Origin: a virus
Lineage: Duplodnaviria; Caudoviricetes
Reading direction: 5' to 3' (one strand)
IMG/VR virus record: IMGVR_UViG_3300037264_001837
Span: 1 to 53,270 of that record
Length of the DNA stretch: 53,270 bases
This document shows, one piece after another, positions 1 to 53,270 of this stretch. Position 1 is the first letter of the stretch. Each line of letters starts with the position of its first letter. The translations under genes and the position numbers were made by a program. Below the pieces are notes generated by a model. That model had not been told where the DNA came from, made no database searches, and worked only from the letters and a program-made list of their open reading frames with translations.

Positions 1-127
1 TCCAGGCCGCCATCGACGAGTGCGGCCCTTGAGCAAGCACGCGCAACTCGGGGCCTCCAGCGCACACCGCTGGATGGCCTGCCCGGGATCGGTCAGGCTC
101 AGCGCGGAGCTGCCACCGTCGATCCCC
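1..127. repeat. 127-bp terminal direct repeat (identical to 53144-53270); assembly overlap of a circular or circularly permuted genome
   Basis: tccaggccgc...gtcgatcccc occurs identically at both ends; ORF 52774-53175 and the DUF2800 gene join seamlessly across the junction (TTGA overlap). Confidence 0.97.
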
Positions 128-1549
128 TCCGCGCACGCCGCGGAGGGGACGGCGGCCCACTCGCTCGCGGAGCGGTGCTTGCGAGAGGGGACCACGGCCG
201 CGGCTGTCCATATCGGGGAAGAGATCAACGGGTTCCCGGTCGACGATGACATGGCCGCGGCGGTGCAGGTCTATCTCGACCACGTCCACGCGCTCAAGGC
301 CGAGCTCGAGCTCACCCACGACCTCAAGGGAGTCGAGATCGAGAAGCGGCTGGACCTGAGCTTCGTACGGTCAGGCATGTTCGGCACGGCCGACACAATC
401 CTGGACGCCCGGGTCAACAACGGGCTCGACGGCGAGCTAATCGTGGTCGACTACAAGCACGGCCGCGGGGTCGAGGTCGCGGCTGAGGACAACCCCCAGC
501 TCCAGTACTACGGGCTGGGCGCGCTGGGGCCGCCGATGAAGACCCTGAAGGGCCAGGTCACGGAGCTCGTCAACGTCCGGGTGATCGTCGTCCAGCCGCG
601 CTGCGGTGGCGGCGACGCGATCCGGGATGCCAAGTACACCTCGATCGACCTCCGGCGCTGGGGTGACAAGCAGCTCGGCCCCGCGGCCGACGCGGCCCGC
701 AAGCCCGACGCGCCGCTGGTCCCCGGGGACGAGCAATGCCGATGGTGCCCCGCGAAGGCGACCTGTCCTGCCCTTCGGGACCACGTCGCGCTCGAGGCCG
801 CGATTGATTTCGGCGCCGCGCCTGTGGTCGTCGGGCCCAAGGCCCTCGCGATCCCAGAGCCCAAGGCGGTCAAGGCCTCGGTCGCGTCCGTAGAGATCGA
901 GCGGTTGAGTCGGATCCTGGCCGCCACGCCGCTGATCGAAGCGTGGCTCAAGGCCGTAGGAGACGAGGCCGAGCGTCGGGCGCTGGCCGGCGAGGCGGTG
1001 CCTGGCTTCAAGCTCGTGGAGTCGATCACCCGCAGACGCTGGAAGTACGGGGACGAGGATACAGCCACGAGGCTCCGCAAGCTCGGCATCGACCCTTGGG
1101 CACCGCCGAGTCTGCTCGGAGTCCCGGGCGCGGAGAAGGCACTCGGAGCCGCGGCCAAGGGCGACGCGTTCCTGGAGCTCGTCGAGAAGCCCCTGGGCGG
1201 TCCGACGCTCGTTCCGGAGTCGGATCGCCGGAGCGAGTGGATCTCGCCGGAGCAGGAGTTCGCGGCGGTCAGCGACACCCCCGGCAAGGGCGATCATGAC
1301 CCGCGCTTCGATGTGACGGGCTGTGTCGAGGTGGACAACAGGGCTAGACCGCAGGGTATCGACCCGATCACGCAGTTCCGGATGAGCGCAGCGATCCGAG
1401 ACGCGGAGAAGCTGACCGATGCCGAGCGCCTCGCGAAGCACGGGCCCCAGGGCGGCGACCCGATGGGCGGGCCGCTGCAGGACGACACGAAGAAGACCAG
1501 GAAACCCCGGGGGCCGAAGGCGAGTTCGCTGTTCGATCCCCTGGGCTGA
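29..1549 (+). CDS. DUF2800-family PD-(D/E)XK (Cas4-like) exonuclease, APSE-type
   Basis: HAQLGASSAHRWMACPGS N-terminus, EGTAAH, FGTAD, VVDYKHGRG, NPQLQYY, CRWCPAKATC; TTG start at 29 overlaps the upstream TGA. Confidence 0.9.
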   Translation: MSKHAQLGASSAHRWMACPGSVRLSAELPPSIPSAHAAEGTAAHSLAERCLREGTTAAAVHIGEEINGFPVDDDMAAAVQVYLDHVHALKAELELTHDLKGVEIEKRLDLSFVRSGMFGTADTILDARVNNGLDGELIVVDYKHGRGVEVAAEDNPQLQYYGLGALGPPMKTLKGQVTELVNVRVIVVQPRCGGGDAIRDAKYTSIDLRRWGDKQLGPAADAARKPDAPLVPGDEQCRWCPAKATCPALRDHVALEAAIDFGAAPVVVGPKALAIPEPKAVKASVASVEIERLSRILAATPLIEAWLKAVGDEAERRALAGEAVPGFKLVESITRRRWKYGDEDTATRLRKLGIDPWAPPSLLGVPGAEKALGAAAKGDAFLELVEKPLGGPTLVPESDRRSEWISPEQEFAAVSDTPGKGDHDPRFDVTGCVEVDNRARPQGIDPITQFRMSAAIRDAEKLTDAERLAKHGPQGGDPMGGPLQDDTKKTRKPRGPKASSLFDPLG

Positions 1550-1586
1550 TACGCGAAGCGCGAAACGCGCAGAGACGGAGATAGAC

Positions 1587-2141
1587 ATGGCGAAGGCCAA
1601 CAGCGAGAGGTTCATCCTGCCGACCTTCAGGGCATCGTTCCCGCACCTGTTCGAGGCGCGGGCTGTGACGGCGGGGCAGACCCCCAAGTACTCGATCACG
1701 ATGCTCTTCCCGAAGGGCGATCGCGGGCTCAAGGACATCAAGGACGCGTGCGTGCGCGCGGGCCGGGCGAAGTTCGGCGCGCGATACGACCAGCTCGTGA
1801 AGGCCGGCCGGATGCGCATGCCCTTCCGCGACGGCGAGGAGAAGGCCGAGTACGAGGGCTACGGCGAGACCGTCGAGTTCGCGAGCGCCACGTCCGTCCG
1901 GGCACCGGGCGTCGTGGACGAGCGCAACGAGCGGGTGATTGAGCCAGCGAAGGTCTACGCGGGCTGCTACTGCCGGGCGAGCGTGGCTCCGTTCGCGTAC
2001 GACACGAACGGGAACGCGGGTGTCAGCCTGGGCCTGCGCAACGTGCAGTTCATCCGGGACGGCGACCGGCTGGATGGCGGCATCGCGCCGGAGGCCGAGT
2101 TCGACGCGGTCGAACAGGAGACCAGTGACCCGATGGCTTGA
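1587..2141 (+). CDS. DUF2815-family ssDNA-binding protein
   Basis: RASFPHLFE, KYSITMLFPK, PFRDGE, VYAGCYCRASV, GNAGVSLGLRNVQFIRDGDRL, acidic tail; GGAG RBS; lies between DUF2800 and the polymerase. Confidence 0.9.
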   Translation: MAKANSERFILPTFRASFPHLFEARAVTAGQTPKYSITMLFPKGDRGLKDIKDACVRAGRAKFGARYDQLVKAGRMRMPFRDGEEKAEYEGYGETVEFASATSVRAPGVVDERNERVIEPAKVYAGCYCRASVAPFAYDTNGNAGVSLGLRNVQFIRDGDRLDGGIAPEAEFDAVEQETSDPMA

Positions 2142-2147
2142 GACATC

Positions 2148-2201
2148 CCCCGGACCCGGGAGCCCGAAAGGAACAAGGGCGCAGGGGCCTCGGGTCCGGG
2201 G
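2148..2201 (+). other. GC-rich stem-loop after the SSB gene (processing or termination element)
   Basis: ccccggacccg (2148-2158) pairs with cgggtccgggg (2191-2201); inner gccc/gggc hairpin; no U-tract. Confidence 0.5.
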
Positions 2202-2244
2202 ACTCGAAGACGACACGTGGAACGCGAGACGTGAAGGAGAATCC

Positions 2245-2415
2245 ATGCACGACCGCCGGCCCTCGCTCTCGGAGTCGCTGATCCCGTTCCTGCTCGTAGT
2301 CGGCGCGCTCGCGATCGTGCTCACCGCGGGGCTGGATTACGACCCAGCTTTCGCTGGGCTCTGCGTGGTCGAGGTCCTGATGCTGACCACGGTGATCCGC
2401 CGAGGTGGGCGGTGA
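2245..2415 (+). CDS. small membrane protein (2 hydrophobic segments)
   Basis: AAGGAG RBS; LIPFLLVVGALAIVL and FAGLCVVEVLML; GTGA coupling to the next gene. Confidence 0.6.
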   Translation: MHDRRPSLSESLIPFLLVVGALAIVLTAGLDYDPAFAGLCVVEVLMLTTVIRRGGR

Positions 2416-2681
2416 GCTGCAAACCGATCTGGTTCGAGGTCCATCGCCCAGCCCGATCTGAGTTCCGAGTCGGGCTGCAGAATGACGGCAAGCTCTCGGA
2501 CCCGGACGCGGAGACGAATCTGCCCTTCGTCCGGTTCGCGACACGAGAGGAAGCCGAAGCCGCGGCTCGCCAGGTGCTCACTGCGAACCCGTCGATCGAG
2601 GTCCTGGAAGTCGCCAAGATGCAGAAGCGCACACGCAACTCAGCCTGGATCCGCGATCGGAAGAAGATCCGCCGTGCCTAA
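2412..2681 (+). CDS. hypothetical protein
   Basis: translationally coupled ORF overlapping the polymerase start. Confidence 0.6.
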   Translation: MSCKPIWFEVHRPARSEFRVGLQNDGKLSDPDAETNLPFVRFATREEAEAAARQVLTANPSIEVLEVAKMQKRTRNSAWIRDRKKIRRA

Positions 2682-4644
2682 CCCTCGCCGCGCCTTTGTT
2701 CTCGATTTCGAGACGCGATCAGGCGCGGACCTGACGAAGCTCGGGGCGCATCGCTACGCGGAGGACCCGACGACAGAGCTGGCCTGCGCGGTCTGGTCCC
2801 CCGCGCCAGGCGAGTTCTCCGGGGGCCTGGGCCGGGACCCCGAGTGGCGCGATCGCTTCGTGGCGGGCATTGAGGGCATGGGCCAAGACGGTCGGATCGT
2901 CGCGCACAACGCGGGATTCGAGCGCGCGATCTGGCGCCACTGCATGCCCTGGGTACCGCTGCCGTCGATTGATCGCTGGGACTGCACGGCTGCGCGGGCC
3001 GCGGCGATCGGTCTGCCACGGTCGCTAGAGCACGTCAATCTCGTACTGGGTCTCCAGCAGCAGAAGGACATCGAAGGCCGCAAGCTCATGCTCGCACTCG
3101 CGAAGCCAAGGGCCGGGAAGTTCAAGTCCCCTACGATCCAGGAACTCGAACGACTCCTCGCCTACTGCGAGCAGGACGTGCGGGCCGAGCGCGAGCTGGA
3201 CGGGATCCTGCCGGCCTTGCACCCCCTGGACCGCGCGGCCTGGGAACTCGACATCCTCCTGAACGAGCGCGGCGTCGCGTTCGACCGGGAGCACTGCGAG
3301 AACGCGATCGCCACGATGACGATCCTGCAGACCCGCGAGCTCGCGAGGTTCCAGCAGCTCACCGGCCTGGACAAGCCGAGCAAGCGGGCGAAGTTCCAGG
3401 CGTGGCTGAACGAGCGCGGCGTCCCAGCCCGCGACACCCAGGCTGATACCATGGCCGCGATCGCAGACGGGAAGTGGCCCGCCGGCAAGCCTGCGCCCGT
3501 CGAAGTCCGCGAGGCCTGCGGGATCGTTCGGGCCCTGGGCCGATCGAGCATCACGAAGTACCGGAGCGCGCTCGATCGCCAGTGCCTCGACGGTCGAGCG
3601 CGAGACCTGCTCGTGTTCTGTGGCGCGTCGACCGGGCGCTGGACCGGCTCAGGATTCCAGCCCCAGAACATGCCCCGAGGCAAGATCAAGGACGCCGACG
3701 CGGCAGCCCGGGCCGTCGCGCTCCGGGACCCCGACGCGATCGAGATCCTGTACGGCGACCCCGCGGAGCTGCTCAGCCACTCGGTCCGTGGGATCGTGAT
3801 TGCGGGTCCGGGGCGGACGCTATCGGTCTGCGACTGGTCCAGCGTCGAAGCACGCGTCACGGCCTGGGTGTCCGGAGACCGCGGGCTGCTCGACGACTTT
3901 CGAGCCGGTCGGGATCCCTATGTCTCCATGGCCCGGGTGATCTTTGATCTCGTGCCCGAAGCGATCGTGACTCCGGAGCAGCGCTTCGTCGGCAAGATCG
4001 CCATTCTCGGCCTGGGGTACGGGATGGGAGCCGAAAAGTTCATGGCGACCTGCGCGAAGCAGGGCCGGGCGATTGCCACGGACCTGGCGAAGCACACGGT
4101 CGACGCCTACCGCACGCGCTTCCGGGACTCGATCGTCGCGGCCTGGTACAAGCTCGAGAAGGCCTCGATGGGCGCGACGCGGGACCCGTCAGGCCGTGGA
4201 GTCCAGGCAGCCCGGACCGTCTGGGCGCTCGGGCGCAAGGCCGGGCTGCCGGTCCTGACGTGCCGCCTGCCGTCGGGCCGGAGCCTGCACTACTGGCAGC
4301 CGCGGGTCGCGCCGAAGATGACCCCGTGGGGCGAGCGCCGGCCCGCGCTCTTTCACTGGTCGGTGAACTCCCTGACGCGGGAGTGGTCCGAGAGCGACGC
4401 GTACGGGGGGCTGCTGCTAGAGAACGTCGTGCAGGCGATCTCGCGGGACCTACTTGCGGTCGCGCATCCGGTGATCGAAGCCGCGGGTATGCCGGTGGTC
4501 TTGCATGTCCACGACGAAGTCGTGGCCGAGACCAAATGCGATCGAGCCGCGGAGCTCGCCGTGATCATGAGCACGCCTCCGACATGGGCCGCGGATCTTC
4601 CGCTCGCGGCCGCGGGCTGGAGCGGACGGAGGTACAGGAAGTGA
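2674..4644 (+). CDS. polA: family A DNA polymerase with 3'-5' exonuclease (Leu762 type)
   Basis: ExoI LDFET, ExoII HNAGFE, ExoIII YCEQDV, TGRW, QPQNMPR, motif A DWSSVEAR, motif B KIAILGLGYG, motif C HVHDE. Confidence 0.95.
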   Translation: MPNPRRAFVLDFETRSGADLTKLGAHRYAEDPTTELACAVWSPAPGEFSGGLGRDPEWRDRFVAGIEGMGQDGRIVAHNAGFERAIWRHCMPWVPLPSIDRWDCTAARAAAIGLPRSLEHVNLVLGLQQQKDIEGRKLMLALAKPRAGKFKSPTIQELERLLAYCEQDVRAERELDGILPALHPLDRAAWELDILLNERGVAFDREHCENAIATMTILQTRELARFQQLTGLDKPSKRAKFQAWLNERGVPARDTQADTMAAIADGKWPAGKPAPVEVREACGIVRALGRSSITKYRSALDRQCLDGRARDLLVFCGASTGRWTGSGFQPQNMPRGKIKDADAAARAVALRDPDAIEILYGDPAELLSHSVRGIVIAGPGRTLSVCDWSSVEARVTAWVSGDRGLLDDFRAGRDPYVSMARVIFDLVPEAIVTPEQRFVGKIAILGLGYGMGAEKFMATCAKQGRAIATDLAKHTVDAYRTRFRDSIVAAWYKLEKASMGATRDPSGRGVQAARTVWALGRKAGLPVLTCRLPSGRSLHYWQPRVAPKMTPWGERRPALFHWSVNSLTREWSESDAYGGLLLENVVQAISRDLLAVAHPVIEAAGMPVVLHVHDEVVAETKCDRAAELAVIMSTPPTWAADLPLAAAGWSGRRYRK

Positions 4645-4955
4645 AAGATCCCAATCGCCCATTTCCGATCCAAGGCAACTACGGAATTCGCGGTGGCTGG
4701 ATCCCTTGGTGGTTGGCGGAGATCGCGTATGCCGCGTATTCCTCAAGTTACGGAACGGAGCAGTCCTTGGAGCGGATGGCCGAGCGAGGCGGCTTTGGTT
4801 GGGTCGAGTTTGGATACCTGATGGAGGGCAACCCAACACAGCTCTCCAGCGGTACTGAGGATTTCCACAGCTACGGAAACAAGAGAGCTCGGGATGCTCT
4901 GGCGAAGGCGTGGGCCCGCCGCCGAGCGGAGCTGGGCGACGAGGAACCGACATGA
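4641..4955 (+). CDS. hypothetical phage protein (QSLERMAERGG motif)
   Basis: GTGA overlap with the polymerase stop; coupled to the next gene by ATGA. Confidence 0.7.
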   Translation: MKDPNRPFPIQGNYGIRGGWIPWWLAEIAYAAYSSSYGTEQSLERMAERGGFGWVEFGYLMEGNPTQLSSGTEDFHSYGNKRARDALAKAWARRRAELGDEEPT

Positions 4956-5233
4956 CACCCGAGCAGTTGGCAGCCGAGAAGGCGAAGCTCGCGGTCGCAG
5001 TAGCGGCGATCAAGGAATCATCGGAGTCGTGGGCAGCCAGCCTAGTTACGCGTGGGGCCCACTCCATGCTCGGACAGGGACACGGTCACACCCGATGCGC
5101 GGCCGTCCGCCGTGCGATTGCGGCAGCGAAGCGCCGACTGGCGGTGGACTTCGCTCGGCTGGATTTTTTAGAGAACAGCCGGCCCGAGTTCATTCGGGAC
5201 CGGGTGCTTAGTGGTGATGGCGGGGAGGGATGA
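4952..5233 (+). CDS. hypothetical protein
   Basis: ATGA overlap, GAGG RBS. Confidence 0.6.
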   Translation: MTPEQLAAEKAKLAVAVAAIKESSESWAASLVTRGAHSMLGQGHGHTRCAAVRRAIAAAKRRLAVDFARLDFLENSRPEFIRDRVLSGDGGEG

Positions 5234-5234
5234 T

Positions 5235-5414
5235 GTGACGACGCAATTCCCCGGGGAGTCAAACTGGGATGCAATCGTGAACGACAACTCGCTCGACATC
5301 GTAGAGGAGGACGCATTCGAGAAGTTCATAACGGACCGCGGTCATTCCAAGACCGAGGCACTCGAAACCCTAGAGCGGCTCCTCGCTTCGTGGGAGGGGG
5401 TCGGCGGTGGATGA
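5235..5414 (+). CDS. small acidic hypothetical protein
   Basis: GGAGG upstream; fills the gap in a tightly packed operon; start uncertain. Confidence 0.5.
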   Translation: MTTQFPGESNWDAIVNDNSLDIVEEDAFEKFITDRGHSKTEALETLERLLASWEGVGGG

Positions 5415-5610
5415 GACGAAGCCGACAACCGATGCCGAATTGGAGCGAGCACTCCAAGAGGTGACCTGCTCCTCGGGCTGCCGTCCGCAACTATCGCGCC
5501 GGCAACGTCGGCAACTGGTCCGGAACGTGCGAAACGGTGCCCGTGGTCTGAGGGCACTCCCGCCTTTCGATTACGAAATCCCCGAACGTGAATGGAAGGA
5601 GCGACCGTGA
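5407..5610 (+). CDS. hypothetical protein
   Basis: GGAGG RBS; overlaps both neighbours. Confidence 0.5.
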   Translation: MDETKPTTDAELERALQEVTCSSGCRPQLSRRQRRQLVRNVRNGARGLRALPPFDYEIPEREWKERP

Positions 5611-5912
5611 GCGAGCAGCGCGCCAAGGTGCTGGCCGAGATCCTAGCGGAGCGCGAGCGCCAGATGCAGGTCGAGCGCTTCGGCCCCGAGCACGATGACC
5701 GACATGACAACGGAGACCTCTCGCTAGCCGCTTCCTGCTATGCGCAAGAGGCGGCATACCAGGCGTATCACCACACGACCAGTGGCGCTTCGCCACCGCT
5801 TCGCTGGCCCTGGGCAAGCGACTGGTGGAAGCCCAAGGATCCGCGCCGAAATCTCATCAGGGCTGCCGCGCTGATCGTGGCCGAGATCGAGAGGCTGGAC
5901 CGACGTGGGTGA
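5607..5912 (+). CDS. conserved phage protein (AERxRQ...HDD...WPW..WWKP..RRNL.RAAALI.AEIERLDR family)
   Basis: recognisable widespread phage motif set; GTGA coupling. Confidence 0.8.
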   Translation: MSEQRAKVLAEILAERERQMQVERFGPEHDDRHDNGDLSLAASCYAQEAAYQAYHHTTSGASPPLRWPWASDWWKPKDPRRNLIRAAALIVAEIERLDRRG

Positions 5913-6231
5913 TTCGCGGCGCGTGAAGCGCGACGGTGCGGACCTCTGTTTCGAGGCTTCCGAACTCATCGCCAAGCTGAGTTCCGAACGTCCAGAGGTG
6001 GATCGCGAGCGGATCGAACAGTTCGCCGGGAACTTCCTGGCCCAGCGCGGGTTCCGTCATGGCGACATCCGACACCTGCTCAAGGGCTGGCGCGGCCTAT
6101 GGAGCTGCCCGGACTGCGGCGAGTTGGTCAGCAAAGGGAGCGGCTGCGATCCAGGCGACGGCCTCGGGCATCCCTGCTTTGACTATGCGATCCCGCACCC
6201 ACACCACAAGGTTGGGGTCGCCGATGGCTGA
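5905..6231 (+). CDS. hypothetical protein with CxxC
   Basis: overlapping ORF in operon; CPDC motif. Confidence 0.55.
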   Translation: MGDSRRVKRDGADLCFEASELIAKLSSERPEVDRERIEQFAGNFLAQRGFRHGDIRHLLKGWRGLWSCPDCGELVSKGSGCDPGDGLGHPCFDYAIPHPHHKVGVADG

Positions 6232-6286
6232 GCTGCGGCACTTCTCGGTCCAAGACTGTGGCGGCGCTGCGGCGCTCGGAGGATCT

Positions 6287-6505
6287 ATGAGCGAAGACAA
6301 GCCGGAGCTGACGGAGGAGGAGATCCACTACCGAAAAACAAAGTGGGGCCAGGAGGCGATACCTCCCGAGGAGTGGGCCGCGATGCAGCAACAGCTTGAC
6401 AACGCGGAGCGCTGGAAGGCGTGGGCGGTACTCGGCGTGACCAGTCGCGCGCAGCGCCGCGCGGCCGAGCGAGCGATTGCAAAGGAGCGCGCCCGTGGAA
6501 GATGA
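6287..6505 (+). CDS. hypothetical protein
   Basis: GGAGG RBS before ATG 6287. Confidence 0.55.
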   Translation: MSEDKPELTEEEIHYRKTKWGQEAIPPEEWAAMQQQLDNAERWKAWAVLGVTSRAQRRAAERAIAKERARGR

Positions 6506-6812
6506 GCTGACCGAGGCGGAGATCCAGGAGTACCTCGACGACGCCGCGGTCTATTTCCATCGGCTCGCGCGTGAGAAGTCCTGGAACTCCGACACGCTAG
6601 CTAAAGGCGTCACCCGACTGGTGCCGGCCCTCCGCTCCACCCGCGCCCGGCTGGCGGAGGCGGAGAAGGTGCTCGACACGGCTGTACTGAGGACATGCTA
6701 CGCGCAGGCAACGTCAGGCGACTGCTCGGACTCAGCTCTGTGCCGAGCCTGCCAGTGGAACCGGGCGCTGTCCAGATGGCAGAACGATGACTACCGACGG
6801 GGGACGAAGTGA
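6495..6812 (+). CDS. hypothetical protein
   Basis: AAGGAG RBS; GTGA coupling to the methyltransferase. Confidence 0.6.
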   Translation: MEDELTEAEIQEYLDDAAVYFHRLAREKSWNSDTLAKGVTRLVPALRSTRARLAEAEKVLDTAVLRTCYAQATSGDCSDSALCRACQWNRALSRWQNDDYRRGTK

Positions 6813-8068
6813 CCAAGCCTATCCCCCATCCCGCGAAGTACACCCGGTGTCTGCTCCCGGTCATGGCCGCGATACTGCAGGAGACCCAGCGCCGGCTCGA
6901 TCCCTTCGCCGGGACCTGCCGCGGCATGGAGCTCGAAGCCGCGCTCGCGGAGTTCGGGATCCAGAAGCCTGATCCGCTCCCGTTCTACGTGTTCGTCGAG
7001 CTCGAGCGCGAATGGGGCGAGCAGCTCTACACGCAGCCCAGCTACGACCTCGACCGGGCTCAGCTCTTGATCGCAGACAGCCGCAAGCTGTACCGGCGCT
7101 TCGCCCCGGGCACGTTCGATGCGATCTTCTCGTCTCCGACCTACGGCACGCGCATGGCGGACCACCACGACGCGCAGGACCGCGATCCTGAAACCGGGGA
7201 GTTGACCTCGCGGCACACCTACACCCACACGCTCGGACGCAAGCTCTCGGCCGGAAACTCCGGCGCGATGCAGTGGGGCGACGCGTACCGCGGGCTGCAC
7301 GAGGTCGTCTGGGACCTGTGCGAGTGGCTACTTGAACCAGGCGGCTTGTTCGTACTAAACGTCTCGGACCACGTGCGCGGCGGCGAGACCGTGCCGGTGA
7401 CGGCCTGGCACCTGGAGACCCTGCTCGGGCTGGGCTTGAAACTCGTAGCTCACGCGATCGCAGTCCGCACCCCGCGGCTCAGGCACGGCGCCAATCACGA
7501 GAAGCGCTGCCCGGCCGAGAGCGTGGCCCTGTTCTGGAAGCCGACGAGCCCCGGAGCCCTGCCACCCCGGGAGCTGCTCGACCGCGTCGAGACCGTGCGC
7601 CGGCTCCGAATCGCGGAAGAGCTCGAAGACACCGCGGTTCGTTACGCGCGAGAGGACGCGCTCCCGGAGTTCAGGGCATACGAGGCCCAACGCGAGCGGG
7701 CCCGCGAGGCGCTGGCGGTCGCGCACAAGGCCGGCTTCCTCCCAGCGGACCACGACTGGTGCGAGCAGTACCGGGACAACCGGAGCGCGTGGCGGAAGCT
7801 CCAGCCGCCCAAGCGCATGATGCTCGCCCGCCCTTCGTCGGACGCGCAGGAGATCCTCGAGTGCGTCAACTCCGCGATCGGGACCTCCGAGCTGGAGCGC
7901 TTCGAGGGCGACCCCAACACGGCGGACCAGGCGCTCCACGATCTGATCCAGCCATGGCTCGAGCCAGGGCTCGCGCTTGCTGACTTCGTAGCCCCGGGCG
8001 GGGACGAGCAGACCGCAGCCATGCTCGAAGAGGCCCAGCAACTTCGAGAGGTAGATCCGCTTGGTTGA
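6809..8068 (+). CDS. DNA amino-methyltransferase (N4-C/N6-A type) with a C-terminal extension
   Basis: HPAKY, SAM-binding LDPFAGT, catalytic-like FSSPTY, LEPGGLFVLNVSD. Confidence 0.8.
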   Translation: MTKPIPHPAKYTRCLLPVMAAILQETQRRLDPFAGTCRGMELEAALAEFGIQKPDPLPFYVFVELEREWGEQLYTQPSYDLDRAQLLIADSRKLYRRFAPGTFDAIFSSPTYGTRMADHHDAQDRDPETGELTSRHTYTHTLGRKLSAGNSGAMQWGDAYRGLHEVVWDLCEWLLEPGGLFVLNVSDHVRGGETVPVTAWHLETLLGLGLKLVAHAIAVRTPRLRHGANHEKRCPAESVALFWKPTSPGALPPRELLDRVETVRRLRIAEELEDTAVRYAREDALPEFRAYEAQRERAREALAVAHKAGFLPADHDWCEQYRDNRSAWRKLQPPKRMMLARPSSDAQEILECVNSAIGTSELERFEGDPNTADQALHDLIQPWLEPGLALADFVAPGGDEQTAAMLEEAQQLREVDPLG

Positions 8069-8327
8069 TCCCCACCCGCCCTGCGCCCGGAGCAAGCACT
8101 GGCATTGCGGCGTCTGCTTCGGGGTCTGCCGCATCTGCCGGCGGCCTCGGCAGTTCAACCCGGGGACCGCGGGCCTGCCGTGGTTCTCGTGTTGCGAGAT
8201 CATATGGACGCGGGCGCATCCGATCAAGCCGGGCGGGACTCCCGACTACGCGGTCATGCTCTCCTCCGAGCGCCACCTGAGCGATGATCTTGCAGCCGCG
8301 AAGCGCAAGCCGAAGGTCGGGTCATGA
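8061..8327 (+). CDS. small Cys-rich (zinc-binding) protein
   Basis: CGVC, CRIC and CC motifs; coupled to the helicase by ATGA. Confidence 0.5.
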   Translation: MVDPHPPCARSKHWHCGVCFGVCRICRRPRQFNPGTAGLPWFSCCEIIWTRAHPIKPGGTPDYAVMLSSERHLSDDLAAAKRKPKVGS

Positions 8328-9769
8328 CCGTCCAGGACTACCCCCACCAGGAGCTCGAGCGCGAACACTTCCTCGACCCCGCGCGCTTCCTGTTCTGGCC
8401 GATGCGAGTCGGCAAGACCAAGTCCGCGATCGACTGCGCTTATGAGCTGCACGGCGAGGGCCTGATCCAAGGCGTGATCGTCGTCGCGCCGGTCGGGGTC
8501 CATGCCCAGTGGCCGGACGAGCTCGCCAAGTTGGTGCCCCACTGGTTCGAGCGGCGCGACGCGTGGGCCTGGGGCGAGCCGATGAAGGGCAAGGTCCAGC
8601 CGACACCCGCGTTCAACTCCTGCGAGATGGGCCGGCTGGGCTGGTTCTGCGTCGGCAAAGAGCACTTGATCATGGACAGCGTTTGGAAGCTCCTGGTCTG
8701 GTTCGCGCGCCGGTTCAAGTGCCTGCTGGTGATCGACGAGTCTCACCATTTCCGGACGCCATCCGCGAAGCGGACCCGGCGCGCGATCGCGCTCGCCGCG
8801 AACTGCCCGTACCGCCGCTTGCTGACCGGATCGCGGGACGACAACTCGCCCATGAACAACTGGAGTCAATACGAGATCCTCGAGCGCGGTGCCTTGGGCT
8901 GCCGCACGTTCTCCGGGTTCCGGGAACGCTTCGCGATCCTGGAGCAGACCCGCGGTCACGGTGGCCGGCTGTTCCCGAAGATCGTCGGCTTCAAGAACCG
9001 CGACGAGCTGCACGCGCGCATGGCGCCGTTCACCCACGAGGTCCGGGAAGAAGCCGTAGCGGGCCTCGCCCTGCCGCGCTTTCACCGCAGGGCCTTCGAG
9101 CTCGGGGCCAGGGAGCGCAAGATCTACGACCAGCTCCGGGAAGAGACTCGCGTCCGACTCGAGAGCGGCGAGATCATCGACGCGGTGTCCGAAGCCGCGA
9201 TGCTGGTCCGGCTCCAACAGGTCGCGTCAGGCTTCGCGAAGGACGAGCACGGTCAAGACCACATCATCGGGGAGTCCCGGACCGAGGCGCTGGTGGAACT
9301 GACTGAAGAGATCAGGTATCCGGATCGACAGATCGTGGTCTGGGCCCGCTTCCAGCGTGACGTGCGCGCAGTCACCCAGGCGCTTCGTCGCCTGCACGGA
9401 GACGGCGTAGCCGAGATCAACGGGGACGTGCCGAAGCACACGCGCAAGCTGGTCATGGACCGGTTCAATGCCGGGACCGTGCGCGCGATCGTGGCGGACC
9501 CGGGCTGCGCGGGCGAGGGCTTTGATCTGGCCGCGGCCCGCTCGATGATCTGGTACTCGCACACCTGGGACGCGGCCGCGCGCCGGCAGGCGTGCGCCCG
9601 CGCGACGAAGATCGGACTCGACTCCTCGGACGTGATCGACCTCGTAGGCCGCGGGACCGTGGACGAAGCGATCCTCGGTTGTATCGACGCGAAGCGCGAG
9701 ACCTCGAACGCGACTCGCGATATTTTCGCGGCCGTGTTCGGTCGGTGGCGGGACCCTTTACTCGACTGA
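8324..9769 (+). CDS. SNF2-like SF2 helicase
   Basis: Walker A-like MRVGKTK, DESHH (Walker B), LLTGS, RLQQVASGF, GEGFDL, QACARA. Confidence 0.88.
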   Translation: MTVQDYPHQELEREHFLDPARFLFWPMRVGKTKSAIDCAYELHGEGLIQGVIVVAPVGVHAQWPDELAKLVPHWFERRDAWAWGEPMKGKVQPTPAFNSCEMGRLGWFCVGKEHLIMDSVWKLLVWFARRFKCLLVIDESHHFRTPSAKRTRRAIALAANCPYRRLLTGSRDDNSPMNNWSQYEILERGALGCRTFSGFRERFAILEQTRGHGGRLFPKIVGFKNRDELHARMAPFTHEVREEAVAGLALPRFHRRAFELGARERKIYDQLREETRVRLESGEIIDAVSEAAMLVRLQQVASGFAKDEHGQDHIIGESRTEALVELTEEIRYPDRQIVVWARFQRDVRAVTQALRRLHGDGVAEINGDVPKHTRKLVMDRFNAGTVRAIVADPGCAGEGFDLAAARSMIWYSHTWDAAARRQACARATKIGLDSSDVIDLVGRGTVDEAILGCIDAKRETSNATRDIFAAVFGRWRDPLLD

Positions 9770-9786
9770 CAGCAGCGCGGTATTAT
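9757..9786 (+). promoter_or_regulatory. putative sigma70-type promoter
   Basis: TTTACT-18 nt-TATTAT in an AT-rich intergenic patch upstream of 9848. Confidence 0.4.
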
Positions 9787-9847
9787 GAAATACGAAGCCG
9801 GAGGCGAAACGTGAAACGAGCAAGGCCGGAGACAGAGAAAGGCAAGC

Positions 9848-10078
9848 ATGGCGAAGAGAACCAAGCGCGGGCCCGGCAGACCGTCGGACCCGAACGGGGT
9901 GGGGTCCACGGTGAAGAGGCTTCTGCTCGCGGGAGTCTCGACGGACGAGGTGCTAGTCAAGATCCGCGGGCAGTTCCCGTGGAGCAAGATGCGCCGGCGC
10001 GGGGTCTCGTTCTATCGGAGCATGCTCCGGCTGGCGGGGCACGCGATCCCTGTCGCAGCTCGTTCCGAGGCGAGCTGA
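9848..10078 (+). CDS. small basic putative DNA-binding protein
   Basis: RGPGRP, helical basic core ending YRSML; AAAGG RBS. Confidence 0.6.
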   Translation: MAKRTKRGPGRPSDPNGVGSTVKRLLLAGVSTDEVLVKIRGQFPWSKMRRRGVSFYRSMLRLAGHAIPVAARSEAS

Positions 10079-10104
10079 GGCGCTGGCTGGATCGCTTCGG
10101 CTCG

Positions 10105-10290
10105 ATGATCCGACAGCAGATCGCCTTGCGAATCACGCATCGGCTCTTCGAGTGCCCGCTCGAGGATCTGACCAAGAGCGCGGACCAGGCCGGCGTCCCC
10201 GCGGGGCACGCGCGGCTGGTCTGCACACGGTGCCAGGCCGAGTGTATCGTCCCCACGGTCGAGCACGCGATCAAGGAAATGTCTCCGTGA
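10105..10290 (+). CDS. small hypothetical protein with CxxC
   Basis: CTRC; GTGA coupling to MT-A70. Confidence 0.45.
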   Translation: MIRQQIALRITHRLFECPLEDLTKSADQAGVPAGHARLVCTRCQAECIVPTVEHAIKEMSP

Positions 10291-10955
10291 CTGAGCGGTT
10301 CACGCTCGCGCTATTCGACCCCCCGTGGGAGTATGAGGAACCTGACGCGGTGCGGAAGTTCCCAGGGACCCGCAAGGCTCCAGCGACCGCCCACTACCAG
10401 ACCATGACAGTGGCAGCCATGGTCGAGCAGTTCCGCCCGCTGGTCGACTCGCTCCTGGCTGACGATTGCGCGGTACCGATCTGGTGTACTGGACCGAAGA
10501 CCCTGACCGACCTCCCGCAGCTCGGCTTCGGGCTCGGCCTCCAGCCCGTCACCAAACTGCTCTGCTGGATCAAGATGCCGAAGTCGTGGGGGCCCGGGCA
10601 GCTCCGGATGCGGGAACCGGACCTTGACTTCGAGGCGTTCTGCGGGCTCGGATTCTACAGCCGTTCCGCGACCGAGGACTGCTGGCTCTGGGTGAAGGGC
10701 AAGCCTGAGCTCCCGGACGACCGCACCGTACGCCAGTCGATCCACGCGCCCGAGGCCGTGTCGCCGGACGCGCTGCACGCGGCTCGCCGCGAGCACAGCC
10801 GGAAGCCCGACGAGAGCTACCGGAGGATCGAGCGCCTCTGGCCCAAAGCGCGGCGCGTCGAGTTCTTCGCCCGGCAGACGCGACCGGGATGGGACGCGCT
10901 CGGCAACGAGACCACGAAGTTCGACGCGACCAGAGAGGTGGACCCGCTCGCATGA
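10287..10955 (+). CDS. MT-A70-family adenine methyltransferase
   Basis: catalytic DPPW, HY.TM, W.K, HSRKP, EFFAR, GWDALGNE. Confidence 0.9.
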   Translation: MTERFTLALFDPPWEYEEPDAVRKFPGTRKAPATAHYQTMTVAAMVEQFRPLVDSLLADDCAVPIWCTGPKTLTDLPQLGFGLGLQPVTKLLCWIKMPKSWGPGQLRMREPDLDFEAFCGLGFYSRSATEDCWLWVKGKPELPDDRTVRQSIHAPEAVSPDALHAARREHSRKPDESYRRIERLWPKARRVEFFARQTRPGWDALGNETTKFDATREVDPLA

Positions 10956-11365
10956 TCGAGTTCGAGGGCGTGAAGGATTCAGGCAAGCGGCAGGAGTTCG
11001 CCACCGGCTCGCGTCGGGACACCCGGGACGGGAAGGGCCGCTACGATCTGGTCCCGGCGGACGCGTTCCAGCGTCTGGTGCGGCACTTCGAGAACGGGTC
11101 CCGCAAGTACGGCGACCGCAATTGGGAGAAGGGCCAGCCGCTCTCGCGGTATCTCGACTCGGCGATCAGGCACGCCTACGACTACCTCGGAGGCGATCGG
11201 TCCGAGGACCACCTGGCCGCGGTCATGTGGAACGCGATGGCCGCGGCTGCGACCGAGGAGCGCGTTGCCCGCGGGATCTTGCCGAAACACCTGGACGACC
11301 TCCAAGAACTCGCGCTCTTGCTCGGGCCCCGGAAGACCACGCGCCGAAAGCAGAGGCGATCATGA
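10952..11365 (+). CDS. DUF5664 dATP/dGTP diphosphohydrolase-like protein
   Basis: KDSG.RQEF.TG..RD..GKGRYDL, G..KYG.RNWEKG, SA.RH, EDHLAA..WN. Confidence 0.85.
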   Translation: MIEFEGVKDSGKRQEFATGSRRDTRDGKGRYDLVPADAFQRLVRHFENGSRKYGDRNWEKGQPLSRYLDSAIRHAYDYLGGDRSEDHLAAVMWNAMAAAATEERVARGILPKHLDDLQELALLLGPRKTTRRKQRRS

Positions 11366-11559
11366 AGAGCAGCATGCCTGCCCGGCCTGAGTGGGATTTG
11401 ATCCTCGAGGCTGAGAAAGACGAGCCCCAAGAACTGCGTGCGCTTCTCGGCCGAGCACTCGCCCAAGCTGAGAAGGCCAAGGACGCGAAGCTCGCGAACG
11501 ATCTGCGGGGCTTCATAGATCAGATGGATGGCTGCCGCGCAACGGGGAGGCCAGCATGA
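11362..11559 (+). CDS. hypothetical protein
   Basis: ATGA coupling on both sides. Confidence 0.6.
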   Translation: MKSSMPARPEWDLILEAEKDEPQELRALLGRALAQAEKAKDAKLANDLRGFIDQMDGCRATGRPA

Positions 11560-11855
11560 GAATCCTACTGCTCCTGGCCGAGCTCTGCTCTGGGTGTGCG
11601 GCTGATCGCGCGAAGCCTGAGGTCCCGCGCCTGATCTTCTCGACTTGGGAAGCGTCCTGGGATCCAGCGGGCAAGCTGATCGAGTGGCACCCGGAGCGGC
11701 TTCGAGAGATCCCATGCCCCGATCGCTTCCAGCGCCTGAGCCAAATCCTGAGGGCGTCCGCGCGCTACGAAGGCCCCGCGCCCCGGCTCGAGTTGCCTCC
11801 GGACTTCTGGCTGGTTGTCGACCGGTACCGACAGGAATGCTGGAGAGAGCCATGA
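11556..11855 (+). CDS. possible lipoprotein
   Basis: MRILLLLAELCSGC: short hydrophobic leader with a lipobox-like SGC, although a Glu interrupts it. Confidence 0.45.
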   Translation: MRILLLLAELCSGCAADRAKPEVPRLIFSTWEASWDPAGKLIEWHPERLREIPCPDRFQRLSQILRASARYEGPAPRLELPPDFWLVVDRYRQECWREP

Positions 11856-12331
11856 GCGCGCCCAGTGAATCGACGCTCTGGAAATGGATTGCCCGCGGAC
11901 TCGTGAAGGCTCGACGCTCGGGTACGCGACTGCACTGGCAGCGGATCGAGAACCTGACTGGCGACGGGGTGCCTGATACCTACCTCTGCGTCGACGGCAT
12001 CTCCTGGTGGCTCGAATTGAAGCGGGGGGTCCAGCTAACCAACGGCGCGATCCGCGTAGACTACCGGCCTAGGCAGGTCCCGTGGCTTCTGGACGAGCTC
12101 CGCGCTGGAGGCCAGGCCGGGGTGCTCGTCCAGGTCGGGAAAGATCGGTTGCTAACGATCAACAATCTGATCACGATCGAGATGCTGGGTAGCCGAGACG
12201 GGGCGGCCCAAATCTGGCTGCAGTCGGTATCCAACGTGCGAGAGCTGCTCGAGATCCTCGCGCGCGGCGCGAAGCGGGAGAGTACCAAGCACCGGATCTA
12301 CGGGGCCGACGACGAGACAGGGTGTCCGTGA
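11852..12331 (+). CDS. VRR-NUC / Holliday junction resolvase-like PD-(D/E)XK nuclease
   Basis: ESTLW, RIEN..GDGVPD, WLELK, RPRQ..W. Confidence 0.8.
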   Translation: MSAPSESTLWKWIARGLVKARRSGTRLHWQRIENLTGDGVPDTYLCVDGISWWLELKRGVQLTNGAIRVDYRPRQVPWLLDELRAGGQAGVLVQVGKDRLLTINNLITIEMLGSRDGAAQIWLQSVSNVRELLEILARGAKRESTKHRIYGADDETGCP

Positions 12332-12720
12332 CCTCGCGACAAGAGCCCAACGGGCGAAGGCAGCGGCCGCGGAAAGACCCAGCCGCGATCGCTACGCGTC
12401 TCTCTGCTCTTGAAGAGGCAGCGCGAGAAATCGCCGCGTGTGATCTCTCGAAGGCTGCCCAGCCGCTGCGGCGCCTCGCCTCGGCCCTGGCCGAGTGCGC
12501 AGCCCGGGTGGAGCACAGATGTGGACGGCCACCCCTGGAGATCGCCGCTGCTCTCGCTCGTCTCCGCGTGATCGTAGGCCGCTCAGGGATCCGAGAGGCA
12601 GCGCGAAACGCGGTCGCGGTCATGCAGGCCATCGACGAGCTGCTCTGGACCCGGGTACCGCGGCGGGATGACGCGCCCGGGCTTCGGTCCGGGCGGCCGA
12701 GAAGGGACACGGGTGACTGA
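12328..12720 (+). CDS. hypothetical protein
   Basis: GTGA overlap with the nuclease stop. Confidence 0.5.
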   Translation: MTSRQEPNGRRQRPRKDPAAIATRLSALEEAAREIAACDLSKAAQPLRRLASALAECAARVEHRCGRPPLEIAAALARLRVIVGRSGIREAARNAVAVMQAIDELLWTRVPRRDDAPGLRSGRPRRDTGD

Positions 12721-13486
12721 GCCCACCGAGGAAGTTTTGCGAGAGCGGTTCGACCGACAGCCGCGTAACCGCGGGAACCGATCGCAGGTCCGATGCGAGG
12801 ACTGCCGCCGGCAAATCCCACCCGGCGCGGGTCTCTATATGAGGATGCAGAACAAGAAGGCGTGCTGGCGTTGCTGGGACTCGGCGGCGTGTCTAGCACG
12901 AGTCAGCCATGACCGGGCCACACGTCGAATGCACGAGGACCGATTTCTCTGCGAGCTCCTGACGGTGGCGGCGGCTGTCACAAGGGACTTGGTCCTGGTC
13001 AACATGTACCAGGACGTGAATCTCCACTCTGGGATGCTCCGAGATTTGTATCGCGATAACCCGGTAATCGTGTGGCCGACAACTCCGAAGCCTGACCACT
13101 ACTTGCCCAAGCGGCTCGACGATCCGTGGTCCTACGGGACTGTCATTCGGAGAGGCCAGGGGGTTGAGATCGACGGGGACCACCCTTTAGAGGGGTCGTA
13201 CATCACTCTCCCGGACGCTCTGCGCCTGGTGCGCGCGAAGGCTGCACAGCACACACCTCCGGTGACTGCGCACAGTCGCGCGATAGCGCGTCTCTGGCTC
13301 CGGCATCGCGGTCACGAGCTGCGACGGTGGTTCGGCACCGGGGATGACGACTACGAGCCGTTCTCGAAGCTCAGGATCCAGGCATTCACGACTCATGACA
13401 ATCTCGGCCGACTCGAGTTGGCGCGCAGAGCGTTCGACTTGCTGGAACGTATCCAACCATCGGTAGATGAATCGAGCGCGGCGTGA
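12713..13486 (+). CDS. hypothetical protein with N-terminal CxxC pair
   Basis: CEDC...CWRC; coupled ORF. Confidence 0.55.
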   Translation: MTEPTEEVLRERFDRQPRNRGNRSQVRCEDCRRQIPPGAGLYMRMQNKKACWRCWDSAACLARVSHDRATRRMHEDRFLCELLTVAAAVTRDLVLVNMYQDVNLHSGMLRDLYRDNPVIVWPTTPKPDHYLPKRLDDPWSYGTVIRRGQGVEIDGDHPLEGSYITLPDALRLVRAKAAQHTPPVTAHSRAIARLWLRHRGHELRRWFGTGDDDYEPFSKLRIQAFTTHDNLGRLELARRAFDLLERIQPSVDESSAA

Positions 13487-13743
13487 CCGAGCGACTCGTA
13501 CCACTCCGGATCGAGCTTGTCTGCGCGCTCTGCGAGGCCAAGCAAAGCGTGCGTTGGCAGGTTCGTACTGCTCACGACGGCACTCTCACTATCCTGTGCG
13601 ACCCCTGCACCGAGGGCGTGAAGTCGCATGAAAAGGTGATCCGTCTACGAGAGCAGCTCAAAGCTGCCCAGCTCCAGGCCACGCGTCATGCCGAGCACGA
13701 GCAAAGGCGGCTACGCCGGAACCGAGTGGATGCTGGGGGCTGA
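13483..13743 (+). CDS. zinc-finger/coiled-coil hypothetical protein; last gene of the + arm
   Basis: CALC...CDPC; GTGA overlap. Confidence 0.55.
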   Translation: MTERLVPLRIELVCALCEAKQSVRWQVRTAHDGTLTILCDPCTEGVKSHEKVIRLREQLKAAQLQATRHAEHEQRRLRRNRVDAGG

Positions 13744-13773
13744 TCCGCGGCGCGCTTGCCCAGCCACCAGCAG

Positions 13774-13799
13774 CTCACGCTGCCGGCCCCGGGCGTGAG
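13774..13799. terminator. hairpin at the convergence of the two transcription arms
   Basis: ctcacgc / gcgtgag inverted repeat between convergent stops at 13743 and 13811; no U-tract. Confidence 0.3.
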
Positions 13800-13810
13800 A
13801 ACCCAGCGTA

Positions 13811-14026
13811 CTACGCCGGGGGCCGGTCCTGATCCTCGGGCTTCTTGATCGAGCCCGGGCCGCCTTCGTAGAGGCAGTCGATTCCCTGCCGTGCGAGGAT
13901 CGCGTCGAACGCGTCGAGCTCGGTCGCCAGCTTGTTGGCGTACCGGACCACGCTGTCGGCATGGCCCTTGGAGTGGCTTCGCAAGCGGTCCCGGAGTCCG
14001 GTCAGCTCGCCACGTGCGATGCTCAA
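13811..14026 (-). CDS. hypothetical protein
   Basis: AGGAAAGAGG RBS before TTG 14026. Confidence 0.5.
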   Translation of the reverse strand: MSIARGELTGLRDRLRSHSKGHADSVVRYANKLATELDAFDAILARQGIDCLYEGGPGSIKKPEDQDRPPA

Positions 14027-14048
14027 GAGCGCCTCTTTCCTGGTCCGT

Positions 14049-14360
14049 TTACAGCCCGGCGAGAACAAAGATCGTTTCGACCGCGGTCCGCAGCCGCTTG
14101 GTCGCGTAGGTGATGATCCCCTGGACCTGTAGGCGCCCGGTCTGGTCGAGGAATCCATCGGGCAGGATGTGCCGCACGACTCCATCGCTTCCAGGTGGCG
14201 TCACGAAGTCGGGCGTGACCTCGGTATCCCCCTCGATCCAGGACCGCCGGAGCTCCAGCCTGACCGCGGTCGCCAGTGTCAGGTCGAGCGGCATGCCGTC
14301 CCCGTCCTGCAAGGCGACCACGATCGCGACCCCATAGCTGCCGGCCTGCAAGTCCGCCAT
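14049..14360 (-). CDS. BppU-N-like Ig-fold virion protein
   Basis: D.G..I.V.L.D.DG.P.DLT.AT, G.V......G.LDQ.G....Q..I pattern; GGAGG RBS. Confidence 0.6.
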   Translation of the reverse strand: MADLQAGSYGVAIVVALQDGDGMPLDLTLATAVRLELRRSWIEGDTEVTPDFVTPPGSDGVVRHILPDGFLDQTGRLQVQGIITYATKRLRTAVETIFVLAGL

Positions 14361-14370
14361 GGTCGCCTCC

Positions 14371-15309
14371 TCAGGGTCGGGTCTCGAGCCCGACGTTCGC
14401 CTGCTCGCGAGCCCGGAGGCTCAGCTCGATTCTACTGGTGGCTCGGATCGAGAGCTGTGCCTGACTGCGGGCCCTCAGAAAGAGATGCAGCGACCGCTCG
14501 AGTCCGGCCCGCACCGGCCCAAACGTAGGCGCGCCAGTCGCGAGGCCCGGAGCAGCGAGCACATGGGTCTGCCCGAAGGCCGGCACGTCCAGCGTCGGCG
14601 CCCCGGTCTCGATCGGCACCGACAGCATGTCCACGAGACCCGAGGCGAAGGTGATGAGAGATCGCAATCCTGCGGTCCCGCCAGGTGCCCGGTCCTTCGA
14701 CACGCTGCCCGTCGCTTGGGGCGAGGTCTGGACCCGGTACGCGTAGCTTGAGACCTGATCCGTGCCCCCGAGATTGCGATACTGAGCGCTGCCCGCGACC
14801 ACCCACCCAGCGCCCACCAGAGTCCCCCATGTTGCGGCCCCACCCTGCGTCCAGAGCGCGAAAGCTACGGTGTTCTGGCGGGCCGTGGTCGCCCCGGGGA
14901 TCGTCGCGGGATTGCCCATCGGGTAGGTGCCGGAGGCCAGCGCGTTATCCACGGTCCAGTCTGCCCCGGGGATCGACTGCCGGAAGACGTGCATGACCAC
15001 GGAACACGGGACGGCGCCGGCCAGGCTGAACGCGAGGCTCGGATTTGCCGCCCAGGTCCCATTGAACACGGCCCAGAAGAGGTCGACGACCTGGCCGTTG
15101 CCGGCGAACATCGGCTCCGAGGTCCAGAGCTGACCTCCGGTCGCGCCGATCACGACGGTGCCGGCCGAGACGGGATGCAGCCCGACCAGGACCACGAGAT
15201 CCCCGGCCACCATCGAAGCCGGAGGCACGACCGCGAGGGTGATCGAGGGCCCGACCGCGGAGCCGCTGTCTGCTGGGTTGCTTGCCGACCCGAAGAGGCT
15301 GATAGCCAT
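14371..15309 (-). CDS. putative virion structural / appendage protein (beta-rich)
   Basis: P....AGDLVVL motif, Gly/Thr/Ala-rich beta-strand pattern; follows 15322-15690. Confidence 0.55.
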   Translation of the reverse strand: MAISLFGSASNPADSGSAVGPSITLAVVPPASMVAGDLVVLVGLHPVSAGTVVIGATGGQLWTSEPMFAGNGQVVDLFWAVFNGTWAANPSLAFSLAGAVPCSVVMHVFRQSIPGADWTVDNALASGTYPMGNPATIPGATTARQNTVAFALWTQGGAATWGTLVGAGWVVAGSAQYRNLGGTDQVSSYAYRVQTSPQATGSVSKDRAPGGTAGLRSLITFASGLVDMLSVPIETGAPTLDVPAFGQTHVLAAPGLATGAPTFGPVRAGLERSLHLFLRARSQAQLSIRATSRIELSLRAREQANVGLETRP

Positions 15310-15321
15310 TCGGTCCCCCGC

Positions 15322-15690
15322 TCAGACCGCGTCGGGGATGCCGATGTCGAACGCGCTCAAGGTGAACGGATTGCCCGCGGTCACCGGCTGCGGCACGACC
15401 AGCGCGCCGGTCGCGAGGAGCTGGCTGTCGGTGTTGTCCACGAGCGCCCAGTGGGTCGCGGTCCCGGTCCCGGTGAGCATGCCGTCTGTGACCGCCGAGA
15501 CCGTGACCTTGCGGCCGTTCGGCGTGCGGTCCGTCGGGGCCGAGACCGTCGGCGGGGTCTTGTTCCCTAGGGTCAGGCCAGCCACGGCCGCGTAGTTGGC
15601 TGGCTCTGCACTCAGGATGTGGAGCTGCTCGGCATCTGTGTCGAGCTCGGCCAGTGCCAGATCCAGGATGAAGTCGGCGAGGACGGCCAT
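15322..15690 (-). CDS. putative virion structural protein (head/tail decoration family)
   Basis: GRKVTV.AV, GTGTATHWAL, GN.FTL.AFDI motifs typical of phage structural genes. Confidence 0.65.
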   Translation of the reverse strand: MAVLADFILDLALAELDTDAEQLHILSAEPANYAAVAGLTLGNKTPPTVSAPTDRTPNGRKVTVSAVTDGMLTGTGTATHWALVDNTDSQLLATGALVVPQPVTAGNPFTLSAFDIGIPDAV

Positions 15691-15708
15691 CGAAGGCAGT
15701 GTACTACG

Positions 15709-16164
15709 TCAGCCGGAGGCCCGGAACCGGCTGGCCGGGACGAAGATCAGCCGCGGTGGGGCCTCCGCTTGGACCTTGGCGGGCTCCGGGACCTTCGGCT
15801 CGACTGGGGCTGGCACCGGGCCCCCCACCGCGGCCCAGGTAAGCGTCGCGGTCTCCCAGACCGGCTCGATCGACAGCTCCGCGACCAGGGCCTCCCGTAG
15901 TCGCTCCCGGGCTTTCTTGGGGCCGATGATCTCCCGGAGCCCGACCCGACCGCGGCACGGACCGCAGACCGGGACCTCCGGGATCAGGTGGACGGACCGG
16001 CCGGTCCGCTTGCGGTGATCCCAGACCCGGATCACGGCGTTGAAGAGCTCGGGGTTGAGCCCACCGAGGCACGCGTCCAGAGCGCAGGCCCCGGGCGCGG
16101 GCGGGATGAAGGCCTCCGGCTGCCACCGAAGGGCCGGCAGGACCGCCAAAGCGTCCCGGCTCAC
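15709..16164 (-). CDS. hypothetical protein (CxxxC / CxxC)
   Basis: GGAGG RBS; GTGA coupling. Confidence 0.55.
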   Translation of the reverse strand: MSRDALAVLPALRWQPEAFIPPAPGACALDACLGGLNPELFNAVIRVWDHRKRTGRSVHLIPEVPVCGPCRGRVGLREIIGPKKARERLREALVAELSIEPVWETATLTWAAVGGPVPAPVEPKVPEPAKVQAEAPPRLIFVPASRFRASG

Positions 16165-16502
16165 GACCCTCCCGACTCGGGGAGCTCCGGTTTCCCGGGT
16201 GCGGGCGGGGGGATCGTGCCGTTGCGCACCGCCTCCCGTTCCTTCTGGGCGTACCCCAGGCGCTGCATGATGCTCGCGCAGAGCAGCGTGCAGCACATGA
16301 AGTACCACCAGGGCAGGCTCGGGTCGATCGAGATCCCCCATAGATCGAGCTTCGAGAAGTTGGCACCGAACATCCGCGCCACCCACATGAAGGCGAAGGC
16401 CACCATGAGGGCGCGGAAGACTTCCTTGGCGCCCTGCAGCTGACCGTCTTCCTCGATGGGCAACCACTTTAGGATCTCGGCCTTGACCGCGTCGGGGATC
16501 AC
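16161..16502 (-). CDS. holin-like membrane protein (2 TM)
   Basis: VFRALMVAFAFMWVARMF and LPWWYFMCCTLLCASIM hydrophobic segments; near the endolysin. Confidence 0.5.
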   Translation of the reverse strand: MIPDAVKAEILKWLPIEEDGQLQGAKEVFRALMVAFAFMWVARMFGANFSKLDLWGISIDPSLPWWYFMCCTLLCASIMQRLGYAQKEREAVRNGTIPPPAPGKPELPESGGS

Positions 16503-16933
16503 CCGATGCCTCCCAGGAAGCGCAGGGCCTGACCGAAGAGACCGTCCAGGAGGCTCCGGACCGCGCCGCTGGCCCGGGCCCGCGCGCCCTCCAGGATCCC
16601 CCGCCGGAGCTCTGCGAACACATCCTTGTCCACCCAGACCAGGCGGACGGTGCCGGCCCAGGGATCCATCCACGGGACCGGGTAGAGGTGGTGCGTGCGC
16701 AGCCGCCCCGACCAGGCGCAGACGTAGCCGCCGGTCTTCGTGCGGATCCGCCCCAGCGAGTCACGGACCAGCCCGAGGGCCTGGAGCTGGCTGGTCGGGG
16801 CCCATCCGATCCGGGCCGGGTAGCTGGAGAGCGGCCCCGCGGGCGCCACCGGCTCCGGCTCGAGGACGTCCAGGGAGTCACCCCAGGGCGGGGCGGGCAA
16901 GGTCACGACTGCGGCAGGCTGGGGAACGGGCAC
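16499..16933 (-). CDS. hypothetical protein
   Basis: GGAGG RBS before GTG 16933. Confidence 0.5.
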   Translation of the reverse strand: MPVPQPAAVVTLPAPPWGDSLDVLEPEPVAPAGPLSSYPARIGWAPTSQLQALGLVRDSLGRIRTKTGGYVCAWSGRLRTHHLYPVPWMDPWAGTVRLVWVDKDVFAELRRGILEGARARASGAVRSLLDGLFGQALRFLGGIG

Positions 16934-16965
16934 GGGGACCTCCAGTCCATCCCATGCTACTCCGC

Positions 16966-17454
16966 TCAGGCCGGGCCGTCGAAGGGGTCGAGCTCGAGCT
17001 CGGGCCACTCCCCGTGGTACGGGTCGAAGATCGTCCGGAAGTCCCCACCCCAGCGGCCACCGTGCTTCCGGACCGCCTCGCCGAGTGCTTGGTAGGCGTC
17101 CCATAGGGGCGGATCGACCTTGCGCTCCGCGGGGCACTCGAGCAGCTTGGACGCGGTCAGGTCGTTCTTGACCCTGAAGTAGGTGTCCACCGCCACGCGC
17201 CGGGTGTGATTGCTCCTGCGCTTGCGGGTCACGATCGCCCGGGGGTCCACGATCTCCCAGGACCCGTCCGGCCCTTGGCGCCGGCCCTTGGCCCAGTTCG
17301 CCTCGGCCTCGGCTTCGGACCGCCAGGCCTGCTGCGTGAACGGCGTCAGACCCAGCGGCGCGACCCGGGCCTCGACCTCGGCGTAGACCGCCCGGTAGAC
17401 CTCGGCCACCGCGGGCCGGAGCTCGCCGACCCGAGCGATCTCGATCGCCAGCAT
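16966..17454 (-). CDS. endolysin, M15 family (L-Ala-D-Glu peptidase-like)
   Basis: RS..E...W.KGR, IVT, SNH...AVD zinc ligands, WGGDF, DPYH. Confidence 0.85.
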   Translation of the reverse strand: MLAIEIARVGELRPAVAEVYRAVYAEVEARVAPLGLTPFTQQAWRSEAEAEANWAKGRRQGPDGSWEIVDPRAIVTRKRRSNHTRRVAVDTYFRVKNDLTASKLLECPAERKVDPPLWDAYQALGEAVRKHGGRWGGDFRTIFDPYHGEWPELELDPFDGPA

Positions 17455-17464
17455 GGTCAGGCGC

Positions 17465-17695
17465 CTACCGCGCGTCGGCCTTCCGCTTGGGCGGCGCACT
17501 CAGAACCTCAGCAAGCTCCCGCGGTGCGCTCTCGAGTCGGCTGATCGTCCGGTCCGTGGCCGCGACGACCTGAGACCCCGAGGCCTCGAGCGGCCGGAGC
17601 GCGGCCTCGATCGCGGCGGATGGCCGGATCTCCGGCTTGGGTTTCTCCTCAGTCGTGCTCGGCCCCAGCATCCCCCAGACCCAATCAAGCACCAC
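17465..17695 (-). CDS. hypothetical protein in the lysis region
   Basis: overlaps the upstream holin-like stop; AAGGGG RBS. Confidence 0.5.
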   Translation of the reverse strand: MVLDWVWGMLGPSTTEEKPKPEIRPSAAIEAALRPLEASGSQVVAATDRTISRLESAPRELAEVLSAPPKRKADAR

Positions 17696-18173
17696 GATTG
17701 ACCCCCTTGCTGAACGCGTCCAGAACCGCAGCCGGCATCTTCTCGATCGAGGCCGCGAGGCGCGTGTCGGCCGCACCCCTGGCTTCGGCCATCTCGATCA
17801 ACTTCTTGGAGACCTGCGTGTTGTCGGCGAGCCGCTGGTCCCGGTCCCGGTCCCGGTCGGCGTGCCGCTTCTCCTGGAGCGAGTCGTTCTTCTCCTCGAG
17901 CGACCAGACCTTGCGCTCCCGCAGGAGCAGCAGGACCAGCAGCGCGACGATGACCCCGGGCTGGCCGGCATCGCGGACCACTCCGGACCACTCCGCGAAG
18001 AGCGCCGGTTGCAGAAAGCCAAAGACCCCGGCCGTCGCACCCGAAGACACGAGCGCCACGAGCCAGTCCCGCGCGCCGTTCGCCGTCGGCTTGGCGAGCG
18101 TGGTGCCCGGGCTGGTGGCAGGGAGGTTGTCTCCGCTGACCGGGGCTCCGGGTTGTCCGTTCTGGGTGGGCAC
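17685..18173 (-). CDS. holin-like membrane protein with coiled-coil C-terminus
   Basis: two hydrophobic segments (WLVALVSSGATAGVFGFL; VIVALLVLLLL); upstream of the endolysin. Confidence 0.55.
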   Translation of the reverse strand: MPTQNGQPGAPVSGDNLPATSPGTTLAKPTANGARDWLVALVSSGATAGVFGFLQPALFAEWSGVVRDAGQPGVIVALLVLLLLRERKVWSLEEKNDSLQEKRHADRDRDRDQRLADNTQVSKKLIEMAEARGAADTRLAASIEKMPAAVLDAFSKGVNRGA

Positions 18174-18179
18174 GGGGTC

Positions 18180-18560
18180 CTAGGGCGCTGCAGGGCTCGC
18201 CGGCACCACGATCGCCAACGCGGCCGCGTCTGAGAAGCCCTGGTCGGGCCGCAGCCACCGGCCCTTGAAGTCAGCCCACATCGTATCGAGCGCGTCCATG
18301 ACGACGTTGCCGGTGCGGTCCGCGGTCCCGAGCAAGAGCGCCGAAATCCATGCGCTCGCGTCCCACTCCTGACCCGCGTAGCGGTGCTCGAAGTTGCAGG
18401 CCGCCCGGCATTGCTCGTACTTGTTCTTGAGGTCCGTCGATACCGTGATGGTGACTTGGGCGCTCCATGTGCCGTTGCCGTTGTCAGTCCAGGGCGCGGC
18501 CTCAGCCGGGGTCACGACCACGCTGAGGAACAGCGCGGCGATGATCGCTAGATACTTCAT
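18180..18560 (-). CDS. secreted protein (Sec signal peptide)
   Basis: MKYLAIIAALFLSVVVTPAEA/A. Confidence 0.7.
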   Translation of the reverse strand: MKYLAIIAALFLSVVVTPAEAAPWTDNGNGTWSAQVTITVSTDLKNKYEQCRAACNFEHRYAGQEWDASAWISALLLGTADRTGNVVMDALDTMWADFKGRWLRPDQGFSDAAALAIVVPASPAAP

Positions 18561-18570
18561 ATTCCCTCTT

Positions 18571-19014
18571 TCATCGTGGGGTTTCATCGAAGCTGGGCAC
18601 AGTGCCGATCAGGGCGTTCACGGTCGCGACCTTCGCAGCATAGTCCGCGGTACAGGCTGCTATGGCCGCGGTGAAGTCTCGTCCAGTCGAGATCGCGAGA
18701 GCAACGGCAGCCGCGACTTTGCTCTCGCATTCGGCCTGGAGCGCCATCATTCTCTGGAAGCGGAACGCGTCAAAGGCGACGACCTGCTCTGCCTGGATCG
18801 TAGCTGTAGCCCTCGCCACCCAAGCACCGTTGACGACTGACCAGACGCAAGCCCCCTGGTCGATCAACGGGGCTCTCATCCCGTCCCCAGGGACAGCAAT
18901 GGCCTCGTGCGTGGAGACCAGCCTAGCCGTCCAGGAGGCGGGGTTCACCCAGGGCTCAATACCATAAACGTCTTCGATCGCGTTGTCCGAGAGGCGTCGT
19001 AGGAGTTTCAGCAT
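18571..19014 (-). CDS. hypothetical protein, possibly a tail-fibre chaperone
   Basis: GGAG RBS; two genes downstream of the fibre-like gene; helical C-terminus. Confidence 0.5.
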   Translation of the reverse strand: MLKLLRRLSDNAIEDVYGIEPWVNPASWTARLVSTHEAIAVPGDGMRAPLIDQGACVWSVVNGAWVARATATIQAEQVVAFDAFRFQRMMALQAECESKVAAAVALAISTGRDFTAAIAACTADYAAKVATVNALIGTVPSFDETPR

Positions 19015-19015
19015 G

Positions 19016-19393
19016 TCAGTTCTCCGGTACCCAGCCGATGAGGTAAGCGAGATTTGCAGCGACGGTCCACGATGTAGACCATTGAGCCTCAGTATCACCG
19101 TTGAAAACTGGTATCAGAAACGGCGGTGCGGTCATGCGGCCAGCCGCCAAGGCGTCCTCCATGAAGAGGGTAGGGTTGTCAGCGGCGGCCGAAGATCCTG
19201 GACGCCGGAAGTAGAGAGCTAGGTTCCCAGCAACCGGGATGATCCGTACCTTGATGACCGCCAGCTTCGCGCTCAGGGGCAAACCGTGGGTCGCCAGCGG
19301 AACCGCAAGAAACGAGGTCTGCCCTGACCCGATCCATCCGGTGATAGCCACCGGGTCGTCGAGTCGGTGAATCTTGGTCTGAGCCCAGCTCAA
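19016..19393 (-). CDS. hypothetical beta-rich protein (fibre tip-like)
   Basis: TTGA overlap with the upstream fibre-like gene; ends YLIGW. Confidence 0.5.
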   Translation of the reverse strand: MSWAQTKIHRLDDPVAITGWIGSGQTSFLAVPLATHGLPLSAKLAVIKVRIIPVAGNLALYFRRPGSSAAADNPTLFMEDALAAGRMTAPPFLIPVFNGDTEAQWSTSWTVAANLAYLIGWVPEN

Positions 19394-20418
19394 TGAACCC
19401 ACCACCCTTGGTTGGTGCCCTCGCCCTGACAGCGTATGGTGCGGGAATCCAGCGCGCCCGAGAACACCAGACTGGCGGTGCCGTCCTGGATCTCCTCGGT
19501 GCTGTTCGGGTCCAGTGTCACCGTGTTTGCTCCGCGGACGATCTTGAAGTCGTGGACCACGCCGTCAGTGGTCACATCGCACGCCTCCAGGTCGAACTCG
19601 ATCGCCCCCGCGGAGGTGTCCGCGTAGTAGTAGCGCGTCGCCGCCGTGACCACGACCGGGGTGTCCGCGAATACCTTGTCGAAGTCCGCATGCTGGATCT
19701 GCTCGATGATGAGGGTACCGCCGGCCGCGCTCGTCAACGTCATCCCGAGGACGGAAGCAGGCGAGATTGCTGATCCAGGCAAGTACCAGCTCAAGCTCTT
19801 GAAAGGCGCCGTAGACGCTCCGGCGTCGTTCGTGACCCGGACCGAGATCGAGCCGTTGCTCGCGACCCCCGCGAAGTCCTGCTGCGCGTTCGACCCGGTG
19901 CCGGTCGTACCGATCCGAAGCCGCGCCAGCAAGTCGAACTGTGTGCTGCTCCATTGAGCAACATTGCCAGCGTTCTGGAGCGACGGGAGGCCGCCCACCC
20001 CGGTTGTCCACCCGAGTCCCTTCCCTGGTTGGTTCCCGACCGCGTAGCCCACGTTGTTGGTCGAGGTCGAAGTGCTCACGATCGTCGATCCCGCGACGTA
20101 CAGGTTACCGAGCCTGATGAGCTTCCCCGTCGTGCTGTCGAAGACACAGAGATACGCGTCCGTGGCCGAGGCCGGGCCGGTCACGTCCCCGCCGCCGACA
20201 GCTGCAATCGTCCTCGGCTCCCACTTGCCCGAGGCCGTCTGGTAGCTCAGCACCTCGTTGTTGGCGGGGCTCGGCGCGTCGATATCGTGGAGATGCTTTA
20301 GCTTGTGGATCAGGTGCGCGATCCGAGCGGCCCGGCTGGATGAGCTCTGGGCCTCTGCCGTCGCAATCAAGATGGGCAGAGCAGCCAGCAGGGCCGCGAG
20401 CAGAAGTCTCAATCGCAT
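19390..20418 (-). CDS. tail-fibre-like protein with an N-terminal signal peptide
   Basis: L..L.D.....P.NNEVL.Y....GKW.P and GDVTGPASATD..VFD.TTGKLI fibre motifs; MRLRLLLAALLAALPILIATAEA/Q leader. Confidence 0.7.
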   Translation of the reverse strand: MRLRLLLAALLAALPILIATAEAQSSSSRAARIAHLIHKLKHLHDIDAPSPANNEVLSYQTASGKWEPRTIAAVGGGDVTGPASATDAYLCVFDSTTGKLIRLGNLYVAGSTIVSTSTSTNNVGYAVGNQPGKGLGWTTGVGGLPSLQNAGNVAQWSSTQFDLLARLRIGTTGTGSNAQQDFAGVASNGSISVRVTNDAGASTAPFKSLSWYLPGSAISPASVLGMTLTSAAGGTLIIEQIQHADFDKVFADTPVVVTAATRYYYADTSAGAIEFDLEACDVTTDGVVHDFKIVRGANTVTLDPNSTEEIQDGTASLVFSGALDSRTIRCQGEGTNQGWWVH

Positions 20419-20451
20419 GTCCAGCCTCCGGTCTCTCTCTACGGCCTGGGA

Positions 20452-20874
20452 TCAGTCGACCAGCACCACGTTGAAGGCTCCGCTGCCTCCGGCCCGGTCC
20501 CACACGAAGCCCGGAGAGCCGGCCACGTCGAAGAGGAACGCACGACCCGGGGGGATCGGGATCACTTCGGACCAGGTCGCGTCCGCCGGAGCCGTCAGCT
20601 CCGCGTTCGCGACTGGCAGCCCGTTCCGGGTAAACCGGATTAGGAGATCGTTGGTCGCGTCCTCGTTCTCGATGATGACCGAGAGCACGCCAGCGGGGAA
20701 CGTTTCCGCGGTCCCGGTCTGCCCGGTGACGGCCCTGCGGAAATACCGCGCTCCGTCCGGGACGATGCTCGGGTTCAAGGTCGAGGCTGCCTCCAGCGGT
20801 CTAGCCGAGAGCAGCAGAAGCAGGAGCGCCGCGAGCGCGGTCCATACGAAGCCTCCGGGTCGACGGCTGGTCAT
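20452..20874 (-). CDS. secreted beta-sandwich protein (signal peptide)
   Basis: MTSRRPGGFVWTALAALLLLLLSARPLEA/A; GGAGAGGA RBS. Confidence 0.65.
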   Translation of the reverse strand: MTSRRPGGFVWTALAALLLLLLSARPLEAASTLNPSIVPDGARYFRRAVTGQTGTAETFPAGVLSVIIENEDATNDLLIRFTRNGLPVANAELTAPADATWSEVIPIPPGRAFLFDVAGSPGFVWDRAGGSGAFNVVLVD

Positions 20875-20929
20875 GGCGATCCTCTCCGGCGGCGCGGCCG
20901 CCATCCCGTACTCAGTCTAGCCTCCGCGG

Positions 20930-21298
20930 TCAGATCGTGGCGATGAGGTACCAGGCCGGCTGGGTCTCGTGGTCCGAGTACACGTAGAACCCGGGCGGGA
21001 ACTCCCCCACGTTGAGGGCCGTGATCGAGGCCCGCGGGGTCTCGAAGCGCCAGGCCGACTCGACGAACAGCGCGACCTTGCCGGCCTGTCCTGCCCAGGC
21101 CCCGGTCGGCGCGGGCCCGACGGTGTACGCGTCTCCGACCAGGGGCGAGCCCGGGGGCGTGTTCACGTCCATCCCCAGGAGCTTCAGGCCCAGGAACGCG
21201 TCGAGCCGCAGGAAGTTCTCGTTGCCCTGGGACTCCCAGTCCTCGCCGCGGTTCGCTCCATACTTGAGGCCCATATTCGGGCCGGTCTTGAAGGCCAT
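20930..21298 (-). CDS. DUF2793-domain tail protein
   Basis: PP.SP..GD.Y.V...PTGAWAGQ.GKVA....W.F..P. Confidence 0.85.
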   Translation of the reverse strand: MAFKTGPNMGLKYGANRGEDWESQGNENFLRLDAFLGLKLLGMDVNTPPGSPLVGDAYTVGPAPTGAWAGQAGKVALFVESAWRFETPRASITALNVGEFPPGFYVYSDHETQPAWYLIATI

Positions 21299-21315
21299 GG
21301 TCTAGCTCCTCTCGA

Positions 21316-23790
21316 TCACGATCCGGCGCCCCAGGCTACGCCCCAGCCCAAGCCCCACCCGACGCGCTGGATAGTCCGGTCGTGCTTCTGGTACGAAACG
21401 AACCCAGCGCGCAGGCTCTCGAGCTCGAAGCGTAGCTGGTTCTGTACTTCTCCGGAGTCGGCTATCTCGTTCGCCTGGGTGTAGGTATAGCTGGTCCCGG
21501 TCAGCCCGGACTCTGTGCGGATCAAGACGTTGTCGGAATCATAGATCCGGAGCGTGTAGGTCACGCCAGCCTCGGGCCCGATGTTCCCGGCCCCCTGCTG
21601 GATGACCGTGCTCTGCGCCGTCCGGTCCCGGTGCGCCCAGGTCAGCGCCAGCTCGCCCTCGATGTACTCGGGCCAGTAGGCGCCGTTGAGCTTCAGGTTC
21701 CCGGGCGGCAGCGGCCGGAAGGATCGGCGGGTGACGACGTGGTTCCCGATCGTCGCGAGGCCCGAGTCGAGCTCCCCGCGCGGGGTCACAGGGATCAGCC
21801 GCGCGTCCACGGAATCGGACTGGGCGAAGACCCGCTGGCTCGAGAGCTGGCCCTCCGACGAGAACCAGAGCCGCGCGCCGGCCGAGTGCTGGACCGGTAG
21901 CGTGTCGAGCAGGCCGCGCCAGGCGTTGTTCAGGGTCCAGGTCCCGTTCAGGTTGTCGGTGATGGTCTCCCAGGAGATGATCTCCCCATCGAGCAGGGCG
22001 ATGTTCCGGAGCTCCGACGCGATCAGCGCGGCGGTCGTGTTGCTGAGGATCCCGCCGTCCTGCAGATCCTCGACTAGAAGCGTGCCGCTCCCGTCCACGA
22101 AGTCGGTGGACGCGGGGTAGGCGTCGACCAGGGTGGCCGAAGGGGCGAAGGCGCCCATCTCCGCGTCGGCCACGAATGGGTTGGGGCTGATCCGCAGCTC
22201 GAGGTCGGCCTTCGTGGTCGAGGTGTTCGGCCGCACCGCGACCGCGTGGATACGGGCCTCGTCCGGGTCGACCGCGCCCCGGGCTGCCGAGCCGTCGTCC
22301 CGGAGCAGGTAGAGGTACGGCACCTCCCCGAACCGCTGGAGCGTGATCGCCTCGGGGTCCGATACCGGGTCCGTCCACTCGGTCGCGGGCGGCGAGGCGA
22401 AGGCCGAGGTCCCGAGCGAGAAGACATCCTGGAAACACTCCATCTCCACCGCGTAGCGGCCGGGGGCCCCAGGGTTGACGTTCGCCACCCGCATGACGAT
22501 CTGCTCGCCCTGGCGAAGCCGGGCATGGCCCCGGAGCAGGAACACGTCGCCGGGCAGGAACACCATCCCGGCCCGGTTGCTCCGGACCTTGGCCTTGGCG
22601 AGCGGCACCGCGATCGCCCGCAGGTCCCGCCAAGCCAGCTTTGACGCCAGAGTAGAGTCATTCACGCCCGGGTAGTTGCGCCCGCGCTGCGAGACAAGAC
22701 CACGCAAGTCGAAATTGGCTGCATCAAAGGCCTTGGTCGAGCCCTGCTGATAGGCGCTCGCCCGGCTCGTGAACAGCACGCGGACCTCGTTGAAGGTCTC
22801 GGCCCACTCCGTCCGCTGGAACGAGACTAGCTCCGAGTTGCTGGGGTCCAGGATCGGCAGCGTCGACTCGTCGTAGTCGTCGCGGATCAGCTTGAGCTTG
22901 AGCTTGGTTGTGCGCAGGTCGGGAAACAAGACCCCGTCGATCGGCCGGAGCACGGCCTCTTCAATGAAGTCGCCGACGCCCTTGGACTGATCCCAGGTGA
23001 GCGAGAGCCCGAAGGATTCGGCCAGGAGCGTGGCAGCGACGGCCTGGAAGTTGGGCGTGTCCATGGCGTCCACGCTGGCCCCGAGGCCGAAGTCAGGATC
23101 CCGCAAGACCTCGTACACGATCTCCGCGGGGTTCGCGTCCAGGCCGATCGCCCCGAACCCCAGCAGGCTCGGATACCGAGACATCTCGAAGCTCATGGCG
23201 CGCAGGTTCGGAGACTCCCCGACCTCGAGCGTGTTGAGGACCACCGACGTGATGTGCCGAAACCCGGGCGGGTCGACCAGGTGCTGTGCGAGGTGCGGAT
23301 CCACGAGCTGAGTCGGCCCGCCCGGGTAGAAGGTGAGGTTGCCAACCAGCCCGCCGCCACGCTCCGGGCCGCCGAAGAGGGTGGGCTGATTGATGAACAG
23401 GTTGGCCGGGATCCCGAACGAGCCGCTGAACACCTGCCGCTCGTCGACCCACACGCCGTGGATGTTCTGCACCCCGCGGTCGGCTAGCCCGAGGTGGGCG
23501 CTGATGAAGTACCTGTAGCCCGTGGCCGTGTAGTAGGTCTTGCTCTTGAAGAGGCCCTTGACCTTGCTCGCCGTCCACATGGGGACGGTCGAGTAGTTCC
23601 CGTACCAGAGCACTTGCACGCCACGCTGGCGCACGCGGCCGAAGATGACTGGGACCGCGCGACCAGGGTCCGCGGTCGGGATCCCGAACTCGTCGAACCC
23701 TGAAGGCTTGGCGTGCTGGAGCACTGGCTTCGGGCGCAGCAGCTCGCTCAGCAGCGTCAGCCCGATCAGCTTGAGGATGAAGAAAAACAC
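21316..23790 (-). CDS. tail tip / central fibre protein (gpJ-like)
   Basis: PTA..GR.VPVIFG, WYG, DANPAEIVYE, ESFGLS..W, LKLIR.DY, RGLLDT.P..H.AG, L.W.HRDR. Confidence 0.88.
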   Translation of the reverse strand: MFFFILKLIGLTLLSELLRPKPVLQHAKPSGFDEFGIPTADPGRAVPVIFGRVRQRGVQVLWYGNYSTVPMWTASKVKGLFKSKTYYTATGYRYFISAHLGLADRGVQNIHGVWVDERQVFSGSFGIPANLFINQPTLFGGPERGGGLVGNLTFYPGGPTQLVDPHLAQHLVDPPGFRHITSVVLNTLEVGESPNLRAMSFEMSRYPSLLGFGAIGLDANPAEIVYEVLRDPDFGLGASVDAMDTPNFQAVAATLLAESFGLSLTWDQSKGVGDFIEEAVLRPIDGVLFPDLRTTKLKLKLIRDDYDESTLPILDPSNSELVSFQRTEWAETFNEVRVLFTSRASAYQQGSTKAFDAANFDLRGLVSQRGRNYPGVNDSTLASKLAWRDLRAIAVPLAKAKVRSNRAGMVFLPGDVFLLRGHARLRQGEQIVMRVANVNPGAPGRYAVEMECFQDVFSLGTSAFASPPATEWTDPVSDPEAITLQRFGEVPYLYLLRDDGSAARGAVDPDEARIHAVAVRPNTSTTKADLELRISPNPFVADAEMGAFAPSATLVDAYPASTDFVDGSGTLLVEDLQDGGILSNTTAALIASELRNIALLDGEIISWETITDNLNGTWTLNNAWRGLLDTLPVQHSAGARLWFSSEGQLSSQRVFAQSDSVDARLIPVTPRGELDSGLATIGNHVVTRRSFRPLPPGNLKLNGAYWPEYIEGELALTWAHRDRTAQSTVIQQGAGNIGPEAGVTYTLRIYDSDNVLIRTESGLTGTSYTYTQANEIADSGEVQNQLRFELESLRAGFVSYQKHDRTIQRVGWGLGWGVAWGAGS

Positions 23791-23793
23791 CGG

Positions 23794-24609
23794 TCAGCCG
23801 TCCAAGCCCACCGCAAACGGGTTCTTGGTCGGGATCCACGGGTAGCCGCCGTGGTTGGGCAGGTTGTTGAACTTGTCCTTGCACGTCGATCGGAGCCGGT
23901 CGCAACCGGCCGTGGCCGAGATCGAATCCCCCGCGACCGCGGACGTGAACGGCAGCAGGATCGTGATCTGCGAGCCCGAGTGCGCGGTGATGAGCCGCGG
24001 CTCGCCGTTGACCGTGGCCCGCCCACCGGTCAGCCAGCCCGACGGCTGCGCCGAGAACGCGCTCGATGTGATCGTCAGGCCGGAGGCTGAGACAGTCAAG
24101 ATCGAGCCCGTGAGAGTGAACGAGGCGGCGACCACGCTGCACCGCGAGCCGTAGAGCTGCAGGTTGCACGACCGCTCGTAGGTCAGCCGCAGGCCCTCGA
24201 TCGCGAAGCTCGCGGGGATCGGCTCGCAGTGGAGCGTGGCCCGGTCCTGCTCCATGGCCCACTCCGCGTTGCGGACGAAGCCCATCCAGAGGCCCTCGGT
24301 TTCCGGGTCGTCCGCGTGCTTCGCGATGATGCGGAGCGTGATCGGCTCGATCGGTACGAGCCGGCTGAACAGGTCCGCCACCGGGTGGTCCTCCGGCACC
24401 GTGATCTTCATGCGCGGCTGCGAGCTGTGGTCGGATGAGACTACGAAGTCGCCGCGCTCGATCGCCGCGGGCTCGTAGACCTCGCCACCTCCGAGGTCGA
24501 CCTGCACCCCGCCCGAGGTCTGCCGCACCGTGTTCGCACCCCAGGCGAAGGTGTAGAGCTCCAGCTTGCGGCCCTGGTCCTCGCTCTGCTCGAAGTCCTG
24601 GAACGGCAT
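23794..24609 (-). CDS. baseplate hub protein (DUF2163/BR0599 family)
   Basis: C...LYG..C, AGCD....TC..KFNN..N.GG.PWIP. Confidence 0.9.
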   Translation of the reverse strand: MPFQDFEQSEDQGRKLELYTFAWGANTVRQTSGGVQVDLGGGEVYEPAAIERGDFVVSSDHSSQPRMKITVPEDHPVADLFSRLVPIEPITLRIIAKHADDPETEGLWMGFVRNAEWAMEQDRATLHCEPIPASFAIEGLRLTYERSCNLQLYGSRCSVVAASFTLTGSILTVSASGLTITSSAFSAQPSGWLTGGRATVNGEPRLITAHSGSQITILLPFTSAVAGDSISATAGCDRLRSTCKDKFNNLPNHGGYPWIPTKNPFAVGLDG

Positions 24610-24612
24610 CGG

Positions 24613-26106
24613 TCAGATGCTCCTCGTCGGCAGCGTAACAGTGACCAGGCCGTCGGTCAGCCAGCGCAGGTCTAGCGTGTCGGATTCGAGTCGCACCTTC
24701 CCCAGCAGGGAGAGCACCTCGCGGCCTGGGACCAGGGCCTCGCCCGGCGACGCATCGAGGAAGAGCTGGTCGACACCCTCGCCGGCCTCTGCCCATTCAA
24801 GAATCCGGCGGCGGATCGGGGCCGAGCCCGCGCGCTCCCGGATCTCGATGTCCTCGCGACCCAGGTTCTGCCAGGGATCGAGCGTGCTCGGGCCATGACG
24901 CCGGCCATAGAGCTGCGCGCCGCGTACGCCCTTGACCAGCAGCGAGCGGTCCGCGGCCGCGGCGGGGAAGACCAGGTCCAGGTCGCGGTTGCCGCTCGAC
25001 GCGTAGTATGCCCGGCGGCGGCCTTCCCGCAGAGCGAGCCAGGCTCGGAGTTCCAGGATCTCTTCTCGAGACGGGAACGTGAACGCCGGGCCCCGGACCA
25101 CGTCGGGCCGGTCGGTCCGTTGCGTGACCTGGACCGTACCGCCTGACGACGCGAAGCGGCTCTGCAGGCGTTGGTAGGTCTCGTCGAGGTCGGTGTCCCG
25201 GTCCGCCCGCCACGGCAGCACGTCCAGCCCGCGGTACTGGTCCGGGATTACGAGCCCCACCAGGCTCGGGTAGCCGGGGTCGGTCAGCCGGATCGACGCG
25301 TTCCCGGTCCCGCCCTCGGCCGTCTGCCGGGTCCACGTCGCGGACTCCGAGAGCAATCCTTCCCGGACAGGCATCAGCCAGGATCCGCGAGGCCAGGCCC
25401 GCACCGTGCCAAGGTTCACGACCAGGCCTGTGGTCCCGAGGTCCGAGACCTCGACGACCTCATACCAGGAGTCGCGGGCCCCGTAGTCCGCCGCGTTGTA
25501 GTCGGGGGCGAAGATCGCGGCCCGCCCCCCGATCTCGAAGTCCCGAGTCGAGTAGTCGCAGGGGATGACCTGAGACCCGGCGGCAAGCTCCTCGGTCAGC
25601 ACCTGCACGTCCGTCCAGATCGGGATCAGGAGCGTCTGGTCTTGCCACGCGTGAAGGATCGCCTCGACGTGCGGAAGCTGGTCAGGCGTGAGCAGGAACG
25701 GATAGTCGAACGCGCGGACCGGCCGCGTGCGCATCCCGATCCGCTGCTCCGTCCCGTCGTGCGACACGATCACGTCGGTCAGCCAGCCGAGCCGCTCCGT
25801 TACCCCGCTGTCCCAGTTCGGTTGCGCCGGCCAGACCCGGACTGGCTCGACCTGAACACCCGATCGCTGCGAGCGTACCCGCGGCGAGACCGGCGCATAG
25901 GCCTCCAGAGCTCCGGTCGTGAGGGCCCGCGCCCGCGGGGAAGGAACGGGGGTTTCCAGGGACGTAGTCAGTAGGCCCCGGAGCCTCGGGCTCGTCGGCG
26001 CGACCGGAGCGTCGACCGCGGTCTCGAGCGCATCGACCCGCGGTGAGACCGGGGCGCCCGCGCCCTCGGAGGCCGTCAGGAGCTGCTTCGAGCTGGGACT
26101 CGCCAC
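24613..26106 (-). CDS. distal tail-like virion protein
   Basis: PNW...V.E.L.WLTDV..S.DG.EQR...R..P.R, W.L..GR; lies between the TMP region and the hub. Confidence 0.75.
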   Translation of the reverse strand: MASPSSKQLLTASEGAGAPVSPRVDALETAVDAPVAPTSPRLRGLLTTSLETPVPSPRARALTTGALEAYAPVSPRVRSQRSGVQVEPVRVWPAQPNWDSGVTERLGWLTDVIVSHDGTEQRIGMRTRPVRAFDYPFLLTPDQLPHVEAILHAWQDQTLLIPIWTDVQVLTEELAAGSQVIPCDYSTRDFEIGGRAAIFAPDYNAADYGARDSWYEVVEVSDLGTTGLVVNLGTVRAWPRGSWLMPVREGLLSESATWTRQTAEGGTGNASIRLTDPGYPSLVGLVIPDQYRGLDVLPWRADRDTDLDETYQRLQSRFASSGGTVQVTQRTDRPDVVRGPAFTFPSREEILELRAWLALREGRRRAYYASSGNRDLDLVFPAAAADRSLLVKGVRGAQLYGRRHGPSTLDPWQNLGREDIEIRERAGSAPIRRRILEWAEAGEGVDQLFLDASPGEALVPGREVLSLLGKVRLESDTLDLRWLTDGLVTVTLPTRSI

Positions 26107-26116
26107 GGGTCCGCCC

Positions 26117-27349
26117 CTAGACGCTATTGGTGTGGTTGAGCTGGAAGGTCACGCGCTCCTGCTGGTACCGCTGCGTCAGCACGAGGTCTTCCTTCTGCTG
26201 GAACTCGACCCAGACCGGTCCGGCGCTCTCGTCGTCGGTCGCGAGGAATGGGCTGTTGCTGACCCGGTACTCGAACTTGTCAGGCAGGATGTCGTCGGTA
26301 TCCAAGCGCGCGCCCGCGGGCCCGTCGACGAATCTTGCGATGGCCGTGGTGTTGAACTCGACCGGCTGTGTGCCCCAGTCCCAGACCGAGCTGTACATGC
26401 GGCCTGAGAGCGCGGCCGGGTTCGCTAGCAGGTCCACGATCGGCTCGAAGTCCCCAGTGTCTTCTACGATCGTTCCGGTCGAGCCCGCCCCGCCCGGGTC
26501 CTGGTAGGCCGCGTCGTTGGCCCACGACCCGGGCATCCCGGAGCCCGGGACCGGGTTCGGGGCGATGTACCGGCTCTGCAGCCAGCGCGGATCCCACCAG
26601 GGGCCGTGCGCGCCGGTGGCGCCGATCTGGTTCAAGTTCTCGCCCGAGGTCATGAACAGCTCGAACGCGGTGAGGTTCGCGGTACTGAGCCGGAAGTCCC
26701 GCGCTGCCACGTCCCGGAAACCTGGGTTGCTGTTGGGGTTGTTGGTGTTGATCCCGTTCGGCTCGGTGTTCCCGGGGAAAGCGTTGAAGTTTCCGGTGCC
26801 GCCACTCTTCGGAGTGGTCACGTTGACGAAGTAGCAATTGCGGCTGACGGGTCCGCTGACCCCGAGACCTACGCCGCTGAAGCTGCAGTTCTCGACAACC
26901 ATCTCGACCGTGTTGCCGCTCGCTCCGCCGCCGACCCCGACGAAGCCGCCTTCCTGGTAGAAGACGCAGTCGATCAGATGGACGAGCGGACTCCCACCGC
27001 TCAGCCCGAAAGCGAACTTGCCCGAGAGCATGTTCCGCATGTGGATCCCGACGACCTGGATCACCCGCGAGGACGCGAGATACGACGTACCCGTGACGTT
27101 GAACCCCTCGAAGTCGAACGTCACGCGGCCGCGCTGGTGCGGGGTGATCTGCACCGCGTCCCCAATGTTGAAGGTGCCCTCGCCACTGAGCAGCACGGAT
27201 CGCGGGTAGGTCCCGGCCGCGACCAGGATCCGGTCGCCGTCGACCGCGACGACGAGGGCGCGAGTGAGCGTCCGGACCGGGGTCGTGATCGTGAGCCCGT
27301 CGTTCGCGTCGTTCCCCGTGTTAATGCTCCAGTAGACGAGCTTCGCCAT
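26117..27349 (-). CDS. beta-helix (pectin-lyase-like/DUF1565) tailspike-like protein
   Basis: TGNDANDG.T...P.RT...A, GD.I.V..GTY, N.F and NPGF.D....DFRL motifs. Confidence 0.7.
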   Translation of the reverse strand: MAKLVYWSINTGNDANDGLTITTPVRTLTRALVVAVDGDRILVAAGTYPRSVLLSGEGTFNIGDAVQITPHQRGRVTFDFEGFNVTGTSYLASSRVIQVVGIHMRNMLSGKFAFGLSGGSPLVHLIDCVFYQEGGFVGVGGGASGNTVEMVVENCSFSGVGLGVSGPVSRNCYFVNVTTPKSGGTGNFNAFPGNTEPNGINTNNPNSNPGFRDVAARDFRLSTANLTAFELFMTSGENLNQIGATGAHGPWWDPRWLQSRYIAPNPVPGSGMPGSWANDAAYQDPGGAGSTGTIVEDTGDFEPIVDLLANPAALSGRMYSSVWDWGTQPVEFNTTAIARFVDGPAGARLDTDDILPDKFEYRVSNSPFLATDDESAGPVWVEFQQKEDLVLTQRYQQERVTFQLNHTNSV

Positions 27350-27355
27350 GGTGTT

Positions 27356-29713
27356 CTATCCCTTCCCGCCAAGCATCTTCTGGAGTCGGTCCACGTTCGC
27401 GCCGAGCACATTGAAGATCGTATCGGTTCCTGGTCTCGATGCTATCACCTGGAGCGCGGCGTCTCGGTCCGAGACGTTCACGATCGACAGGTCCACCGGC
27501 GACGCGACCGCTTGGGCGGCCGGAGCCACGAGGCCGCCGTCGGCGAACCGCGGGGTCGGAGGCACAGCGACCGTGATCCGCGGGACCGGGTAGCGCGGTG
27601 CCTGCAGGCGCCGGATCTGCTCCATGAACGCGGCGCCGTAGTATCGCACCGCGGCCGCCGGCTGCACGAACTCGCCGCGCGAGAGCAGGGCCCGGATCGA
27701 GTCTGAGGTCTCGGTCCCGGGACCGTGGACCAGGCCGCCGGCCGCGAACCCGATGCCTCCGAGCAGACCGCCCAGTAGCCCCCCGCCGCCCTTGCCCTTC
27801 CCGCCGCCACCGAAGAGACCGGCCGCGATCTGCTCCGCGGCCATGCGCTTGAGGGTGTCGATCCAGTTCTTGAGCAAGTCGTCGAAGCCCTTGTTAACGG
27901 GGTCGAGCAGGATGTCGACGAAGCCTGAGCGGAGCGACTCGGTCGCCTTCTTGCCCTCGTCCGCGATACCCTTCGATGCCTTCTTCCCGCGCTCGCCCAT
28001 CTCGTCGAACTTCTCATTGATCCGATCAATGAGCACGGACTCCTGGGCTCGGACCTCTTCATTCACGGTGGCGAGTTCACGGACCCTGGCGATCTCCGCG
28101 GCCCGCTTCTCGTCGAGCGTCGCCAAGCTCTCTACGAGCTTCTCGGCTTCCTGGAGATTTTCTTCCGCCTGCTTCTGGCGCTCGCTCTCGGAGGCAATCA
28201 GCTCGTTCAACCGCACGAACTCGGCGCGGCGCGCATCGTCCTGGATCGTTGCCGCGTCCTGCTGGACCTTGACGCGGTCTTTCTCGGCCGCGGTGTTGGC
28301 CTGGGTCAGGGCGAGCTGGTTCCGCAAGCCGGTGAGGGTCTTCTCCTCTTCCTCGCCTCGCTTCCTGATATCGTCCAGTTCCTTCAGCTTGTCGGCCTCC
28401 TGTGCCAGGACCAGGAGCTTGTCCTTCGTCCGCTGCGAGAAATCCTTGAACGCGCCACTCCGATTCTGCGCGAGCACGGTCTCGACCTGCGAGAGCTCCC
28501 TGGTCCCAGTGATCTGCCGTTGCAGATCCTCGATCGCCTTCTTCTCTAGGTCCGCCAGCTTGGCCGCTTCGTTGGACTTCGTGCGCAGATTCCCCAGGTC
28601 GCCTGCTGCCTGGACCACGGCGGCCCGCTTCGCAGCGGCCTCAGTCGCGGCCTTCGCTACCTCGTCTTCCCGCGCTTTCTCTTCTGCGAGGATCTGCTTG
28701 TGCTCCTGGCGAATCTTCTCAACCCGGGAGCTCTGGCCCGCGATGAACCGCTCGAATTGCCCCTCGAGGCCAAGGGCCTTGATGACTCGCACGCCCGCGT
28801 CGATCGCTACGAGCTCGACCGCGAGCAACGCCTTCTTGCCTTGGTCAGCGACCCGTGTCCACGCGGCACCAAGCGCGTCGAGGATGCCCTGGAACCCGCC
28901 GCCGCTCTGACTCCCGGAGATGAACGCGGCGAGGACATTGTTCAGCTCAGGTAGGACCGCTTCCGCAAGCTGCCGGGCAAGTCCGGTGCTCGAAGCCTCG
29001 AGCAGCAAGAGCTGGTCCTCGAACTTGTCCGCGTCCTTGGAGAACTGAGTCGAGATTTCCTGCCCGAGATTGCGAGCCACCTGCTGCGTCGCTTCGATCG
29101 CGGCGCGGCCTTGGTTCATGAACGGGACCAGCTTGGGACCGATCCGCTGGCCGAAGATATCGGCTGCCGCCGCAGACTTCCCAGCCCCGTCCTCGAACTT
29201 GCTGAGCGCGTCGCTGATGTCCAAGAACTGCTGGTCCGGGCTCTTCTTCGCCAGCTCGTCGAAGTCCAGCCCGAGGCCCTCGATCGTGGCCCGGGCCTTG
29301 GCCCCCTCGGCTCCGGTCGCGGTCATGGTGTTGGTGAGGCCGCGTAGGCCTAGCTCCAGGTCCCCGATTGAGACGCCCGCGCCCTTGGCCGCGAGCTCCA
29401 ACGTCGACAGCTGCTCCGAACTCACCCCGGTCCGCTGGGCCATCTCCTCGAACGCGGCCGCGGTCTTGATTGCCTCCCGGGTGAGCTGGATCAGGGCCGT
29501 AGCCGAGGCTTTGGCCTGGGCCGCCACGAACCCAGCGAGGGCCTTGGTCACATCGGAGACGATCCGACCGACCTTCTGCCACTCGGTGACGATCTTGTCC
29601 GTCGAGGTCTTGGTCGCGCGCTCCGCGTCAACGAGCCCGGCGATGAGCTGCGTGACGTCGCCGCCCAGCTCGACGGCCAGACGCTCGAGGATCTGGTCGC
29701 GCCCGAGGGCCAC
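27356..29713 (-). CDS. tail tape measure protein
   Basis: long Ala/Glu/Lys helical protein after the chaperones; A..TG.S.E.L, FA.GG.V.GPGT.TSDSI.A.LS.GEFV. Confidence 0.93.
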   Translation of the reverse strand: MALGRDQILERLAVELGGDVTQLIAGLVDAERATKTSTDKIVTEWQKVGRIVSDVTKALAGFVAAQAKASATALIQLTREAIKTAAAFEEMAQRTGVSSEQLSTLELAAKGAGVSIGDLELGLRGLTNTMTATGAEGAKARATIEGLGLDFDELAKKSPDQQFLDISDALSKFEDGAGKSAAAADIFGQRIGPKLVPFMNQGRAAIEATQQVARNLGQEISTQFSKDADKFEDQLLLLEASSTGLARQLAEAVLPELNNVLAAFISGSQSGGGFQGILDALGAAWTRVADQGKKALLAVELVAIDAGVRVIKALGLEGQFERFIAGQSSRVEKIRQEHKQILAEEKAREDEVAKAATEAAAKRAAVVQAAGDLGNLRTKSNEAAKLADLEKKAIEDLQRQITGTRELSQVETVLAQNRSGAFKDFSQRTKDKLLVLAQEADKLKELDDIRKRGEEEEKTLTGLRNQLALTQANTAAEKDRVKVQQDAATIQDDARRAEFVRLNELIASESERQKQAEENLQEAEKLVESLATLDEKRAAEIARVRELATVNEEVRAQESVLIDRINEKFDEMGERGKKASKGIADEGKKATESLRSGFVDILLDPVNKGFDDLLKNWIDTLKRMAAEQIAAGLFGGGGKGKGGGGLLGGLLGGIGFAAGGLVHGPGTETSDSIRALLSRGEFVQPAAAVRYYGAAFMEQIRRLQAPRYPVPRITVAVPPTPRFADGGLVAPAAQAVASPVDLSIVNVSDRDAALQVIASRPGTDTIFNVLGANVDRLQKMLGGKG

Positions 29714-29716
29714 GGC

Positions 29717-30468
29717 TCACCCAGCCTTCTCGTCGGGGGGCCGGCGAGCGGACCGGAACGCGGTCAGCATCCCCATGGCCTGGTGCTCGTCGAGCGCCCG
29801 CACCTTGGCCTCGGGGATCTTGGACTTCTGGGGATCCCAGTTCCGGAGCTGGCGCATGAACCGGGTCAAGCTACGGACCCCGTTCTGAGACCAGGTCCCG
29901 GCGATCGCCACGTTCACCGCCTCGACCATGTCCGCCTGCTCCCGCATCTGGCTCCTCTGCACCTCGCCGAAGTAGAGGTCGAGCTGCCGCCGGGTGTACT
30001 CGGTCAGGGCGAGGGGATCGTGTCCCCGTTCGACGAGCCGGGCGAAGACTTCGGCCCAGCCGGGTTGACGCGTTCCGCGACCAGGAGCCGGACGCTCCTG
30101 AGGACCCTGCGCGCGAAAAAACCCGTGTTCACCCGCCAGAACGCGAGCTGGACCGCCTCGCCGTCGAGCTCCGGCAGCGCTTCGATCTCCTCCCGCTCGA
30201 GCCCGGTGCTCGCGCAGAGGACGGCGTAGAACTCGTCCGGGTAGTCCTCGCCGATTCCGAAGATCCGGTACGCGTCCGCCTCGGTGATCTCCGACGAGGT
30301 GCAGCCCCGGGCCAGGGCAAGCGCCAGGGGCCGTATCTTCGGGCCGAGCCGCATCGCCTGGCCGAAGCGGATCTCCCGGACCGTGACCTTTCGTCCGGAC
30401 TGGAGCATGACCTCCACGTCCGGGAAGAGGATCTCGGCCTCGGCGTCATGCTCGAGCGGCTCGGCCAT
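29717..30468 (-). CDS. tail assembly chaperone gpG (30004-30468) and -1 frameshift product gpGT (to 29717)
   Basis: lies between the major tail and TMP genes; in-frame G GGT TTT slippery heptamer; -1 frame open through W...L...GH....EYT..Q. Confidence 0.85.
30118..30124 (-). other. programmed -1 ribosomal frameshift site GGGTTTT
   Basis: acG GGT TTT TTC in the gpG frame; no stop in the -1 frame until 29717. Confidence 0.85.
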
Positions 30469-30471
30469 GGA

Positions 30472-31320
30472 TCAGGTCCCTAGGGCCGGGTATTCCTCAG
30501 GCGGGACCAGCGACAGGTAGCCGAACTGGCCCAGGGCCGCATCGACCAGCTTCGTGGTGTCGAGCCGGGCGCTGCCGGTGATCGTGAAACCCTGGACGGC
30601 CTCGCCGATCATGGCCAGCTCCGTGCCCGCCGCGAGTTCCACATCGTAGAGGCGCAGCACGTGAGGCATCGGCCGCTCGTTCCCCCCGGGGGCTGGGTCA
30701 TGGACCGCCGCGGTGTTCAGGCCGAGGAACAGCACCTCGTGTCGGGTGCCCGCCGGGATCTTGAAGAACGGGACTCGGACCCTCTCCGAGTAGGTGTAGT
30801 CGACCAGGAAGGGCGCGGTGTACGGCCCGCCGGTGGTCTTGTCCAGGATCCGCAGCGCTCCATGGTCCTCGGCGACCACGTACTGCGACGCGGGGAGGGT
30901 GTTGGCCGCCGAGTCGGTGATGATGACTCCGCTCACGCCTTCGTGGGCGAGCTTGACGACCGAATCGACCGTCGGGTTCCCGATGTCCTCGTTCGCGACC
31001 ACGCCCGCGGGATCGTTGACCTCGAGACCGGAGATGGCCTTCGCCAGGTTCCGGGGCATGAAGCGCCGGAAGGCGAAGCTGACCGCGATGCTCCGCTCGG
31101 TGACGTTCCGGATCGCCACGGACCGCTGGCCGGACCAGGTTTCCTTGGTCTCCTCCGCGGTCTCGGCCGGCGTGACCGAGAACGCCTCGAGATCCCCCAC
31201 CCACAGGCCGTCGGCCGGGTCGTCCCCGTCGGCCTTGTCGAAGCAGCCCTTGGGGCCGATGTAGAGCTCGCCCTGGCCGGAGAAGTACAACGGCTCGGTG
31301 ATTGGAGACAGATCCGGCAT
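30472..31320 (-). CDS. major tail (tube) protein
   Basis: YFSGQG..Y, E..E.WSGQR, NLA.A..G, F.GLNTA, D.TK..D..LGQFG. Confidence 0.88.
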   Translation of the reverse strand: MPDLSPITEPLYFSGQGELYIGPKGCFDKADGDDPADGLWVGDLEAFSVTPAETAEETKETWSGQRSVAIRNVTERSIAVSFAFRRFMPRNLAKAISGLEVNDPAGVVANEDIGNPTVDSVVKLAHEGVSGVIITDSAANTLPASQYVVAEDHGALRILDKTTGGPYTAPFLVDYTYSERVRVPFFKIPAGTRHEVLFLGLNTAAVHDPAPGGNERPMPHVLRLYDVELAAGTELAMIGEAVQGFTITGSARLDTTKLVDAALGQFGYLSLVPPEEYPALGT

Positions 31321-31334
31321 GTCGGGACCTCCTG

Positions 31335-31799
31335 CTAGGCCCTCTCGGAGGGCGCTCCGTACCTACGATGATAGCCGACCAGGTACAGCACCTGCACGTA
31401 GGTACTGCGGACCTGCAGCCGGGCGAACGTCGTGCGGCCCGCGTAGCGGATCCCCTCGGGCGCTAGGCCCCCCAGGGTTCGATCCGGGCGCTCTACAGCC
31501 CGCTGGATGTCCTCGACCAGGGCCTCGATCAGCGGGCCCGCGGCCTCGCCGTCGGGGACCGCGAGCTTGCCCTCGATCAGGATTTCCATCTGCACCGCGA
31601 CTGGCTTGCCACTGGACTTGAACGGGACCGCGGTCTCCCGGTGGCAGAACGCAGTCAGGCCTAGCTCATCCTCCTCTAGGTTCACGCGATCGTGCTTGAC
31701 GATCGCCCCGGAGTCGGTGTGAAAGCCGCCCGCGATCGAGATCGTGGCGAGCCGGGCGATCACGGCCTCGATGATCTGCTGGGCGATCGGCAGCGCCAC
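31335..31799 (-). CDS. tail terminator
   Basis: I....ARL..I..A.GF.TD.G pattern; directly upstream of the major tail gene. Confidence 0.75.
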   Translation of the reverse strand: MALPIAQQIIEAVIARLATISIAGGFHTDSGAIVKHDRVNLEEDELGLTAFCHRETAVPFKSSGKPVAVQMEILIEGKLAVPDGEAAGPLIEALVEDIQRAVERPDRTLGGLAPEGIRYAGRTTFARLQVRSTYVQVLYLVGYHRRYGAPSERA

Positions 31800-31802
31800 G
31801 GC

Positions 31803-32330
31803 TCAGGAACCCCCGAAGCGAAGACGGACCCGGGCCCGCAGGCGCGCCCGGAACCCCGGGCCGTTGATGCGCTTCTCGAACGGGATCCGCAGGTATCCGG
31901 CCTGGCCGATGAACTTGCGGGCCCGGCGCTTCCGGCCGCGGCCCCGGAATCGGCGCGGGTTGTCGGGATCGGCTCGGGACCCTCCACCCGGGCTGGTCCC
32001 GAAGACCAGCTCGTTCTCGTGGACCCGGAACGCGTAGCCCACGTCTTCGCCCTGACCTTCACCGGACCCGGCGGGACCGCCGAATCCGAGCAGGACCCGG
32101 ACCCGGTTTTCCTCGAAGATCGGGAGCTGGACGTGGCCCGACGCCCGCAGTGTGCCTGTATCGACCGGGGTCAGGAGCTTCGCCTCGCGCATGACCTCTT
32201 CGGCCTCTTCCAAGAGCGCGCCGGCCAGCGCCCGCAGGTAACGCCCCGGGAGCGCGCGATACGCGGCGGAGAGCTTGTCGAGCCCCACCACCCGGGCCTC
32301 CCCGATCTTGGTCTTGGGTCGCGTCGCCAC
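31803..32330 (-). CDS. HK97 gp10-like tail completion protein
   Basis: AK.LTPVDTGTLR.S, YA..VHE, GQA.YL..P. Confidence 0.85.
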   Translation of the reverse strand: MATRPKTKIGEARVVGLDKLSAAYRALPGRYLRALAGALLEEAEEVMREAKLLTPVDTGTLRASGHVQLPIFEENRVRVLLGFGGPAGSGEGQGEDVGYAFRVHENELVFGTSPGGGSRADPDNPRRFRGRGRKRRARKFIGQAGYLRIPFEKRINGPGFRARLRARVRLRFGGS

Positions 32331-32350
32331 GCTTGCACCTCCCCCTCAGT

Positions 32351-32995
32351 CTAGCGCTCGCGCTCGAAGGCGAAGGACTCGATGTCCTCGCGGCCCAGCT
32401 CGGACTCGAAGAGCGAGTGCTCACGCAGAACGAATCCCGCGTCGCGCATCCATTCGACCAGGCCTTGCCGAGTCCAGTACCAGACGTGCTCCGCGGGCTT
32501 GAAGTGCTTGGACCTCAAGAGGTGCCCGAGGCCCTTGTAGATCGGCATCGAGACGAAGACCCAGCGCTGCACCCGGTCAACGATCTTGCGGGGCTCGGGG
32601 ATATGCTCGAGCGAGTCCCAGAAGCTCGCGGCGTCGACCGGAGTCAGGTAGGGGTCCCACCAGATCCGACGGTCCCGCAGCCACGAGATCGCCTCTTCCG
32701 TCACATCGAAGCCGAAGGCGTCGAAGGCCGCGACGAACGAGCCGCAGCCGATCCCGACATCGACAAGAGGCAGCTCACCAGAGAAGTGCTCCCGAACGAA
32801 CTGGACGCGGCGGGCGGTCAGCGCCTCGCCCATGGGCGTCGCCGCGAGGCGCCGGTAGTGCTCGAAGTAGTCGGCGGCCTGGGCCGATGCCCGAACCGGG
32901 TACCAGCCCATGCCGAGGCTCTCGAGCCAGACCAGACCCTCGCGCATTCCCTGGAGGAAGACCGGGTCCAGGGGCGAGTCTCGATCAGGCTGCAC
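32351..32995 (-). CDS. class I SAM-dependent methyltransferase (glycan/small-molecule type)
   Basis: VDVGIGCG motif I, GFDV, FWDSLEHI, H..P.EH.WYW. Confidence 0.8.
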   Translation of the reverse strand: MQPDRDSPLDPVFLQGMREGLVWLESLGMGWYPVRASAQAADYFEHYRRLAATPMGEALTARRVQFVREHFSGELPLVDVGIGCGSFVAAFDAFGFDVTEEAISWLRDRRIWWDPYLTPVDAASFWDSLEHIPEPRKIVDRVQRWVFVSMPIYKGLGHLLRSKHFKPAEHVWYWTRQGLVEWMRDAGFVLREHSLFESELGREDIESFAFERER

Positions 32996-33905
32996 CCGCC
33001 ACCGCCTCTCCCCGCGCGCCCGGGAGGCCGCGGACCCAGGCCTCCAGTCTACCGCCGAAGTCCGGTACGTCCTTGGCGCACGCATGCCGATTGTCCCGGC
33101 ACCGACAGTACGGCTCGGGCAGGACCCAAGTCAGCTGGTCGGCCGGCATCCACCGCGGATCGACCACGATCTCGGGCGCGTTCCAGCCTCCCGCGCCCCC
33201 ACCCAGGATTAGACACGGGGTCCGGTAGCAGACCGAGACCGGGACCAGCCAGCCGACCCCGCCGACGACTGCGGCCGCGATCCGGACCAGGCCAAGGAGC
33301 TCCCGGACTGCCAGCTCCCCGCGATGCAGGTTCAGATCAGCGGGGGGCGGGTCCCCGACCAGCCACTCGGCCTTGTCCTGCAGGTCGGCGATCGACGCGA
33401 CGAAGAACCCTGCCTCCCGCAGCGCGGCCGCAGCCTGGGCCAGGTACTCGGGCTTAGGGTTCCGGGCCGGGTTCGCCCATTCGGCCCGGACCGTCGCGGG
33501 CCGGACCACAGCCACCGGGCGCCCGGCCGCAGCCGCCAGGACGCTCGCCGGCGGGTCGAAGGCTGGCAACTCCATCGACGCGATGGGCGCGCTGCTCGCT
33601 GTCCAGGCCATCGACGCGAGCATGGTCTTGCAGCGGTCGAGCCTGGAGTTGTACTCGATCCGCAGGAACCGAGTGCCGGTCGGTGCCACGGCCCAGCGCC
33701 GACCCTGCTGCCGGGCGAGATTCTTCCCCTGGGTCCGGAGCGTAGTCTCGACCGCCACGAAGCGGACCCGCGGGATGTCCTCGTAGAGCTCGGGCCACGG
33801 GGTCAGCAGGTACACGTCGGCCCGCGCAGCCAGGGCCCGGACGATCGACCGTTGGTACACGTTGTCCCCGAGGCCCAGCATCCCCTTGACCAGGAACGCG
33901 CTCAT
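32985..33905 (-). CDS. GT-B glycosyltransferase, GT9 (heptosyltransferase)-like
   Basis: GLGDN N-terminal motif, TPWPELY, RNP, L..L.GL...A..VVG. Confidence 0.75.
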   Translation of the reverse strand: MSAFLVKGMLGLGDNVYQRSIVRALAARADVYLLTPWPELYEDIPRVRFVAVETTLRTQGKNLARQQGRRWAVAPTGTRFLRIEYNSRLDRCKTMLASMAWTASSAPIASMELPAFDPPASVLAAAAGRPVAVVRPATVRAEWANPARNPKPEYLAQAAAALREAGFFVASIADLQDKAEWLVGDPPPADLNLHRGELAVRELLGLVRIAAAVVGGVGWLVPVSVCYRTPCLILGGGAGGWNAPEIVVDPRWMPADQLTWVLPEPYCRCRDNRHACAKDVPDFGGRLEAWVRGLPGARGEAVAGAA

Positions 33906-34594
33906 AGGCCCAGGGCCTCATAGGTCGTGAACGCGAAGCCCCGGACCGCGCTCGCCGGGTTGGCGTTCAGCACCCGCACCCCGGCCGGCAACTGGCGCGC
34001 CCCCTCGTCGAAGTACCGGGCCCAGCGCTCGAAGATCCCGGACGCGTAGATGCTCGTCCACGGGTAGCCGTTGTGCCAGTGCCGGCTGGCCTTCGCCGTC
34101 GGCGGCGGGACCATGTCGAAGCCCAGCAGATAGACTTCTCGGGCCCGCTTCAGCAATGCGACGTTGAGGCCCGCGTAGCCCGAGTTGGCGCCGTTGACCA
34201 CGAGCCACGGGTCAGAGCTCCAGGCCCCAGCCTCTTCCCAGGGTCGGCGCCGCAGGTAGACCGCCCCGGGGATCGGCTCCCGGTGGAATGCGTCGTCGAC
34301 CGGGAAGAAGAGCTGCTGCCCGGTCTCGCACCACTTCCGGAGCCGGGGGTCGTACTTGCCGATGAAGAGCCCGTCCTGGGAGCACGTCGCGTGGCACGGG
34401 ACCGCGTCCGCCGTCTTGTTGATACCCAAGACCCAGCCGCGGTCAACGAGGCCGCCCATGGCTTGCTCCCGACCCCGGAGCGACGGCCCGCCCGCCACGA
34501 TGAACACCGGTCGCTCGTCCCACCACGGGGGGCCTACCTGGCCGAACGCGACCTTGACCGGGCCCCATTGGACAGGCACGGGCTGGCGCTTCAC
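33902..34594 (-). CDS. Maf/MptE-like (GT-A-like) glycosyltransferase-related protein
   Basis: IVAGGPSL, G.N, NSG..GLN.A, YLLGFDM, HWH, N.NP.SA..F. Confidence 0.7.
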   Translation of the reverse strand: MKRQPVPVQWGPVKVAFGQVGPPWWDERPVFIVAGGPSLRGREQAMGGLVDRGWVLGINKTADAVPCHATCSQDGLFIGKYDPRLRKWCETGQQLFFPVDDAFHREPIPGAVYLRRRPWEEAGAWSSDPWLVVNGANSGYAGLNVALLKRAREVYLLGFDMVPPPTAKASRHWHNGYPWTSIYASGIFERWARYFDEGARQLPAGVRVLNANPASAVRGFAFTTYEALGL

Positions 34595-34597
34595 GGA

Positions 34598-35041
34598 TCA
34601 GCCGCCGCTCTCGCCGCCATCGCCGATGTCATGGATCCGGAACTTGGCCCAGTGCGGCACGTGGTCGGGGTCCTGTTCGACCGGTTGCTTGCTGGCCTTG
34701 CTGGTCCCGGTCAGGATCGGCGGGGCCGCGATCAGGGACTCGGACGCCGCGGCCACGGGGAACTGGGCTTTGAGCGACTCGAGCAAGGCCTTGTATCCCT
34801 CGATCCGCTGGCTCAGGGACTCGCTCGCGTCCGCCCGGGTCCGGTCGGTGAGGCGGGCGTAGCGGGCGAGGACTGCTCGGACGCAGTTGATCGCAGCCAG
34901 CTCCCGGGTCGCGGACAGGGCCAGCATCGCCGCGATCTCTTCGTCCAGGAGCTGCGGGTCCTCGACGTTGGTGTCGCCGATCGTGAAGCGGACCCAGTCC
35001 CGGTCGTTGGTCGCTGGGTTAGCCGAGTAGTTCCATGGCAT
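34598..35041 (-). CDS. head-tail adaptor
   Basis: W.Y...P.....D.VRF.IGDT.....L.DEEI. Confidence 0.8.
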   Translation of the reverse strand: MPWNYSANPATNDRDWVRFTIGDTNVEDPQLLDEEIAAMLALSATRELAAINCVRAVLARYARLTDRTRADASESLSQRIEGYKALLESLKAQFPVAAASESLIAAPPILTGTSKASKQPVEQDPDHVPHWAKFRIHDIGDGGESGG

Positions 35042-35465
35042 CGGGATCACCCCCGCCGGCCGCCAGCCGTTCGGCTTCGTCCCGGCTCAGGGTCCCTTCG
35101 TGAGTCGCCTGGTCAGCCTCGTCGACCACCACGTACCGGCCCCCGCCCCGGTGGACCGCCCGGAGCTTGCGGGGGGCCGGCGGGGGCGCCCCGGAGGGCG
35201 CAGGCGGGGGCGTCCCGGGAGCAGCCGGAGGGCCGACGAGCGGCTTCCATCCCGGGGGCGCGGTCATGTAGCCGTCCGCGACGTACCTCGCCAGCTCAGC
35301 CTCGGCGATGATCGTCCGGGCCCGATACATGTTCCGTCGCGCCCGGCCGGTGATCGAGGCCGGAACCTCCGTGCCGGGCGCCAGGGTCTTGCCCTCGATC
35401 GTCAGCTCGTGCCGGACGAATAGGCGCGCCTTCGGGTCGTAGTCCGGACGCGAGCGCCACTGCAC
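35019..35465 (-). CDS. hypothetical protein after the capsid gene (Pro-rich linker, H.GGG.Y motif)
   Basis: GGAG RBS; typical post-capsid small gene. Confidence 0.6.
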   Translation of the reverse strand: MQWRSRPDYDPKARLFVRHELTIEGKTLAPGTEVPASITGRARRNMYRARTIIAEAELARYVADGYMTAPPGWKPLVGPPAAPGTPPPAPSGAPPPAPRKLRAVHRGGGRYVVVDEADQATHEGTLSRDEAERLAAGGGDPDAMELLG

Positions 35466-35544
35466 AGCCGCTCCAAGCCCCGGCCCGGAGGCCGGCGTCA
35501 GCCGATCGGGAGCCCCCGTGTCAGAGCAGAGGCGGCCCCGCGGA

Positions 35545-36579
35545 TCAGACGATGATCGAGTAGAAGAAGTATCCCAGGTCCGCGGCCACGACCTTGGGCT
35601 GGGTGTAGTTCTCGATCTCCACCCGGAACGAGGTCTTGAGCGGCATCTCGAGCCGCTGCAGTCGGGTGCCCCGGCTGCTCAGCCCGTCGACGTTCGCGTT
35701 GCGCAGCGTGAACGTGTAGGACGCGCTCGCGGTGTAGCGGCCCGGCCGGGGCGTCACGTAGGCGAGCAGCGCCGAGTTGCCGCCGAAGAAGGCGTTGGAC
35801 TCGGCCTGGCCCTTGGCCGCCGCGTTCTCGATCCCGGACATGACCAGCACGCGCTCCACGTGGAAGATCCGCGCGAGATCGTTCTCGGTCGCGACCGCGG
35901 ACTGGCCCGGGGTCGCCCCGCCCTTGATGAGGTCGAGGATGTCGGGGTGGATCGCCAGGGCCTCGAAGACCCCGAAGGTCAGGAGCAGGGTGTTGGCCCG
36001 CTTGCCCGACCGCGCCAGGCGGGTGCGGCCCTTGCTCATGTCCTTCAGCGGCTTCGAGGTCGGATCGTTCCACCGCAGGATCTTGTTCAGGGTCGCGCTG
36101 GTGGGATCGAAGGTGGCGTCGGGAGTGGCTCCCGAGTTCACGCCCTCGGCCAGGAAGGACCATGGGGTGCCCGGTGCGGTGCCAGCGAGCAGGCCGTCGG
36201 CGAACATCCCCTCCCGGTGGATCAACGCCTTCTGGGTGACGAAGTCCGCGGCCTCCTGCTCGGGATCGAGCACCTCGTCCGCGTCCGCCGACTCCACGTA
36301 GTCGGTGTCCTTGTGGAAGGCCTTGCGGGTGATGTTCAGGGGGTCCCGGGAGAGGCTGTAGCCCGAGCCCTCGGACTCGGTCGACGGGGCCCGGGGCTTC
36401 ATCTCGTCCCGGTTCCAGTCGCCGCGGTTGAAGACCACGTAGTTTCCGGACCGGTCCTGGGTGTATACCGCCGGCGCGAATCGGTCGGCGACGAAGTTCG
36501 CCTCGTCCTGCATCCAGCCGACCGACATGTCGGTCAGGGTCTTGTCGGTGTGAAACTCTGCCCTGGTCGGGTTCGGCAT
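35545..36579 (-). CDS. major capsid protein
   Basis: D..LT..S..W.Q..FVAD..P.V, R.P.TES, ends V.ADLGYFF..I; GAGGAG RBS; follows the cement and scaffold genes. Confidence 0.9.
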   Translation of the reverse strand: MPNPTRAEFHTDKTLTDMSVGWMQDEANFVADRFAPAVYTQDRSGNYVVFNRGDWNRDEMKPRAPSTESEGSGYSLSRDPLNITRKAFHKDTDYVESADADEVLDPEQEAADFVTQKALIHREGMFADGLLAGTAPGTPWSFLAEGVNSGATPDATFDPTSATLNKILRWNDPTSKPLKDMSKGRTRLARSGKRANTLLLTFGVFEALAIHPDILDLIKGGATPGQSAVATENDLARIFHVERVLVMSGIENAAAKGQAESNAFFGGNSALLAYVTPRPGRYTASASYTFTLRNANVDGLSSRGTRLQRLEMPLKTSFRVEIENYTQPKVVAADLGYFFYSIIV

Positions 36580-36638
36580 GGCTGCTCCTCTACCTGGTCC
36601 TCAGTCCGTTCTGCTCAGTGCTGCCCTGCGCGCCCGGC

Positions 36639-36998
36639 TCAGACCGAGTGCTGTGGCTTGACGATGATGGTGAAGAGGTCGTCCAGGACCGCGGCCTGCT
36701 TGGCCTCGCCGGCCACGGCATCGCCCGTGCCAGCGACCACCGCCTTGCCGTCGGTCCCCGGGGTCACGAGGTCGCCGGCCGCGATGGTCCCGCCGGCCTG
36801 GGCGAACGAGACCCCGCCGACCGCGACCGCGCAGACCTCGTCGAGTACGGGCTTGTCCTGGTTCACGCCGGTGATGTGCCCGCCGGCCGAGGGGACCGTG
36901 ACCTTGCCGGTCGACTGGAGCTTGACGAAGCGGTACTGCTTCGCGGACAGGTCCACGCCCGCGATCTCGCTGGTGGTCTGGAGGTTCTGCTCACCCAT
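36639..36998 (-). CDS. capsid cement/decoration protein (DUF2190-like)
   Basis: DLS.KQY.FVK, GV.Q.KP, AGG.IAAGD.V....GKAV. Confidence 0.85.
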   Translation of the reverse strand: MGEQNLQTTSEIAGVDLSAKQYRFVKLQSTGKVTVPSAGGHITGVNQDKPVLDEVCAVAVGGVSFAQAGGTIAAGDLVTPGTDGKAVVAGTGDAVAGEAKQAAVLDDLFTIIVKPQHSV

Positions 36999-37066
36999 GG
37001 GGATCGGCTCCTGTCCTGGCTCCTGGTCGGTTCCTGGTCGTCGTCTCGGTCAGCGGTCTGGCCGGC

Positions 37067-38047
37067 TCAGGCCTCGGCCTCTTCGGTCTCCTGGCGCCGC
37101 AGCTCCGGGTGCTGCTTCACGACCCGGGAGACCGCCTGCTCCCGGGAGAGGTTGGGGTCGGCCTTGCGGAGCTCGGCGGCCTTGGCCTCGATCTGGGCCC
37201 GGGCCCCGCCCGTCGCCGGCGCCCCACGGCCGCCCCGCGCACCGAACAGGTCCCCGACCTTGACCTGTTCGGCCAGAGCCTTCATGACCTGCTCGAGCTG
37301 CTTCGCCTCTTCCGGGCAGCTCTTCCGGATGCGGGCGATCGCCGGGGCCGCGGCCTTGGCGGTCGGGATCTTCTCGTACTCGCCCTCGATCTTGCGGACG
37401 GACTCGGCCGCCTCCATGTCCGCGAGCTTCTGGACGGTGGCCCGGTGCTCCTGGTCGAGCTTCTGGACCATCTGGGCCAGCGCGTCTTCGGGCGCACCCT
37501 CGGGCTTGGCGAGCTTCGCCACCAGGCCCTTGAGCTCGTCGTCCTTCATCGCGTCGAACTGGGGGTACATCGAGGCTGGGATCGACTTCTTGAGCGAGAC
37601 CAGCAGCGCGGCCCGGTCAGCCTTCGCCACGGTCTCGGACTTCATCTGGGCGAGCATCGCCTCGAGCTCCTTGATCCGAGCCTCGAGGGCGGCGACCTCG
37701 GGCGACTTGGCGCCGTCGGCGGGGGGAGGCATCTGGCCCGGGGCGGCTGCACCGTGGTCGGCCTTCGGGATCTGGGTGTCGGGCACGGGAGCCTCCTTGT
37801 CGTCGAGCTTGTCGGCGATCTGCTGGACGGTGGCCTTGCGCATGCCCAACGCGCGGAGGAGACTCTCGGTCCAACCCACCCGCTCGTCGGTCTGCGCGCC
37901 GCCCATCGCTGACAACATAGCACGGGCCTTTGCGGCCCTGTCCATCTTCAGCAGGCGAATCTCCGAGGGCTGATTCGCGGGCCGCGTGACCGGGCCCCAC
38001 TCCATCGCCTCAGGCTCGACGAGGTCATGCAGCTTCTGCTTCGGCAC
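37067..38047 (-). CDS. scaffolding protein
   Basis: GGAGGA RBS; N-terminal E...V..PAN....I.L.K then a long coiled coil; ends L..EQA...V...PEL. Confidence 0.75.
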   Translation of the reverse strand: MPKQKLHDLVEPEAMEWGPVTRPANQPSEIRLLKMDRAAKARAMLSAMGGAQTDERVGWTESLLRALGMRKATVQQIADKLDDKEAPVPDTQIPKADHGAAAPGQMPPPADGAKSPEVAALEARIKELEAMLAQMKSETVAKADRAALLVSLKKSIPASMYPQFDAMKDDELKGLVAKLAKPEGAPEDALAQMVQKLDQEHRATVQKLADMEAAESVRKIEGEYEKIPTAKAAAPAIARIRKSCPEEAKQLEQVMKALAEQVKVGDLFGARGGRGAPATGGARAQIEAKAAELRKADPNLSREQAVSRVVKQHPELRRQETEEAEA

Positions 38048-38049
38048 GG

Positions 38050-39102
38050 TCAAGTCCTCCGGATCCGCTTGGAGAGCCCGTCCCACGAGAACCCGGTGAA
38101 CTCCCCGGAGAGGACACGCGCCCATGCGCCCGGGTCCTCGATGTGGCTGCAACCCCATGCCCCGGCCCGATCGAGCTGGCAGCCCATGGCCTTCTGTACG
38201 TCCCGGGTGAGGCACGCGAGCTCGACGACGCGGCCCACCGGTTGGCCGTCGTGGTTGAGCTTCGAGATCCGCGGGCCCGCGTTGAACGTGTGGACGAGGT
38301 GGAGCAGGTCGTCCTCCGAGATCACGTCGCCCTCGACGTCGACGACCGGCACCCCGTCCTTCTCGATCACGGAGAACCAGCCGTAGACGAGCTGCTTCAT
38401 CGGCTCGGCCTTGACGATCTGGACCAGGCTCCCGCGGCCCTTCTCGACGACGCCAGCGCGCCACTCGTCGTCGATCTCCGCGAAGACCTCAGGCCCAAAG
38501 ACCAGCTCGCCCGCGTAGGGTTTAACCTTCTCGAGGTCCACGGCTCCAGCCTCGTAGCTGATCGTGACGTGCGACTGGTAGCCGGGATAGTCCCAGGTCG
38601 CGCCGCCCTCGCGGAACTGGAGATGCCGGGCTTGCAGCTCCGGCGAGCCGAACTTCAGCACGACCGCGCCCTCGGACCCGAGCGGCTCCACCGTCCGATC
38701 GGGGCCTGGGGAGACCACCAACGGACCGGGGTCGGGAGCGAACGCGTGCCACGGCACCACGCCCTTCGAGTAGCAGACGGTGACATGGATCTCGGCCGGG
38801 TCCGTCGTCGTCGGGAATCCCTGCGCCTTGGCCCAGGCCGCGAAGCTCGGCGCGTTCAGCAGCTTGCGCTCGACGTAGAGCGTGCGGGGCGGGAGCTCGA
38901 CGCCGAACGAGCGGGCGAATGCCACGTACCTCGCGTTGACCGGCACGTCCGCGAGCTTCGCGGCTCGCTTGTCCCACTCCGCGGCCGCGACCGCGAAGCG
39001 CGCGCCCGCGTCCGGGAACTCGCGCCGCGCCTTCTCGTCGGCCATGAATCGGTCCAAGAAGTCCTGGCGGTCCTCCGTCGGCCCGGGCTGGGGAAGCGGC
39101 AT
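38050..39102 (-). CDS. fusion: Acb1-like 2H phosphoesterase + XkdF-like prohead serine protease
   Basis: TLYV.R...N, HVTVCYS and HVTISY (2H HxT pair); then LVYGW.SV, D..GD.I, H, W..V.SGE.TGFS. Confidence 0.8.
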   Translation of the reverse strand: MPLPQPGPTEDRQDFLDRFMADEKARREFPDAGARFAVAAAEWDKRAAKLADVPVNARYVAFARSFGVELPPRTLYVERKLLNAPSFAAWAKAQGFPTTTDPAEIHVTVCYSKGVVPWHAFAPDPGPLVVSPGPDRTVEPLGSEGAVVLKFGSPELQARHLQFREGGATWDYPGYQSHVTISYEAGAVDLEKVKPYAGELVFGPEVFAEIDDEWRAGVVEKGRGSLVQIVKAEPMKQLVYGWFSVIEKDGVPVVDVEGDVISEDDLLHLVHTFNAGPRISKLNHDGQPVGRVVELACLTRDVQKAMGCQLDRAGAWGCSHIEDPGAWARVLSGEFTGFSWDGLSKRIRRT

Positions 39103-39263
39103 CACTGCACCCCCGAGTGGACGATCACCGCGACGCACGGCAGGATGACCAGGACAAGCAGGAGCAGCGCGCAGACCAGCAGCACCGACTTGACCGCGAG
39201 CTCGAAGCCGAGCAGCAGCCGGCGGACCCGAGAGGGTTGGTCCTGATCGAGCGCCACAGTCAT
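39102..39263 (-). CDS. small membrane protein
   Basis: ATGA and TGATG coupling; long hydrophobic stretch. Confidence 0.5.
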   Translation of the reverse strand: MTVALDQDQPSRVRRLLLGFELAVKSVLLVCALLLLVLVILPCVAVIVHSGVQ

Positions 39264-40396
39264 TCCCCCAGCCCGCCCCCGAAGATCAGAGCCACGGTGC
39301 ACCGGCAGTTGATCAGATTCACGTTCTCGTCGGCCGGCGAGTCCACGTCTCCGAACGGAGTCCGGAACGGCTGCCCCAAGGGTACACCGTTGGGGTTCAT
39401 GCCCGGGATCGCCGCGTGGGAATCACGCAGGCGCTCGTCGTCGGTGACGATCCAGACCCGTCGCGTGCGCTTACGATCGAGCAGACCCATGCCCTCGGCC
39501 TGGGTCCAGATTTGCTCCTGACCCTCGATCAGCGCCCGGTGCGTCTCGGTCCGCGCGATGTTCTGCGCCCTTCGGTTGAGCAGCGACTCGGAGTAGCGGT
39601 CCACGAGCGCGTCGATGCGGCTCTGCTCGGCCTCGGGATCCGCCATGATCGACCGGGCCCGGGCCATGTCCACGCCGCTGAGCCTTCGCTCCGAGGGCGC
39701 GAGCCCCGGGCCCTCGCCGGTCTCGAGCCACTGGCGAAAGTTGTCGACTGCCTTGACCGAAGTGCTGTCGAGTCCGATGAAGCCGCGGATCTGACGCGCC
39801 GTCTCGATTGGCGGGCGGCCCAGCTCGAAGCTCCGCACGAGCTGGTCCTGGATCGCGTCGATGGACTCGCGGCTGATATTCTTGATCTGGGTCGGCGCGG
39901 TGGTCCGCAGGTACTTGATCGCCTCGGGGTTGCTCAGGTCCAGGTCTCCGACCAGCCTGGCTTCGCGGGGCGGGAGCTGGCGGGAGCCGGAGATGGATCC
40001 CGCGCGCAGCGCCTCGGTCAGGTCGACGATGAAGCTGGGGGCCCCGGGCGCGGTCCCCGAGCCGCGGAGCCGGTCTTCGAGGCTGACGATTCGAGCGATC
40101 TCCCGGCCCGGCGCCCCGACCCGAACCAGCAGGGCTTCGATGCGCCGCACGTCCCGAGTCTCGACGAGCTCGACCAGATCCCGGAGCGGGATCGAACCCC
40201 GCAAGGCGCGCACGGCCTCGGTGAACCGGCGCGCGACCCCGGGCTCGAGCTCCTCGAGTGCCTTGCGCATCTCCCGCGCCGCGCGCTGCTCTTCCCGGGA
40301 CCGGGCCTTCGCCAGCTGGATCGGCGCGCGGGCCTTGCCGATCGCGACCCGCGAGTCGAAGCCGGGGGCCCCGATCAAGACCGGGGCCACAGTCAA
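39260..40396 (-). CDS. minor head protein (SPP1 gp7 / Mu gpF-like)
   Basis: RA..IARTE, W....D.R.R.SH, F.T..G, INCRC. Confidence 0.9.
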   Translation of the reverse strand: MTVAPVLIGAPGFDSRVAIGKARAPIQLAKARSREEQRAAREMRKALEELEPGVARRFTEAVRALRGSIPLRDLVELVETRDVRRIEALLVRVGAPGREIARIVSLEDRLRGSGTAPGAPSFIVDLTEALRAGSISGSRQLPPREARLVGDLDLSNPEAIKYLRTTAPTQIKNISRESIDAIQDQLVRSFELGRPPIETARQIRGFIGLDSTSVKAVDNFRQWLETGEGPGLAPSERRLSGVDMARARSIMADPEAEQSRIDALVDRYSESLLNRRAQNIARTETHRALIEGQEQIWTQAEGMGLLDRKRTRRVWIVTDDERLRDSHAAIPGMNPNGVPLGQPFRTPFGDVDSPADENVNLINCRCTVALIFGGGLGE

Positions 40397-42012
40397 GCTC
40401 CCGGGATCGGTGGCGTAGCCGGCGCGGGCGCGGGGGCCGGACTCTGGACGCGGCCAGCCTCGCCGACGATCCCTTCCGCTTGCTCCCGCGTCAACGGGAA
40501 CCCCGTGACCAAGATGCCGACCGCGGAGCTTCGGGGCACCTCGCCGGTCACGACTTGCGCGACCAGGTCCACCATCGCCTGGACCTGCGCGCCGTTGAGC
40601 GCCTGCGCCGGATCCTTGGCGGTCTCCGGTACGGGCAAGCGAGCGCCCTCGATCTGACCGGGCTCGGCCGAAGCGCTCGGTAGGGCAGCGGCCGGCGGGA
40701 CAGCGATCGGGTCCTCGTCTTCCTGCGGGAGCCCAACCACGTCGCGGATCATGGCCTCGGTCGCCTTGCCGCCCGGGATCAGGAACCCGGCCATGGTCAG
40801 CTTCGCGACGGCCTCCGCGAACTGCGCGAGGTCCCGCTGGTCGAGGTCGCCTGGCTCGAACCAGCACGCCTCGGCCAGGTCCCAACCGTTCACCCGATAG
40901 ATCAGCGGGATCAGCACGCGATTGAGCACGGCCGCGACGGCCTTCAGCCAGGCCCCGAGCACAATCCCGAACAGCGAGGTCTTGGAGTCGGCCAACGCGT
41001 AGGAGCCGACCTGCGCCTGGCCCAACATGATGAAATCCGCGAGCATCGTGCGGGCGATCGCGTGGTCGTAGCGCCCGATCACCGCGGTGGTGTCGTGCTG
41101 CCGGCGAGCCATCGTACCGAGCAGCGAGAACTTGACCTGCGGGTTCCCCTTGTCGTCGTAGGTCTGCGGGATCCCGATGCCAGCCTGCTCGTCGAGCTTG
41201 ACCCGCTTGAGCAGCTCCTCCCACGCCGCGACCGTGGCCTTCTGGCCGTCCGTCGCGTCCGGCGTGGCCCAGGCCGCGGGGTACTCCACGGTCGGGATGC
41301 CGGCGAGGTCCCGCTCGATGCCGATCGCTTCGGACTCCTCGACGTGTTTCTTGAAGTACCAGGAGCGGTAGGACCGGCGAAGCGCCGAGACCCCCTCGGG
41401 GTTGTTCTTACGGCTGGTCGTCCGGAAGTGCAGCAGCTTCTCGATCGGCAGGAACACATCGGTCGAGCCCTTGGCGAACGGGTCGCGTTGCCAGGCCCCG
41501 AGCAACCGATCTTGGTCGTCCCACTCCCACCGGTCGATCGTGTCCTGCGCCCGGGGCGACAGCGACCGAATGCCGACCAGCCCGTCCGAGTACTTCGACT
41601 TCCGCGCCGGGTCGGTCTCTTCGGGTCCGACCCGGTACTTGAGCACGATCTCCGAGAGCTCGAAGCCGAACTGCACCATGGTCAGGGCCTCAGCGATGAA
41701 GTCCTCCCAGGTCTCGTCCATGTCCTCGGTCATCGAGCGCACGGCCTCGGCCTGGTCTTTGTGCTCGGGGAGCTCGCTGAAGGGGTTGACCAGCCAGTCC
41801 ACATTGCGCAAGGTCATCTCGACCGCGAAGAGGGTCGCGCCCACGGTCGCGTCGTTGTCCCCCATCTCGCGGTAGGTCTTCATCCCCCGCAGGCCCTGGA
41901 GCTTCTGCAATCGCTCCTCGGAGATGCGACCGCTGTACTTCCGGAGGCCGGTGGTGCCGATCGGTGGGGCTGCCGGATCGAGAGCCTGGGTGGGGGGCGT
42001 AGGATCCGCCAT
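40393..42012 (-). CDS. portal protein (DUF935 / Mu gp29-like)
   Basis: IG.TGL, Y.EM..ND, FGF...E.V.K, NPEG.S.LR..YR.WYFKK..E..E.IG.ERDL.G.P, GSYALA. Confidence 0.92.
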   Translation of the reverse strand: MADPTPPTQALDPAAPPIGTTGLRKYSGRISEERLQKLQGLRGMKTYREMGDNDATVGATLFAVEMTLRNVDWLVNPFSELPEHKDQAEAVRSMTEDMDETWEDFIAEALTMVQFGFELSEIVLKYRVGPEETDPARKSKYSDGLVGIRSLSPRAQDTIDRWEWDDQDRLLGAWQRDPFAKGSTDVFLPIEKLLHFRTTSRKNNPEGVSALRRSYRSWYFKKHVEESEAIGIERDLAGIPTVEYPAAWATPDATDGQKATVAAWEELLKRVKLDEQAGIGIPQTYDDKGNPQVKFSLLGTMARRQHDTTAVIGRYDHAIARTMLADFIMLGQAQVGSYALADSKTSLFGIVLGAWLKAVAAVLNRVLIPLIYRVNGWDLAEACWFEPGDLDQRDLAQFAEAVAKLTMAGFLIPGGKATEAMIRDVVGLPQEDEDPIAVPPAAALPSASAEPGQIEGARLPVPETAKDPAQALNGAQVQAMVDLVAQVVTGEVPRSSAVGILVTGFPLTREQAEGIVGEAGRVQSPAPAPAPATPPIPGA

Positions 42013-42033
42013 GCCCACAGCCTACACCGGCGG

Positions 42034-43503
42034 TCAGGGGACCGGCGCGGGCCGGGTGATGCTCAGCGGCGGGGCTACCGCCGACCCCGACACGGAGCGT
42101 TCCCGGATCCAGCGAAGCACCTGGCTGAGCGCGTCGACCCGGTCCTTTCGCGGCGAGCCCGGGAACGTCGTGACCTCCGCGACGAAGTCCGCGACCCACG
42201 GCGCGGATTCCGGGAGCCAGAGCTTGCCGGCCTGGATCAGCGGTGTCTCGACCTCGAGCCGCGTGACCTTGTCGCGCTGCCCGGGATCAATCGCGATGAC
42301 CGGAAGCCGGGACCCCCGCCGGAGGTACTGGATGATCCCCTGGCCCGAGTCGCGGTCCTCGATCAGGAGCGCGGACGGATTCCAGTGCTCCGCGAGTTCT
42401 CGGACCTTGGGCAGGAGGTCGGGGATCTCGAGCCGCTGAGCGAACACGTCCCAGACCTCGAGCCGGTCCGGGAACTCCGCGATCGTGATGCACGCCTGGT
42501 TCGCGCTCGACTCCTTGGCCTTCGACGCGCAGTCCCAGGACTGGATGATCCGGATCGGATCCGCGCCGCGGGACGTGTAGCGATTCGACAGCCAGGCGCG
42601 CTTGATCATCGCGCCCTCGCGAGGCACCGGGTTCTGCTGATAGATCGACTCCCACGACGCGGGGTCCATGGCTGCCTTCTGCTCGAGCAGGAACTCCAGC
42701 GGCTTGAGCTCCGGGAACAGGGCCTCGCCGCGCTTGCGGTGCGGCTCGTCCTCGATCGCGATCGCGGGGTAGCTCACCACGTCGATCGTCGGATCGTCCG
42801 CGATCATGTGTCCTACGAGGTCCGCGAGGTTCCACCGGGTCATGATGACGATCAGCCCGTAGGCCTTCGAGAAACGCGTCCGGAACACGTCGCGGAACCA
42901 GTCCCATACCCGCGCCTGGATGATCGTGCTGTCCGCGGTCTGGCGGTCCTTGACCGGATCGTCGATCATCCCGAGGTCGAGCGGCTCTCCGGTCAGCGGC
43001 CCCTCGACTGTCGTGTTCCGGAACGAGCCGATCTGACCCACCAACTCAAGGTGCGTCGAGTTGCGACGCGGCTTGCCCGCTTGGGTGACTACGTTCTCAT
43101 CGCAGAGCCGCGTCGCGGGGAACACGCGCCGATAGGTCTCGGAGTCGATCAGGCGCTGGAGCCGGAGGTTCGCCCGGGTGCCGAGGTAGTCGGAGTAGCT
43201 CGCGAAGCCTGAGCGCATCCCGGGGCACCGGCCGAGACACCAGCCGAAGAAGTCCGTCACGATCATCGACTTGCCGTGCTGCGACGGCGCCGTGAGTACC
43301 AGGGCCGGCCGCTCGCCCGCGAGCATGCGCGCGAGGAACCGTTCGAGCCGCTCGGCCGCGTCGCGCTGCCACCAGCCGAGGACGTAGTCCGGATTGACAA
43401 GCCGGAAGAAGTCCCAGTAGTGCCGGCGCGCGAGCTCCTCGTCGACGACCCGCGAGTCGAGCAGCTCAAGGTCGATCCCCGCGCCGCGCTCAGCCCTTGC
43501 CAC
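42034..43503 (-). CDS. terL: terminase large subunit
   Basis: Walker A APSQHGKS, Walker B IDDPVKD, MTRW..DL.G, YQQ.P, SWD.A, IED..SG, D.VDA.SQ. Confidence 0.95.
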   Translation of the reverse strand: MARAERGAGIDLELLDSRVVDEELARRHYWDFFRLVNPDYVLGWWQRDAAERLERFLARMLAGERPALVLTAPSQHGKSMIVTDFFGWCLGRCPGMRSGFASYSDYLGTRANLRLQRLIDSETYRRVFPATRLCDENVVTQAGKPRRNSTHLELVGQIGSFRNTTVEGPLTGEPLDLGMIDDPVKDRQTADSTIIQARVWDWFRDVFRTRFSKAYGLIVIMTRWNLADLVGHMIADDPTIDVVSYPAIAIEDEPHRKRGEALFPELKPLEFLLEQKAAMDPASWESIYQQNPVPREGAMIKRAWLSNRYTSRGADPIRIIQSWDCASKAKESSANQACITIAEFPDRLEVWDVFAQRLEIPDLLPKVRELAEHWNPSALLIEDRDSGQGIIQYLRRGSRLPVIAIDPGQRDKVTRLEVETPLIQAGKLWLPESAPWVADFVAEVTTFPGSPRKDRVDALSQVLRWIRERSVSGSAVAPPLSITRPAPVP

Positions 43504-44002
43504 GGGGCTTCGTCCGGCCCTGGATCGCGCGCAGGGCGAGCAGGTCTTCGTCCGAGAGCCCGCTCAGGTCCACAGCCACCGGGCGCTCGGGGTTCCCGCT
43601 CAGCTCGAGGTGGTGCCGCTCGCGGTACTCGGGGACGACGCGTCGGGCTTCGAGCTCGACGAGCCGGGGAAAGTAGAGCGTCTTGACGCCAACGATCGCG
43701 CCCTTCTCGATGATCGGCTCCTGCTTCCCCTGCCACGCGTACTCCTGGACCTTGCCGATCGTCTCTTCCTGGAACGCCTCCCAGGCCTCGCGGCACATCG
43801 CGTCGAACTCGGGATCGGCCTTGCGCTTGATCTGCACCGCCCGCTTGGAGCAGCCGACCGACGCGGCCGCGACCCCGGGCCGGCCGTGCTTGCGCATCTC
43901 CACGCAGAAGCGCTCCATGCGCTCGCGGGTCCACCGAACTTGCTTGGCGGTCGTCGGGGGCCCAAGAATGTCTTCGTTCGGGTCAGGCACGCGCCGAGCC
44001 AT
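43490..44002 (-). CDS. terS: terminase small subunit
   Basis: HTH, D.EF.....EA, PEYRE, E.SG....P, LSDE.L; directly upstream of and overlapping terL. Confidence 0.85.
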   Translation of the reverse strand: MARRVPDPNEDILGPPTTAKQVRWTRERMERFCVEMRKHGRPGVAAASVGCSKRAVQIKRKADPEFDAMCREAWEAFQEETIGKVQEYAWQGKQEPIIEKGAIVGVKTLYFPRLVELEARRVVPEYRERHHLELSGNPERPVAVDLSGLSDEDLLALRAIQGRTKPRGKG

Positions 44003-44005
44003 GGC

Positions 44006-44818
44006 TCACCCCAGGATGTCGTCGTGGAGCGCCTGGGTCGGAGTTGAACCGCCCTCTCCCACCTGGTCGGTGGGTGCCTCGCCACTAGGCTTCAGGCGCT
44101 CGCCTCGATACATCCTAGCACCCAGCTCGCCAATCCTGGCGAAGGGGATGATGGGCACAGTGAGCCGCTCCTGGACTCCCGCCCGCAGGAACCGGACGTA
44201 GCGGAGTTGAAATCCAGACAGGGGAGCAGCCCCCGCGGCCTTCGCTAGAGCCCCCACGCTCAACGGCGACGTGCCGCAGGTCATGCGGATCTCTTCTCGC
44301 ATACGCGTCGCACGGTTCAGCTCAAGGTTTATCTTGTGCGTCACTCTCCCATCGGGGAAGCGTAGAAGTTGCCGGTTTTTCTTGATCCCCGTGAGGACGA
44401 ATCCCGACGCCCGGTAGATCGTCCCATCTCCACATTGGGCGGCATCGGCGAACGACACTACCCATTCCAGACTCGGGTACTGCTTCGACAAGAGCCTGAA
44501 CGCGACAGCGAGCGCCCGGGACTCGGAGTTCCTAGGGAGCGCATTTGAGAAAGCCATGCGGTTGAGCTCGCAGAAGCCATCCCACTTCGTATCCCGCACC
44601 AACCAAGCCATGAACTCTTTGCGCATCGAGGGGCCGAACTGCATGACCCCCTCGAGCCGCCCGTCCCAGACCACCCCAAGATGAATGTTCGAGTTGTTCA
44701 CGTACCGGCCGCTGTAGTGCAGCTTGGAACAGAGCCGACGCGCCACGTCGGCTCGGATTGGCTCGACCCGCAGCGCCTTGCAATCGCTACTCGGCGAGGA
44801 AAGCGGAACAGATCCCAT
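44006..44818 (-). CDS. mom: Mom-family (GNAT) adenine hypermodification enzyme
   Basis: HYS, GV.QFG, ELNRM, PRNSESR, VSFAD, G.GTIYRASGF..TG; start codon uncertain. Confidence 0.85.
   Translation of the reverse strand: MGSVPLSSPSSDCKALRVEPIRADVARRLCSKLHYSGRYVNNSNIHLGVVWDGRLEGVMQFGPSMRKEFMAWLVRDTKWDGFCELNRMAFSNALPRNSESRALAVAFRLLSKQYPSLEWVVSFADAAQCGDGTIYRASGFVLTGIKKNRQLLRFPDGRVTHKINLELNRATRMREEIRMTCGTSPLSVGALAKAAGAAPLSGFQLRYVRFLRAGVQERLTVPIIPFARIGELGARMYRGERLKPSGEAPTDQVGEGGSTPTQALHDDILG
44025..44099 (-). tRNA. non-canonical tRNA-Gly(ACC)-like element embedded in the mom coding sequence
   Basis: GCGCCTG AA GCCT AGTGGCG AGGC A CCCAC CGACCAG GTGGG AGAG GGCGG TTCAACT CCGACC CAGGCGC T CCA: perfect 7-bp acceptor, 4-bp D and 5-bp anticodon stems, T-loop, U73 and CCA. 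Confidence 0.85.
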
Positions 44819-45545
44819 AGAGCGCGTTCCCGTTCTTGTTCTCGTTGACTTCCGAGACACCGAGCCCCCGCTCGATGGCAAGCCGCAACGCGGATTCAAC
44901 CGAATCTTTCTGCGACGCATGGACGGTGAAACTCATCAGGTGGAAGTCTTTCGTGGGCGCGGCTATCTGCTCTGGGAGCTGACCCCGTAGACCCGCGAGC
45001 GCGTCGGACTGCCGCTGCGCGACCTGCTCGATCTCGACTCCCTGGAACCTGAGCATCGGCGCGATGGCCGCGAGCTGTAGCCGGTGCAGCTCCGCGAACT
45101 TGGCCGCGCTCTCCTCGGTCACGTCGCCGTGGTGCGAGCTCGCGAGCATGACTAGTTCCGCGGCCTCGGTCTCGCTCTCGGCCTGGATCTCCGAGACCGG
45201 GATGCGCGCGGGGATCACGTGGCCTTGCTCTTCCAGCCACTCCAGCGACGGCACGCGCCCCGCGCCGTCGATCACGTAGCGGTGGCCCTCCCACACGAAC
45301 ACCGGGAACGCGAAGCCCTTGCCAGTGCGGTCGAGGATCGCGCCACCCAGGCGCTCGAGGTCCCTGGGCTTGCGGCTCTTGAGCGTGTTGCGCTCGTAGC
45401 CCCGGAGCTCGCCCCAGGGGATCGTAGGCCCGCCAGCGGCCACCCGGACCGTGATGCACGGCCCGTCGCAAGGCGGCTTCGCGACGCACTTTCGCGCGCG
45501 AGAAGGCCCGAGGATGTCGTCGTCCCCCTGCACGCCTCGGCTCAT
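44787..45545 (-). CDS. ParB/Srx-like N-terminal domain protein
   Basis: GFAFPVFVW, VIDGAGR (DGHxR-like), C-terminal F..MSFT.H..Q...V..AL and NENKNGNAL. Confidence 0.7.
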   Translation of the reverse strand: MSRGVQGDDDILGPSRARKCVAKPPCDGPCITVRVAAGGPTIPWGELRGYERNTLKSRKPRDLERLGGAILDRTGKGFAFPVFVWEGHRYVIDGAGRVPSLEWLEEQGHVIPARIPVSEIQAESETEAAELVMLASSHHGDVTEESAAKFAELHRLQLAAIAPMLRFQGVEIEQVAQRQSDALAGLRGQLPEQIAAPTKDFHLMSFTVHASQKDSVESALRLAIERGLGVSEVNENKNGNALYGICSAFLAE

Positions 45546-45565
45546 CGGTCTGTCTCGCTCTCGGT

Positions 45566-45637
45566 GTTCACGCCGGAGGCCTTCTCGTTCACGGCTCAGG
45601 CCCTGCTGTTCAAGATCTCCGGCCCACCGTTCACGGC
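45566..45637. repeat. four GTTCA(C/A) boxes at exact 21-bp period upstream of the late operon
   Basis: GTTCA at 45566, 45587, 45608 and 45629; two copies extend to CGTTCACGGC. Confidence 0.75.
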
Positions 45638-45642
45638 CAAGC

Positions 45643-45804
45643 CTACTGCTGCGAGCCAGTGAACCCGCCCCGCTCGGGCTGCAGGGGCCCGCTCCGGACC
45701 GTAGGACCCGAGGACCGCGGCGCGAGAGCCCAGAGCAGCAACACGAGCCCCACGACAGCCAACGTGGGGATCAGAGCGGCCTTGAATCGATCCCGGGTCG
45801 TCAC
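45643..45804 (-). CDS. small single-TM protein
   Basis: GTGA coupling; ALIPTLAVVGLVLLLWALA. Confidence 0.5.
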   Translation of the reverse strand: MTTRDRFKAALIPTLAVVGLVLLLWALAPRSSGPTVRSGPLQPERGGFTGSQQ

Positions 45805-45986
45805 GCGAGCGGGTCCAGAACCAGCGGGGCAACCGCCACCCGACGGAGGTACTCGGCCGCGGAGATCCCACGAGCAGCCGCGGCACGGTCGAGGGCCTGC
45901 CGCTCCACGGTCGCGAGCCGGACCGCGACGCAAGGGCTCCCCCGCCCCCGGGGAGTCGTCGGCCTGCCACGTCGCCTCGGATCCAT
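45801..45986 (-). CDS. ribbon-helix-helix (CopG/Arc/MobC-like) regulator
   Basis: RGRP, VAVRL...E...L..AA...G.S.AEYLR. Confidence 0.75.
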   Translation of the reverse strand: MDPRRRGRPTTPRGRGSPCVAVRLATVERQALDRAAAARGISAAEYLRRVAVAPLVLDPLA

Positions 45987-45992
45987 ACCGCC

Positions 45993-46022
45993 AGGATATA
46001 CCTTCGGGATTACCGCCGTCAA
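45993..46022 (-). promoter_or_regulatory. sigma70-type promoter predicting a leaderless RHH mRNA
   Basis: TTGACG-18 nt-TATCCT, then 6 nt to the ATG at 45986. Confidence 0.55.
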
Positions 46023-46103
46023 CAAACCGCGCCCCGCGGGCCCGCATACACTTCCACACTGGCCCACAAGACGTATAGCCGCGCAAACCCGCACCAGAAG
46101 CCC

Positions 46104-46142
46104 GTACTCTATACTACTATATATTCTATATGTATGTAGTAC
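46104..46142. other. AT-rich imperfect palindrome (candidate origin or packaging site)
   Basis: GTACTCTATACTACTATATATTCTATATGTATGTAGTAC, 10 of 39 nt G+C, in the divergent intergenic region. Confidence 0.5.
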
Positions 46143-46253
46143 GCACATAAGGGGGGTATACGCGTTATGGGGGGAAGTGGGACGGCGTAGAAAGTCGGAA
46201 AAGTATCGCGCCGCCGCGCTTGGTGCGCGCGACAAAAGCCGAAGTATAAAATC

Positions 46254-46283
46254 TTGCCGTTACTAAATCGGGCGAGGTACTAT
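46254..46283 (+). promoter_or_regulatory. sigma70-type promoter for the primase-helicase
   Basis: TTGCCG-18 nt-TACTAT upstream of a GAGAGG RBS and ATG 46308. Confidence 0.5.
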
Positions 46284-46307
46284 GCGAGCCCCGAGAGGAC
46301 ACCGCCC

Positions 46308-48563
46308 ATGCCAGACCCGGCCGACCTCAATCCGTACCACCGCGCGGGCTACGAGCTGATCCCCCTGAGCCCCCCGGACGGCCCCGGGAGCTCCGCGGGA
46401 AAGGCGCCCTGCGAACGCCGGTGGCGGACCAACCGACCGCTCAACCGAGAGCTCGCCGCCGCGCACATGGAGGCCGGCCGGAACGTCGGGGTGCGGCTCC
46501 GCGCGGGAGAGCTCGTGATCGACGTGGACCCACGGAACTTCGCCCCTGGGGTCGACTCGCTCGCGACCCTAGCCGCGCTCGTAGGGCTCGACCCTGCCGC
46601 GTGCCCGGCGGTCACGACCGGCGGCGGGGGCCGGCACCTCTACCTGCGCAAACCCCCCGCGGTCACCCTCGTCGACTCACTGCCCGCGCATCCCGGGGTC
46701 GAGTTCAAGAGCCTGGGCCGGCAGGTCGTAGCCGCGGGATCCGTCCATCAGACGGGGCGGCGGTACGCCTGGGAGGACTGGCCTCCGCTCGAGCACGCGC
46801 CCGAGGCCCCGCCCGCGCTACTCGCGCTCGCGGTCCGTCCCCCGCCCGCGGTCGAGGGGGGCGGGATGCTGACTCCCGAGGCCGTCGCGGAGTGCCTTGG
46901 TCAGCTCCCGATCGCGAATTTCCGGGACCATGACCAGTGGCTCGCGATCATGATGGCCTGCCACCATGCCTCCGGCGGGGAAGCGCGTGCTGAGTTCGTC
47001 CAGTGGGCCGCGAGCGACCCGCGCTACGCGGCTCGCGCATGGGAGACCGGCAGACGCTGGGACTCGCTCCGGCCGGGGAAGGGTGTGACGGTCAGGACGC
47101 TCTTCCGGGCTGTACTGGACGCCGGAGGCCGGCTACCCCCCGAGGTCGGAGCCGAAGACGACTTCATCGGCCCACCCGCGGAAGCGGACAAGCAGGAGCA
47201 GCGAGCCGAAGGAGTCAGCCTGCTCGAGCAGATGAACGGGGAGTACTGCACCGTCAATGACGGCGGGAAGTTCCGCGTGTTCTCTCGCCAGGTCGATCCG
47301 GTCCTCAAGCGTGAGTGCTACAGCCGGCATACTAAGGCCGACTTCGAGGCGCTCTGCATGCACCGGCAGGTTGAGGTGCCAGGCCCCAATGGCAGGAGTC
47401 GCGTGACCCCCGTAGGGGAGTGGTGGCTCAAGCACCCTAGACACCGGCACTACCGCGGTGTCACCTGCGACCCCGAAGGCTCGCCCCCGGAGCACTTGAA
47501 TCTCTGGTCTGGGTGGGGAGTCGAGCCCGGGGACGGTGATTGGTCCGCGCTCCGCGACTTGATCGGCGAGGTTCTCTGCGACGGGGAGGAGCAGAACTTC
47601 CGGTACGTCCTGGACTGGATCGCGAACATGGTCCAGCGACCCGCGTCTCCCGCCGAGGCCGCGATCTGTTTCAAGGGCGACCTGGGCGTAGGGAAGGGGA
47701 CGCTCGGACGCGCGCTCTTGCGGATCGCGGGTCGGCACGGACTTCCGGTCTCGAGCCCGGCCCATATCGTCGGGCGCTTCAACGCGCACCTGCGCGACTG
47801 CGTGTTTCTCTTCGCAGACGAGGCCTTCTGGGGCGGCGACAAGCAGGGCGAGGGCGCGCTGAAGGCGTTGATCACAGAGCCCCTGGTCTCCTACGAGCGC
47901 AAGGGCCACGACCTCGAGATGGGCCGGAACATGATCCACGTCATGATGGCGTCGAACAACGAGTGGGTGATCCCCGCGACACTCGGGGAGCGCCGGTTCT
48001 TGATGTGCGAGGCGAATACGGCAAAGGCGAAATCCGACGGGGCGCGCTTCGAGCGGGTCAACGCGCAGCTGAGGTCAGGAGGTCTTGGGGCCATGCTGCG
48101 GGACATGCTCGTCCGCGACATCCGCGGGTGGCATCCGCGGAACTCGATCCCGGTGACGCGCGCGTTGGTCGACCAGATCATCCAGGGCCTCGATCATGTC
48201 GGGACCTGGTGGTACAAGATCCTGCAGGAGGGCCGCATCCCAGGCGTAGCCGACTGGAGTACACGAATCGCGGTCGCGACGCAGCTCCTCCAGGACGACT
48301 ACGCGGAGACGTGCGACCAGACCGCGTACCGGGGCCGGCGCAGCATCGAGAGCGTCCTGGGGCGCAGGCTGGACGCGCTCGTACCGGGCCGGCGGAAGTT
48401 CCAGATGCTGGTCCCTGAGGGGTCGGGGCTCAGGACCGATTCGCATGGGCGCGCTGTCCACTACGAGCTGCCTTCACTCGCCGACTGCCGTGCAGCATTC
48501 GAGGCGCGGCTGGGCACAACGATCGCGTGGCCCCAGCCGGATCCGGACGAGCTGCTCCGGTGA
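46308..48563 (+). CDS. Prim-Pol + PriCT-2 + SF3 (D5/DUF5906-like) primase-helicase
   Basis: GKAP, NVGV, VIDVDPRN, TGGGGRHLY, W....MA.H, Walker A GDLGVGKG, FADE, SNN, ERRF. Confidence 0.93.
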   Translation: MPDPADLNPYHRAGYELIPLSPPDGPGSSAGKAPCERRWRTNRPLNRELAAAHMEAGRNVGVRLRAGELVIDVDPRNFAPGVDSLATLAALVGLDPAACPAVTTGGGGRHLYLRKPPAVTLVDSLPAHPGVEFKSLGRQVVAAGSVHQTGRRYAWEDWPPLEHAPEAPPALLALAVRPPPAVEGGGMLTPEAVAECLGQLPIANFRDHDQWLAIMMACHHASGGEARAEFVQWAASDPRYAARAWETGRRWDSLRPGKGVTVRTLFRAVLDAGGRLPPEVGAEDDFIGPPAEADKQEQRAEGVSLLEQMNGEYCTVNDGGKFRVFSRQVDPVLKRECYSRHTKADFEALCMHRQVEVPGPNGRSRVTPVGEWWLKHPRHRHYRGVTCDPEGSPPEHLNLWSGWGVEPGDGDWSALRDLIGEVLCDGEEQNFRYVLDWIANMVQRPASPAEAAICFKGDLGVGKGTLGRALLRIAGRHGLPVSSPAHIVGRFNAHLRDCVFLFADEAFWGGDKQGEGALKALITEPLVSYERKGHDLEMGRNMIHVMMASNNEWVIPATLGERRFLMCEANTAKAKSDGARFERVNAQLRSGGLGAMLRDMLVRDIRGWHPRNSIPVTRALVDQIIQGLDHVGTWWYKILQEGRIPGVADWSTRIAVATQLLQDDYAETCDQTAYRGRRSIESVLGRRLDALVPGRRKFQMLVPEGSGLRTDSHGRAVHYELPSLADCRAAFEARLGTTIAWPQPDPDELLR

Positions 48564-48790
48564 GCCGGCTCGACGACAAGAACTGCCCGCCGCGTCGGAT
48601 CGGCGATCCGGGATTCTCGCCGCGTGAGTGGCGGCTGCGCGCCGCGTCATGCGAGCGCGCTTGCGTTCCGGGAGTCGGCCGGGCCGCCGCGCAGCGCTGC
48701 CAAGGTATCACCATCTGTAACTGCATCTGCGCCTGCCACGAGCCCAGCTTCGGAGGTTGGAGGCCGGCCCGAAAACCGGCCGAGAAATAA
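48560..48790 (+). CDS. small Cys-rich protein
   Basis: GTGA overlap; CNCICACH. Confidence 0.45.
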   Translation: MSRLDDKNCPPRRIGDPGFSPREWRLRAASCERACVPGVGRAAAQRCQGITICNCICACHEPSFGGWRPARKPAEK

Positions 48791-48804
48791 ACCTAGGAAA
48801 ACAC

Positions 48805-48833
48805 TAGACGCGGGAATAAAACCCGGTTATAAT
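48805..48833 (+). promoter_or_regulatory. strong sigma70-type early promoter
   Basis: TAGACG-17 nt-TATAAT(CAGAG). Confidence 0.75.
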
Positions 48834-48982
48834 CAGAGTAGAAGGGCGGGAAACATGGAGACCAGGAGCAAGCGGGGAGTCGAGGGGCAGTCGGGCCGGG
48901 AGACCGGGAGCGAGTGGGCCAACGAGGCCCGGGCCCCCGGGGGAGGGCTCCCGATCCCGACCCGGGAAGAGGAGTAGAAGCG

Positions 48983-49073
48983 GGGCCCGACCGGGCCCGG
49001 GACTCCTGCCCAGCGGGGGCCCCGGATCCGGCCGAGCGAGCTGGACAGAAACGCGAAACGGAGAGACGACATG
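48983..49073 (+). repeat. intergenic repeat copy 1 (palindrome + hairpin + conserved leader)
   Basis: GGGCCCGACCGGGCCC ... GAAACGCGAAACGGAGA.ACGACATG. Confidence 0.9.
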
Positions 49074-49391
49074 AGCAAGCCCAGGAAAGAGACCGAAGCC
49101 CCCGCCCCGACCGCAAGCCAGGAGGCCGCGGGCGAGACGATCGACCGTCTCCGGCAGGCTGAGAACGCCCTGACCGACGCCCGCATCGCGTACGAGCTGG
49201 TGCGGAACTTCGGGACCCCCTGCGGTGCGTACACGGCGATCGCGAAGCGGAAGGATGGGCACGAGATCTGGACCACGGCCGACCAGGCGATCAGCCGGGT
49301 TCGGGACGCGGTCCACGAGCAGGTCAACCTCGCCGAGGCTGAGCGAAACGCGGCCTTCCGCGAGGTCTGCAGGCTGATCGAGAAGGTCTAG
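49071..49391 (+). CDS. early hypothetical protein
   Basis: bounded by repeat copies 1 and 2; GGAG RBS. Confidence 0.75.
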   Translation: MSKPRKETEAPAPTASQEAAGETIDRLRQAENALTDARIAYELVRNFGTPCGAYTAIAKRKDGHEIWTTADQAISRVRDAVHEQVNLAEAERNAAFREVCRLIEKV

Positions 49392-49396
49392 CGCCA

Positions 49397-49485
49397 GGGC
49401 CCGACCGGGCCCGGGACTCTCCCCGAACGAGAGCCCCGGATCCGGCCGAGCGAGCCGGGGAAACGCGAAACGGAGAAACGACATG
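49397..49485 (+). repeat. intergenic repeat copy 2
   Basis: same palindrome, covarying hairpin and leader. Confidence 0.9.
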
Positions 49486-49971
49486 AGCAACATGAAAATC
49501 GTCGTAGGGTTCCTGACCGGAAATCTCCTGAGCACCCGGACCCCGACTCCCGACGAGGTGAACGCCTACGCCTACTCCCTGCACAAGGCGATCAAGGGGC
49601 AGTACCCCGGCGCCGAAGTCCAGGTCCGGCAGGAGACCGGCTCCGGATCGATCCCGGCTGGGCTCCGCACCCAGGTCTACACGGAGAACCTCGACGACGC
49701 GTCGATCGCCCAGGACGTCGACCTCATCCAGACCGCGGTCTGGGAGGACTGGTGCGAGAATCTCAAGCCCCAGCCGGGGGAGGAGCGGCCCTGCCCCGGC
49801 CCTGGCGACGGCCGCGACTGCCAGCGCTCCGGGTCCGGGTGCTCTGTCGTCTACGGCGACGACGAGTGCTGCGATGCCTGCCGGCGGGCCCTGCGCCGCG
49901 AGGCCGAGGCCCATGAGCAGGATCTCCGGGACGAGGTCGCCCGGGGCCTGGCCGACGAGCCGATGATCTAA
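49483..49971 (+). CDS. early hypothetical protein with Cys-rich C-terminus
   Basis: bounded by repeat copies 2 and 3. Confidence 0.75.
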   Translation: MSNMKIVVGFLTGNLLSTRTPTPDEVNAYAYSLHKAIKGQYPGAEVQVRQETGSGSIPAGLRTQVYTENLDDASIAQDVDLIQTAVWEDWCENLKPQPGEERPCPGPGDGRDCQRSGSGCSVVYGDDECCDACRRALRREAEAHEQDLRDEVARGLADEPMI

Positions 49972-49977
49972 GACACG

Positions 49978-50064
49978 GGGCCCGACCGGGCCCTCGACTC
50001 CTGCACGCGGGAGTCGAGGCCCCAGCCGGGGAACACGCGAAACGCGAAACGGAGAAACGACATG
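49978..50064 (+). repeat. intergenic repeat copy 3
   Basis: same palindrome, hairpin cctcgactcc/ggagtcgagg, same leader. Confidence 0.9.
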
Positions 50065-50766
50065 ATCCCGACCCCGCCATGGACGGACCCGCACTTCCCC
50101 CAGGCAGTAGGCGCGTCCGCGTACCCGGAGGCTGAATCACTTCGGGCCAGGTACCGCCTGGCAGAATCCGAGGCAGACCGCGAGGCGATCGTGATCGAGG
50201 CCCGGCGCTGGGGTTGCCGCCGCGGGCTCATCCGGATCGACCGATGGTACTTGCGGTGCGCGGACTGCCTCTCGGTGGTCGCGATCGAGGAAGACCTCCG
50301 CAAGCCGGCCTGCGTTTGCGGCGGGACTTTCGAGACCATGGGCCGCGTCCAGCAAGACGGTCGGCTGGTCGAAGACCGGCTCGAAGCCGTCTGCGATGGT
50401 CGCTGCACCCACGCCCTCGGCCCGTTCTGCATCTGTCACTGCGGTGGCCTCAATCACGGGTCCCAGCGGATCGTCCACGTGGAGCGCGACGTAGGCGGCG
50501 AGCCCCGCCTGGCCCCCATCGACCGCGAGGCCGCGATCATCCGGGCGACGGAGTTCCGGGCCGCGCTCGCCCTCGCGAGGGCTGCGGTCGAAGGGCCGGA
50601 GAAGATCCTGAACGACCTCCGCAACGGCGGTCGGTTTCTCGGCCAGGCCGAATGGTCCAGGTACATGGTCCTCGGCCGGCTGAGGCAGGGTATCTGGAAG
50701 GCCCAGCGCATGAAGGTTCACAAGGCCCGCATGGCGAAGCTGGCCGAGATCGCGGGCGCGGCATGA
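50062..50766 (+). CDS. early Cys-rich (CD.RC..A.G..C.C.CGG.NHG) protein
   Basis: CADC, CVCGG and CDGRCTHALGPFCICHCGGLNHG metal-binding motifs. Confidence 0.75.
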   Translation: MIPTPPWTDPHFPQAVGASAYPEAESLRARYRLAESEADREAIVIEARRWGCRRGLIRIDRWYLRCADCLSVVAIEEDLRKPACVCGGTFETMGRVQQDGRLVEDRLEAVCDGRCTHALGPFCICHCGGLNHGSQRIVHVERDVGGEPRLAPIDREAAIIRATEFRAALALARAAVEGPEKILNDLRNGGRFLGQAEWSRYMVLGRLRQGIWKAQRMKVHKARMAKLAEIAGAA

Positions 50767-51302
50767 TTCCGGCTTCGATCAAGCAAGCGCTCGATGATAT
50801 CGGCGTCGCGCCCAGCTTCGCCCAAGTCATGAACCGCGTCTTCCGCTGCACGGAGATCGCGGAGACAGAGGCCGCGGCCATGGGCTTCGATCCCGCCACG
50901 ATGCCCAGCGACCAGTACATGGCACTCCGGGTCCCGCCGCAGTTCGAGCACGTCGCGGTCGAGTGGGTCTATCGCGCGCATGTCCGGGAGCTACTGGCCC
51001 GGCTCGCGGACGAGAACGTGCTGCGGGCCCAGCCCCGGGTCGACCTGCTCGTTCCCGGGACCGAGGCCGAAGTACTCGTCGGCCTGATCCACGCGTGCGG
51101 GCTCGCACCGCTGGTCCCAAGCGCGCAGGACTTGGCTGAGTACCTGTGGCGCCGGCTCGCGCCACCGGAGCTCGCGAAGAAGGCGCTGGGCGAGCTACCG
51201 TCCCGCCGGGAGAAGTGGGACGGGCATCGCGAAGACACGCTGCGCGAGGCGCGGCGCTCGTGCCGGGCCGAGTGGCGCAAGCTGACCAAGAAGGGAACTT
51301 GA
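50763..51302 (+). CDS. hypothetical protein
   Basis: ATGA overlap; YRAHVRELL.R, TEAEV motifs. Confidence 0.7.
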   Translation: MIPASIKQALDDIGVAPSFAQVMNRVFRCTEIAETEAAAMGFDPATMPSDQYMALRVPPQFEHVAVEWVYRAHVRELLARLADENVLRAQPRVDLLVPGTEAEVLVGLIHACGLAPLVPSAQDLAEYLWRRLAPPELAKKALGELPSRREKWDGHREDTLREARRSCRAEWRKLTKKGT

Positions 51303-51303
51303 C

Positions 51304-51483
51304 ATGGAGAAGAAGTGCGAACGCTGCGGCAAGGGCCCGCAAGGCGAGTTCGGGCTGCTGGACTACTGCGCTGAGTGCTCGAAGGATCTGTGCCCCGAGT
51401 GCATGGAGAAGGGCTGTTGCGGCACCGTGCCCGCCGAAAGCGGGACCATGGGCTACGCACCAGCCGACGAAGAGGGGACCTGA
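51304..51483 (+). CDS. 59-aa zinc-finger protein (absent from the supplied ORF track)
   Basis: MEKKCERCGK...YCAECSKDLCPECMEKGCC...; AAGGGA RBS; fills the gap exactly. Confidence 0.75.
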   Translation: MEKKCERCGKGPQGEFGLLDYCAECSKDLCPECMEKGCCGTVPAESGTMGYAPADEEGT

Positions 51484-51484
51484 C

Positions 51485-51919
51485 ATGGCGAAGAGCGTCA
51501 CCGGAGTCGAAGATCCCCAGCTCCGCAAGGAGTTCTGGATCGCGTCGGAGCAGTGGTATCGGAGCCGCGTCCCACTCGAGCCCGGCCACCTGGAGGAGAT
51601 CCACCTCGGGATCAACCACGAAGAGGGAGGCACCGAGGGAGAACTTGAAATCGCGTGGCGAGACGCCGGAGGTCCGACCCCCTGCATCATCTGCTACGCG
51701 GACGCCTTCTGGGTCCTACAGGCGTACCCGGAGATCATTGAGCTCCTGGAGCGGCTGAACACCCGGGACGGTTTCCGCGTCAGCCACCCTGACCCGAAGC
51801 AGGTTGCTGACGGGCTCCGCGATCTCGGATGGGTGGACGGGACCAAGAGGGTCGACCCGGACAAGCCTCAGGATCTCCCGAAGTGCCGCCACTGCAAGGG
51901 CTCGGGGCACGCGCCATGA
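51485..51919 (+). CDS. hypothetical protein
   Basis: GAGGGG RBS; GGT.GE..I.W motif; C-terminal CxxCxGxG. Confidence 0.7.
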   Translation: MAKSVTGVEDPQLRKEFWIASEQWYRSRVPLEPGHLEEIHLGINHEEGGTEGELEIAWRDAGGPTPCIICYADAFWVLQAYPEIIELLERLNTRDGFRVSHPDPKQVADGLRDLGWVDGTKRVDPDKPQDLPKCRHCKGSGHAP

Positions 51920-52125
51920 AGACCACCAAGAAGATCGGCCGCCCACCACTCCCAGGCGTCTGGATCAAGCGGGAGGTCCGGATCCCGGTCAAGCTCAACC
52001 GCCGGCTCGAAGCCGCCGCGGGCCGCCGCAAGCTCAGCATCTCGCCGATGCTCGCGGATGTCCTGGTGCGCGGGCTCGCGGACCTCGAGAACGACGAGGC
52101 CTACGAGAAGGGCATGCTGAAGTGA
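51916..52125 (+). CDS. ribbon-helix-helix (Arc/CopG-like) DNA-binding protein
   Basis: GRPP, VRIP..L..RL..AA......S.......GL. Confidence 0.7.
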   Translation: MKTTKKIGRPPLPGVWIKREVRIPVKLNRRLEAAAGRRKLSISPMLADVLVRGLADLENDEAYEKGMLK

Positions 52126-52739
52126 ATCTCCGGGACCTGCGAGAGCTCCGGGCTCAGGCCGAGCGCGACGGCTGGCGCAGCCCCGCGCTGATCGCGCTCG
52201 GCCGCGCCTGCGATCGGCTGGGGGTTCCGCTGGCTCCGCTCGTCCCGCCCTGGGCCTGGGCGCGCTTCGCGATCCTGTCGGACGGGGTCGAGGGAGCGAT
52301 GCAACGAATCACGATCGCTGCGCTCGAAATCGAGCACACGACCCAGAACGTAATCCCGTGGCTGCGGGTCGACGCGTTCATAGAGGAGCATGGGTGGTCG
52401 GATAAGCGCCTATGGATCTGCCCAGGTAACGACTTGGCCGCGCTGACCGGCTGCAAGAACCACACGGAGATCCCGCTGCCCGACGGCGGGGACCACCAGG
52501 CAGCGCTTCGGGCATGGGTGCGGGACCAGCCGCGCCCCGCGTGGACCGTCGCGGCGCTCGCGATGGCGTGGGCCTGGACCGCGGCGCGACCGTCTCGGCT
52601 CGCGAGCTCGAAGCATCGCCACTCGGCGGGGACCGTCCTGGACCTTGCGCGGCTCTGGCCCCAGGTGAGTGAACACCGGATCGACGAGACGCTTTACAGC
52701 GATACCGGCGTATTATATAATCAGAGCCACGGCACGTGA
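52122..52739 (+). CDS. hypothetical protein
   Basis: GTGA overlap. Confidence 0.55.
   Translation: MNLRDLRELRAQAERDGWRSPALIALGRACDRLGVPLAPLVPPWAWARFAILSDGVEGAMQRITIAALEIEHTTQNVIPWLRVDAFIEEHGWSDKRLWICPGNDLAALTGCKNHTEIPLPDGGDHQAALRAWVRDQPRPAWTVAALAMAWAWTAARPSRLASSKHRHSAGTVLDLARLWPQVSEHRIDETLYSDTGVLYNQSHGT
52693..52721 (+). promoter_or_regulatory. strong sigma70-type promoter for the replication module
   Basis: TTTACA-17 nt-TATAAT(CAGAG). Confidence 0.75.
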
Positions 52740-52773
52740 GTCGCGCAACGCGCGTAGAAAGAGAGACGAGACG

Positions 52774-53175
52774 ATGGCGAGTCTGAGCGTAGGATTGAAG
52801 GCCAGGGGCGCGAAGCTCTTCGCGGAGGGGCTCCGGGACATCGCAACGGGCCTCGAGAAGATCGACGCCGCAGGGGTCGAGGTCGAGGTCACGACCACGA
52901 CCGAAGGCGCGACCGCCGCCCCTGAGCAGCCCGCCCCCGCGCCCAAGGCACCGAAGGCCGCGAAGCCGCCCAAGTGCAGCGGCGACGCGCCGGCGCCCGC
53001 GCCCGCGGCCAAGACCGGCCCCACGGTCGATGATGTCCGGACCGGGGTCCAGAGCCTGATCAAGGCCCGTGGCCGCGAGGCCGCGCTCGAGCTGCTGGGC
53101 AAGTTCGGGGTCCAGAAGGTCAGCGACCTCAAGCCCGAGCACTTCCAGGCCGCCATCGACGAGTGCGGCCCTTGA
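52774..53175 (+). CDS. APSE-type replication-module protein (Pro/Ala linker + small C-terminal helical domain)
   Basis: T.DDVR, G...A..LL.KFG...VSDL.PE.F; usual position just before DUF2800. Confidence 0.8.
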   Translation: MASLSVGLKARGAKLFAEGLRDIATGLEKIDAAGVEVEVTTTTEGATAAPEQPAPAPKAPKAAKPPKCSGDAPAPAPAAKTGPTVDDVRTGVQSLIKARGREAALELLGKFGVQKVSDLKPEHFQAAIDECGP

Positions 53176-53270
53176 GCAAGCACGCGCAACTCGGGGCCTC
53201 CAGCGCACACCGCTGGATGGCCTGCCCGGGATCGGTCAGGCTCAGCGCGGAGCTGCCACCGTCGATCCCC
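53144..53270. repeat. terminal direct repeat copy (assembly overlap)
   Basis: identical to 1-127. Confidence 0.97.

Follow-up and report, generated by a model that had tools for sequence, protein, structure and literature searches.

The locus examined here raises the question of whether a phage encoding a Mom enzyme relies on the glycine tRNAs of its host or carries an RNA of its own for this purpose and, in the latter case, what such an RNA retains of an ordinary tRNA. Mom is a GNAT enzyme that moves glycine from Gly-tRNAGly to the N6 of adenine in DNA. As reported in 2026, it is the first enzyme shown to use a charged tRNA for DNA modification, in work that assumed scavenging of host tRNA-Gly by the phage and that counts more than 8000 Mom homologues (PMC13219725). 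The main texts of that report and of its 2023 preprint make no mention of a Mom-linked tRNA gene, their supplements lying outside this statement. The DNA analyzed here, referred to as the window, is the whole 53,270-nt stretch of IMG/VR record IMGVR_UViG_3300037264_001837, from a virus of the Caudoviricetes (Duplodnaviria). On its (-) strand, at 44006..44920, lies an ORF listed at 304 aa that is assigned to the Mom family by Pfam PF25680 (155.8 bits, the cut-off being 27.1, with E 1.5e-45 over aa 50-260, nt 44141-44773) and by the Mom-like PHROG 1384 (E 2.1e-44). The tail of this ORF, aa ~274-298, is a tRNA-like sequence read in frame, with the stop codon at 44008-44006. The gene for the terminase small subunit follows on the same strand (43490..44002; PHROG 4044, E 1.1e-21), starting 23 nt after the CCA of the tRNA-like sequence. 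Upstream, also on the (-) strand, an ORF of 252 aa (44787..45545) ends in a stretch of 70 aa similar to the C-terminal part of a Psychrobacter phage Y8A protein, the ParB/Srx protein encoded ahead of Mom there (BLASTP, E 1e-7); a Pfam search of the 252-aa ORF gave no ParB_N match.

Positions 44099..44025 of the (-) strand fold as a 75-nt tRNA-Gly-like cloverleaf with an encoded UCCA end. This cloverleaf is the RNAfold minimum-energy structure (-36.1 kcal/mol, z = -2.75), a stability matched by 4 of 200 shuffles. Its 7-bp acceptor stem pairs a 5' strand GCGCCUG, followed by A8 (44092) and A9, with a 3' strand CAGGCGC, which together with U73 (44028) and the encoded CCA (44027-44025) occupies 44025..44035. 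The D-arm GCCU/AGUGGCG/AGGC is followed by A26, the variable region is the 4-nt AGAG, and the T-arm (44036..44053) reads GGCGG/UUCAACU/CCG-A-CC, with an extra A at 44038 placed between pairs 51:63 and 50:64. The anticodon-like hairpin (44058..44074) contains G33 (44068), A34 (44067), C35 (44066) and C36 (44065), and may be read with a 7-nt loop, C32 G33 A34 C35 C36 A37 G38, between CCCAC and GUGGG. In RNAfold, however, C32 and G38 can pair, extending the stem CCCAC(C)/(G)GUGGG to 6 bp and leaving a 5-nt loop, GACCA; by this prediction the region is better described as a pentaloop. A sequence-only reading of this DNA had listed A8, G33, an ACC anticodon and a bulged A in the T-stem, all of which we recover on the (-) strand, with the refinement that a pentaloop describes the anticodon region better than a 7-nt loop containing G33 does.

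These features set the element apart from a canonical elongator tRNA, for which U8 and an uninterrupted 5-bp T-stem would be expected in place of A8 and the extra A at 44038, and a 7-nt anticodon loop with U33 in place of G33 and the pairable C32:G38. Parts of the canonical elbow are kept: the D-loop has GG and the T-loop UUC. The determinants of bacterial GlyRS are given in PMC10464925 as G1:C72, C2:G71, U73, C35 and C36, and this identity set is complete in the window. The element seems, by its predicted features, to be built for glycine loading and not for work on the ribosome, both of which remain untested.

Phages often carry tRNA genes, and one proposal is that the element is one of these, a tRNA-Gly serving codon supply in translation that stands beside mom for unrelated reasons. 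Standard tools lend this little support: ARAGORN reported 0 tRNAs in the window and nothing in 60 Mom loci scanned (and is consequently unusable for defining the element), and an Rfam search of the window at permissive E-values returned no tRNA match. When applied locally to copies of the element, ARAGORN made 33 calls of 'tRNA-???(tc)' and 6 of '(ac)', that is, with two-base anticodons. The gathering score of RF00005 was reached by one of seven related loci tested (L025, 31.7 vs 29 bits), a result that favors the proposal for that locus; no Rfam family covering these Mom-linked RNAs was found for the window and the seven loci. The sole Rfam match for the window element was to tRNA-Sec (RF01852), at 19.3 bits vs a gathering score of 47 (E 0.92), an identity we rejected in view of this score, the 4-nt variable region and the triplet ACC. 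tRNA-Sec is rejected by EF-Tu, and the two RNAs are alike in having more nucleotides than usual in the acceptor/T-stem stack; the Mom-linked element differs in lacking the long variable arm, the UCA anticodon and the 8/5 or 9/4 stem arrangement. A covariance model of the Mom-linked RNA family, R1, scores the window element at 80.1 bits, although this is not independent support, since the window is among the 41 training rows. Comparison by blastn with 50,697 phage records gave a single match (83% identity, E 9e-12), to a gene of Salinibacter phage B2_17 annotated in GenBank as tRNA-Gly. That annotation again speaks for an ordinary tRNA; the gene sits directly downstream of a Mom gene, as in the window, and relative to the window element it shows four double changes that keep the pairing and none that breaks a pair.

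The association with Mom was approached from both sides. When viral contigs were surveyed for the 18-nt T-arm motif alone, at least 118 stretches were found, and among the matches listed a Mom ORF lay alongside in 107 of 120 sites (119 loci plus the window). Of the 13 sites without one, 7 represent one unrelated tRNA, listed seven times and called tRNA-Lys(ttt) by local ARAGORN, and 5 are near a locus end. In the reverse direction, loci were chosen by protein only, with a 12-sequence alignment of the window's Mom clade as query, so that these surveys cover that clade only. At least 594 viral stretches matched, and 592 of the 594 matches listed were Mom relatives. In the best 80 of these at least 594 loci, the element was detected with default filters in 71 and with filters off in 7 more (E 7e-6 to 2.5e-3); the remaining 2 end before the expected site and could not be evaluated. 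The element is thus present in 78 of the 78 evaluable loci among these best 80, just downstream of Mom and on the same strand. Prophage Mom loci from bacterial genomes of many phyla gave 74 of 80 (62 under default filters, and a further 12 once the filters were switched off). The genomic linkage of element and Mom is near-complete; dedication of the RNA to Mom is inferred from it, and use by Mom has not been shown. Hundreds of related viruses carry this pairing, as predicted from their genomes. No such RNA was found in Mu and 10 other cultured Mom phages tested. A match in Methylophilales phage Melnitz was left out of account, since it is a normal tRNA-Trp located some 1 kb from Mom.

Conservation was assessed in 57 distinct viral copies, taken from the Mom loci chosen by protein only, with 62 prophage copies counted separately. 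Features attributed to charging are retained: G1:C72, C2:G71 and U73 are each present in 57 of 57 viral copies, CC occurs in the anticodon-like loop of 56, and CCA is encoded in 53. Across 41 distinct sequences pairing in the acceptor stem is complete (100%), with compensatory changes at 5 of its 7 pairs, and the covariation score of 0.441 (0.128 for shuffles) was reached by 0 of 500 shuffles. Features attributed to decoding are lost. A 7-nt anticodon loop is predicted in only 3/57 viral and 1/62 prophage copies; most viral copies have instead a pentaloop, NNCCA, closed by a covarying pair (C:G in 18, G:C in 12, U:A in 6 and A:U in 4 of 40 pentaloops), the commonest loops being GACCA (15/57) and GUCCA (13/57). 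The base equivalent to position 33 is G in 32 and U in only 12 of the 57, and wobble position 34 varies freely (A 26, U 25, G 6). The T-stem carries an extra nucleotide, reported as an extra A, in 55/57 viral copies and in 56/62 prophage copies (A 35, U 18, C 3). The T-loop opens with TTC in only 4 viral copies, the commonest start being UGC (22/57). A D hairpin is predicted in only 18 of the 57, and forms lacking the D-arm extend down to 67-70 nt. At the level of sequence, a conserved RNA structure linked to Mom is established, as are the retention of its identity nucleotides and the loss of its decoding features.

These counts bear on several predictions of the sequence-only reading, which had proposed beforehand that conservation of the T-stem bulge and of a non-U33 base be checked across mom-associated copies; both are conserved, and the aminoacylation identity it took to be intact is so in all or nearly all of the viral copies. 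A8, which it counted among the deviations, holds for the window's clade (49/57 viral copies) but not generally, being found in 20/62 prophage copies and replaced by U8 in a clade in which the element is embedded at the 5' end of the gene. The same counts weigh heavily against an ordinary translating tRNA. The 39 of 57 viral copies without a D hairpin, the rarity of a 7-nt loop, the minority status of U33, the unconstrained wobble base, the interrupted T-stem, the scarcity of a TTC T-loop, the silence of ARAGORN in the window and 60 Mom loci, and the near-complete linkage to Mom are all difficult to reconcile with decoding, and we regard that reading as very unlikely. Like ordinary phage tRNA genes, the Mom-linked elements are tRNA-derived, reside in phage genomes and are presumably co-transcribed with phage genes; they differ in being undetectable as decoding tRNAs, in an anticodon loop that is not 7 nt, and in being tied to one enzyme gene instead of lying in tRNA clusters.

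It could also be supposed that the window element is a decayed tRNA pseudogene, the remnant of an integration site, or a fold arising by chance in GC-rich coding DNA, for it breaks canonical tRNA rules and is missed by standard detectors. Decay had already been doubted from the window alone, and random, unconserved stem mismatches were named as one outcome that would refute the alternative. No such mismatches were seen; hundreds of loci show these same departures, and their stems display compensatory changes without a build-up of mismatches. Recent copies of one sequence are excluded, as related loci share 20-60% Mom protein identity. The element has both of its acceptor strands and is located between the mom and terminase genes with no adjoining integrase, contrary to what an integration remnant would suggest. 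On the grounds of covariation and placement the attachment-site and pseudogene reading was rejected, its probability being in our estimate practically negligible; judged from sequence alone, the window element is more than chance would provide.

A further possibility is that selection acts on the protein, the cloverleaf being a by-product of a conserved Mom-terminal peptide motif such as ...GGS(T/I)PT.... The fixed frame on read-through, in which the T-arm reads GGC GGU UCA AnU CCG ACC, is compatible with this. Covariation in the acceptor stem, however, alters residues on both sides while keeping the pairs (CGD/SPL, CDD/SSL, RAD/SAL), and the 18-nt T-arm is identical even at synonymous sites across Mom proteins that are only 20-28% identical. 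Moreover, depending on the locus, the element is N-terminal, C-terminal, after the stop or on the other strand. This reading was likewise rejected on covariation and placement, and we find it scarcely credible.

The interpretation we favor, with a probability of roughly 0.6, is that the element is a dedicated, non-translating glycine carrier for Mom, its charging, its avoidance of EF-Tu and its use by Mom all being inferred. The element would be a structured RNA with tRNA-Gly as its ancestor, inherited together with Mom. It would be transcribed with mom at the head of a late packaging operon, cut by RNase P at G1 and trimmed at the 3' side to the encoded CCA. Host GlyRS would then glycylate it by way of the retained identity set, and the glycine would pass from the RNA to Mom. 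The shrunken anticodon loop, and the extra nucleotide in the T-stem region read by EF-Tu, would keep the RNA away from EF-Tu and the ribosome, an avoidance to which loss of the TPsiC-loop and D-arm features would add in many relatives. The outcome would be a private pool of activated glycine for Mom that does not compete with late protein synthesis. There are no RNA data for the window, for which one DNA sequencing run but no RNA run was listed, and excision, charging, EF-Tu avoidance and use by Mom are each inferred; the T-stem bulge in particular is a proxy read from sequence, with neither binding data nor a computed effect behind its proposed role as an EF-Tu barrier, the published additive scheme for T-stem pairs making no provision for a bulge.

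A cellular parallel exists in the staphylococcal non-proteogenic tRNAGly species, whose affinity for EF-Tu, as described in PMC7826273, is lowered by changes in T-stem pairs 49-65, 50-64 and 51-63, and which have UGC replacing UUC in the T-loop and feed FmhB. Like these RNAs (NP1-NP3, serving the Fem/FmhB peptidoglycan glycyl-transferases), the Mom-linked element is an extra tRNA-Gly that keeps the nucleotides for GlyRS recognition and is altered in the T-loop, where UGC is again the commonest start among the viral copies, and in the T-stem region that sets EF-Tu affinity; service to a non-ribosomal aminoacyl-transferase is, for the Mom element, only proposed. As far as that source describes them, NP1-NP3 come from free-standing cellular genes and fold as ordinary cloverleaves; their UCC anticodon loop has 7 nt, and their 5-bp T-stem is unbroken but made of weaker pairs. 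The Mom element, in contrast, is virus-borne: its T-stem contains an inserted nucleotide, its anticodon loop is usually a pentaloop, its D-arm is often missing, and it overlaps the ORF of its proposed partner enzyme; its glycine acceptor would be DNA. Mu Mom belongs to the same family, PF25680, and its glycyl-tRNA-dependent chemistry is thus presumably the same. Mu differs in having com, not a tRNA-like element, beside mom, and its enzyme works with all three host isoacceptors; the authors suggest that recognition is mainly of the 3' acceptor end of the tRNA (PMC13219725). The chemistry thus has no need of a dedicated carrier, as Mu Mom uses host isoacceptors and Mu and the 10 other phages lack the element. 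In addition, GlyRS is reported to require the tRNA arms and the whole L-shape (PMC10464925), so that pentaloop and D-arm-less forms may charge poorly.

The relation of the element to its coding sequence introduces the main competing explanation, namely a cis-acting tRNA mimic within mom mRNA that never donates glycine, and that is bound or cut by Mom, GlyRS or RNase P so as to control Mom translation or the fate of the message. The thrS operator, which mimics tRNA-Thr, provides a model. In the window's clade the element forms a 3' tail of the Mom ORF, which reads through it in 52 of 71 viral loci and stops inside it in 12; since the two overlap, excision would destroy that copy of the mRNA, a conflict that a cis-acting role fits at least as well. 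In a second Mom clade the element lies inside the 5' coding end of the ORF in 42 of 42 distinct loci, at about codons 2-30, with an in-frame ATG, GTG or TTG no more than 45 nt upstream of G1 in 34 of the 42 (often at -13 or -4), and initiation should be held back by a stable fold placed immediately behind the start codon. Mu, in which com is annotated, controls mom translation via RNA structure and Com. The placement of other copies is nonetheless hard to explain in cis. The ORF stops ahead of the element in 7 of the 71 loci, the RNA, itself unchanged, sits at the 5' end of the gene in one clade and at the 3' end in the other, and an internal operator needs no chargeable end, whereas U73, CCA, C35 and C36 are conserved as described. 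Intact copies lie on the strand opposite to Mom at four loci (L004, L036, L080 and L258), and the element is repeated in tandem in L141, L254, L259 and, as two copies, in Psychrobacter phage Y8A. In Microbacterium phage Bush an ordinary tRNA-Gly(ccc) stands 33 nt from the Mom gene on the opposite strand; this canonical neighbor could be cited for an ordinary tRNA, and together with the tandem and opposite-strand copies it provides evidence for a trans-acting product. We consider the cis-acting mimic unlikely, but not to be dismissed.

A dedicated carrier and an embedded position might be combined in a single scheme, which we offer tentatively, as a possibility more apt to be wrong than right. 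The mom transcript would be bifunctional, each copy being either translated or cut into carrier, and ribosome transit against RNase P action at the embedded cloverleaf would set a low ratio of enzyme to carrier for a toxic enzyme; the extra T-stem nucleotide would be both an EF-Tu anti-determinant and a mark for recognition by Mom. If true, this would be the first virus-encoded non-proteinogenic tRNA and the first dedicated to DNA hypermodification, with the carrier lying within the coding region for the very enzyme that would use it up. A structured RNA gene overlapping the ORF of its partner enzyme is in any case an unusual genetic arrangement. The 3' tRNA-like structures of plant viruses, which are aminoacylatable, have a pseudoknotted acceptor arm and act in replication or translation of RNA genomes, similarly place a tRNA-shaped, CCA-ending fold within a longer coding RNA, and the Mom element resembles them in lying, in the window's clade, at the 3' end of an ORF. 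It differs as a plain cloverleaf with both acceptor strands, borne by a DNA phage, which RNase P could release.

Overall, the earlier interpretation of the element as a chargeable RNA reserved for Mom is supported by these comparisons, though it remains an inference that GlyRS charges the RNA, that EF-Tu binds it weakly and that Mom uses it. The predicted features indicate that Mom phages and prophages in a large, cross-phylum group encode a tRNA-Gly of their own, re-engineered so that features for decoding are gone and those for charging remain. Cultured carriers of the element exist in Psychrobacter phage vB_PmaS_Y8A and Salinibacter phage B2_17. If confirmed, the finding would explain a group of RNAs that tRNA finders either miss or call as tRNAs with two-base anticodons. 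It would also show which parts of a tRNA are needed by GlyRS and Mom, evolution having pruned the rest in the smallest D-arm-less forms, and would make available a minimal glycine carrier of natural origin, perhaps one orthogonal to translation. More broadly, the concept of a non-proteinogenic tRNA, drawn from cell-wall synthesis in staphylococci, would then apply to viruses and to the chemistry of DNA as well.

The minus strand of the window carries, at 44099..44025, a 75-nt cloverleaf with a perfectly paired acceptor stem (GCGCCUG/CAGGCGC), A at both positions 8 and 9, a D-arm (GCCU/AGUGGCG/AGGC) in which both D-loop G's are retained, an anticodon arm CCCAC-CGACCAG-GUGGG, a variable region AGAG, a T-arm GGCGG-UUCAACU-CCG-A-CC with one surplus nucleotide on its 3' side (A at 44038), and U73 followed by an encoded CCA. 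The sequence-only reading had taken this to be a non-proteinogenic tRNA-Gly reserved for the glycine-transferring enzyme Mom, and all four features on which it relied (A8, G33, an ACC anticodon with A34, and the bulged T-stem A) are present here. The cloverleaf is the minimum-energy fold in RNAfold (-36.1 kcal/mol, z = -2.75, with 4 of 200 shuffles equally stable), and C32 pairs with G38 in that fold to leave a 5-nt loop, GACCA. Standard detectors are blind to the element: ARAGORN reported 0 tRNAs in the window, and Rfam at permissive thresholds yielded a sole match, to tRNA-Sec, at 19.3 bits against a gathering score of 47.

The element is read in frame within the 3' tail of a Mom-family ORF on the minus strand (44920..44006; listed at 304 aa), which matches PF25680 over aa 50-260 (E 1.5e-45) as well as PHROG 1384 and whose stop lies 16 nt past the CCA. 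The terminase small subunit gene (PHROG 4044) starts 23 nt past the CCA; next come a gene whose product has a terminase large-subunit domain and a 541-aa ORF. Upstream of mom, a 252-aa ORF (44787-45545, minus strand) has no ParB_N match, and only its C-terminal 70 aa match the ParB/Srx-type protein preceding Mom in Psychrobacter phage vB_PmaS_Y8A. A ParB_N/Srx-type gene stands directly before Mom, often overlapping its start, in Salinibacter phage B2_17 (L001:4684-5205), Y8A (L200:873-1484), phiEf11 (L210:990-1511) and Microbacterium phage Bush (L211:969-1502), the L-numbers denoting loci fetched for comparison. Only one sigma-70-like promoter match, resting on consensus alone, occurs in 43400-46400, at 45993-46022 on the minus strand; situated ahead of the ORF preceding mom, it fits a single minus-strand transcript comprising that ORF, mom, the tRNA-like element and the terminase genes. 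A 769-aa DNA primase (PHROG 1156, E 6e-85; 46254-48563, plus strand) is divergent from this mom-packaging operon.

A blastn search of a 2.2-kb window region against 50,697 phage records returned one hit only (77 nt, 83%, E 9e-12), the annotated tRNA-Gly of B2_17. Gene order in that phage (ParB_N protein, Mom with PF25680 at E 5.8e-26, 'tRNA-Gly', small HTH protein, 542-aa ORF, portal gene) matches the arrangement in the window. A8-A9, G33, the T-arm including the extra A, and U73 are common to the two RNAs. Between them are four double substitutions, all of which preserve pairing (6:67, 12:23, 29:41, 30:40), and none that breaks a pair; position 34 also differs, with A in the window versus U in B2_17.

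Linkage of the element to Mom was surveyed from both sides. In viral contigs, at least 118 stretches matched an 18-nt T-arm motif including the extra A, and nearly all of the matches listed were tRNA-Gly-like cloverleaves with a GCG start, a CGC-U-CCA end and an NCC triplet. When a Mom profile built iteratively from the window protein was applied to 120 sites among these listed matches (119 loci and the window), the Mom domain was located upstream on the same strand within 300 nt at 56 sites, immediately downstream on the same strand at 47, on the opposite strand at three, and 415 nt away at one. The 13 sites without a Mom domain comprise seven instances of one unrelated tRNA, called tRNA-Lys(ttt) by local ARAGORN, five sites near a locus end, and a single fragment (L092). 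From the Mom side, and free of RNA-sequence bias, viral contigs were scanned with 12 aligned Mom sequences, all belonging to the window's clade, in which the element occupies the 3' end of the ORF; at least 594 stretches were matched, at least 592 of them encoding Mom relatives, and the best 80 were retained. The Mom-side surveys are confined in this way to the best 80 of many more relatives, and to the window's clade. The covariance model used on these loci was built from 41 distinct RNA-side sequences, including that of the window, whose own score is therefore not independent. Default filters gave 72 same-strand matches in 71 of the 80 viral loci, lying 92-293 nt past the point where the Mom profile match ends in 69 of the 71. 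With filters off, the seven remaining evaluable loci likewise gave matches (E 7e-6 to 2.5e-3) where the element was expected, so that it occurs in 78 of 78 evaluable loci among the best 80 of at least 592, the other two ending short of that position; ARAGORN, applied to 60 of these 80, found no tRNA in any of them. In bacterial genome contigs, with titles that include Bradyrhizobium, Micavibrio, Caulobacter, Limnohabitans, Clostridia, Lachnospiraceae, Coriobacteriia, Larkinella, Planctomycetota and Myxococcota, 168 of 225 matched stretches encode Mom relatives. Among the 80 loci retained, the element was found in 62 with default filters and in 12 more with filters off; six prophage loci gave no match, one of them a 744-nt contig.

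Mom relatives were also detected by tblastn in 58 cultured-phage records, 14 of which were fetched and searched with the covariance model, filters off. No element match at E <=0.01 was obtained in Mu, JD024, pAEv1818, PMBT69, PAN70, TCUEAP3, PX29, DSL-LC03, SWEP2, phiEf11 or Thornton, and this absence from 11 tested Mom phages argues that the element belongs to particular Mom clades rather than to Mom in general. The sole match in Methylophilales phage Melnitz, about 1 kb from Mom, is called tRNA-Trp by ARAGORN and was rejected. In Y8A, the 165 nt that separate Mom from the small terminase gene contain two tandem copies lacking a D-arm (L200:2138-2278), and a ParB/Srx gene is located upstream. 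Bush (PP978824.1, L211:2154-2228) has an annotated tRNA-Gly(ccc) of canonical form, including U33 and a normal T-stem, on the opposite strand 33 nt past a Mom-like 'acetyltransferase', itself preceded by a ParB-like gene; this tRNA may exemplify the same association at an unspecialised stage.

As a rule, the RNA and the Mom ORF overlap. Among the 71 viral loci of the window's clade with default-filter matches, the ORF stop lies beyond the element in 52 and inside it in 12 (within the first ~15 nt in 11, at 49 nt in one); in seven it falls 5-15 nt short of the element. A second clade of Moms, with 20-28% identity to that of the window, bears the element at the opposite, 5' end of the gene. The matches listed include 47 such loci (42 distinct; L007, L012, L025 at 1160-1235, and L069 are examples), and in all 47 the reading frame giving the T-arm as GGC GGU UCA AnU CCG ACC is open for at least 147 codons into Mom. 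Inspection of 26 of them by eye showed that the stretch from the CCA to the conserved Mom N-terminus mostly lacks an in-frame start. Across the 42 distinct loci, an in-frame ATG occurs within 45 nt upstream of G1 in 23 (often at -13 or -4, sometimes after a Shine-Dalgarno-like sequence) and a GTG or TTG in 11; an in-frame start is present only in the D-loop in seven, and one is otherwise arranged. Acceptor-stem covariation alters the encoded amino acids on both sides, so it is the pairing rather than the peptide that is under selection; together with the variable placement, this covariation excludes a peptide motif. The overlap, especially at the 5' end, favors a tRNA mimic acting in cis within the mom mRNA, since a stable fold just past the start codon should limit initiation, and RNase P cleavage would part the start codon from the gene. 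We keep this as the less likely of the two readings that remain.

Copy number and orientation vary. Some 5'-embedded loci have two consecutive Mom-like ORFs, only the first with a tRNA-like element (L061:2301-3690, L007:1006-2482, L034, L075, L118, L035, L038). Tandem copies after a single Mom gene occur in L141:3274-3411, L254:2727-2899 and L259:2777-2949, as in Y8A, and in the second copy of L254 and L259 the 5-nt T-stem 3' strand is uninterrupted. L004, L036, L080 and L258 have intact copies on the opposite strand to Mom.

Across the 41 distinct 76-nt RNA-side members, 100% of acceptor-stem cells are paired, with compensatory changes at five of seven pairs and with pairs 1-3 essentially fixed as G:C, C:G and G:C; the covariation score (0.441 versus 0.128 for shuffles) was matched by 0 of 500 shuffles and drops when partners are slid. 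T-stem invariance in this set is by construction of the T-arm search. The covariation, the recurrence of identical departures, and the fact that both acceptor strands are found between mom and the packaging genes exclude chance, decay or an integration remnant. Features were counted in 57 distinct viral copies from the Mom-side survey and in 62 distinct prophage copies. In the viral set, G1:C72, C2:G71 and U73 are each present in 57, G3:C70 and the encoded CCA each in 53, and CC in the hairpin loop in 56; in the prophage set, acceptor pairs 1-3 are G:C, C:G and G:C in 61, U73 occurs in 61, CCA in 48, and CC in the loop in 61. Judged from sequence, the persisting nucleotides are exactly the bacterial GlyRS determinants published in PMC10464925 (G1:C72, C2:G71, C35, C36, U73).

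Other positions depart from this constancy. The T-stem bulge, whose conservation across mom-associated copies had been named earlier as a check, proved to be a family-wide hallmark: an extra A interrupts the 3' strand in 55/57 viral copies, flanked by covarying pairs (e.g. GGCAG/CUG-A-CC, GGGAG/CUC-A-CC, GACGG/CCG-A-UC), and an extra nucleotide is found in 56/62 prophage copies (A 35, U 18, C 3). In prophages of Clostridia/Bacillota (L261, L271, L283 and others) the extra nucleotide is U or C instead of A (CCG-U-CC, CCG-U-UC, CCG-C-AC); the presence of an insertion is thus conserved, its identity varying between host groups. A8 is typical of the window's clade (49/57) but not of the prophage set (20/62) or the 5'-embedded clade, where U8 prevails. 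Non-U33 (in the viral copies G 32, U 12, A 7, C 6) and a free position 34, just 5' of CC (in the viral copies A 26, U 25, G 6), are general in the family, as one aspect of a wider remodelling of the anticodon loop. When the stretch flanked by acceptor stem and T-arm is folded thermodynamically, a 5-nt loop is predicted in 40 of 57 viral copies, closed by C:G in 18, G:C in 12, U:A in 6 and A:U in 4, and a 7-nt loop in three viral and one prophage copy. On these predicted sizes, the loop is remodelled to a small one still displaying C35-C36-A37; local ARAGORN listed 33 'tRNA-???(tc)' and six '(ac)', two-base anticodons that correspond to 6-nt loops. As a parser control, among 59 distinct tRNAs found by local ARAGORN across all loci, 0 of 27 non-bulge sequences were put in the bulge model. 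TTC opens the T-loop in only four of the 57 viral copies (UGC 22, GGC 10, CGC 7), and a D hairpin is predicted in 18. Many viral copies (L120-L199, e.g. L170:3142-3209, L177:2947-3014) are 67-70 nt long without a D-arm, and in these the T-loops too are non-canonical (UGCAACA, GGCAGCA, AGCAUCA); the two partners that form the tRNA elbow were apparently lost jointly. The window copy, with D-arm, GG and UUC kept, is among the more tRNA-like members. Loop sizes, an unconstrained wobble base, changes in both T-stem and T-loop, and a D-arm that is often missing together make an ordinary decoding tRNA very unlikely.

In double-stranded DNA, Mu Mom modifies adenine at N6 with glycine taken from Gly-tRNAGly; the enzyme accepts all three E. 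coli tRNAGly isoacceptors and is inactive with mischarged Gly-tRNAAla, recognition being mainly via the 3' acceptor end, as the authors of the study suggest (Silva et al., Nat Commun 2026, PMC13219725). A word search found no mention of a tRNA-like element or tRNA gene beside mom in the main texts of that paper and of the 2023 preprint, supplements not being covered; nothing on a Mom/tRNA linkage was found in the open-access literature, including a jumbo-phage review that discusses Mom, subscription journals being largely outside this scope. On the strength of such word searches of open-access main texts, the linkage is apparently unpublished.

We favor, at a probability of about 0.6, the interpretation that the element is a trans-acting glycine carrier, although there are no RNA data, and excision, charging, avoidance of EF-Tu and use by Mom are all inferred. 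Supporting it are the retention of a chargeable U73-CCA end with the anticodon determinants, the tandem copies in L141, L254, L259 and Y8A, the intact opposite-strand copies, and the ordinary tRNA-Gly beside Mom in Bush. A precedent exists in the staphylococcal non-proteogenic tRNAGly species, which supply FmhB, keep GlyRS recognition, bind EF-Tu weakly via T-stem changes and carry UGC in the T-loop, EF-Tu otherwise sequestering the FmhB substrate (PMC7826273). A carrier in trans and a mimic in cis are not mutually exclusive. If the mom transcript is either translated or processed, the outcome would be little enzyme and much carrier.

What the first reader, a model, noticed from the sequence alone, without database searches (positions are those of the whole stretch)
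44025..44099. A complete tRNA-Gly-like cloverleaf is hidden inside the 3' coding end of the Mom-like DNA hypermodification gene: an enzyme that may carry its own aminoacyl donor
SEEN: the minus strand 44099->44025 (sense to mom) reads GCGCCTG-AA-GCCT-AGTGGCG-AGGC-A-CCCAC-CGACCAG-GTGGG-AGAG-GGCGG-TTCAACT-CCGACC-CAGGCGC-T-CCA (75 nt). It has a perfect 7-bp acceptor stem, a D-arm with GG, a 5-bp anticodon stem, a TTCAA T-loop and an encoded CCA. The same bases encode the Mom C-terminal peptide RLKPSGEAPTDQVGEGGSTPTQALH. The bacterial GlyRS identity elements are all present (G1-C72, C2-G71, G3-C70, C35, C36, U73; anticodon ACC). KNOWN (from recall, to be verified): Mu Mom is a GNAT-fold enzyme that makes N6-carbamoylmethyl-adenine, and recent work reports Gly-tRNA(Gly) as the glycine donor. 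INFERENCE: the gene is dual-coding and supplies a dedicated tRNA-Gly co-substrate for DNA glycylation. The GGSxPT peptide I recall at the termini of Mom homologues may simply be the translated T-arm. I know of no description of this arrangement.
Basis: partly seen in the sequence, partly recalled or inferred. Interest (0 to 1): 0.95.

Follow-up and report, generated by a model that had tools for sequence, protein, structure and literature searches.

The report
Glycine tRNA-like gene inside mom
The tail end of this phage's DNA-modification gene (mom) overlaps a conserved, glycine-tRNA-like RNA gene that accompanies mom genes in many other phages and prophages and probably delivers the glycine that the enzyme attaches to DNA.

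Summary
Window 44099->44025 (-) folds as a cloverleaf. It is the only hit in the 53-kb phage to a covariance model built from 16 other phages (81.3 bits, E 3e-20).

The same 67-77 nt element lies at or next to Mom-family genes in 80 of 80 viral loci and 73 of 80 prophage loci examined.

All four helices covary: 98% of cells paired against 35-41% when partners are slid, and 14 of 22 pairs show double changes.

In 152 distinct copies the invariant bases are G1-C72, C2-G71, C35, C36 and U73, the published bacterial GlyRS determinants.

The peptide is a by-product. The Mom ORF crosses the element in all three frames, or stops inside or before it. In a cultured Psychrobacter phage two copies are intergenic. 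Codon periodicity vanishes inside the element, and the encoded tail is predicted disordered.

The anticodon loop has shrunk to 4-5 nt and lacks U33, so this is not a decoding tRNA.

Best reading (0.6): a dedicated, non-decoding glycyl carrier for Mom, which is known to use Gly-tRNAGly. Charging and donor use are untested. I found no description in print.

The parts
44025..44099 (-). Mom-associated tRNA-Gly-like RNA element, 75 nt, full-cloverleaf ('long') class
   Evidence: Sequence. Cloverleaf MFE. R1 hit of 81.3 bits, E 3.4e-20, the only hit in the window. ARAGORN at relaxed threshold calls tRNA-Gly(acc).
44093..44099 (-). Acceptor stem, 5' strand (positions 1-7). G1, C2 and G3 pair with 44029-44035.
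   Evidence: 7 of 7 Watson-Crick pairs. The pairs covary across homologues: 5 of 7 show double changes in A3. G1-C72 and C2-G71 are invariant in 152 of 152 copies.
44076..44090 (-). D arm: 4-bp stem with a 7-nt loop containing GG
   Evidence: 3 of 4 stem pairs show double changes in A3. The loop sequence is not conserved in the family.
44058..44074 (-). Anticodon-like arm: 6-bp stem with a 5-nt loop (44064-44068). The invariant CC (C35, C36) lies at 44065-44066. There is no U33.
   Evidence: folds 6 bp. The 32-38 pair covaries (CG 13, UA 2, AU 1). C35 is present in 148 of 152 copies and C36 in 150 of 152. Positions 33 and 34 are free.
44036..44053 (-). T arm: 5-bp stem, 7-nt loop starting TTCAA, and a bulged A at 44038 in the 3' strand
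   Evidence: Every stem pair shows compensatory variants somewhere in the 81 tails. The bulge is A in 123 and T in 18 of 152 copies.
44029..44035 (-). Acceptor stem, 3' strand (positions 66-72)
44025..44028 (-). Discriminator U73 (44028) and encoded CCA (44025-44027)
   Evidence: T73 in 151 of 152 copies. C74, C75 and A76 in 139, 137 and 143 of 152.
44006..44818 (-). mom-family gene (270 aa if it starts at ATG 44818; the start is uncertain). It reads through the RNA element, and its stop is 17 nt after the CCA.
   Evidence: ORF list. The database gene product P0001 is 270 aa and 100% identical. Pfam Mom PF25680 E 8.9e-46. PHROG 1384 Mom-like E 2e-44.
44141..44773 (-). Mom (GNAT-type) domain as matched by Pfam: residues 5-215 of the 259-aa translation from 44785
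   Evidence: The AlphaFold2 model is confident over this part.
44021..44110 (-). C-terminal tail of the Mom ORF (residues 226-255 of 259), which is the translated RNA element. Predicted disordered.
   Evidence: pLDDT is below 50 over 226-255 with no secondary structure. There is no codon periodicity in the element. Homologues read it in three frames.
43490..44002 (-). Terminase small subunit gene. It starts 23 nt after the CCA.
   Evidence: PHROG 4044 E 1.1e-21. ORF list.
42034..43503 (-). Terminase large subunit gene
   Evidence: Pfam Terminase_6C. PHROG 38 E 1.2e-77.
44787..45545 (-). Upstream 252-aa gene of unknown family. It sits where ParB-like genes lie in related phages.
   Evidence: No Pfam hit above cut-off and no PHROG hit. 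ParB-Mom-terS synteny is seen in Psychrobacter phage vB_PmaS_Y8A.

Best explanation
The element is a separate RNA gene: a tRNA-Gly-derived, non-decoding 'mini-tRNA' genetically coupled to Mom-family DNA glycyl-transferases. In this GC-rich phage the mom ORF simply runs on through it.

Proposed working:
1. The late transcript carrying mom, the element and terS is cut by the host tRNA-maturation enzymes. RNase P cuts at G1, and 3' trimming reaches the encoded CCA.
2. Host GlyRS glycylates the ~75-nt RNA through the retained determinants G1-C72, C2-G71, U73, C35 and C36.
3. Mom takes the glycyl group from its 3' end and transfers it to N6 of adenine in dsDNA. There it rearranges to N6-carbamoylmethyl-adenine.
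4. The contracted 4-5-nt anticodon loop without U33, and the bulged T stem, keep the RNA out of translation. The phage thus owns a private glycine donor that neither drains nor competes with the translational Gly-tRNA pool.

Shown here: a conserved structured RNA, its tRNA-Gly ancestry, its identity-element pattern, its exclusive linkage to Mom, and its independence from the reading frame.

Inferred: processing, charging, donor use, and evasion of EF-Tu and the ribosome.
For: 1. Structure under selection.
- A3 (16 ungapped 76-nt copies): 98.0% of cells paired, against 34.7-40.9% with partners slid and 76.2% in shuffles (0 of 500 reach the observed value). 14 of 22 pairs show changes on both sides.
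- A6 (70 distinct prophage copies, none in the seed): 97.8% against 41-48%, with 18 of 22 pairs (this alignment is fitted to the model).
- The short class gives 16 of 18 predicted pairs with compensatory changes.

2. Ubiquity.
- R1 hits the 3' end of mom in 81 of 81 sources (window plus 80 viral loci).
- It hits 73 of 80 prophage loci from many phyla.

3. Reverse linkage.
- A scan of viral contigs with a 17-base T-arm/acceptor pattern returned 80 listed loci.
- 58 have a Mom domain ending 46-240 nt upstream.
- 15 have a Mom-like domain starting within 221 nt downstream, and 1 has Mom 1461 nt away.
- 6 have none, and 4 of those lie at contig ends.
- 22 of 22 re-checked loci carry a full-length element.

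4. Identity elements.
- In 152 distinct copies: G1 152, C2 152, G71 152, C72 152, T73 151, C35 148, C36 150.
- Positions 33 and 34 are free.
- PMC10464925 (passages including the abstract) names G1C72, C2G71, C35, C36 and U73 as the determinants of eubacterial tRNAGly.

5. tRNA-Gly ancestry.
- R1 run on three host genomes picks genuine tRNA-Gly genes as 5 of 8 examined non-Mom hits.
- Two copies in L139 pass Rfam tRNA RF00005 at 42.8 and 42.7 bits.
- At relaxed threshold 18 of 19 sense-strand ARAGORN calls are tRNA-Gly.

6. It behaves like a trans-acting gene.
- Tandem copies occur in L013, L082, L134, L139 and L159.
- Its position relative to mom varies.
- It is intergenic in a cultured phage.

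7. Biochemistry in print.
- Mom transfers glycine from Gly-tRNAGly to dsDNA. It rejects Gly-tRNAAla and seems to read the acceptor end (PMC13219725, sections 10 and 14).

8. Precedent.
- Staphylococcal 'non-proteogenic' tRNAGly species bind EF-Tu and the ribosome poorly. The transferase FmhB prefers them (PMC7826273 abstract).
- U73 also protects Gly-tRNAGly from the deacylase DTD (PMC6097841 abstract).

9. The phage has no GlyRS, class-II synthetase core or CCA-adding enzyme, so host enzymes would have to act.
Against: - There is no expression, processing or charging evidence of any kind.
- Mu Mom works with all three host tRNAGly isoacceptors, and Mu has no element (best R1 score 9.0 bits). 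A private donor is therefore not a general requirement.
- GlyRS reads C35 and C36 in a normal 7-nt loop. [quoted passage not shown]
- The 4-5-nt loop, A8 in place of U8 (A 90 and T 57 of 152), non-conserved D and T loop contacts, and the short class without a D arm might all prevent charging.
- In 71 of 81 loci ribosomes translate through the element. That would compete with folding.
- An RNase P cut would leave mom mRNA without a stop codon.
- The claim that the T-stem bulge weakens EF-Tu binding rests on recalled knowledge of EF-Tu contacts. It was not tested here.
Confidence: 0.6

Rival explanations
1. A cis-acting tRNA-like structure on the mRNA. It would serve as an RNase P/RNase E processing site that separates the mom message from the terminase message, or as a binding site through which Mom (a tRNA-binding enzyme) limits its own toxic expression. 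It would never be charged.
For: - It lies inside the operon between mom and terS in this window and in many loci.
- There is no terminator-like site between it and terS.
- A cut at G1 would leave mom mRNA without a stop codon, which is a plausible brake on a toxic enzyme (inference).
- Mom is said to recognise the tRNA acceptor end.
Against: - Position relative to mom is not fixed. It is upstream in 15 of 80 loci, about 0.8-1.3 kb downstream in several Bacillota prophages, and tandem in five loci. This fits a trans-acting product better.
- C35 and C36 in the distal loop are invariant (148 and 150 of 152). They are GlyRS determinants that RNase P has no need for.
- The CCA is conserved.
Confidence: 0.15
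2. A tRNA-Gly mimic with another target. It might be an uncharged or charged decoy that manipulates host glycine-tRNA sensing or a tRNA-directed host defence, rather than feeding Mom.
For: The element keeps the GlyRS determinants but has lost decoding features. Phages are known to carry tRNAs for counter-defence (recalled, not tested).
Against: - Linkage is to Mom specifically: 74 of 80 pattern matches have a Mom domain on the same strand.
- Mu-type Moms without the element exist, but I found few elements clearly without Mom: 2 loci with at least 700 nt of upstream flank and no Mom.
- No other gene is consistently co-linked.
Confidence: 0.1
3. An ordinary phage-encoded decoding tRNA-Gly that supplements translation.
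For: ARAGORN at default calls L008 and L102 tRNA-Gly(tcc). Two L139 copies pass RF00005.
Against: - The 32-38 positions pair, leaving 4-5-nt loops.
- Position 33 is T in only 49 of 152 copies, and position 34 is A in 67 of 152.
- ARAGORN at default calls tRNA-Gly in 1 of 80 viral loci and 1 of 80 genome loci.
- The window copy fails RF00005.
Confidence: 0.04
4. The conserved entity is the peptide: a C-terminal motif of Mom. The cloverleaf would be a side effect of Gly-Gly ... Pro-Thr codons.
For: The motif is nearly invariant in 28 aligned homologues. Gly and Pro/Thr codons are partly complementary (seen directly in the sequence).
Against: - Three reading frames are used (41, 18 and 12 of 81). 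The ORF stops inside the element in 9 and before it in 1.
- Both copies are intergenic in Psychrobacter phage vB_PmaS_Y8A.
- Entropy by codon position is 0.74/0.76/0.89 in the element against 0.68/0.40/1.52 in the Mom domain.
- The tail has pLDDT below 50.
- The acceptor, D and anticodon stems covary where the peptide is not conserved.
Confidence: 0.02
5. A DNA-level site (attP copy of a host tRNA gene, or a pac site for the adjacent terminase), or a decaying tRNA pseudogene, or a chance fold.
For: Phages integrate into tRNA genes and carry tRNA fragments (established knowledge). The element abuts terS here.
Against: - The copies share derived features that are absent from the host tRNA-Gly genes aligned alongside them: a bulged T stem and a contracted loop, plus A8 in the window-type copies.
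- The element lies inside prophages next to mom, not at their ends, and in a phage with direct terminal repeats.
- In other lineages it sits next to Mom without a terminase. In L217 it lies between a DNA methylase-like ORF and Mom.
- Covariation across many phyla excludes decay and chance. R1 gives E 3e-20.
Confidence: 0.02

Closest known systems
Non-proteogenic tRNAGly isoacceptors of Staphylococcus used by FmhB/FemA/FemB (GNAT-fold Fem transferases)
   Same: Both are dedicated glycine carriers for an aminoacyl-tRNA-dependent transferase outside translation. The staphylococcal species interact poorly with EF-Tu and the ribosome and are preferred by the transferase through D and T arm features (PMC7826273 abstract). 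Here too the departures lie in the D, T and anticodon regions, while the GlyRS determinants are kept.
   Different: [quoted passage not shown] The element here is viral, linked to a DNA-modifying enzyme, has a 4-5-nt loop and a bulged T stem, and often lies inside the enzyme's ORF. Function here is inferred, not shown.
Phage Mu Mom with host Gly-tRNAGly (Silva et al., Nat Commun 2026, PMC13219725)
   Same: Same enzyme family (Pfam PF25680, E 8.9e-46; 36-42% identity to Mu/D108 Mom). The same co-substrate chemistry is presumed.
   Different: Mu, pAEv1818 and JD024 have no element (at most 11.1 bits). The paper describes scavenging of host tRNA and does not contain the words 'tRNA-like', 'cloverleaf' or 'C-terminal' in its main text. 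Its supplements could not be read.
Canonical bacterial tRNA-Gly
   Same: Cloverleaf; G1-C72, C2-G71, U73, C35, C36 and CCA. R1 cross-hits host tRNA-Gly genes at 35.6-50.7 bits. See also the alignment A7.
   Different: In the element, U33 is not conserved, the anticodon loop is 4-5 nt, an extra bulged base sits in the T stem, and the G18/G19 and T54-Psi55-C56 contacts are not conserved. U8 is replaced by A in the window's copy and in 90 of 152 copies. The window copy fails both RF00005 and default ARAGORN.
Ordinary phage-encoded tRNA genes
   Same: A virus-borne, tRNA-derived gene, sometimes in tandem, matured presumably by host enzymes.
   Different: Those genes decode codons and are found by tRNA finders. 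This one is not found: 'No tRNA genes were identified' in Psychrobacter phage vB_PmaS_Y8A (PMC10434257 passages). Yet R1 finds two copies there.
3' tRNA-like structures of plant RNA viruses (e.g. TYMV, BMV; recalled, not tested here)
   Same: Viral RNA elements that mimic tRNA and are aminoacylated by host synthetases.
   Different: Those are 3'-terminal parts of genomic RNAs with pseudoknotted acceptor arms. This element is a DNA-phage gene with a plain 7-bp acceptor stem, and it sits inside a transcript.
D-arm-lacking mitochondrial tRNAs (recalled)
   Same: The short class (67-70 nt) has acceptor, T and anticodon arms but no D arm.
   Different: No relation of descent is implied. The window's own copy has a D arm.

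Membership tests
tRNA (Rfam RF00005 / ARAGORN definition) | Scores above the family's gathering threshold, or is called by a standard tRNA finder | tested here: not met
   Window: RF00005 is not listed at E<=10, and only tRNA-Sec at 19.3 bits against a gathering score of 47. ARAGORN default gives 0 genes. In the family, only the 2 L139 copies among the 10 elements of the 8 loci scanned pass RF00005.
tRNA (Rfam RF00005 / ARAGORN definition) | Four-helix cloverleaf with a 7-bp acceptor stem and a discriminator plus CCA end | tested here: met
   MFE fold. Covariation in all four helices.
tRNA (Rfam RF00005 / ARAGORN definition) | 7-nt anticodon loop with U33; U8 | tested here: not met
   The window has A8, G at 33, and a pairing 32-38. 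In the family, position 33 is T in 49 of 152 copies and position 8 is A in 90 and T in 57 of 152.
Bacterial tRNA-Gly identity set (GlyRS substrates) | G1-C72, C2-G71, U73, C35 and C36 present | tested here: met
   All are present in the window. Counts in 152 distinct copies: 152, 152, 151, 148 and 150. The determinant list is from PMC10464925.
Bacterial tRNA-Gly identity set (GlyRS substrates) | Is actually glycylated by GlyRS | not testable with these tools
   This needs an aminoacylation assay. The contracted loop and altered elbow could interfere (passage on the L-shape requirement).
Staphylococcal non-proteogenic tRNAGly | Member of the staphylococcal lineage; weak EF-Tu and ribosome binding; preferred by the Fem transferase | not tested
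   The lineage is stated to be restricted to staphylococci. The hosts here are other phyla. The element may work like these tRNAs but is not filed as a member. EF-Tu binding is not testable here.
Mom family (Pfam PF25680), for the overlapping protein gene | Profile match above cut-off over the whole domain | tested here: met
   156.5 bits against a cut-off of 27.1, profile positions 2-200 of 202. PHROG 1384.
Mom family (Pfam PF25680), for the overlapping protein gene | Makes N6-carbamoylmethyl-adenine from Gly-tRNAGly | not testable with these tools
   This is shown for Mu Mom and two metagenomic homologues in PMC13219725, not for this protein.
Dual-coding (overlapping functional peptide and RNA) | The peptide encoded by the RNA gene is itself under selection | tested here: not met
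   Three frames, with stops inside or before the element. No codon periodicity. Disordered tail. Intergenic copies.

The most novel reading that the evidence does not exclude
A large, cross-phylum clade of phages and prophages carries a private, non-decoding glycyl-carrier RNA. It is a tRNA-Gly stripped of its decoding features but keeping every GlyRS determinant, and its sole job is to hand glycine to the neighbouring Mom enzyme for DNA hypermodification. The enzyme gene and its RNA co-substrate gene are packed so tightly that the enzyme's ORF usually runs through the RNA gene. That would make the 'conserved C-terminal motif' of these Mom proteins an RNA gene read as protein. If so, this would be the first virus-encoded non-proteinogenic tRNA and the first RNA cofactor gene dedicated to a DNA-modifying enzyme.
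Probability: 0.55. Interest if true: 0.95.

Novelty: new variant of a known kind. Interest (0 to 1): 0.88.

Why it matters
Mom's use of Gly-tRNAGly was published in 2026 as scavenging of a host resource (PMC13219725). The data here suggest that most close relatives of this window's Mom bring their own tRNA-Gly-like RNA. Five consequences would follow.

1. **How the modification is supplied.** DNA hypermodification could be insulated from translation.
2. **A natural minimal GlyRS substrate.** The element keeps the determinants while the loop is contracted and, in one class, the D arm is missing.
3. **Annotation.** tRNA finders miss these genes, and gene callers extend Mom ORFs through them. A cultured phage reported to have no tRNA genes has two copies.
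4. **Protein family models.** The apparent conserved C-terminal motif in these Mom proteins would be explained as an RNA gene read as protein.
5. **Engineering.** An orthogonal enzyme plus carrier-RNA cassette would be of interest for DNA modification.

A cultured system exists for direct tests: Psychrobacter phage vB_PmaS_Y8A.

Tried and rejected
**Standard tRNA finders**
- ARAGORN at default genes in the window.
- It calls tRNA-Gly in 1 of 80 viral loci (L008).
- In 80 genome loci it calls tRNA-Gly in 1 (L102) and makes 9 'tRNA-???' calls with odd loops.
- It in L082-L085.
- At 80% thresholds there were 39 calls on 81 tails. 19 were on the sense strand (18 Gly, 1 undetermined) and 20 on the antisense strand with mixed identities, which I treat as noise.

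**Rfam**
- There is no dedicated family.
- The window gives only a sub-threshold tRNA-Sec hit.
- Eight other loci give only RF00005 for L139 (two copies) and an unrelated riboswitch.

**Alignment problems**
- MAFFT alignment A2 of mixed-length copies misplaced the D stem of the 75-nt copies, and L004 and L068.
- I dropped A2 and used only the 16 ungapped 76-nt copies (A3) for the unbiased pair count and for the model.

**Mom-linkage script**
- My first script used a profile that included the tail, so it matched the translated element itself. This was circular and I discarded it.
- I repeated the test with a profile cut at the end of the domain.
- An earlier tblastn version undercounted, giving 45 of 80.

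**Expression**
- No RNA holder was listed. One DNA run, possibly the source sample, holds the stretch.

**Other rejected readings**
- Chance fold, attP or pac site, pseudogene and functional peptide were each considered and rejected. See the rival explanations.
- A phage-encoded GlyRS or CCA-adding enzyme was not found.
- The upstream 252-aa protein could not be assigned to ParB or any other family.

**Literature**
- Seven full-text searches were run. I also ran word searches inside PMC13219725 and PMC7824862.
- None gave any mention of a tRNA-like element in or next to mom genes.
- The bioRxiv version 10.1101/2023.03.24.534169 was seen only as a search listing (0 occurrences of 'tRNA-like').
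The homologue alignments in the supplement of PMC13219725 could show the C-terminal motif and could not be checked.

**Limits of the survey**
- Only the best 80 of at least 583 viral and 80 of 139 genome relatives were examined.
- Only 80 listed of at least 120 pattern matches were examined.
- 7 of 80 genome loci showed no element within the 1.5-kb flanks. One of them is a 744-nt contig.
- The second fold job, fold search, complex prediction and the protein-atlas search were not used.
Full report
**1. What is in the window**

The window is a complete 53,270-bp virus record with direct terminal repeats, at about 64-71% G+C. On the minus strand the gene order is:
- a 252-aa gene of no known family (44787-45545);
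- a Mom-family gene (44006-44818; Pfam PF25680 E 8.9e-46 over residues 5-215 of the 259 translated from 44785; PHROG 1384);
- the terminase small subunit (43490-44002);
- the terminase large subunit (42034-43503).

On their own they fold into a cloverleaf (MFE -36.1 kcal/mol, z -2.75, 4 of 200 shuffles as good). They lie beyond the Pfam domain and encode residues ~229-253 of the ORF. The ORF stops 17 nt after the CCA, and terS starts 23 nt after it.

Standard tools do not call the element. ARAGORN finds 0 tRNAs in the window. Rfam lists only tRNA-Sec at 19.3 bits, E 0.37.

**2. The same element in relatives**

Protein search found 7,315 relatives among 8,000 scored candidates. In 28 aligned proteins a variable ~16-residue linker follows the last domain motif. 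After the linker comes a nearly invariant Gly-Gly-x-x-Pro ... Leu motif.

I fetched the DNA of the best 80 viral loci (of 583 confirmed). Every one of the 81 tails (80 loci plus the window; 61 distinct elements) has:
- a 7-of-7 paired acceptor stem;
- a T arm of the form GGCGG-N7-CCGACC;
- T73;
- CCA directly after T73 in 76 of 81.

Lengths fall into two classes. The 'long' class is 73-77 nt with a D arm (27 of 81, the window included). The 'short' class is 67-70 nt. In the short class the D arm is replaced by a short linker and an extended anticodon arm.

**3. Structure is under selection**

On 16 ungapped 76-nt copies (A3; the window is not included):
- 98.0% of 352 cells form standard pairs, against 34.7-40.9% when the 3' partners are slid by 1-3 columns and 76.2% in shuffles (0 of 500 reach the observed value);
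- 14 of 22 pairs show changes on both sides.

The 32-38 positions also covary (CG 13, UA 2, AU 1). The anticodon stem is therefore really 6 bp with a 5-nt loop.

A covariance model from these 16 copies (R1) gave these results:
- It hits the window at exactly 44025-44099 (-) with 81.3 bits, E 3.4e-20. This is its only hit in the window.
- It hits every one of the 80 viral loci at the 3' end of mom.
- L013 has a second, tandem copy. One stray 25-bit hit lies elsewhere.

In 80 prophage loci from bacterial genomes and MAGs, R1 finds the element in 70 loci (73 hits). With filters off it finds it in 3 more. The hosts include Bradyrhizobium, Micavibrio, Limnohabitans, Gallibacterium, Clostridia, Lachnospiraceae, Coriobacteriia, Planctomycetota, Verrucomicrobia and others.

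On that independent set 97.8% of cells pair, against 41-48% slid, and 18 of 22 pairs show double changes. The alignment is fitted to the model, which favours the structure.

**4. The RNA is conserved, not the peptide**

- The Mom ORF crosses the T arm in frame 0 in 41 of 81, frame 2 in 18 and frame 1 in 12. It stops inside the element in 9 and before it in 1. The three frames give three unrelated 'conserved' tails.
- In the cultured Psychrobacter phage vB_PmaS_Y8A the Mom-like CDS ends at locus position 2145. Two tandem elements lie at 2153-2220 and 2225-2293, before terS at 2311.
- In several Bacillota prophages the element lies about 0.8-1.3 kb downstream of mom.
- In a divergent, AT-richer lineage it lies immediately upstream of a Mom-like gene.
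- Column entropy by codon position is 0.68/0.40/1.52 in the last 30 codons of the Mom domain. It is 0.74/0.76/0.89 in the element in the same 16 phages.
- An AlphaFold2 model with the 28-sequence alignment is confident for the domain (mean pLDDT 82.4). It gives pLDDT below 50 and no secondary structure for residues 226-255.

**5. Linkage tested from the RNA side**

I scanned the viral collection with the 17 specified bases of the T arm and acceptor end. The scan returned at least 120 stretches, of which 80 were listed. With a Mom-domain profile cut before the tail:
- 58 of 80 have a Mom domain ending 46-240 nt upstream on the same strand;
- 15 have a Mom-like domain starting within 221 nt downstream;
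- 1 has Mom 1,461 nt upstream;
- 6 have none, and 4 of these have less than 200 nt of upstream sequence.

All 22 loci in the last three groups carry a full-length element (37.5-83.4 bits).

Mu itself, Aeromonas phage pAEv1818 and Pseudomonas phage JD024 have Mom at 33-42% identity to the window's protein. They have no element (best 9.0-11.1 bits with filters off).

**6. What kind of RNA**

In 152 distinct copies the counts are:
- G1 152, C2 152, G71 152, C72 152, T73 151;
- C35 148, C36 150;
- C74 139, C75 137, A76 143;
- position 3-70 mostly G-C but variable;
- position 33: T 49, G 49, A 35, C 16;
- position 34: T 68, A 67, G 9, C 7;
- position 8: A 90, T 57;
- the T-stem bulge: A 123, T 18.

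PMC10464925 names 'G1C72 and C2G71 base pairs, C35, C36 and U73' as the defined determinants of eubacterial tRNAGly. It also shows that the C35G, C36A and U73A substitutions impair charging (passages). The invariant positions of the element are that list and little else outside the T arm.

R1 was run on three host genomes. Besides the Mom-linked copies, the other eight hits I examined comprise five genuine tRNA-Gly genes (35.6-50.7 bits), one tRNA-Glu, one tRNA-Cys and one place with no tRNA call. One further place was not examined.

Two Clostridia-type copies (L139) pass Rfam's tRNA threshold. An alignment with host tRNA-Gly genes shows the shared frame and the derived differences.

Some Clostridia-type copies lack an encoded CCA. 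This is common for tRNA genes of Firmicutes (recalled knowledge).

The phage encodes no GlyRS alpha subunit, no class-II synthetase core and no CCA-adding enzyme.

**7. Mechanism**

Published work shows the following (PMC13219725: abstract, sections 10 and 14):
- Mu Mom transfers glycine from Gly-tRNAGly to N6 of adenine in dsDNA, followed by rearrangement to the carbamoylmethyl form.
- It accepts all three E. coli isoacceptors.
- It rejects Gly-tRNAAla.
- It probably reads the acceptor end.

I therefore propose that the element is matured like a tRNA, glycylated by host GlyRS, and used by the adjacent Mom. Its loss of decoding features keeps it out of translation.

The precedent is the staphylococcal non-proteogenic tRNAGly set for FmhB/FemA/FemB. 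These tRNAs bind EF-Tu and the ribosome poorly (PMC7826273 abstract). U73 additionally protects Gly-tRNAGly from the deacylase DTD, 'augmented by EF-Tu' (PMC6097841 abstract). That would matter for a carrier that EF-Tu does not protect.

These last steps are inference. Section 1 gives the failure to find RNA data, and the evidence against is listed in the best explanation.

The points that most favour a trans-acting carrier over a cis-regulatory site are:
- the tandem copies;
- the variable placement around mom;
- the invariance of the distal CC and of the 3' CCA.

**8. Novelty**

Seven literature searches and word searches inside the two most relevant papers found no description of a tRNA-like gene in or beside mom. 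The paper on the cultured Psychrobacter phage states that no tRNA genes were identified. Rfam 15 has no family for it.

I rate this a new variant of a known kind. Dedicated non-translational tRNAGly carriers are known in staphylococci. New here are the viral origin, the coupling to a DNA-modifying enzyme, the contracted anticodon loop, and the habitual overlap with the enzyme's ORF.

**9. Verdict**

Function as glycine donor is likely (0.6) but unproven. Interest 0.88.

Noticed in passing
L082 (Psychrobacter phage vB_PmaS_Y8A, OQ059336.1) 2153-2220 and 2225-2293: Two tandem copies of the element lie in the 165-nt gap between the Mom-like CDS and terS of a cultured phage whose paper reports no tRNA genes. 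According to that paper the phage also has a second, Mu-like Mom (ORF69).
   Followed up: partly
L013 2283-2351 and 2353-2420; L134, L139, L159 (two copies each): Tandem duplications of the element occur. In L013 the two copies are 1 nt apart and both lie inside the Mom ORF, giving a repeated peptide motif.
   Followed up: partly
L217 2404-2479 (also L207, L216, L225, L229, L239, L241, L242, L244): In an AT-richer lineage the element lies 2-22 nt upstream of a divergent Mom-like domain (26-33% identity by tblastn). In L217 it lies between a DNA-methylase-like ORF and a large primase/helicase-like ORF. These copies look more canonical (T8, GG in the D loop, TTC T loop).
   Followed up: partly
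L120, L121, L124, L125, L127, L144, L154, L156, L160, L165 (element at ~2900-3580): In several Bacillota prophages the element is about 0.8-1.3 kb downstream of the Mom gene rather than abutting it. The intervening gene(s) were not examined. These copies have a 4-nt loop ending in CC and a bulged T.
   Followed up: no
L120 782-882 (-): An azaaromatic (yjdF) riboswitch aptamer, RF01764, at 76.3 bits, lies upstream of the Mom locus of a Bacillota MAG.
   Followed up: no
L073 249-335 (-): A stray R1 hit of 25.1 bits on the opposite strand, about 1.2 kb upstream of mom. ARAGORN calls nothing there.
   Followed up: no
window 44787-45545 (-): The 252-aa gene just upstream of mom overlaps the likely mom start (ATG 44818). 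It has no Pfam or PHROG family. Related phages have a ParB/sulfiredoxin-domain gene in this position, and ParB-like genes also sit beside Mom-like genes in phiEf11 and Microbacterium phage Blett (annotations).
   Followed up: partly
G001:C1:7752281-7752350 (+) (L292) and G001:C1:6417943-6418016 (-): Two further R1 hits lie in the Bradyrhizobium sp. TZ2 chromosome (44.4 and 42.8 bits). The first has no ARAGORN tRNA and may be a third Mom-linked copy. The second was not fetched.
   Followed up: no
window 41062-43212 (+): A 716-aa open frame runs antisense to the terminase genes. Such frames are typical of GC-rich DNA, and I do not take it for a gene.
   Followed up: no
window 45993-46022 (-): This is the only sigma-70-like promoter match in 43400-46400 (9 of 12). 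It lies upstream of the 252-aa gene and may start the operon that carries mom, the element and the terminase genes. It is a consensus match only.
   Followed up: no
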